Assembly (NCBI GenBank): GCA_046964515.1
Contig: JBKUYM010000001.1
Coordinates: forward strand, 202,124-266,123
DNA length: 64,000 bases
Direction of reading: 5' to 3'
Source of the DNA: Clostridia bacterium
Lineage (GTDB): Bacteria > Bacillota > Clostridia > TANB77 > CAG-508
A program made the position numbers and the translations under genes. The notes beneath the pieces are model-generated. The model was not told the DNA's origin, made no database searches, and was given only the letters and a program-made list of their open reading frames with translations. The stretch's first letter is position 1. The number at the start of each line of letters is the position of its first letter. Of this stretch, positions 1 through 64,000 are shown piece by piece.

Positions 1-10840: not shown

Positions 10841-11447
10841 CTATTATAATTTCATCTTTTTCATTGACATAAGCGTAATTATGCATCTGTGTATCTTCTT
10901 GCTTTTCTATTTCCTTTATTATATTAGAAATACGAATTTGTGGACTTTCTATTTCTCCTGCTGCTATGATGGCTTGTTTATTTCCTTTTGCTCCTGCGTG
11001 TGCTAATCCTCTTAAACTACCTAATACTACAATATTTTCTCCAGCTACTACTTCTGCTCCGCCATTTACATCTCCTAAGATTACAATACTGCCTTCGTAT
11101 TCTATTTTTTGCCCTGAACGAAGAGAACCTTTTTGAAATTTTGTCTCTGAAGAGGCTATTTCTTTGTTAAATGTTTTCTTGATACCGTGTAATCCCAACA
11201 TCTTAGGGCTTTCAAATTCTATATTGACATCTACTTCTTCTTTAATCACCTTCTGTATTTCGTCCATTTCTTTATTTTTCATTACCTTTCCTATCACATA
11301 GATTGGTGTCTTGTCATTTTTATAAAGTTTTTTTAAGTCTTCCATTTTTTTCTTTAAACATTCTATGATTTCTTTTTGTTCTGCCTCTTCACTAATTTTT
11401 ACTAAAATTTCGTCTTTTCTTAATTGAATGGTTACACAATTTTTCAT
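10836..11447 (-). CDS. minC: Septum site-determining protein MinC
   Basis: C-terminal beta-helix domain SGQKIEYEGSIVILGDVNGGAEVVAGENIVVLGSLRGLAHAG is typical of MinC. Probable start is the second Met (MKNCV) with RBS AGAGGA; the ORF track starts 9 nt earlier at 11456. Confidence 0.75.
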   Translation of the reverse strand: MKNCVTIQLRKDEILVKISEEAEQKEIIECLKKKMEDLKKLYKNDKTPIYVIGKVMKNKEMDEIQKVIKEEVDVNIEFESPKMLGLHGIKKTFNKEIASSETKFQKGSLRSGQKIEYEGSIVILGDVNGGAEVVAGENIVVLGSLRGLAHAGAKGNKQAIIAAGEIESPQIRISNIIKEIEKQEDTQMHNYAYVNEKDEIIIE

Positions 11448-11497
11448 ATTTAACATCCTCTTTCTTTATTATCTAAAACCGTTATTGCTTTTGATAA

Positions 11498-13610
11498 TTA
11501 ATTTACAATCTCTACATTAGGAATTGCTGTCATATTTTCTGTTACTTTATTGGCATTCATTCCAAAGTATTCTGCGATGATATCCCTTGCTGGCTCTGCT
11601 GCATAACTTCCATGTTGTCCGTTTTCTATCATTACAACTACTGCAATTTCTGGATCATCGTAAGGTGCGAATCCAACAAACCATGCATTAGTAACACCTT
11701 TTTTTCCTGTTTGTGCAGATCCTGTTTTTCCACCTACTTCTATATTAAAGTTTTTAAAGATAGAATAGGCAGTTCCTCCAGATTCTGTTGTAACACCTTT
11801 CATTCCTTCTAATACTGCATTTAAATTTTCTTGTTTAAAGGTTACCTTTTCAGAAGTGTCTTCTTCAATTCCTAATCTTTGTTTTACAAATTCTTCAATT
11901 TCTTCTTTTGGTAATTCATTGCCATTGGCATCTATTACAGATTTGATAATAGATACATCTACATCTTTTCCTCCATTTGCTAACATACTTGTGTATTTAG
12001 CCATTTGTAATGTCGTAAAGCTATTATTCCCCTGTCCTATAGCAGCTGGTAAAATATCTCCACCATTCCATGTCTGACCTAATGATTTAGAAGTTTCTGG
12101 GCTTGCTACATAGCCTGCTTCTTCCCCTAGTAGTTCTATTCCTGTTTTCTTTCCTAATCCTAATGCTCTTGTATATTTTGCTAGTGTTTGTATTCCTACA
12201 CGATTACCTACTTCATAGAAGAAATAATTGCAAGAATGAATGATAGCATTGGTTACATTTAAGTAGCCATGTCCTCTTCCGTAAGATTGGTATATCCAAC
12301 ATTTTGGATTATAGTCTGATGAAAAACGGTATATACCAACATCATTAATTTTTTCTTTTATCGTAATCTTTTCTGATTCCAATCCTGCAATGGCAGTTAC
12401 CATTTTAAAGGTAGACCCTGGTGAAGATGGTGAGGAGATGGCTCTATTTACAAAAGGATGGTTTTTAGCATATTCGGATGTTTCTTCTGATGTATAGTAA
12501 TTCCACTTGTCTGTACTAATTCCATTTGTAAAGTCACTTGGATCAAAATCCGGATAGCTCGCCATAGCTAAGACTTCGCCTGTTTTAACGTTCATAACGA
12601 CTGCCGAACCACCTGTTACATTTACCTTTTCGGTTTGTGTAATTTTATCAATGCTACTTTTTAAGGCTGTTTGTGTTACTTTTTGTAAATTAGCATCTAT
12701 GGTAAGTGCTACATCGTTTCCTGCTACAGCCTCTTTAGAGACATATTCATCGGTTACGGTTCCATCTACGGCCATATCAATTTGTTTAATGCCGTCTTTT
12801 CCTTTTAAATATGGTTCAAATATATATTCAATCCCTGTTTTTCCTATATTATCATTGGCATTATAGATATTTTCTTTTCCTTCTAATTCTTTTTCTCCAA
12901 TTCTACTAACATATCCTAAAATATGAGAAGCTAAGTTTCCAGAAGTATAATTTCTAATTGGTTCTACTGTCAAATTAACCCCTGGAAATTCTGCATTTCG
13001 TTCACTTAATTGTGCTAAGCTATTTTCACTAATATTACTTGCTAACTTTACAGAATTGGTATTGCTATAGCCATTTTTGCTAATTGCATAGCGCAAAGTC
13101 ATTATTTTTCTTGCTTCTTCTATATTTTCATTTTCTATTTTATATTTTTCTTTTAAGCTATAAAAGCTCTCTTCTGCTGTTTTATTTTCTTCTATGGCAT
13201 TTTGTTTTTTCCAATTAATAGCGGATTCTTCCCCTATAGAGAAAGCAAATGGATTTATACGGATGGGCAACTCATCTAAATAAGAATCCCCATTTTTTTC
13301 TAACAATTGTGCAATTTTTAGTAAAGTTTCATTTAATGTTTGTGTATCTACTTTACTTTTATACAATTCTAGATTGGTTCCAGCAGTTGTACTAGCTAAT
13401 TTATTCCCGCGATTGATCTAATATATTGCCCCTCGCTGCTTTTAAAACACTCTCTCTTGTTAGCCTAGTATTGGATTGTTCTCTATATTCTGCTCCATGA
13501 ATAATTTGGAGGTTAAACAATTGAATTAATAAGACAATGCCGATTATGTATATGATTGCAGATGCTATATTATAACGAACTTTTAATCGATTTGTATTTT
13601 GTGAATTCAA
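11498..13610 (-). pseudogene. mrdA: Penicillin-binding protein 2 (class B transpeptidase), reading frame broken by +1 shift at 13407-13409
   Basis: C-terminal ORF (11498..13366) has SxxK (STFK), SxN (SCN) and KTG motifs. N-terminal ORF (13401..13610) encodes the membrane anchor plus RGNILD. The two frames overlap; deleting the C of the CGG codon gives the contiguous ...RGNILDQSGNKLASTTAGTNLE.... Confidence 0.8.
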
Positions 13611-13637
13611 TTAACCACCTCCTTTTTTCTATATCTT

Positions 13638-14171
13638 TTAAAAATATCTAGTTAGTATGTTTTGACCTTTGAAGGTATCTTCTAATTGATAACCTATTTT
13701 TTGAATACCTGGATATACAATAATGGTTAGAAGCGTATTATATATTACTTCTATACATAAAGTTTTTATAAACGGTAAGATTTCTATAGAATTCCCCAAC
13801 TGTATAATGGAAAATACATAATTTCCTATTTCATATAAACAAGTACTTCCCATAACCATTAGCATAATCGTTATACGACTTTCTTTTGAAAAGTTTTTAT
13901 CAAAATAGCCCCCTAAAAATCCAACAATGCCTAACATAATCATACTAGCTGCAACATTTTTTCCAATTAGAATTTCCAATAAAAAACCACCAATTAACCC
14001 ACAGATGATTCCTATTTTTCTTCCAGCATATAGGCCAATAAATAGAATTAATAAAATAAATAAGTTTGGCTTAATGCCAGCAATTGTAAACCAACTAAAA
14101 AAGTTGGCTTGTAAAAAATATAGAATTAAAAATGTTATAACTATTAAGCTAATTGCAATTGCCTTTTTCAC
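13638..14171 (-). CDS. mreD: Rod shape-determining protein MreD
   Basis: 177 aa polytopic membrane protein lying between mreC and PBP2, the conserved operon position. Confidence 0.65.
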   Translation of the reverse strand: MKKAIAISLIVITFLILYFLQANFFSWFTIAGIKPNLFILLILFIGLYAGRKIGIICGLIGGFLLEILIGKNVAASMIMLGIVGFLGGYFDKNFSKESRITIMLMVMGSTCLYEIGNYVFSIIQLGNSIEILPFIKTLCIEVIYNTLLTIIVYPGIQKIGYQLEDTFKGQNILTRYF

Positions 14172-14193
14172 CTATCCATCCTTCTTTTTTATT

Positions 14194-15006
14194 TTATTTA
14201 ATAACTAATACCGTTTCTACTTTTGAAAAATCTACTGCCGTTTCTATTGTTGCATATCGATCCGTTATATTCTTGGTATTGGTTACTTCTTTTATCGTTC
14301 CTATTAAGATGCCTTTTGGATAGATACCACCTAATCCAGAAGTTTCTACAGTATCGCCTTGGAGAAGTGTTGCTTCTGTAGGAATATAGGTTGCTTTTAA
14401 AGTAGATTTTGCTTCTAAAGTTCCTCTTGCTATAATGGTATCTCGAGAAGTCGTAATGGTACAACTAATGGTACTCGAAGTATCTATAATCGTTTGTACT
14501 TTAGCTGTACTTTCTGTTACAGATAAAATATGACCTACTAACCCTTGGTCAGATATAACTGGCATATTCACTTCTATACCATCTTTACTGCCCACATTAA
14601 TCACCATAATTTCACTATAATTACTAATATCTCTATTAATCACATACGCTGGAACTGTATTGTATTGTGTATATTTATCCTTTAAATTAACATATTCTTT
14701 TAGGGTAGCATTTTCTGATTTTATAATTTCTAATTCTCTTAGAGATTGCTCTAATTCACTATTTTTTTTCTTTAAATCTTCATTTTCTTGTTTTAGATTA
14801 TTAATATCTGTAAAGAATGTATTATTCCCCACTATTTTATTTTTTAAATAGGTTAATCCATTTTGAATCGGCATTACTAAAGTTCCTACCGCTGTTTCAA
14901 TATAGGATAGCTGATTGGTGGTGATGTTGGACAATACGACAATAATAATTAAAACGATAATGGTAATGATAACGCCTGCTATTCCTGTTTTTTTTGCCTT
15001 ATGCAT
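14194..15006 (-). CDS. mreC: Rod shape-determining protein MreC
   Basis: N-terminal TM and coiled coil (ENEDLKKKNSELEQSLRELE); C-terminal beta domain with GLVGHILSV and GLGGIYPKGILIGTI motifs. Confidence 0.8.
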   Translation of the reverse strand: MHKAKKTGIAGVIITIIVLIIIVVLSNITTNQLSYIETAVGTLVMPIQNGLTYLKNKIVGNNTFFTDINNLKQENEDLKKKNSELEQSLRELEIIKSENATLKEYVNLKDKYTQYNTVPAYVINRDISNYSEIMVINVGSKDGIEVNMPVISDQGLVGHILSVTESTAKVQTIIDTSSTISCTITTSRDTIIARGTLEAKSTLKATYIPTEATLLQGDTVETSGLGGIYPKGILIGTIKEVTNTKNITDRYATIETAVDFSKVETVLVIK

Positions 15007-15031
15007 CTTTTTTCCACCTTTCTTCTTTGTT

Positions 15032-16091
<1,060 letters not shown>

Positions 16092-16135
16092 CTATTTAGA
16101 TTTTTATGGTTCTACCTATAAACCTTCTTTCTTTT

Positions 16136-16843
16136 TTATTTTCTTTCGTTTTGCCCTATTCTTCGGATTAGAAAAATACTTGTAAATTTTCCGTCACCAA
16201 TTACAATATGGTCTAATAACTGTATGCCCAACAACTGTGATGCTTTTTCCATTTTCTGTGTAAGTTCCATATCTGCTTTACTCGGTGTTGGATCACCACT
16301 TGGATGATTATGCACTAAAATAATTTTAGGGATTCCCATTTTCACCGCATCTACCAGTACATCTTTTGGCTCTATAACAGCCAATGAAGTAGAACCTACG
16401 CCTACCTCTATGATTTTTTGTACTATATTTTTTGTATTTAATAAAATAACTTTTACGACTTCTCTTTTTTCATACCTTAGTTCTTCCATCATTAATTTTG
16501 CAATATCTTCTGGAAAAGTAATGGTACAATTCAAGTCATGAATTGGTCTTGCCATTCGCTTTGCTAATTCACACATAGCTTTTAATTGAATTGCTTTTAC
16601 TTTTCCAATTCCCTTTATTTGCATAAATTCTTCAATGGAAATTTCTTGTAAAAAACGTAAATTCTCTTCCTCTTTTGTGTTTTGCATAGTTAGTACTTTT
16701 TGTGCTAATTCAACTGCTGTTTCTTCTTGTGTTCCTGTTTTAATAATAATAGCTAATAATTCTGAATTTGATAAAAACTTGGCACCATACATTTGCATTT
16801 TTTCGTATGGTCTTTCTGAGTTAGGAAGTTCTTTTAGTTTCAT
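16136..16843 (-). CDS. radC: RadC-like JAB/MPN domain protein (UPF0758)
   Basis: HhH N-terminus; C-terminal VHNHPSGDPTPSKADMELT JAMM motif; conserved position upstream of mreB. Confidence 0.85.
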   Translation of the reverse strand: MKLKELPNSERPYEKMQMYGAKFLSNSELLAIIIKTGTQEETAVELAQKVLTMQNTKEEENLRFLQEISIEEFMQIKGIGKVKAIQLKAMCELAKRMARPIHDLNCTITFPEDIAKLMMEELRYEKREVVKVILLNTKNIVQKIIEVGVGSTSLAVIEPKDVLVDAVKMGIPKIILVHNHPSGDPTPSKADMELTQKMEKASQLLGIQLLDHIVIGDGKFTSIFLIRRIGQNERK

Positions 16844-16895
16844 ATCCTATACTATCCTTTCCTAAGCCCCTATTTTTATCCTCCTTTTTCTATAC

Positions 16896-17153
16896 TTACA
16901 TTTTTTTATAAATAAAAATGGCAATAATCATACCTATGATACTTGCTACATTAATTTTAAACATCAGTCCAAAAGAGATTTGCACAATATTTAAATCTAA
17001 TTCTAATGGTGTAGCTAGTCCAAAATTTTGGCCATAAGATAACCACCATAAAAAATCTATATTTTTGGTAAATTCTCCTAATAGGCCTCCTATTACTAAT
17101 CCCGATAAAATGAATATTGTTAAAATCCATATATTTTTTTCTCTTGTTGCCAT
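16896..17153 (-). CDS. Small membrane protein (DUF4321-like)
   Basis: 85 aa with two hydrophobic helices; the overlapping alternative ORF 16957..17211 is judged spurious. Confidence 0.45.
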   Translation of the reverse strand: MATREKNIWILTIFILSGLVIGGLLGEFTKNIDFLWWLSYGQNFGLATPLELDLNIVQISFGLMFKINVASIIGMIIAIFIYKKM

Positions 17154-17379
17154 CTGTTTTATTCCTTCTTTCTAAATTGCCCCCAAAGACCGCAATTTTC
17201 ATTTGTTTCATCGGATTCTATTATATATGTAAATTGCTTTTTTTTCAAGTCATATCTATGAAAATTTTTCCAATTTTATTGGTTTTTTTCTTCTTTTCCT
17301 CTTTTCTTTTTTTATTGGCTGTGATATAGTTAATAGTACGTTTTTGGCGATGTTGTCATATACTATATTAATTACCAGA

Positions 17380-17418
17380 AATTGTTCGTTTTCTTTTAAA
17401 GCGAGCGGTGTTATAATA
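17380..17418 (+). promoter_or_regulatory. Candidate extended -10 promoter (TGtTATAAT) for mecA
   Basis: TGTTATAAT at 17409-17417, about 30 nt upstream of the RBS TTAGGAGGC and the ATG at 17447; the -35 is weak. Confidence 0.35.
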
Positions 17419-17446
17419 GTTATAGAATCTGTTAGGAGGCTATTAC

Positions 17447-18070
17447 ATGCGATTTGAAAAATTAAATGAAAATAAAATAAGAATTACCTTAAGCAATCAA
17501 GATTTGGAAGAAAAGCATATTGATTTTCATTCTTTTATGTCCAATTCTTTAGAATCCCAAGATTTATTTTTTGATATGTTAAATGAAGCTGAAAAAGAAA
17601 TTGGCTTTGTTACAAAAGATTATCGTATTCGTATTGAAGCTTTTGCTATGTCTGGTGGGGATTTTATTGTAACCGTTACTAGAAGTTTACCGGAATCTGA
17701 GAAAATGCCTATTCGAAAAAAAGTAAAAATAAAAAGAAAAAAGACAGCTATTGAATCTACGCAGGCATTGTATGCTTTTCGTAGTTTAGAAGATTTTTAT
17801 TCTTTTTTAGATTTTTTAAAAAATCACCACTTTTCATTAAACTCTATTGCTAAGAAAATGGCTCTTTATGCTTATAAAGATAATTATTACTTCGTACTAC
17901 AGGATATTTGTATACAAGAAGTTGCTTTAAAGAAATTATTTTCTATTATTACTGAGTTTGGTAGTTACGTTCATCATTCTGAACTTTTCATTAGAAAATT
18001 AGTAGAATGTGGTGAACTTGTTGTTAAAAATAGCACTATACATAATTTTATGAAAATTAAAAATATTTAA
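17447..18070 (+). CDS. mecA: Adaptor protein MecA (ClpC adaptor)
   Basis: N-terminal MRFEKLNENKIRITLSNQDLEEKHIDF...LFFDMLNEAEKEIGF matches the MecA N-domain; size 207 aa. Confidence 0.7.
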   Translation: MRFEKLNENKIRITLSNQDLEEKHIDFHSFMSNSLESQDLFFDMLNEAEKEIGFVTKDYRIRIEAFAMSGGDFIVTVTRSLPESEKMPIRKKVKIKRKKTAIESTQALYAFRSLEDFYSFLDFLKNHHFSLNSIAKKMALYAYKDNYYFVLQDICIQEVALKKLFSIITEFGSYVHHSELFIRKLVECGELVVKNSTIHNFMKIKNI

Positions 18071-18105
18071 GAACGTTTTGTTTATATACATTATTTGGGC
18101 ATCAT

Positions 18106-18150
18106 AAAACACTTATTTTATCCGACGAGATAAAATAAGTGTTTTTAATT
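18106..18150. terminator. Bidirectional rho-independent terminator between mecA and the M23 peptidase gene
   Basis: AAAACACTTATTTTA - loop - TAAAATAAGTGTTTT followed by a T-run. Confidence 0.55.
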
Positions 18151-18166
18151 GATTTTTATTTTATAT

Positions 18167-19189
18167 TTAATAAGATACATAGTTTAATGGATTTTGTGCT
18201 ACACCGTTAACTCTTACTTCAAAATGCAAATGATTTCCTGTAGAATCCCCTGTAGAACCTACCGTTGCAATCACTTCTCCTTGAGACACTTTTTGACCAG
18301 TTGTTGCTTTTAAAGAAGAGCAATGTCCATATACTGTTTGCACACCGTTTCCATGAGATATAATGACATAGTTTCCATATCCCCCATTATACCCATATTG
18401 TGAAAGTGTTACGGTTCCTCCTGCTGCAGCTTTAATCGGTGTTCCTTTGGAAGCTCCAATGTCAATTCCTTTATGTCCTCTTCCCCAACGATAACCAAAT
18501 CTTGAAGTTAATACCCCAGATACCGGTCTTATGACGGAAATGCCAAGATTTACTTTTGCTGTGGATGTATTTTGTCCTGTTGCATACATTCCTGCTGTAT
18601 AAGCACTAGTTGCTGTTGCTCTTGCTTTTTGCGTAACCACTACTGGTTTTTCATAAAGAGAAGCTACACAAGTTTCTACTGGTGCAAAATCTTTTAATTC
18701 TGTTTCATATTTTTCTAGTATCCCTAATTTTTCTTTGTTGCTACTATTTTTTTCTTTTAATTCATTAACTACTTTTTCTGCTTCTTCAAAGCTAGCTACA
18801 TAAGATTTTTCTTCATTATTTACAGTAATAGCATAATATTTGTAATAGGTAGTCCCTTGTTCGACTACTTTGTTAAAAATAGCCTCATCATCTGTTTCTA
18901 CATCTTTTTTTGAAAAACATAGTTTATATTGTGGTAAATCATCTATATCCACAAATGCTACATTTTCTTCATTACCCTTTTCTATGTATGCATTAATTTT
19001 TTCTTGCAATTGGCTTTTGTTTTCACTATATCCTATAATTTCACCATTTAAGCTAACACTATATACTGGTTTGTAAAAAACAGATATCGCCCCTACAATA
19101 AAAAAAGCTGCTATTACAATTAGTATCGTAAATTTTGTCCAAGTCCTTACGTGAACTAGTGTCTTTTTTATTTTACTAATTTTTAACAC
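18167..19189 (-). CDS. Membrane-anchored M23 family (LytM-type) peptidase
   Basis: N-terminal TM; C-terminal GRGHKGIDIGA...GNYVIISHGNGVQTVYGHCS...GNHLHFEV with the HxxxD and HxH zinc motifs. Confidence 0.8.
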   Translation of the reverse strand: MLKISKIKKTLVHVRTWTKFTILIVIAAFFIVGAISVFYKPVYSVSLNGEIIGYSENKSQLQEKINAYIEKGNEENVAFVDIDDLPQYKLCFSKKDVETDDEAIFNKVVEQGTTYYKYYAITVNNEEKSYVASFEEAEKVVNELKEKNSSNKEKLGILEKYETELKDFAPVETCVASLYEKPVVVTQKARATATSAYTAGMYATGQNTSTAKVNLGISVIRPVSGVLTSRFGYRWGRGHKGIDIGASKGTPIKAAAGGTVTLSQYGYNGGYGNYVIISHGNGVQTVYGHCSSLKATTGQKVSQGEVIATVGSTGDSTGNHLHFEVRVNGVAQNPLNYVSY

Positions 19190-19365
19190 TCCCTATCTTT
19201 CTATATTGTGCTTATTTTATCCTACTCTCTCCTTTTTCACAATTCTCGTATAACTCTAAAATCTTCTATTTTGATTAATTGTTTACTTATATCTCTTTTT
19301 CTTTCCGTTATGCTCTGTTTTTCTTTCCAAATTATAAAAACTTCCTTACGGAAGCTTTCTGTTTC

Positions 19366-19611
19366 TTATTGTTGTAATTCATTTTTGACAGTTTGAATTT
19401 CTGTTACGGTTGCTTGTGCAGCTGGTTTATAATACCCTTTTGTTTCTGCCACTTTAAATAGCTCATATTGAAAACTTTCATCGCTATTTCTCATTTGTTG
19501 AATGGTTTGTCTTAGTTGCATATTTTCTGCTTCTGAAATAACGCCTTGGTACGTTGTTAAGCTTGCTTTTACACTATTTAAAATATCATTTACCATTGTT
19601 TTTTCGTCCAT
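19366..19611 (-). CDS. Spore coat protein F-like (Coat_F domain) small protein
   Basis: 81 aa; DILNSVKASLTTYQGVISEA pattern typical of Coat F family proteins. Confidence 0.45.
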   Translation of the reverse strand: MDEKTMVNDILNSVKASLTTYQGVISEAENMQLRQTIQQMRNSDESFQYELFKVAETKGYYKPAAQATVTEIQTVKNELQQ

Positions 19612-19647
19612 GTACTTTTTCCTCCTTACTTTTTAGTTCCTTATTTT

Positions 19648-19836
19648 CTAATTATTTAGAAAAGACATTAATTTTTGTTTTGCATTTAAGGCATCTTGGG
19701 CTGATTTTGTAAACATTTGCTTAATTTGTGGATCAACCGCTTGAGAGGCATAGGTATTTAATTTTTGATAAGATGTTTCGTGTGCCCCAATTAAATGTCT
19801 TAAATTTTGAAGCTCGACTTGACTTAAATTTGCCAT
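19648..19836 (-). CDS. Small Coat_F-like/spore coat associated protein
   Basis: 62 aa helical protein adjacent to the other coat-F-like gene. Confidence 0.4.
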   Translation of the reverse strand: MANLSQVELQNLRHLIGAHETSYQKLNTYASQAVDPQIKQMFTKSAQDALNAKQKLMSFLNN

Positions 19837-19911
19837 ATTTATCCTTCCTTTCTTTTCCTATTTATTTTTATTATGAACGATTTTTTTCTTTTTATACTTT
19901 GAAAAAGAAAA

Positions 19912-19938
19912 AAAGAGAATGAAAATGCATTCTCTCTA
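19912..19938. terminator. Rho-independent terminator downstream of the nucleotidase gene
   Basis: AGAGAATG-AAAA-CATTCTCT hairpin with a flanking T-run on the minus strand. Confidence 0.4.
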
Positions 19939-20493
19939 TAATAATATGGCTTCTATTTCCTTCCAGTTATCTGCTCTGGTAATTCCTTGATTATCTAACG
20001 CTTCTAGCGTTATGTTCTTATTATGATAGGCTGTAAATAATATTTTTTTCTCCGAAGCATTTTCTAAATGTCTTACAATATCATCTATTTTAATTTCAGC
20101 ATGTACAAAATCTTTTACAGCACCAAATACAAATTGTTTAGGTGTTAGAAATGGTAGATTTTCATATAAATAATAGAATTTATTTCGTAGGTTTTCACCT
20201 GCGTAATGTGGACATTCTGGATAAATAAAATCGGTTATAATATAGACTTCATATTTTTTATTTAATTGTTCTATTACTTGCTTTGCCTCTGGTAATAATG
20301 TTACATAGTCATACACATTCTTTTTAGAAAAAAATTGTTTCCATTCTTCTTGTTTTTCCTCTGGTATCATTTGTTGTATATAATAGCTAGGAATATCTTC
20401 TGGCGTATAACTAGTATTTAGAAAAGTATTTACTAGTTTCAAAAAACCGCCTCCACAAATAACATCATCCATATCTATCATCAATCTTTTCAT
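19936..20493 (-). CDS. HAD-family 5'(3')-deoxyribonucleotidase
   Basis: N-terminal MIDMDDVI (DxDxV HAD motif I); about 185 aa, as in YorS/NT5C-like enzymes. Confidence 0.7.
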   Translation of the reverse strand: MKRLMIDMDDVICGGGFLKLVNTFLNTSYTPEDIPSYYIQQMIPEEKQEEWKQFFSKKNVYDYVTLLPEAKQVIEQLNKKYEVYIITDFIYPECPHYAGENLRNKFYYLYENLPFLTPKQFVFGAVKDFVHAEIKIDDIVRHLENASEKKILFTAYHNKNITLEALDNQGITRADNWKEIEAILL

Positions 20494-20504
20494 TTTCTAC
20501 CTCT

Positions 20505-22838
20505 TTATTCTACAATTTCTAATCCTGCAAATTTTGCCATTAATCTTTTATGCCCTGCTTTGTCAAATTGAATATCTACTTTTAAATCGTCTCCTTCTTG
20601 TTCTATCATTTGTATGATTCCTTCTCCAAACTTTTTATGATATACACGTTGTCCTTCCTTATATTGTGTTTTATCAAAATTTTCTTTTGGTTTTTGAATA
20701 CTATTTAGGAAACTTTCCGCGGTTCTAAAGGCAAATCCTTGTGTGGTATTTGTTTGTTCCTTCTGGATAGCCACTTTACTTGCTGCTACAGCTACACCTG
20801 CTGTTTCTCCAAATTTGTAAGTCTTTACTTTGCCTGCATAATTTTTACCATATTCCCATCCGTAACTACTATCTTTAAAGGCTTCTTGGGATTGTCTATT
20901 ATCTGTCTCCATTTCTTCGTAGCCTTCTAATAGTTCTTCTGGTATTTCTTTTACAAACCTAGAAATAGCATTATAGCTAGTAGAACCAAATATAGTTCTA
21001 CGTTTAGCACAAGTTAGAAATAACTTTTTCTTTGCTCGGGTAATTCCTACATAAAACAAACGTCTTTCCTCTTCTAATTCTTTTGGTTCTCCTATAGACT
21101 GATAGCCAGGGAAAATGCCTTCTTCCATTCCAACCAAAAATACCGCTGGAAATTCTAATCCTTTCGCACTATGTAGAGTCATTAAGGTTACCATATCATC
21201 TGTCTGTTCTAAATTGTCTATATCACTAGATAAAGTAATGCTTTCTAAAAAATCATTTAATGAATTTTCTGCAAATTCTTCTTCGAATTCCATAGCAACC
21301 GTTACTAATTCTTCTAAGTTTTGTATTCTGCTTTCTGCTTCTATGGTATTTTCTAATTCCAATGCTTTCGTATAGCCTGTTTTATTTAATGTTTCTTTTA
21401 ATAATTCGGAAATTAGGACACTTTCTTTTTTGTTTCTTAATTCTTCCATGATTTCTATAAATTCTTTTGCATTTAAAAAGACTCTGTTTAATCCGTATTG
21501 TTCTGCATGTTTTATGATTTCATACATGGATGTGCCTTGTTCTTGTGCAATAGCTTGTATATTATCTATGCTTGTTTTGCCTATACCTCTTTTAGGCTCA
21601 TTAATGATTCTTTTTAAAGAAATATTATCTGCAGGGTTTGCAATTAGACGTAAGTAACTAATAGCATCTTTTATTTCTTTTCTTTCATAGAATTTTAATC
21701 CTCCAATAATTTTATAAGGTATATCTTCTCTTCTTAAGATATCTTCTATTGCTCTGGATTGTGAGTTCATACGATATAGAACGGCAAAATCAGAATAATG
21801 ATCTAATTCTTCTCTTTTTAAATGATTGATTTGTTCGATTATATATCTTGCTTCATCATATTCATCGTCTCCTTGATAAATACATGGCAAACTGCCTTCT
21901 CCATTTTCTGTCCATAATTTTTTATCATATTTTGCTTCATTATGTTTGATAACACTATTGGCCGCTTTTAAGATATTTCCTGTACATCTATAATTTTGTT
22001 CTAGTTTAATAATATTGGTTCCTGGAAAGTCTTTTTCAAAATTTAAAATATTAGAAATGTCAGCACCTCTAAAACTATAAATGCCTTGGTCATTATCGCC
22101 TACTACTGTAATATTTCCATATTTAGAAGCTAGTATCGTTACTAGGGTAAATTGTGCTTTATTGGTATCTTGATATTCATCTACTAATACATATTTAAAT
22201 TTTTCTGTATAATATTCTAAAATATCTGGATTTTCCGTTAAGATTTTAATGGTATCGTTAATAATATCATCAAAATCAATCGCATTATTTTCCTTTAAAC
22301 GTCTTTGATATAGTTCGTAGATTTCTGCTATTTTGCTTTTTCTATAATCTCCTGCATATTTTACACCATAAGCTTTTGGTTCTAACATTTCATTTTTAGC
22401 ATTACTAATTTCTGCTAATACGCCTTTATCACTAAACAATTTATCATCTATGTTTAAAGATTTCAAACATTCTTTGATTACGGTTTTTTGATCACTTGTA
22501 TCAAAAATCAAAAAGGAATTATCAAATCCAATTCTATCAATAAATTTTCTTAAAATACGTACACAAATAGAATGGAAAGTTCCCATCCAAATATCTTTAG
22601 CAGCATCTCCTACTAAATTTTCTACTCTTTGTTTCATTTCATTGGCAGCTTTATTTGTAAATGTAATAGCCAATATATTCCATGGTAATACATTTTCTTC
22701 TGCCATGAGATACGCTATTTTATGGGTTAATACTTTTGTCTTTCCGCTTCCTGCACCAGCGATTACTAAGCATGGTCCTTGTGTAGCAAGGACTGCTTCT
22801 TTTTGCTTATTATTTAATCCTTCTATTAATTCTTGCAT
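20505..22838 (-). CDS. pcrA: ATP-dependent DNA helicase PcrA/UvrD
   Basis: Walker A AGAGSGKT plus the full SF1 helicase motif set. The ORF track extends to 22901; probable start is MQELIEGL at 22838. Confidence 0.9.
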   Translation of the reverse strand: MQELIEGLNNKQKEAVLATQGPCLVIAGAGSGKTKVLTHKIAYLMAEENVLPWNILAITFTNKAANEMKQRVENLVGDAAKDIWMGTFHSICVRILRKFIDRIGFDNSFLIFDTSDQKTVIKECLKSLNIDDKLFSDKGVLAEISNAKNEMLEPKAYGVKYAGDYRKSKIAEIYELYQRRLKENNAIDFDDIINDTIKILTENPDILEYYTEKFKYVLVDEYQDTNKAQFTLVTILASKYGNITVVGDNDQGIYSFRGADISNILNFEKDFPGTNIIKLEQNYRCTGNILKAANSVIKHNEAKYDKKLWTENGEGSLPCIYQGDDEYDEARYIIEQINHLKREELDHYSDFAVLYRMNSQSRAIEDILRREDIPYKIIGGLKFYERKEIKDAISYLRLIANPADNISLKRIINEPKRGIGKTSIDNIQAIAQEQGTSMYEIIKHAEQYGLNRVFLNAKEFIEIMEELRNKKESVLISELLKETLNKTGYTKALELENTIEAESRIQNLEELVTVAMEFEEEFAENSLNDFLESITLSSDIDNLEQTDDMVTLMTLHSAKGLEFPAVFLVGMEEGIFPGYQSIGEPKELEEERRLFYVGITRAKKKLFLTCAKRRTIFGSTSYNAISRFVKEIPEELLEGYEEMETDNRQSQEAFKDSSYGWEYGKNYAGKVKTYKFGETAGVAVAASKVAIQKEQTNTTQGFAFRTAESFLNSIQKPKENFDKTQYKEGQRVYHKKFGEGIIQMIEQEGDDLKVDIQFDKAGHKRLMAKFAGLEIVE

Positions 22839-22902
22839 ATTCTCTCCTTCTTTAGAACTTTTGTTTGTATCTATTCTATGTCTTTTTTGGTGCTTTGTCA
22901 AT

Positions 22903-23397
22903 CTATCTTTCTAGATTTTCTTTTTGATTTATAACTAATCTTTCTACTATCTTTGTTATATTTTCTTCTAACTCTCTTGCACACTTCTCATACCCTATCA
23001 TTCCATAACCAATTGGATCACTAATATTTGTATTCTTTCCTTCTTCATCTGTTTGCGCATATTCTTTTATGGTATATACTTTTCCCTGCAAAGAAGGATA
23101 TGCTTGTAATACGGTTTGTTTGTGAGAAATGGTCGCACATAAAACCATATCCATTTCTTCTATAAAAGCATCTTTTATATTGGTTGCCCTGTGTTTACTA
23201 ATATCTATCCCATAAGTTTTTAATACTTCTATAGCTTCATAGGAGGCATAATCCCCTGTTTCTGCAAAAACGCCACAAGAATATACTTTTATATTTGATA
23301 GCCCTTTTGCTTCTATTTTTTTCTTTAATAATCCTTCTGCCATAGGACTTCTACAGTTATTTCCTGTGCATACAAACATAATCTTCAATTTTTTCAC
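22903..23397 (-). CDS. Low-molecular-weight protein tyrosine/arginine phosphatase
   Basis: P-loop CTGNNCRS (CX5R) at the N-terminus; 164 aa. Confidence 0.8.
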   Translation of the reverse strand: MKKLKIMFVCTGNNCRSPMAEGLLKKKIEAKGLSNIKVYSCGVFAETGDYASYEAIEVLKTYGIDISKHRATNIKDAFIEEMDMVLCATISHKQTVLQAYPSLQGKVYTIKEYAQTDEEGKNTNISDPIGYGMIGYEKCARELEENITKIVERLVINQKENLER

Positions 23398-23524
23398 TTC
23401 CTCTATTTTTTTACACTTCTTTATTATAACAGTTGTTATTAAAAAAACAAATAGATTTCTAGAGAAAAAAATACATATTTAAAGTTATTTTTAATTAACT
23501 TAAAATATGTATTCCCTTTTTTCT

Positions 23525-24469
23525 TTATTCCTTTTCTCTAATAGTGTCTTCTTTTAATGGCGTATTTTCTGCTATGCCATCTTCTGTTGGAATTTTATAA
23601 ATTGGTTCTTGTAAATGATTTGCTTCTATATAGCGTGCATAACTATTGATTGCTTTTGTTTTTTCCTTAATATAGATTGCCTTACTATATTCTATCATAC
23701 CTTTCATGATATTTAGTTTTTCTTCCTCATTTCCCTTTTCATATGCCTTATATAGCTCTTCTCTATATTTTCTCATAATAGCCAAAAGGTATATTCGGTT
23801 TTCCTGTAATATACTATCTAACGTAGCCGTATTAGCAGAATTAACAGCCAGAATTACATGGGTTGCTACTCTACCATCTTCTATTTCTTCCATTTCTCTT
23901 TCTAAGTCTCTTACTAATAATTCCACTGCTGCTGTTTGTTGTTGTTTTGTATAGGCACTATATTTTTCCCTTATGTCTGTAATGCCTTCTTCTTTTCTTG
24001 TTTGCGCTAATCTATCTTCTTGTGTTTTGGTGTTTTGTACTTGACAGTCTTCATCTACACTTAAAAAATATTCTCTTTCTAAAATGGTAGGCCCCATTTG
24101 TGTATGTTTTAAGAAATTTTCTCCATCTTTACTCCATGTAATACTATTCAAGTGATTTTTAATTGCTTCACAATTTTGCTCCTCTAATTTCTTTTTATAA
24201 GGCTCTGTTTGCATAACTTGTTCTGCTTTTGCTTTCATTAATGATTCTACTTTTTCATATATTTGCCTTACATTTATTTTATTTTCTCCGGTTTCTTTTT
24301 TTCCTTCTCCTAAAATAATATGATTTTTTATTCCTTCTTGTTCCCATTCCCATATCACTAAATATTTTATTTGATTATCTTTGTCTTTGCCTGGAATTAC
24401 TTTTACATTGCCTTCTTTTAATACATCTTCATATATAATGCCGATGTCTTTATCTTCTATACTTTTCAT
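23525..24469 (-). CDS. Hypothetical protein (314 aa), charged and helical
   Basis: Long ORF with consistent codon usage and a terminator hairpin downstream; no family recognised. Confidence 0.5.
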   Translation of the reverse strand: MKSIEDKDIGIIYEDVLKEGNVKVIPGKDKDNQIKYLVIWEWEQEGIKNHIILGEGKKETGENKINVRQIYEKVESLMKAKAEQVMQTEPYKKKLEEQNCEAIKNHLNSITWSKDGENFLKHTQMGPTILEREYFLSVDEDCQVQNTKTQEDRLAQTRKEEGITDIREKYSAYTKQQQTAAVELLVRDLEREMEEIEDGRVATHVILAVNSANTATLDSILQENRIYLLAIMRKYREELYKAYEKGNEEEKLNIMKGMIEYSKAIYIKEKTKAINSYARYIEANHLQEPIYKIPTEDGIAENTPLKEDTIREKE

Positions 24470-24548
24470 ATTCTTTCTTCCTTTTTGTTTATACTTCTCT
24501 TTTATTATAACGATATTTTTATTGTTTGTAAATATTTTTTCTATTTTT

Positions 24549-25293
24549 CTATAGCATCATTGCCAAAACGCCTATTAAAAATCCTAGCATATTACCTATT
24601 GCTGTCATCCTACCTTGGTATAACTTATTAGATTCTGGAATTAATTCTCCGAGATACAATATATAACATCGCACCTGCTGCAAAACTTAAACACATTGCA
24701 ATAATTTCTTTAGAGATACCGCCTACTAAAGCACCAAAAAAAGCACCTACCCCTGTTGTAATACCAGATAATATAACGTAAAAGACTACTTTTAATGGAT
24801 GCATCCCTCCATTTTTCATAGGTACACTCATAGAAATTCCTTCTGGAATATCATGTAGACATATGGCGATTGCTAAAGAGTATCCTAGTGTTAGAGATGC
24901 TCCAAAACCAGAACCAATAGCTAATCCTTCTGGAAAGTTGTGAATGGCTAAACCTATACTAACCACAATTCCTGTTTTTAAAAGGCTATTTTTATTTCCT
25001 GTAAAACGTGTATTGGCATTAAATTTTTTTTGTACAACAATGTCACAAATAATCATTACTACAATGCCTGCTATAATTCCTAACAAGACATTTGCTAATT
25101 TAGCAATTTCCAAAGCTTCTGGTATTAAGTCAAAACAAACAATGGCCAACATTAGTCCAGAGGCAAATGATAAAATAAAACTCAAAAATTTATTAGATGT
25201 TTTTTTACATATAACACCTATTATACCACCAATTGTGGTTCCAAATGTTCCAAAAAATAATCCTATTAAGGTTGTTTGTATGATATTTTCCAA
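24549..25293 (-). pseudogene. zupT: ZIP family zinc transporter ZupT, C-terminal frame broken by +1 shift at 24649-24651
   Basis: HNFPEGLAIGSGF ZIP signature. The ORF-track product ends ...IVSRRINSRI*. Skipping the C of tct-CGG-aga gives ...IVSGELIPESNKLYQGRMTAIGNMLGFLIGVLAMML*, a canonical ZIP C-terminus. Confidence 0.75.
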
Positions 25294-25356
25294 AAAAAAG
25301 ACTCCTTTAAATATACTTTTACTTAAGTGTATTTATCGAAATCTCTTTTTATGCGT

Positions 25357-26418
25357 TTACTCTTCATTTCCTTTTAATTTTTCTGCTCTATCTGCAGCAA
25401 TTAAATTATCAATCATTTCATCTAAATTTCCATTTAAGAAATCTTCAAATTGATATACATTAAAGCCAATTCTATGATCGGTAATACGACCTTGTGGATA
25501 ATTGTAAGTACGAATTTTTTCACTTCTATCTCCACTACCTACTTGACTTTTTCTTTCATTTGCTATTTGGCTATCTCTTTTTTGTTTTTCTTGCTCATAT
25601 AAGCGAGAACGTAAAAGGCGCATTGCATATTCCCTATTTTGAACTTGTGAACGCTCTGTCTGACATTCTGCCACAATTCCTGTTGGAACATGGATTAATC
25701 TTACGGCTGAAGAAGTTTTATTAACATGCTGTCCTCCCGCACCAGATGCTCTATATACTTCTAATTTAATATCTGCTGGATTAATATCAATTTCTACATC
25801 TTCTACTTCTGGAAGTACGGCTACTGTTGCTGTTGAAGTATGAATTCTTCCACTACTTTCCGTATCTGGTACACGTTGTACTCTATGTACACCACTTTCA
25901 AATTTCAAACGACTGTATGCACCTTTTCCTGTAATCATAAAAGATATTTCTTTATAACCACCTAACTCTGTTTCATTTTCATTTAAAACTTCTAATTTCC
26001 AATGTTTTCGCTCTGCATACATGGTATACATTCTAAATAGAGTACCTGCAAAAAGCGCTGCTTCTTCACCACCGGCACCACCTCTAATCTCACAAATAAC
26101 GTTTTTGTCATCATCTGGATCCTTAGGGATTAATAATATTTTCAATTCTTCTTCAATTTTAGGCATTTGTTCTTTTGCTTGTAGCATTTCTTCTTCTGCT
26201 AATTCTTTCATTTCCGGATCATTCATCATTTCTTTAGCTTCTTCAAATGCTTGTTTTGCTTTTTTATATTCTCTATATTTTTCTACAATTGGTTCTAATT
26301 CTGCATGTTCTTTCATGTAGTCTCTCCACTGGCTTTGTCTTGCAATAATTTCTGGATCACTTATTTTTTGTGTTAATTCTTCATAACGTTTCTCTACTGT
26401 CTCTAATTTGTCAAACAT
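25357..26418 (-). CDS. prfA: Peptide chain release factor 1
   Basis: GGQ motif [18 protein letters not shown]; RF1-type tripeptide region RVPDTES; 353 aa. Confidence 0.9.
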
Positions 26419-26532
26419 GTTATTTCTCCTTCTTTACTTTATTTGCAAGCTAATTATACTATAATTTTTTCATTTATACAATAGTCCTTTTCGTAGATTC
26501 TTGTATTTATGATTCCTTTTCAATAGAAATTT

Positions 26533-27300
26533 CTATTTTTGCAGTATTCTTTGCAAATGAGCCATATCTAATAGATTTACAGTTTCGAAGTTTCCTTTAT
26601 AAAATACACCCCAATTATTAAATACACATGGTAATTCTTTTGCCTTTTGTAAGGTATCCACTAATGTGAAAGCTACTGGTATAGCATTTTCAGCACAATA
26701 CTGTTTTATCATCTCTACGTTTTGATAGATATAGGGACATTGTCTATCATAATAAATGGTTAATGCCTTATTTTCGATTTTCTCTTTTTTTACATTTTGT
26801 GCGAAACTTGGCATGGTTCCATCCAAAGAAAGTGCAAGCAACTCATAACCATTATCTGTAGTATCCACTACTTCAAATCCGAATTTTTTTGCAAATGATT
26901 GGTCAGAAAGCCATGATTTTTGTTTCTTAGCACCTAACATACAAATTCCAGATTTTCCTTTCTGTTTTGCATCCTTTAAACAATACTCCATTAGCGCTTT
27001 TCCATATCCTTTTCCTTTGTTTTGGCTAGAAACCCATAAGCAATATACATAATAGTAGTTATCACCTATTATAGGAACCCATGCTGTTTCAAGAGGTGCA
27101 TATTCAATGAATACTGTCGTTTTTTGATTTAGCTTTCTAAACACATGACCTTCTTTTAATCGTTCAGAAAGCCATTTTTTCTTTTCTTCAATTCCTGGAT
27201 GTGTTTTTTTACTGCGAATCATACAGCATAGATGCTCCTCATTTATGTTTTCAGGTGTTATGTTTATAAATTCTGGTGTATTTAAAATTGTTTTTTCCAT
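26533..27300 (-). CDS. GNAT acetyltransferase with YoaP-like C-terminal domain
   Basis: GNAT core YVYCLWVSSQNKGKGYGKALMEY; C-terminal cysteine-containing YoaP-like region. Confidence 0.55.
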   Translation of the reverse strand: MEKTILNTPEFINITPENINEEHLCCMIRSKKTHPGIEEKKKWLSERLKEGHVFRKLNQKTTVFIEYAPLETAWVPIIGDNYYYVYCLWVSSQNKGKGYGKALMEYCLKDAKQKGKSGICMLGAKKQKSWLSDQSFAKKFGFEVVDTTDNGYELLALSLDGTMPSFAQNVKKEKIENKALTIYYDRQCPYIYQNVEMIKQYCAENAIPVAFTLVDTLQKAKELPCVFNNWGVFYKGNFETVNLLDMAHLQRILQK

Positions 27301-27552
27301 CTTATCTTCTCTCAATCCCTTTTCTTTATTTTTTATTTATTCTTTGTCGTTTTGGTATATGGTAAAAAGCTAATTACCTTTTTCATATTTTTAATTATAG
27401 CATTCGATACAAATGTTCGCAAGTGTTTCTAAAATTATTTCTATTATTTTATCGTTTCCTCATTATTTCTCATTTTTGTTTTTCTCAAAACTCTAACTTT
27501 TTTTATAAAAAAATAAGTCAAAATATTTCATCTTTGACTTACTTTTTATTTT

Positions 27553-28155
27553 CTATTTTACTAAATTTTCTATTAAATGAATGGTTTCTTCTACGCCTAT
27601 TTTTGAAGTATCTATTAATAAATCATAACTTTCCTTTGCTCCCCATTTTTCTTCTGTGTAATACGCATAGTAACTTGCTCTTTGTTTATCTATTCTTTCT
27701 ATCATCTTTTTGGCTTTCTGATTTGTCATTCCTGCAAATTCTATTTTTCTCTTGATTTTAAAATCCATATCAGAAGCATATAAAAAGATATGTAAGCTAT
27801 CTGGTTTATTTCTTAATATAACATTTGCACATCTTCCAATAATAATACTATTATTTTCTTGTGCTATTTCTTCAATCATTTTTGAAGTTTCTATAAAATA
27901 TTTATCTTCTGTTGGAAGATCTGTTAGAGAATTTACACTATCTTCAAAAGATAAAGCAGACATTGCTAAGGTATACCAAAAACTATTTTTATGTTTTTCG
28001 TCCATAGATTCTAATATTTTTTCATCAATATTTTTTTCTTTAGATAATCTTTTTATAATTTCTTTATCATAAAAAGACATTTGTAATCTTTTGGCCAATT
28101 GCTCTCCTATGTATTTACCGCCACTTCCGTATTCTCTACCAATTGTAATAATCAT
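27553..28155 (-). CDS. Cytidylate-kinase-like P-loop family protein
   Basis: Walker A IGREYGSGG at the N-terminus; 200 aa; family common in Clostridia. Confidence 0.55.
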   Translation of the reverse strand: MIITIGREYGSGGKYIGEQLAKRLQMSFYDKEIIKRLSKEKNIDEKILESMDEKHKNSFWYTLAMSALSFEDSVNSLTDLPTEDKYFIETSKMIEEIAQENNSIIIGRCANVILRNKPDSLHIFLYASDMDFKIKRKIEFAGMTNQKAKKMIERIDKQRASYYAYYTEEKWGAKESYDLLIDTSKIGVEETIHLIENLVK

Positions 28156-29561
28156 TCTTCTACCTCCTGTTTTTCTAATTTTTTAATTTGTTTTATTTCT
28201 AGTGTTACTAATATCATTGCTAATACGAAGGCTAAACCATCTGCTGTTGGACCTGCAAATAAAATACCTTCTATTCCGCCTATATGACTTAATATTAACA
28301 TAGCTGGTATTAAAAATAAAATTTGTCTAGATAGCGATATGATAGCTGATTTCATAGGTTTTCCTATTGCTTGCATAAAAATACCAGAAATCATTTGAAA
28401 ACTATTTAATAAAATAAACATTAAAAAGATTTTAAAACTTTTTTGTGCAAATTCGTTGTATAACCCATTTTCTTGTCCAAACAAATTAATAACTATTTGT
28501 GGACATAGCTGAAAAATAATGGTTCCTATAATGGTTATGATAGCACCTATTTGAATTGCTTTCATAAAAGTTTGTACCACTCTTTTATATTGTTTTGCAC
28601 CATAATTAAATCCTAAAATTGGCTGTGCTCCTACGGCAATACCAATGATAACCGAGTTTACAATTTGATTTACTTTCATAACAATACCTAATGCAGATAA
28701 AGGAATATCACTTCCATATTTAGATATAGCACCATATTTTGCAAGTAATTGATTCATTACAATTAATACGATAGTGATAGAAATTTGTGTAATAAAACTA
28801 GAGATACCTAATCCTAATATATTTTTTACGGTTTTTACTTTTAATTTCAAACTATCTTTCGTTACTTCAATGGTTTTAAATTTCTTGATATATAAAATAG
28901 ATAACATTCCAGAGACAACTTGCCCTACTACCGTAGCGATTGCTGCTCCTTCTACACCCCATTTTAGCACAAAAATAGCTATTGGGTCTAGAATGACATT
29001 AATAATAGCGCCTATTAGCATTGTCCTCATAGCATAGGTAGGTGCACCATCTGCTCTAATCATAGAGTTTAAAGTATTGGTTAACATGAAAAATGGTAAC
29101 CCCAGTACAATATAAAACATATAACTTTTTGCATAACCATAGGAAGCCTGTGTTACTCCAAATAATTTCAATAATGGTTCTGCCATAACTAACCCGATTA
29201 TTAAAAAGATAATACTAATTAGTACCACTAGTGTAATTCCATTTCCAATTCCTTTTTTAGCACTTTCCCTATCGTTTTTTCCTAAGCTTAAACTTAAATG
29301 TGCTGCAGCTCCATCTCCTATTAATAAGGAAAAAGCAAGCGCAATAACGGTTAATGGAAATACGATATTGGTTGCTGTATTTCCTAAATAGCCTACCCCC
29401 TGTCCAATAAATATTTGATCTACAATATTATATAAAGCACTAACTAATAATGAAATGATACAAGGAATGCTAAATTTTTTAATTAATTTTCCTATTTTTT
29501 CAGTAGCCAATTCATTTTGCTTTACGCCTTCTTGTTTAGAAATTTCTTCTGTTTGTTCCAT
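28152..29561 (-). CDS. MATE family efflux transporter
   Basis: 469 aa, 12 predicted TM segments, MATE-like layout; 4-nt overlap with the downstream gene. Confidence 0.8.
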   Translation of the reverse strand: MEQTEEISKQEGVKQNELATEKIGKLIKKFSIPCIISLLVSALYNIVDQIFIGQGVGYLGNTATNIVFPLTVIALAFSLLIGDGAAAHLSLSLGKNDRESAKKGIGNGITLVVLISIIFLIIGLVMAEPLLKLFGVTQASYGYAKSYMFYIVLGLPFFMLTNTLNSMIRADGAPTYAMRTMLIGAIINVILDPIAIFVLKWGVEGAAIATVVGQVVSGMLSILYIKKFKTIEVTKDSLKLKVKTVKNILGLGISSFITQISITIVLIVMNQLLAKYGAISKYGSDIPLSALGIVMKVNQIVNSVIIGIAVGAQPILGFNYGAKQYKRVVQTFMKAIQIGAIITIIGTIIFQLCPQIVINLFGQENGLYNEFAQKSFKIFLMFILLNSFQMISGIFMQAIGKPMKSAIISLSRQILFLIPAMLILSHIGGIEGILFAGPTADGLAFVLAMILVTLEIKQIKKLEKQEVEE

Positions 29562-29722
29562 TTTTTCCTCCTTTTTTCATATAAATAACGAGTCATCTTT
29601 AACATCTCTTGTTTTGTTAAAAGATTCCTCGTTTTTTTACGTATTTTTTTATTTTAACACATTTTTTTATTCTTTGTAAGTATTTTTTTATAATTTTTTA
29701 AATTTTTTATTTTATTACTTTT

Positions 29723-31767
29723 CTATAATTGTACTAGATGATATGGTATTTCCTGTTTTTCTAGTATTTGTTTTTCTCTATTAGTACAAGTAAATATTAA
29801 AATTTGATAATCCAAAAATTCTTTATGTAGATACTCCATCATATTTTGTAATCTTTGTTCATCATAATATGCAAATGACTCATCTAACATAATCGGCAAT
29901 CTTTCTTTAGAAAGTTCTCTAATCATAGAAAGTCTTAGGGATATATATAACTGATCAATGGTTCCTACACTTAATTGATTCGCTGGAATATATTCTCCAT
30001 TTTCTTTTTCTATCATCATTCCTTCTTCATCATTAACACTTACTTTTTGATATTTCTCATTTGAAATTTTAGCAATCGCTTGCGATAAATTTTGTGTAAA
30101 TTTAGGTGTTACTTTTTCTTTCATTTTTTGGTAAGCCATTTCTAATGTTTGTCTAACTAATTCTATACAAAAATTGTCTTTTAGTAAATCTTCCTCTTGT
30201 TTTTTTAAACTTTCTATTTTTTCTTCTAAATATGCTAATTTTTCTAATTTCGGTAAAATATTATTTTTATCTAAAAATAAAGCATGTAATTCTAATTGAT
30301 TTTTCTGTAATTCTTTTTCTGTTTTTTCTTTTTCTTCTTCTATATTTTTTTCGGCTATATAATGATTTATTATTTCTGTATTTATTTTATTTTGATATTT
30401 ATTTTTTATTTTTTCTTTTTCCAAATTTATTTCTAAATTAATTTTATTATTTAATTTTTGAATTTCTATTTTTTCTTCTTCTATATTTTTCTATTAATTC
30501 TATTTGTGATTTTATTTTTTCTAATATATTTTTTTAATTCTATATTTTCTATTTCTTCTTGTTTTTCTATTTGCTTCTCTTCTTCATTTTCGTTTTGATA
30601 CCTTTTATAAAACATGATATTGGTTACTAAAATAGCAAGCAAATCTATCGGCATTATGCATATGCAAGCAAATGATAAAATACTGTTTTTCGTGTACATA
30701 ATATTGAAAATACTGCTTAGTATCAAAATTAATAAAATACTAATTAAAATAAAATTGCTTATTTTATGTTTTTTTATTTTTATTTTTCCTTTTTTATTTT
30801 TATAAATTTATTTTTTAATTTTTTATTTTCTTCTTCTGAATCATTTTCTATTTTATTTTTATTTTTCTAAATCATAATTAAAAAAATAATTATCTATTTT
30901 TATTTTTCTTCTAATTTATTTTTTTCTTTTTTTAATTCTTCTTTTTTTCTTCATTATTTATTTTTATTTTTCATTTAAATTTATTTTTTTCTTTTTCTAT
31001 TTTTCTTTTTCATTTATTTTTTTTATTTCTTTTATAATTTCTAAATATAATTCTTGTTTTTTTATTTCCTCCTCTAATTTTTGTTGTATTTTTTCCATTT
31101 CATACTGTTTGTCTTTATAACAAATAAGTCTTTCCTTTTCTATTTGTGTATTTTTTAATTCTTCTTGTACAACATTAAGGGGTCTTCCCTGGGAACGACT
31201 ACTTCCGATTTCTTCTACCTGTTTTTTGTTCAATTTATCCATAGCCTTTTTATACGAAATGTTATCTTCGCCTGTTCCCGCAAGGTTTGCTACTTTCTGA
31301 ATCAAAAAATTTTGTGTTTGTCTATCTAATCTAACTTCTTCTTGTTGTGTAACTAATGTAGATAAAAACATGGATTCTTCTATATTGGTTTGTTCAAAAA
31401 AGAATTCATTGCCAGTTGTCTTATTGACACTAAATTCTTTAGAAATCTCTTCTAAATTTGCATTATATATTTTAGGATTTTTTTTACGAAAGTCTCTAAA
31501 TATTTCATAGGTTTCTCCATTATCTAATTCATAGCCTATTTTACCTGAAAATTCCGCATTTTCCCATGGCATATATTTTTCATAATCTGTATATTCTTTT
31601 CCCCTTTTATTTTTAGAAATCCCATAAAACATACTAATTATATATTTTAACAATGTAGATTTTCCACTTTCATTTTTTCCTTGTATTATATTAATATGAT
31701 TTGATAAAGAAATTTCTTTATCTTTTAGATTTCCAAATGCATTTATTTTTAATTCTTTTATTTTCAA
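29723..31767 (-). pseudogene. YhaN/SbcC-like AAA ATPase (N-terminal Walker A, central TM hairpin, C-terminal signature/Walker B); middle coiled-coil region riddled with stops
   Basis: 30997..31767 encodes NIIQGKNESGKST (Walker A). 29723..30424 encodes LSVGTIDQLYISLRLS...IMLDESFAYYDE (ABC signature plus Walker B). 30481..30726 encodes a hydrophobic hairpin. Between them, about 270 nt of poly-Lys/Glu-coding A/T tract has stops in all frames. Confidence 0.55.
30430..31090. repeat. Extreme A/T low-complexity tract (T-rich on + strand; K/E/I/N-coding on - strand)
   Basis: Runs of tttttctatttt/ttttatttt units with almost no G/C on the + strand; several artefactual + strand ORFs called here. Confidence 0.6.
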
Positions 31768-31783
31768 GATGGCACCTCTTTTC

Positions 31784-32857
31784 TTATGATAGTATTTCTA
31801 TTCCTATTTCAATGGCTTTTTCTATCATTTCTGTATCTTGTGTTTCTTCCTTCAATTTTTTTTGCATTTCTTTTATAAAAATACCTTTTAAAGTTATATC
31901 ATTTGCTAATTCTTCTATAGGATAGCCTATTTTCGTTTCGTCTTTTATTTTTAGGATATTCCTTTGTTCAATCATTTTTTCTAGTTTATAAATTGGTATC
32001 TCAAAATTTCTGTTGCCTACTAATTTTAACTTATATAATTTATGTTCTTCTAAAACAAGATGTTGAATAGCTTCTACTAATTCTTCTATGGTTTGATAAT
32101 TATCTATTTCTAGACATTGTTCTATAAACTCTTTTTCATCCAATGGTATGAATTCTATCTGTATTTTTTCTTTTGTAATATCTCCTACTAACATACCATG
32201 TTTTCCTAATTCATCAAACCCTAAAGCAATTGTAGAACCCGGATACAGTATTCTTTGGTTTTCATTAGATAAATTGCTTTTATGGATATGGCCTAAAGCT
32301 ATGTAATCAAAACCTAAAGACTTCAATTTTTTACTAGAAATGGCATTATAATTTCTCTCTTCCTGTTGGCTGGCGTCTACACTAGCATGGGTTATAAAAA
32401 TATTCATTTTTTCTGGATTTTCTATTTGTATATTTTCTATAGCAGATTCATAACAATAAAAATCATCAAATCCAAATCCATAAATATCGGCTTCTGGTGT
32501 TTCTATTTTTTCTATTTTACTAGAAAATATTTTTACATTTTTAGACCAATTGTAAGTTGCATAATAGGAGTTTTTTAAATACGGATCGTGATTTCCTGGT
32601 GTGATATAAATTTGTGTCTCTGGTATTTGACTAAAGAGTTCATTGATATAGGCAATGGTACTTTGTCTAATGTAATTTTGGTCATACAAATCTCCTGCAA
32701 TCCACAAATAAGGAATGTGATTTTCTTGTATATATTCTATCATTTTTTTAAAAGCTCTTCTTTGATCTATTCTTCTAATTTCTCCTAAGTCCGCTTTATT
32801 ACTTAATAATGTAAACGGGGTATCAAAATGCATATCTGCAATATGAACAAATTTCAT
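31784..32857 (-). CDS. sbcD: SbcD/YhaO-like Mre11-family metallophosphoesterase nuclease
   Basis: N-terminal MKFVHIADMHFD (calcineurin-like motif I), GDLYD, GNHD and GHIH motifs; 357 aa; immediately upstream of the SbcC-like ATPase. Confidence 0.8.
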   Translation of the reverse strand: MKFVHIADMHFDTPFTLLSNKADLGEIRRIDQRRAFKKMIEYIQENHIPYLWIAGDLYDQNYIRQSTIAYINELFSQIPETQIYITPGNHDPYLKNSYYATYNWSKNVKIFSSKIEKIETPEADIYGFGFDDFYCYESAIENIQIENPEKMNIFITHASVDASQQEERNYNAISSKKLKSLGFDYIALGHIHKSNLSNENQRILYPGSTIALGFDELGKHGMLVGDITKEKIQIEFIPLDEKEFIEQCLEIDNYQTIEELVEAIQHLVLEEHKLYKLKLVGNRNFEIPIYKLEKMIEQRNILKIKDETKIGYPIEELANDITLKGIFIKEMQKKLKEETQDTEMIEKAIEIGIEILS

Positions 32858-32998
32858 CTTTCTTCCTCCTATTTTTCTCTTGAAAATTATATCGGTAATT
32901 TAGACAAAAGTCAATAAAATATTAAAACATTTGTTTTATTTTCTTTTCGTGTACATAAAAAATTGCCAAATTGGATTTTCCTACTTGGCAATTTTTTT

Positions 32999-35042
32999 CT
33001 ATTTATTGTTATCATCGTCATCTTCTATTGGCCCAAATAATTCATCAAATTTTGCTTCTAATTCTTTTTGAATATCTGGTGAAAAAATGTCTTCTGTATC
33101 ATCTTCTAATGGTAGCATCGGTGCTTCTATTTCTTTTTCTTTTACAGCAGTAGCCGTCTTTTTAGTTGGTTTGCTTTGTACGTCTTTACTTATTGTAGTT
33201 TTTGTAGCATCTGGTTTTGCACTTGCTGTAATATTTTCATCATCGAATAAGTCATCTAAAGATTCTACTTTTAAGTCTTCTACTTTTTTCTCTCCCTCTG
33301 GTACATATGGATTATATGGATTATATTTTCTCCATACACCTCTATTTCCTGCGTCAAAGTGATTGTGATCCATTTTATTGGCTTGTAAATCTTTTAGCAT
33401 TTTAGGATGTTCAAAGTAATAGTATTTACGTGCTTTTACAGGCTTTATTCCTTTTTCATAGATAATACACAAATCATTATCCATTCTTCTTAATTCGTCC
33501 GGGGTCATAAGTGCCCTTCCCATCACTTGTTCAGAATCACTCATGCCTTGCTTGTGTGCCTTCTTATCTCTGTTTATAGAATGACTATCTCTAAATATTG
33601 TTTTTTCTCCTAATGATTTAGAAAAATATTCTACAGTTTTAAAAGAGTTACTTCCTAAAAACACGTGTGTATCACAGTTACCCATAATTGTTTCATATGA
33701 TTTTTCATATACAGCTTCTAATTGGTCTAAATTTTGTAGAATAACACTAAATTGAATTCCTCTACTTCTAGAAGTTGAAATTTTCTTATCAAAATCTGGT
33801 ATCCTACCAATATTGGCAAACTCATCTAATATAAAAAATACAGGCATTTTTAATCTTCCACCATTTAAATCTGCATAATTATATAATTGTTGTATCATTT
33901 GAGAGAAGAATATCGTTAATAAAAAGTCATATGCTGTATGTGTATCTGATGAAATAACATATACAGCTGTTTTTTTACTTCCTATATCTTCAAAATTAAT
34001 GGTATCTGTAGACGTTACTTCTGCAATTTCTTTAGAATCAAATTTACCTAATTTAGATTGTAAAGAACTTAAAATCGAGCCATATGTTTTTTCTGGTGCG
34101 ATTTCAATAGATTTATAGTACATTCTAGCAGGGTGGTCATAAGGTAATTGATTAATTAATTCTGTCAATAAATTACTTCCCCCATTACTATTTGCAGCTC
34201 TTACTAATTCTGCACAACTTGCTAAATTTTGCTCTTCTTCTGGTCTGGTTGCAATTAAGTAATAAATTAATGCTTTTAATAGCATTTCTGCCATATCATC
34301 CCAATATGGTTCTGAAGAAGATTCCGCTTTTTGACCTTTTATAACAGTATTCGCAATAACATCCACATCTAACTCACTAGATACATGCATTAAAGGATTA
34401 TAGCCATCACTATTGGCTGGATTTACTAAATTGAGTACTTTAATATCATATCCATGTGCTTTTAAATATCCTGCAGTATCATCATATAGTTCTCCTTTCG
34501 GATCTGTAAACACATAAGAACCTAACATTTGATAAGCATTTGGTTTTGAATAGGAAGCTGATTTACCAGAACCAGAACCGTCCAACAATTAAGGTATTAA
34601 TATTTCCTCTTTTATCAACTGGCAAATAATTCTCTTCTGCTAAAATAATTCCTTTATTTTTATTTAATATTTTATATTGTTCTCCATGTTCACTCCAATC
34701 GCTGGACCCATGTTCTATGTTATGATATTCTCCCTTTGGTTTTGATTTAATAAAACCAATTATTGAACAAAATATAAAAACAATACTAAAGTTTCCTAAA
34801 CAAGTTAAAAATGTCTCAAAATAAGTTGCTGAAAACATTTTTCCTATGGTTGTAAAACTTGAAATGGCTGGTATTAGTTTTTCCATAAAGGTATTCATAT
34901 TAAATACCCCCATTGCATTGGTTGCTTCTTTAATACTATAGGCTACAGGCGAAACAAGTACTATGGCTAATACAATCCATAGTACTCCTATTGTTATTAA
35001 GAAAACTTTACTTTGTGCAATTACTCTTTTTAATTTTTCCAT
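32999..35042 (-). pseudogene. Type IV secretion coupling protein (VirD4/TraG/TraD family), frame broken by +1 shift at 34578-34580
   Basis: 34563..35042 encodes the N-terminal TM region ending ...NTLIVGRFWFW*. 32999..34588 begins LDGSGSGKS (Walker A), then DPKGE and Walker B ILDEFANIG. Skipping the C of gga-CGG-ttc yields NTLIVGGSGSGKS. Confidence 0.75.
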
Positions 35043-35080
35043 GGCTTTCCACCTTTTCTTTGGTTTTCAATTTCTCTATT

Positions 35081-44886: not shown

Positions 44887-45783
44887 ATGAAGAAAATTAG
44901 TATTATTATACCAGCTTATAACTCTGGAAAATTTATTGAACATTGTTTAGAAAGTATTGCTAAGCAAGATTATGATAACTACGAAATTATAGTCATCAAT
45001 GATGCATCTACTGATATTACAGGCTATAAGATATGTGATTTTCAGAAGAAACATCCTAACATAACCATGCAAGTTATTTATAATGAACAAAATAAAGGGG
45101 TAGCCGCTTCAAGAAATATAGGATTAAAAAAAGCAACCGGAGAATATTTACTATTTGTAGATTCTGATGATTATTTATATTGTAACGATGCTCTAAGTTC
45201 CATATCAGAAGAGGTAACAAATAACGACGTTGATGTTCTTATTTTTGGTGCAATTATAAATTATACAAATTGTAATGGAACTTCTATTAAAAAGTTTCCC
45301 ATTATACCCAAGAAGAAAGATGCGAGTAAAAAATATCAGGTATCTAAGAAAATCCTTAGATACCTATGGCCACTATGTATAAAAAAAGACTTAATAGAAA
45401 GAAATGGCATAAAATTTCAAGAAGATTTAGATTTATATGAAGATACGATTTTTACCACTCAAGCATTTTCTCATGCTAGAAAAATAAAAGGTTATAAGAA
45501 AATATGCTATAATTATAATAGGAGATTACATAGGCAAAGTCTATCTTCTAATAATGAGGAACCTTATCTTAATAAACTAAATAAATTAGTAAAAGCTACA
45601 AGAAAGACAGATGCGTTAGTTAATACTGGACAAATACCTATAGAACAAATCAAAGATTTTAAGAAAATGAAAAGGCTATTTTTTCCTGGTATAGTGGTAC
45701 TTTCTGCAAATCATTTGCTAAGTAAAGTAGCAGGGAAGTTTGTAGTAAAAGAAGAAGAAAATGATTTTGATAGAGAATTGTAA
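44887..45783 (+). CDS. Family 2 glycosyltransferase
   Basis: ISIIIPAYNSGKFIEHCLESIAKQDYDNYEIIVINDASTD and a DxD (VDSDD) motif. Confidence 0.8.
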   Translation: MKKISIIIPAYNSGKFIEHCLESIAKQDYDNYEIIVINDASTDITGYKICDFQKKHPNITMQVIYNEQNKGVAASRNIGLKKATGEYLLFVDSDDYLYCNDALSSISEEVTNNDVDVLIFGAIINYTNCNGTSIKKFPIIPKKKDASKKYQVSKKILRYLWPLCIKKDLIERNGIKFQEDLDLYEDTIFTTQAFSHARKIKGYKKICYNYNRRLHRQSLSSNNEEPYLNKLNKLVKATRKTDALVNTGQIPIEQIKDFKKMKRLFFPGIVVLSANHLLSKVAGKFVVKEEENDFDREL

Positions 45784-45854
45784 AAAGAAAAATTCGATTG
45801 TTAAAATTGTAATAGAAACCTGTTCGTGTTTTTGGAAACATCGTTTATCATAAC

Positions 45855-45890
45855 AAAAAAGTACCACTTTTTATCCGTGGTACTTTTTAT
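45855..45890. terminator. Bidirectional rho-independent terminator
   Basis: AAAAGTACCAC-TTTTTATCC-GTGGTACTTTT. Confidence 0.5.
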
Positions 45891-45894
45891 TTCT

Positions 45895-47298
45895 TTAAGC
45901 TTTCCAAAAAGCTTGATAGCCTCTATATGCTTCATAAATATCAAATTTACTAGTTACTTCATAAGGTGCATGCATTGAAAGTACGGGAACGCCACAGTCT
46001 ATTACATCTACCCCTTTATTGGCTAAAATATAGGCTATGGTTCCACCACCACCAACATCTACTCTTCCTAACTCTACAATTTCATATTCTACATTCGCTT
46101 CTTCAAATATATGACGAATCATAGCTACAAATTCTGCATTGGCATCTGAGGCTCCTGATTTTCCTTTAGAACCAGTATATTTATTTAATCCTATACCTCT
46201 TCCTAAATAGCCCGCATTATATTTTTCATAAGCTGCTCCATAAATAGGATCATATCCTGCATCCACATCTGCAGATAACATTTTAGAATTACAAAAAATA
46301 TGATCTAATAAATTTGGTCGGTTAATACCTAACTTATTTAAAATCTCTGATAGAAAAGTATCAAATACATGAGATTCCATACCTGTATTTCCTACACTTC
46401 CTATTTCTTCTTTATCCGATATAATGCATACCGCTGTTGTTTTTGGTTTATCCAATGATAATAAAGCACTTAATGCTGTATAAACACACACTTTATCATC
46501 TTGTCCATAGCCAGCTACCATACTCTGATCAAAACCTAATGTTCTAGCACGAAAGGCTGGTACTAATTCAATTTCAGAGCTTATAAAATCAACTTCTGTA
46601 ATACCATATTTTTCATTTAAAATAGAAAGGATATTTAGCTTAACCGCTTCTGCTACATTTTCTCCTTTATATGGCATACTACCTATTAATAAATTTAAAT
46701 CTTCGCCTTTAATTCCATCTTTTAATTTTTTCTCCATTTGCTCTTGCGCTAAATGTGGAAGCAAATCTGTAATAGTAAAGATTGGATCTTTTTCCTCTTC
46801 CCCTATACAAATTTCTATTTTTTCTCCGTTTGGTTTAACTATCACGCCATGTATAGCAAGTGGAATTGTTGTCCATTGATATTTTTTTATACCTCCATAA
46901 TAATGTGTTTTAAAAAATGCAAATCCACCTTCTTCATATAAAGGATTTGGCTTTAAATCTAACCTTGGTGAATCTCCATGTGCACCTATAATATTAATTC
47001 CCTTTTCTATAGTATCTTCTCCAATAATAGCTAAATATAAACTTTTGCCTCTATTATTATAATAAATTTTATCTCCAACTTGTAAATGTTCTACTTGTGC
47101 TATATTCTTAAATCCTTTTTCTTCAGCCATTGCTTTTGCTGTGTTTACGATTTCTCTTTCTGTTTTAGATTTATTCAAAAATGTCATATAGGTTTCAGCA
47201 TAAGCAAATATCTCTTGTTTTTTTTCTTCTTTTAAGTTCTCCCATCCACTTTTTGTTTTTCTAAAAAGTTTCTCTTTCAATTCTTCTGTCTGTGTCAT
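45895..47298 (-). CDS. M18 family aminopeptidase
   Basis: 467 aa; GAHGDSPRLDLKP and downstream Zn-binding regions typical of aminopeptidase I/M18. Confidence 0.75.
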   Translation of the reverse strand: MTQTEELKEKLFRKTKSGWENLKEEKKQEIFAYAETYMTFLNKSKTEREIVNTAKAMAEEKGFKNIAQVEHLQVGDKIYYNNRGKSLYLAIIGEDTIEKGINIIGAHGDSPRLDLKPNPLYEEGGFAFFKTHYYGGIKKYQWTTIPLAIHGVIVKPNGEKIEICIGEEEKDPIFTITDLLPHLAQEQMEKKLKDGIKGEDLNLLIGSMPYKGENVAEAVKLNILSILNEKYGITEVDFISSEIELVPAFRARTLGFDQSMVAGYGQDDKVCVYTALSALLSLDKPKTTAVCIISDKEEIGSVGNTGMESHVFDTFLSEILNKLGINRPNLLDHIFCNSKMLSADVDAGYDPIYGAAYEKYNAGYLGRGIGLNKYTGSKGKSGASDANAEFVAMIRHIFEEANVEYEIVELGRVDVGGGGTIAYILANKGVDVIDCGVPVLSMHAPYEVTSKFDIYEAYRGYQAFWKA

Positions 47299-47589
47299 TT
47301 TATCATCCTTTCTTTGCCCTTTTAGGCTCTTTTGTTTTACTTATTATATCATGTAAATTTTTAGAAGTAAAGAAATTACTTTTTACTATTCTATACAATT
47401 TTTTCGATATTATTAGTTGATTTTTCTTTCTTAAAACCGTATTAAAAATAAGCAATCATATCTTGTAAAATATTTTCATATAAATGTAAAAATATTCTTT
47501 ACAAATATGCTACTTTATTGTTTAATATAATAGAGAATATTGTATTTTTTTGTAGAAAAAATACAATAAAATAAATTTTGGAGATTGTT

Positions 47590-49515
47590 ATGAGCAAGAA
47601 TAAAAAAAATAAAAAACAAAATATGGCAATAAATAGCCAAGCAATGGAAAAGTCAATAGAAGAAAAAAATACTACTTCTGCTATTTTAGCTAAACCTCCT
47701 GTCGATTTGGAAATCAAAATACCTGAAGAGGAGTCTAAAGAAGAAGAAAGTGTAACTACCATTGTTTCCAAAGATATGAATGATATTACAGATGCTACTT
47801 CTGAGGCAATGGATGAAGTAAATAGTGTTATTTATACTCAAAATCCTCCTCCAACTTCTGAAGTTAAAACTATACGTCATTTAGATCTTCCCCCAGAATC
47901 TGTTAAAAATACTGCTACTGATACGCCTTCTATAGAAACAGAATCTAATGCTTATACAATGGTAAAAGAAACAAAATCACATAGAAAGGCTCTTGTTATC
48001 CTGCTAGTTTGTATATTTTTAGTATTATTACTTCTTTTATTTTCGACTATTTTTGCCCTTTGTCATATACAAAATAATACTTTGATTTCTGGAATTTCTA
48101 TTAATGGCGTAGATGTTTCAAAATTGAGTAAAGAAGATGCTATCCAAAAGGTTTCTTCTGCTATTTACGAAAAATTAGGAAAACCTATTACTCTAAAACA
48201 TGGCGATTTTGAAACGACTGTTTTTGCAGAACAATTTGATGTAACCTTTGATGCTGCTAAAGCGGTAGATTTGGCATATAAAATTGGTAGAGATGGTAAT
48301 ATTTTTCAAAATAATTTTACTATTTTAGCTGCTTTATTTACTAAAACAGATATTGGTCCTAATTTTTCCTATAGTGACGAGACTTTAGATTCTCTTATTA
48401 AAGAAATCGAAACCAATTTACCAGATCGTATGGTTGAACCTAGTTATTATATAGATGGTAACCACTTAATTATCACCCGTGGAATAAATGGTGTTGCAAT
48501 TGATAATGCACAATTAAAAGCGCAAATTATCTATTGCTTAAATAATTTGGATTGTACCGATTTTATTGAAATTCCTGTTGTCTCTAAAACAGCACAGTCT
48601 ATTGATATAAATACCATTCATTCTGAGATTTACAAAGCTGCTCAAGATGCTTATTATACAACAAATCCTTATGTAGTACATCCTCATGTTAATGGCATTG
48701 ATTTTGCCATTACTATAGAAGAAGCAGTTGCTATGTTAGCTGAAGAGAAAGATTCTTATACAATTCCATTAAAAGTGTTATCTCCTAAGGTAACCACTAA
48801 TCAAATTGGTACAGAGGCTTTTCCTAATTTATTAGGTAGTTATTCTACAACTTACAGTACTAGCAATGCTAATAGAAGTACGAACATTCGACTTGCTGCC
48901 TCTAAAATTAATGGAATTGTTATTATGCCTGGTGAGACTTTTTCATATAACCAAGTAGTTGGAAAAAGAACGGCTGCTGCTGGATTTAAGTCTGCTGCAG
49001 TTTACTCTAACGGAGAAGTTACTACTGGTATTGGTGGTGGTATTTGTCAAGTTTCTTCTACACTTTATAATGCTGTACTATATGCTAATTTAGAAATTGT
49101 AGAAAGAACAAATCATGGTTTTAATCCTGGATATGTAAGTGCTGGAAGAGATGCCACGGTTTCTTGGGGTGGCCCAGATTTTAAATTTAAAAATAATCGA
49201 AATTATGCCATTAAAATTGTATGTTCTGGTTCTGGTGGTAAAATTTATTTTCAAATCTTCGGATTAAAAACAGATGATGACTATGAAGTAGAAATTCAAT
49301 CCTCTGTTGTCCAAAGTATTGCCTATAAGACAGTTTACCAAAATGATAGTAGTCTAGCAAAAGGAAAAACAAAAGTTATTCAAAGTGGTTCTAATGGTTG
49401 TAAGTCTGAAGCTTACAAAATATTAAAGAAAAATGGTAAAGTAATTTCCAAAACTTTATTATCTAGAGATACTTATAATCCTCATAATAAAATTGTAGCT
49501 GTAGGAACAAAATAA
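47590..49515 (+). CDS. VanW family protein with N-terminal TM and C-terminal G5 domain
   Basis: VanW core (GETFSYNQVVGKRTAAAGFK...GGGICQVSSTLYNA); C-terminal G5-like KTVYQNDSSLAKGKTKVIQSGSNG. The ORF track starts at a TTG 12 nt upstream. Confidence 0.8.
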   Translation: MSKNKKNKKQNMAINSQAMEKSIEEKNTTSAILAKPPVDLEIKIPEEESKEEESVTTIVSKDMNDITDATSEAMDEVNSVIYTQNPPPTSEVKTIRHLDLPPESVKNTATDTPSIETESNAYTMVKETKSHRKALVILLVCIFLVLLLLLFSTIFALCHIQNNTLISGISINGVDVSKLSKEDAIQKVSSAIYEKLGKPITLKHGDFETTVFAEQFDVTFDAAKAVDLAYKIGRDGNIFQNNFTILAALFTKTDIGPNFSYSDETLDSLIKEIETNLPDRMVEPSYYIDGNHLIITRGINGVAIDNAQLKAQIIYCLNNLDCTDFIEIPVVSKTAQSIDINTIHSEIYKAAQDAYYTTNPYVVHPHVNGIDFAITIEEAVAMLAEEKDSYTIPLKVLSPKVTTNQIGTEAFPNLLGSYSTTYSTSNANRSTNIRLAASKINGIVIMPGETFSYNQVVGKRTAAAGFKSAAVYSNGEVTTGIGGGICQVSSTLYNAVLYANLEIVERTNHGFNPGYVSAGRDATVSWGGPDFKFKNNRNYAIKIVCSGSGGKIYFQIFGLKTDDDYEVEIQSSVVQSIAYKTVYQNDSSLAKGKTKVIQSGSNGCKSEAYKILKKNGKVISKTLLSRDTYNPHNKIVAVGTK

Positions 49516-49532
49516 TTTCTGTGTTTATAAAA

Positions 49533-49566
49533 AATTTCTCTACTTAAAATAGAGAAATTTTTTTAT
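49533..49566 (+). terminator. Rho-independent terminator after vanW
   Basis: AATTTCTCTA-CTTAAAA-TAGAGAAATT followed by TTTTTT. Confidence 0.55.
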
Positions 49567-49647
49567 ATTATTTTTTATTTACATAACATTTACTATGTCG
49601 TTTTTTTATGTTATAATGTTACTAATTAATTATAGGAGGTAAAATAA

Positions 49648-51687
49648 ATGTTAACGAAAACAAATGCAATTGACAGGTTATTACGAGAACGGCCACAATT
49701 AGGCAAAAGGCGGTTTGGTTTACCAGACATAGGTACACGACATGATGGTGAGGGTTTTAATCCCACCGTCCAAACAATTGCTAATGCAATTGACTTTTAT
49801 GGATATTCTGTCCGAGATGAAGCTATTGTAGAAATACCTGATACAGATTTAGGTAGTGGAAATCCTGTACAGTTTAAGCCATTTCCACCTGCAATAGAAG
49901 CTATGAAACATTCCTTAGATAATGATTGGATGTATCGCTACCCTTATACAGAAGGTGATGACAAAATAAGGCAGCAGTTGCTTGATTATGTGGAACGAGA
50001 AGGCTTTGTAAACATTGAACCTTATAACTTTAAGGACATTGATGAAAAAGGTCTTTGTGTTCACAATATCACCTTTTCCACTTCTACATCTGTACTTTTC
50101 AATCAAATCATTAATATTATTTCTAATCCTGGAGATGTTATTTTAGTAACCGCTCCCAACTATGGGCTATTCACGATTAGAGCAGAGCGAGCTGGTGCAG
50201 AAGTAGAAGTACTAAATTTAGAAAAGGAGGATAGTTTCCTAATTAATCCTGAAAAACTTGCAAGGCGAATTGACCAGATTAATGAAAGTTTGCAACAAGT
50301 GTACAATCGTCGGAAAGGTTATGTTCCAAGAGTGGTAGCATTTTTAAATGCTAACCCCAATAACCCGACCGGAAAAGTAATGGGAAAAAAGGAATATACT
50401 CTTTTATATGACATTGCAAAAACTTGCAAAGAACGCGGTGTTTTTGTGATTGACGATTTGGTATATCGCGATATCTCTTATGATGAAGAAGATATTGCAA
50501 TGCCTATTTCCACTATTCCTGGAATGTTCAGAAACACAATTTCTCTTTTTGGACTTTCTAAGAGCTATTCAATGGCTGCGTTAAGAGCTGGATTTGTAGT
50601 TGCTGATGAAATAATCATACGAGAACTTGTCAATAGAATTTTTCAGGAAATGGACTCTTCTCCGGATATTATCGGAAAAGCACTTGCTGGGGCCTTTAAT
50701 GCTACTGACAAAAGATACCAGATTTATAATTCTTACTTTAAAGAGTTAAGAGAACTTTATTTATACAAATTCAATTTACTTAAATCTCTTGTCTCTGGAA
50801 TCGATACTGTTGAATGTAGATTTAAAGATCGCATCGAAAAAGCAGTAACGGATATTTTAGGCTCTTTAAATGCAAAAAAGGCATTATCTGGTATTCCCTT
50901 AATTGATTTTCCCGAAAATTTGGTACCGGAATCAGGCTTCTTTGCTATTTTGGATTTCACTAAAATAAAAGGCATGAAATATAAAAAAAGAGCCATTAGA
51001 ACGGATGAAGATTTGCTTAAGTTTTTTTATGGTACTTCAAGGATAAGGTTTCTAGTCGGTCAGTCTATTTCTTGGCCTTATGAGGATGAACTTGTTGGTA
51101 GAGTTTCTTTTGCCGTTGAAGATGAAAAATTGATAAAATCCATTTTTCAGATGCATAATGTTCTTCTTATGCTTGAGCCTAAAGATGATTATATCATTCG
51201 TAAAAATCTATATCAGGATCAAGAACAGATGGCAAGAATAAAAGTGGATGGCTGGAAAAATGCGTATGATGCGATTATCTCTTCTACCTATCTCAATTCC
51301 TTGAATTACGAAGAACAAACCAAACGTTATCAAGCTAGTTTTGATGAATATAAGGATTTGGTATTTGTTGCCGTAAGAAAAAATGAAGTCCTTGGCTTTG
51401 CTTGTTTTAATACGGTTTGTAATGCGGATTTATTTGATTCTGAACTAGTTAGTTTGTATATCAAACCAACAGAAATTCGCAAAGGCATCGGCACAAGTTT
51501 ATTTCAGGAAACTTGCAAACAACTAGCTTCTCTGGGTAAGAAAAATATGATTGTCTGGTGTCTTAGTGACAACAAAAAAGCCATCAAATTTTACAAATCT
51601 CTTGGTGGCCAAATTGTGAAGAAAAAAGAAGCTCGTATTGGTGATGCTTGTTATAAAGAATTTTGTTTTTATTTTCATTTGAAGTAA
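49648..51687 (+). CDS. PLP-dependent class I/II aminotransferase fused to a C-terminal GNAT acetyltransferase domain
   Basis: NANPNNPTGKVM and SKSYSMAALRAGF (PLP lysine) motifs in the N-terminal 480 aa; C-terminal GNAT core LVSLYIKPTEIRKGIGTSLF. Strong RBS AGGAGGT. The gene uses CGN Arg codons (3 in-frame CGG), unlike neighbouring genes. Confidence 0.8.
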   Translation: MLTKTNAIDRLLRERPQLGKRRFGLPDIGTRHDGEGFNPTVQTIANAIDFYGYSVRDEAIVEIPDTDLGSGNPVQFKPFPPAIEAMKHSLDNDWMYRYPYTEGDDKIRQQLLDYVEREGFVNIEPYNFKDIDEKGLCVHNITFSTSTSVLFNQIINIISNPGDVILVTAPNYGLFTIRAERAGAEVEVLNLEKEDSFLINPEKLARRIDQINESLQQVYNRRKGYVPRVVAFLNANPNNPTGKVMGKKEYTLLYDIAKTCKERGVFVIDDLVYRDISYDEEDIAMPISTIPGMFRNTISLFGLSKSYSMAALRAGFVVADEIIIRELVNRIFQEMDSSPDIIGKALAGAFNATDKRYQIYNSYFKELRELYLYKFNLLKSLVSGIDTVECRFKDRIEKAVTDILGSLNAKKALSGIPLIDFPENLVPESGFFAILDFTKIKGMKYKKRAIRTDEDLLKFFYGTSRIRFLVGQSISWPYEDELVGRVSFAVEDEKLIKSIFQMHNVLLMLEPKDDYIIRKNLYQDQEQMARIKVDGWKNAYDAIISSTYLNSLNYEEQTKRYQASFDEYKDLVFVAVRKNEVLGFACFNTVCNADLFDSELVSLYIKPTEIRKGIGTSLFQETCKQLASLGKKNMIVWCLSDNKKAIKFYKSLGGQIVKKKEARIGDACYKEFCFYFHLK

Positions 51688-51715
51688 TTTGGTTAACTAT
51701 TATTTTGATTTACCA

Positions 51716-51760
51716 AAAGGAACAGTCGTAATTTGACTGTTCCTTAATGTTAATTTTTTA
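51716..51760 (+). terminator. Rho-independent terminator
   Basis: AAGGAACAGTC-GTAATTT-GACTGTTCCTT hairpin with an A/T-rich tail. Confidence 0.5.
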
Positions 51761-51822
51761 CTAGTCAACGGAAGTAGTTATCTACTACTTTTTGACTCTT
51801 TTAACGATTGATACAAAATCCA

Positions 51823-52653
51823 TCAATATTTTTCTTTGTATTTAAATAATACAGAAGGTCTATGCCCTTTACCTGTTAACATTTTATCAGTTTTCTCAAC
51901 TTTATTTGCAATAATTCTTCTAAAAGCAGGTGCTAATAATTTTTCTCCTAAAATTACTTCATAAACATCTTGAAGTTCACTTAAAGTAAAATATTTAGGC
52001 ATCATATTGAATACAATATCCGTATAATTCATCTTATTACGTATTCGTTCAATTCCAGTTAAAATAATCTTTGGATGGTCAAAGGCAATACTTTTGTTTT
52101 CTAAAATTAAAAGAGCATATTGGTTAGTCGTTTTTTGTATTATATTTTTTTTAACAGAAAATTTGATTGTTTCATTACTATTATTCAAAGTAATATTTAC
52201 CATATTGCCTATTTCTTTAAATTCAATAATATCAAACCAAGAGGCATTTTTTTTCAGTTTATGGGTTAATCTATTTTTATCAACCAATGCAACATATGCA
52301 GTCGAAACAACACGAGTTCTGGGATCTCTTTTTATATCATCAAAGGTGTATAATTGTTCTAGATAAATATCCGATAAATTAGTTTCTTTTTTTAAAACTC
52401 TTTTTGCACATTCATCTAGAGTTTCATTTTTAGGACTTAAAAATCCTCCAGGCAAACACCATTTATCTTTAAATGGAAAGTCATTTCTCTTAACAAGTAA
52501 AATACTTATCATCTTTTTACTTGTCTTTCTATAATTTATTGACTCTTTATTTGATACACTAACTAATAGTATATCAGATGTCATACTCAATCTATCAAAT
52601 TCTGTCACATCATAATTTTCTAAAAATTCTTTTTCATTATTATACTTTTCCAT
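51823..52653 (-). CDS. NrtR-like regulator (Nudix domain plus C-terminal winged helix)
   Basis: Nudix box LPGGFLSPKNETLDECAKRVLKKETNL. C-terminus FDHPKIILTGIERIRNKMNYTDIVFNMMPKYFTLSELQDVYEVILGEKLLAPAFRRII...GKGHRPSVLFKYK closely follows the NrtR wHTH consensus. Divergent from the rSAM operon. Confidence 0.7.
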   Translation of the reverse strand: MEKYNNEKEFLENYDVTEFDRLSMTSDILLVSVSNKESINYRKTSKKMISILLVKRNDFPFKDKWCLPGGFLSPKNETLDECAKRVLKKETNLSDIYLEQLYTFDDIKRDPRTRVVSTAYVALVDKNRLTHKLKKNASWFDIIEFKEIGNMVNITLNNSNETIKFSVKKNIIQKTTNQYALLILENKSIAFDHPKIILTGIERIRNKMNYTDIVFNMMPKYFTLSELQDVYEVILGEKLLAPAFRRIIANKVEKTDKMLTGKGHRPSVLFKYKEKY

Positions 52654-52751
52654 AACCACTCCTTTTTATCAATTACTTATTAACATTATATTAAAAAGTA
52701 AAAGAATAAGTCAAGTTTAATAAAGTTATTTATTTAATTTTCAAAAAACTC

Positions 52752-52791
52752 TTGACAAATGTATTTGTTTTTAATATATTGTTAATAACAA
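52752..52791 (+). promoter_or_regulatory. Sigma-A type promoter (TTGACA-17-TATATT) with overlapping 13-bp palindrome TTGTTAATAACAA (candidate operator)
   Basis: TTGACA at 52752-52757, 17-nt spacer, TATATT at 52775-52780; palindrome 52779-52791 overlaps the -10/+1; followed by RBS AAGAGGTG and the rSAM start. Confidence 0.45.
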
Positions 52792-52822
52792 AATGTTAAT
52801 ATGTAAAAAAGAGGTGTTGTTT

Positions 52823-53722
52823 ATGAATAGTAAAGAAAAAATAACATTAAAACCATCACAAAATAGTATTTGTGGAAATAGCCATAATTTACTAAATATT
52901 AAATTACTAAATAGCTGTAACGGTAAGTGTGACTTTTGTATTGCAGCTGGAACACCATTTAAGAAATCTGCAAATGCTCAAAAATTTATTGATACTGCTA
53001 TTTCAATGACAAAATTTTCAAAAGTTGACGTTTTAGGTGGAGAACCAACTTTATATCCTAATCTACTACAAGTATTAAAAGGAATTAGACCATACAAAAA
53101 GGATATTGGTATCATAAGCAATGGATCTAATTTAAAAATAATTAAAGAATGTATACCATACTTAGACACTGTAACATTAAGTATTCATTCATTTGATTAT
53201 AATAAAAATTCAACAGGTATATCTATTAATGAAAAAGAACTAAAAGATTTAAACAAAAATAAAGGAAAATCTGAAATTATAGCTGCTGTAGTTGTAACAG
53301 ACAAAACCGTTTCTAATTTAAAGGAAATAGAATCTTATGCTCAAAAAGCTAAAAAGTTAGGTTTTTCAGCAATTAAATTAATGGAATTAGTTACATCAAA
53401 TGAAAATGTAAATTTTATCGATTTACAAGATTTATTAATAAATTTTGGCATTCACCAGAAAAATGCTACATTAAAAGGATGTTTCTTTGAACTACCAGAA
53501 TTATCAAAATATTTAAAAATAAAAACTTATATTAAACTATGTTGTCCATATAATAATGTATTTAAAGCCAAAAATTTTGGAATACCCAATATTGAATATC
53601 AACCCGATTATATGAATGTCATTCAACCTGATTGTTCTGTAACAGATAGTTGGATATATGATTCGTTTGATAATAAAGTTTTGAATGGAGATGATTTAAA
53701 TGTCAATTACCTTAAGAAATAA
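52823..53722 (+). CDS. Radical SAM enzyme, MoaA/viperin-like core without SPASM domain (paralogue 1)
   Basis: CNGKCDFC (CX3CX2C) at residues about 30-37, GGEPTL SAM-binding motif, ISNGS, SxHSFD; four extra C-terminal Cys (GC, CC, DC). About 300 aa. The ORF track starts 30 nt upstream. Confidence 0.8.
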   Translation: MNSKEKITLKPSQNSICGNSHNLLNIKLLNSCNGKCDFCIAAGTPFKKSANAQKFIDTAISMTKFSKVDVLGGEPTLYPNLLQVLKGIRPYKKDIGIISNGSNLKIIKECIPYLDTVTLSIHSFDYNKNSTGISINEKELKDLNKNKGKSEIIAAVVVTDKTVSNLKEIESYAQKAKKLGFSAIKLMELVTSNENVNFIDLQDLLINFGIHQKNATLKGCFFELPELSKYLKIKTYIKLCCPYNNVFKAKNFGIPNIEYQPDYMNVIQPDCSVTDSWIYDSFDNKVLNGDDLNVNYLKK

Positions 53723-54572
53723 AGAAAATTATTGTATGGGAAGAATGGGACCAAGATTATGTATTCAAACGACTACTGCTTGCAATGGTAAATGTTATTT
53801 TTGTGTTGGAAGATTTAATAAGCCTTCTAAAACAAATGTAGATAAAATTATTAAAAATGCTATTGCATTAGATAAATATCCAGATGTTCTCCTATTAGGT
53901 GGAGAATCCACCTTATTTCCAAATGATTTAATTAAAATTATTAATGCTATTGCACCATATAAAAGAAAAATTACTATTAATACGAATGGCTATAATTTAG
54001 AGTGTTTATTACCAGTTATAACAAAACTAGATAAAATAATTGTTTCTGTTATGGGTAATGAAAAAATAAATAGTGATATTGTTGGCGTTACTCCTGAACT
54101 AGATAAAATAAAAGAATTTCATAAGTTAAATCCAAAACTTAAGTTAAGAGTCAATTGTGTTGTTAATAAGAGAGGAATTGATTCTTTTGATAAAATGGAA
54201 GAATTTGCTTTAGGAATGAAAAAATTAGGTTTTACTTCCATAAAGTTTTCAGAAATGTCAACTGATGACCCTAACGATCTAAATTTTATCGATTTGCAAA
54301 AATTGCTAAAACCTTATTGTAACGATGTTCACCAAAAGGATACTTTACAATGTGGATGCTATTTAGAACCAAAATCTCTTGAAAAAAGATTTGGAATAAA
54401 AACTATTTTAAATTTAACATGCCATTTAAAAACTCCAATTAAGCAATCACATTTTCAATCACTAAATTATGAGCCAATGTGTTTTGATAGCATATATATT
54501 TCCCCTGATGGAAGTATTCATAAAAGAATAGTTGCATCGCAAGATATAGCAAATGATCGTGGAGCGTGTTAA
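53700..54572 (+). CDS. Radical SAM enzyme, paralogue 2 of the upstream gene
   Basis: CNGKCYFC, GGESTL, NTNG; shares KKLGF(S/T)xIK...NFIDLQ(D/K)LL block with paralogue 1; four C-terminal Cys (CGC, C, C). 23-nt overlap with the upstream gene; RBS GGAGATGA. Confidence 0.8.
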   Translation: MSITLRNKENYCMGRMGPRLCIQTTTACNGKCYFCVGRFNKPSKTNVDKIIKNAIALDKYPDVLLLGGESTLFPNDLIKIINAIAPYKRKITINTNGYNLECLLPVITKLDKIIVSVMGNEKINSDIVGVTPELDKIKEFHKLNPKLKLRVNCVVNKRGIDSFDKMEEFALGMKKLGFTSIKFSEMSTDDPNDLNFIDLQKLLKPYCNDVHQKDTLQCGCYLEPKSLEKRFGIKTILNLTCHLKTPIKQSHFQSLNYEPMCFDSIYISPDGSIHKRIVASQDIANDRGAC

Positions 54573-54982
54573 AAGGCTTAATATATAAATTAACTCAAAT
54601 CGAATGATTTATAATTGAATTTTCTAAAATTTATCTGTTTCTATGATTCCTCATTTTAAACTAAAACAACCTCTATTTTATCAATATATTCATTATAAGT
54701 TCTACTTGCTCTTTCTTTGTAACTTTAAAATGATTTTTTACAAAAGAAAAAATCAACCACTTCTGATTGATTTTCATATCTATCTGTTCAATTTAGCCCG
54801 AACAGATTCGTTTTTGGTTAGAGTATCCTTATGGAATTTTTTTTAAAGCTGATAAATCAATAATTACACGGCACATTAAAAAGTATATTTACAATATTTT
54901 TTATTAAAAACTGTATGCGAGTAGACTTTTTAACTAATTATTGATATCATTCTATTAATAATTATAAAGGAGAAATGTAATT

Positions 54983-64000: not shown

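Follow-up and report, generated by a model that had tools for sequence, protein, structure and literature searches.

An aminotransferase–GNAT fusion protein from uncultured gut Clostridia and its relation to a long aminotransferase family with members in NAD salvage operons

The fusion gene and its flanking signals

The window considered here, a stretch of 64,000 nucleotides from the genome of a Clostridia bacterium, carries on its forward strand a complete open reading frame with an ATG start (49648..51687), encoding a 679-aa protein in which a PLP-dependent aminotransferase domain is followed by a GNAT acetyltransferase domain; an identical protein is present on 17 public contigs. Upstream lie a GT2 glycosyltransferase gene (44887-45783) and a VanW/G5 gene (47578-49515), and downstream lie a convergent gene for an NrtR-like regulator (51823..52659, reverse strand), assigned by Pfam as Nudix plus winged helix, and two radical SAM genes (52793-54572). 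Apart from the regulator gene, these are the neighbours that a preliminary description of this DNA had named.

The fusion gene is preceded by a promoter-like site, TTTACT-17-TATAAT, whose -10 element is extended by a TG (49589..49617, forward strand; 10/12 matches), and by a ribosome-binding site, AGGAGG (49634..49639, forward strand), with the ATG 8 nt further on. The ribosome-binding site is kept in orthologues, and the arrangement TTTAC(T/A)-N17-TATGnTATAAT, together with the ensuing leader, is kept 5' of the orthologues from Clostridia-type genomes despite differing upstream genes. In an Rfam search the leader matched no riboswitch or known RNA. Directly 3' of the VanW-like gene, an AT-rich hairpin, TTTCTCTACTTAAAATAGAGAAA, is followed by a T run (49535..49557, forward strand; 10/11 palindrome); it was overlooked by a terminator scan demanding G+C, and is likely to act as the terminator that parts the VanW-like gene from the fusion gene. 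A second terminator-like hairpin, of 12 pairs, was found by the hairpin scan between the convergent fusion and NrtR-like genes (51717..51745, forward strand). A monocistronic unit appears to be the best explanation of this organization: the fusion gene has a promoter and a ribosome-binding site to itself, is bounded by a hairpin at either end, faces a convergent gene downstream and sits among variable neighbours. The gene was not matched in a PADLOC search for anti-phage defence systems.

When considered from a compositional point of view, the fusion gene is indeed GC-richer than its surroundings, as had been claimed (0.350 versus a mean of 0.297 for the open reading frames of the window), and its GC3 of 0.262, compared with 0.185 for the window, is the highest among reading frames longer than 105 aa. 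The three in-frame CGG codons that had been pointed out (codons 15, 22 and 222) make up 3 of the 6 in the entire window, and AGA accounts for 13 of its 38 arginine codons against 66% window-wide. The bias described as “foreign” is therefore real, but the word is only partly right: the gene is not a recent import into this genome, since the GC3 excess is common to the entire Clostridia-type branch of orthologues, in many differing contexts, and is missing from the Bacilli-type branch.

Structure of the two domains

The aminotransferase domain comprises residues 1-510 (49648..51177, forward strand), of which residues 66-371 match the Pfam family PF00155 (Aminotran_1_2; E 3.7e-28, 99.2 bits against a cut-off of 19.7). 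Both hallmarks reported earlier are present and conserved: the NPNNPTG motif (N236-G242; 50353..50373, forward strand), whose N236, P237 and N239 are invariant across a 37-member alignment, N239 being the counterpart of AspAT Asn194, and the Schiff-base lysine K305 in SKSYSMAALRAGF (codon at 50560..50562, forward strand), which is invariant family-wide along with S304 and R313. Among the 37 family members, which share 30-48% identity, the invariant positions are Y98, N239, D270, Y273, S304, K305, R313 and R485, and the fusion possesses the full set of Schiff-base lysine, PLP-N1 aspartate, O3' tyrosine, asparagine, phosphate arginine and alpha-carboxylate arginine. Judged by these residues, the domain is catalytically intact. 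It is of the AspAT type, not the DegT type: in a Pfam scan at E <= 0.01, only PF00155 and GNAT families were recovered and the DegT/DnrJ/EryC1/ArnB profile was unmatched, while the structural neighbours are all AspAT-type. None of the named NCBIfam aminotransferase equivalogs (LL-DAP aminotransferase, AspAT, HisC, GntC, PatB etc.) was reached at its cut-off; the 25 matches listed all fall well under their own cut-offs, the best being GntC (99 bits versus 415) and LL-DAP aminotransferase (94 versus 507).

A first full-length structure model was weak over the aminotransferase part (pLDDT 72.8) and gave way to a model of the domain computed from a more diverse alignment. By this predicted model, the domain adopts the subgroup I transaminase fold, and the solved structures nearest to it are those of AlaA, BacF and the aspartate/prephenate aminotransferases. 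Sequence identity is 17-20% to AlaA from Escherichia coli (4cvq) and BacF from Bacillus subtilis (6l1l), as well as to the Pyrococcus alanine/aromatic aminotransferases (1xi9, 1dju), the Thermus AspAT (1bjw) and prephenate aminotransferases (6f77, 5wmh). In comparison with these subgroup I enzymes, the fusion's domain is ~120 residues longer, has extra helices at residues 354-412 and is followed by the GNAT domain. It also carries a conserved N-terminal extension (residues 1-65; 49648..49842, forward strand) with the motif R-x-(F/H)-G-L-P-x-x-G-x-R-x-D-G, defined from family alignments, in which G24, P26 and G29 are invariant. This extension is family-specific and absent from ordinary class I aminotransferases, and its profile gave zero matches against solved structures.

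The GNAT domain (residues ~517-679; 51196..51684, forward strand) is recognized by PF00583, PF13508 and PF08445, the PF00583 match spanning residues 554-653 (E 7.8e-14, 52.4 bits against a cut-off of 20.7). The acetyl-CoA pyrophosphate-binding motif R/Q-x-x-G-x-G/A appears as R611-K-G-I-G615 (51478..51492, forward strand), with G613 and G615, like Y649, invariant in the fused clade. The earlier reading of the protein as a full fold-type I aminotransferase joined to a C-terminal GNAT is thus borne out by its Pfam domains and conserved residues. The best match in the PDB is 1wk4 (E 7.7e-22, 33% identity, TM 0.85 over 169 residues); 1wk4/2cy2 correspond to the Thermus thermophilus GNAT “ttk003001606”, a stand-alone 174-aa protein of unassigned function, and since it has no known substrate, no function can be transferred from it to the fusion. 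The NCBIfam GNAT subfamilies RimI, PaiA/SSAT, ArsN1, MshD and PseH gave only sub-threshold matches, the best being RimI with 39.3 bits versus 86.4.

The fused clade within a long aminotransferase family

The fusion is conserved as a unit: full-length proteins with both domains form more than 120 clusters at >=69% identity, occur in 41 species-level gut MAGs and are monophyletic in 100/100 NJ bootstraps; the names that they bear in source records are all generic. This fused clade is narrow, abundant and uncharacterised, and it is nested in a larger, deep family of “long” aminotransferases of ~500 aa, whose members outside the clade are devoid of a GNAT. Most of the more than 1,400 sequence clusters in this family come from gut Firmicutes that have not been cultured. 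Placing the domain between DegT/ArnB and AspAT families, as the preliminary description had proposed, yields a divided answer: the domain falls on the AspAT-like side and the fusion is widespread within its clade, yet it does not correspond to any known, named bifunctional enzyme, and literature searches for an aminotransferase–GNAT fusion retrieved nothing relevant. A tblastn search of a plasmid collection returned only ordinary aminotransferases, at 20-29% identity.

Several candidates were set aside. P0174, considered as a standalone GNAT, is in fact a fused gene with a frameshift, and its contig has low coverage (~3x by contig name); in P0194 (locus L140) the sole difference is an in-frame TAA in the linker; as this codon may be an error, the case is ambiguous and a clean Rosetta-stone pair is lacking. 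P0162 (822 aa), considered as a PsePQ-like fusion, has a glycosyltransferase-like N-terminal domain that leaves PhyH unmatched, and the long matches P0213-P0264 (620-1180 aa) contain only PF00155 and unknown regions and are uninformative.

Besides its occurrence in NAD operons, the long family is associated with Nudix hydrolases, with phosphatases and kinases, and with radical SAM enzymes. Nudix hydrolases accompany the more distant members, either adjacent or fused, and the Nudix domain of these Nudix-aminotransferase fusions shows no similarity to that of the NrtR-like protein in the window. In a number of loci (L047-L049, L051-L053, L055 and L067-L070), a DcsG_N-type ATP-grasp gene stands directly 3' of the aminotransferase gene, and standalone members are often also followed by a second, LAL-like ATP-grasp. 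A parallel is offered by the bacilysin pathway, which pairs the aminotransferase BacF with the ATP-grasp ligase BacD in the synthesis of a dipeptide antibiotic, BacF being also among the top structural matches of the fusion. The likeness is one of gene order and fold only: in the fusion, amide formation would fall to the GNAT, which stands where the ligase does and relies on acetyl-CoA instead of ATP-grasp chemistry.

Relation to NAD salvage operons and NrtR

The closest standalone relatives of the fusion are long aminotransferases encoded in pncA-pncB-nudix-nadE-nadD-(cinA)-nadK-aminotransferase operons (L045/46, L063, L065 and L066) of Bacilli-type gut MAGs. These proteins, such as P0122 in L045, are 45-48% identical to the fusion over 510 residues, N-terminal extension included, and they group together with the fused clade in 175/200 bootstraps. 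Paired 23-bp boxes, presumably NrtR operators, are located 5' of pncA in these operons. The operon-encoded enzymes have no GNAT, and their gene closes a unit headed by 23-bp boxes; the window gene appears monocistronic, with a promoter to itself and without such a box. Since this closest branch is the last gene of salvage operons under apparent NrtR control, the fused clade most likely descended from a NAD-operon enzyme that acquired an acetyltransferase and then became an independent gene.

A position weight matrix was built from eight palindromic boxes 5' of pncA in relatives, its training sites scoring 27-32 bits. With this matrix, no NrtR box was found upstream of the fusion gene itself, whether in the window or across 45 fused loci (best score 2.9 bits); within 300 nt upstream of position 49648 the best score is -3.2 bits, and the only matches in the window lie at 52676-52803, with boxes at 52676 and 52767. 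Furthermore, nrtR is found near the fusion gene in only ~3 of ~47 independent fused loci. Without a box of its own, and with few loci close to nrtR, the link of the fusion to NAD is thus mainly ancestral. One of the exceptions is L034, where nrtR lies directly upstream on the same strand; the two genes make up a bicistronic operon, again box-bearing (at 7112), in which the fusion gene comes last.

The NrtR-like protein of the window shares 63% identity with the NrtR encoded in the NAD operon of L045; its gene is regarded here as context.

Proposed function and alternative explanations

We favour, with a probability of roughly one half, the view that the protein is a self-contained, monocistronic bifunctional enzyme that transaminates a substrate and then N-acetylates it. 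The aminotransferase domain would most likely aminate a carbonyl substrate at the expense of an amino-acid donor, or work in the opposite direction, and the fused GNAT would cap the resulting amine with acetyl-CoA to give an N-acetylated amino compound; both the order of the reactions and a single substrate common to the two domains are presumed. The substrate is probably an alpha-amino acid or 2-oxo acid, or else a nucleotide-linked carbonyl compound, and not an NDP-sugar. The earlier proposal of consecutive transamination and N-acetylation is thus reasonable, as both intact domains reside in a single polypeptide, but its choice of substrate does not survive: with an AspAT-like domain (PF00155) and DegT/ArnB unmatched, the specific case for a UDP-ketosugar or an aminocyclitol is gone.

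As both halves are textbook folds, the fusion alone is a modest finding, namely an uncharacterised bifunctional enzyme of abundant, uncultured gut bacteria. Its evolutionary context adds more, because it reveals a large unannotated AspAT-like subfamily with a unique N-terminal extension, for whose biochemistry the fusion is a handy single-protein entry. To our knowledge, no aminotransferase has a role in NAD salvage, so that identification of the substrate would either add a NAD-related step in these organisms or uncover a family of small products derived from amino acids.

The class I fold is also shared by C-S lyases, decarboxylases and cyclases, with structural scores nearly equal to those of transaminases, and transamination as such is therefore unproven. 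The PLP domain may instead perform one of these reactions (C-S or beta/gamma-lyase, decarboxylase, cyclase), the GNAT acetylating the resulting amine or the substrate; we consider this possible but unlikely.

A further idea, which we hold tentatively and regard as somewhat less probable still, concerns the long family as a whole. It could take part, so far unrecognised, in NAD or nucleotide metabolism, its substrate being a carbonyl or amino compound that derives from NAD or is linked to a nucleotide, for instance an intermediate derived from ADP-ribose or nicotinamide. The product would then be processed by Nudix hydrolases, by kinases or phosphatases, and by a partner that forms an amide; the window fusion would make the N-acetylated form of that metabolite within one protein. 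If so, together with the adjoining radical SAM pair under apparent NrtR control, it would suggest that gut bacteria with reduced genomes possess a hitherto undescribed branch of NAD salvage, or of the synthesis of NAD-derived metabolites.

Doubtful, and less probable again, is a GNAT that acetylates proteins, at lysines or N-termini, while the aminotransferase-like domain serves as a metabolite sensor or regulatory module, like those of other sensor-GNAT fusions, maybe coupling acetylation to amino-acid or NAD status. The catalytic residues of the aminotransferase are all invariant over a deep family whose members outside the fused clade lack a GNAT, and this fits an enzyme and not a sensor. 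In addition, nrtR is not nearby in most fused loci, and NrtR acetylation in Mycobacterium smegmatis is non-enzymatic, via acetyl phosphate; given that published case, enzymatic acetylation of NrtR by the fusion's GNAT was rejected as a candidate.

A chemistry of the SbzP/PseP kind is very improbable. In the altemicidin pathway, the PLP enzyme SbzP acts on beta-NAD and SAM, and the GNAT SbzI then N-acylates (PMC13518217); by analogy, the PLP domain would join SAM to the nicotinamide ring of beta-NAD and the GNAT would N-acylate the new amino acid. The resemblance lies in a PLP enzyme followed by an amine-acylating GNAT, in the unusual length (the 523 aa of SbzP, itself described as an aminotransferase, are close to those of the long family; PMC13518217) and in the NAD-related contexts and other gene associations of the long family listed above. 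The structural test was nevertheless unsupportive of NAD tailoring, and neither a closer relationship to PseP than to ordinary aminotransferases nor sbz-type accessory genes nearby were found.

Finally, the shared pathway proposed in the preliminary description, in which an amino-sugar or aminocyclitol transaminase/N-acetyltransferase would cooperate with the GT2, VanW and radical SAM proteins in cell-wall or glycan modification, has hardly any likelihood left: these genes are physically close in the window, and a distant relative's cluster (L050/L051) includes an NTP-transferase and a PIG-L deacetylase, but a DegT-type domain is absent, synteny largely refutes the association (of 41 species-level genomes with the fusion, 2 retain the VanW/M18 neighbours, and none retains GT2 or radical SAM), a hairpin and a separate promoter part the VanW gene from the fusion gene, and the two radical SAM genes form part of another transcription unit, under apparent NrtR control.

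Domain architecture, fold and proposed reaction

The open reading frame at 49648-51687 on the forward strand comprises 679 codons, starts with ATG and is preceded by an AGGAGG located 8 nt 5' of the start codon. Pfam places an Aminotran_1_2 domain (PF00155) at residues 66-371 (E 3.7e-28) and a GNAT domain at residues 554-653 (PF00583, PF13508 and PF08445, with E down to 7.8e-14); the motifs quoted in the preliminary description are both found in the protein, and its reading of a single ORF uniting aminotransferase and GNAT is borne out. An alignment of 37 family members (only 30-48% identical) has Y98, N236, P237, N239, D270, Y273, S304, K305, R313 and R485 among its invariant positions. We take the invariant residues to be the phosphate-binding Tyr, the Asn, the PLP-N1 Asp, the O3' Tyr, the Schiff-base Lys, the phosphate Arg and the alpha-carboxylate Arg of AspAT-type enzymes. 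The GNAT motif R611-x-G613-x-G615 and Y649 are likewise invariant across the fused clade and, given the conservation of these catalytic and cofactor-binding residues, both halves look catalytically competent.

The reading that we favour, with a probability of about one half, is a stand-alone bifunctional enzyme in which the PLP domain would carry out an amino-group transfer on a small molecule and the GNAT would next N-acetylate that same molecule, using acetyl-CoA. The family it would descend from is associated with NAD or nucleotide-linked metabolism rather than with sugars or the cell wall. The PLP domain may instead perform a class I-fold chemistry other than transamination, which we consider unlikely though worth bearing in mind. 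Rather less probable still is a protein acetyltransferase in which the aminotransferase half serves as a sensor domain.

The aminotransferase domain was modelled on a more diverse alignment (pLDDT 90.6), and its top Foldseek matches are subgroup Ib aspartate and prephenate aminotransferases (TM 0.80-0.86, 17-19% identity), so the modelled fold is of the AspAT type. No DegT-type profile of Pfam matches the fusion protein. Both results speak against a sugar aminotransferase of the DegT/ArnB-like kind, and an AspAT-type fold leaves no specific reason to propose NDP-ketosugars or aminocyclitols as substrates. In NCBIfam every match listed lies far under its cut-off, the best being GntC (99 vs 415 bits) and LL-DAP aminotransferase (94 vs 507 bits). 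Unlike the subgroup Ib enzymes, the fusion domain is about 120 residues longer, with a conserved N-terminal extension (R-x-F/H-G-L-P-x-x-G-x-R-x-D-G), whose profile found no matching solved structure, and extra helices at residues 354-412.

Distribution of the fusion

All homologues with at least 69% identity are 667-699 aa long and carry both domains, with more than 120 clusters among the matches listed, all under generic names. When 1.84 billion representatives at 50% identity were searched, P0121 (686 aa) was the sole full-length match, and the next matches (36-49% identity) are standalone proteins of 490-540 aa that cover query residues ~5-507 and are devoid of the GNAT. A profile of these standalone proteins retrieved 1,450 clusters at E <= 1e-30, whose names are likewise generic. 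Other fusions occur in the family, namely an active Nudix domain placed N-terminally to the aminotransferase in two homologues (P0138 and P0150); one member further removed is fused to a TPP enzyme. The fused clade is monophyletic in 100/100 NJ bootstraps, and by these comparisons the GNAT fusion is one narrow monophyletic clade inside a large uncharacterised family.

The protein P0174, considered as a standalone GNAT, was rejected, since it comes from a contig of low coverage on which the fused gene is frameshifted; the disrupted fusion locus L137 has a frameshift near residue 460 (860-960 of that locus), on a contig of ~3x by its name. In another disrupted locus, L140, the GNAT (P0194) is called apart from the preceding 502-aa aminotransferase. 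All that divides them is an in-frame TAA in the linker, and 15 bases on a GTG starts a 156-aa GNAT ORF in the same frame (2837-2857); this TAA may mark a genuine split or a mere error. It follows that "standalone GNAT" entries in databases include some that are artefacts or that reflect a recent disruption of the fusion.

Relatives and the link to NAD metabolism

The closest standalone relative, P0122, is 48% identical to the fusion aminotransferase and is encoded at locus L045 in the order pncA, pncB, Nudix, nadE, nadD, radical SAM, aminotransferase, NAD kinase, ADP-ribosylglycohydrolase and cinA, with nrtR further on. The radical SAM gene just before this aminotransferase encodes a 263-aa protein whose first 100-110 residues share ~32% identity with each of the window's two radical SAM proteins. 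Three further contigs from a metagenome scan (45-47% identity) show the order pncA-pncB-nudix-nadE-nadD-cinA-nadK-aminotransferase, and at L045/L046, L063, L065 and L066 a long aminotransferase closes, or nearly closes, a pncA-pncB-nudix-nadE-nadD-(cinA)-nadK operon with paired 23-bp boxes. Of 200 bootstraps, 175 place the fused clade with this NAD-operon branch. Among fused orthologues, that of L034 is the last gene of such an operon, directly after nrtR, and that of L007 has the operon's Nudix homologue next downstream; in the window, the fusion gene adjoins the gene of an NrtR with 63% identity to the L045 protein.

More distant members (31-45% identity) have a DcsG_N-type ATP-grasp gene directly downstream, as a conserved pair (L047-L053, L055 and L067-L070), often together with a second, LAL-like ATP-grasp, a small Nudix just upstream, kinases, HAD or histidine-type phosphatases and an amino-acid ABC transporter; L050/L051 add an NTP-transferase, a PIG-L deacetylase, a second long aminotransferase and B12-radical SAM genes. 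These loci look like biosynthetic clusters. Two associations are recurrent in the family, a Nudix hydrolase and a downstream amide-forming enzyme, and in the fusion it is the GNAT that takes the place of the second. SbzP, a 523-aa PLP "aminotransferase", joins SAM to beta-NAD, and the amine so formed is acylated by a GNAT, SbzI (PMC13518217, PMC9516700). This logic would have suited the fusion's context well; an SbzP-like enzyme is nevertheless very improbable in our estimation.

Transcription unit and neighbouring genes

An AT-rich hairpin with a T run lies directly 3' of the VanW-like gene, a promoter-like TTTACT-17-TG-TATAAT lies 5' of the fusion gene's ribosome-binding site, and a 12-pair hairpin follows its stop codon, beyond which the next gene is convergent; hence the fusion gene looks like a monocistronic unit. 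Comparison of window 49585-49647 with the matching position in L001-L020, L033, L035 and L039-L041 shows nucleotide-level conservation of promoter (TTTACw-N17-TATGnTATAAT) and leader (ATTATGTAGATTAAyAATAGGAGGTAAAATA) in Clostridia-type genomes despite differing upstream genes, and the gene seems to carry its expression signals with it.

Synteny was examined in 41 species-level genomes carrying the fusion, whose hosts comprise uncultured Clostridia/Clostridiaceae, Candidatus Scatovivens, Bacilli, Erysipelotrichales and Acholeplasma sp. CAG:878. Only 2/41 genomes retain the VanW and M18 neighbours, 1/41 the NrtR-like neighbour and 0/41 the GT2 or the two radical SAM neighbours, so the idea of a pathway shared by the fusion, the glycosyltransferase, VanW and the radical SAM cassette is unsupported, and the glycan role built on that adjacency is the least credible of the alternatives. 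The commonest neighbour, a 437-aa gene resembling glucose-6-phosphate isomerase (11 loci), is lineage synteny with a housekeeping gene. A second GNAT of 148 aa (54983-55429, forward strand), lying 410 nt downstream of the radical SAM pair, is 25% identical to the fused GNAT over 56 residues and is not closely related to it.

Predicted NrtR operators

The pncA promoters of L034, L045, L063 and L065 each contain two copies of a 23-bp palindrome, GTTATTAAnA-N3-TnTTAATAAC, and since NrtR sites are described in general as palindromes of roughly 21 bp (PMC2330246), these boxes are read as predicted NrtR operators. A PWM was built from eight of these boxes, with the window left out, and at a threshold of >=12 bits its only matches in the 64 kb are at 52676-52698 (21.7 bits), 52767-52789 (28.5 bits) and 52781-52803 (17.6 bits), against 0.16 matches in shuffled sequence. 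All three fall in the nrtR/radical SAM intergenic region, within a segment (52660-54572) that also takes in the radical SAM pair, and the highest-scoring of them overlaps a -10 region, that of a TTGACA promoter closely resembling the pncA promoters of L034 and L045. The overlapping radical SAM genes (52793-53722 and 53700-54572), whose two uncharacterised products have weak viperin/MoaA-like N-terminal halves, are therefore a candidate NrtR-controlled unit; a literature search found no paper treating both NrtR and radical SAM. Upstream of the fusion gene, in the window and 45 fused loci, no PWM score exceeds 2.9 bits except in L034, where a box lies 5' of an nrtR-fusion bicistron. The window's fusion gene is thus not under such direct control by NrtR, and the fusion's link to NAD is mainly by descent, with occasional adjacency. 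The fusion combines known enzyme kinds; of greater interest are the long aminotransferases, an unannotated family present in NrtR-controlled NAD operons, and the neighbouring radical SAM pair with its NrtR boxes.

Codon usage and minor features

The fusion gene has a GC of 0.350 vs a window ORF mean of 0.297 and a GC3 of 0.262 vs 0.185, the highest among ORFs of more than 105 aa; it holds 3/6 CGG codons of the window (residues 15, 22 and 222), and AGA accounts for 13/38 of its Arg codons vs 66% window-wide. When GC3 was ranked in the 38 orthologous loci with enough flanking ORFs, the fusion gene came first or second in nearly all Clostridia-type genomes (L001-L020, L035 and L039-L041), reaching 0.41 vs flanks of ~0.15, and was unremarkable in Bacilli-type genomes (L021-L038 except L035). 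The bias reported earlier is thus confirmed, and the term "foreign" needs qualifying, for it is a trait of the whole Clostridia-type orthologue branch, which is found in many contexts, and does not stem from recent import here. CGN/CGG arginine codons are kept at conserved positions in Clostridia-type orthologues.

No tRNA-Arg(CCG), the reader of CGG, lies within the 64-kb window. Genes for tRNA-Arg(TCT) (44609-44685, forward), tRNA-Arg(ACG) (55519-55595, reverse) and tRNA-Pro(TGG) (55724-55799, forward) flank the block of GT2, M18 peptidase, VanW, fusion gene, nrtR, radical SAM pair and small GNAT. A 104-codon ORF of very odd composition (61869-62183, reverse; GC1 0.15, GC3 0.44, 13 Arg codons), without an Rfam match in that interval, is probably not a real gene. 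A very large ORF of 1,694 aa occupies 4476-9560 on the reverse strand.
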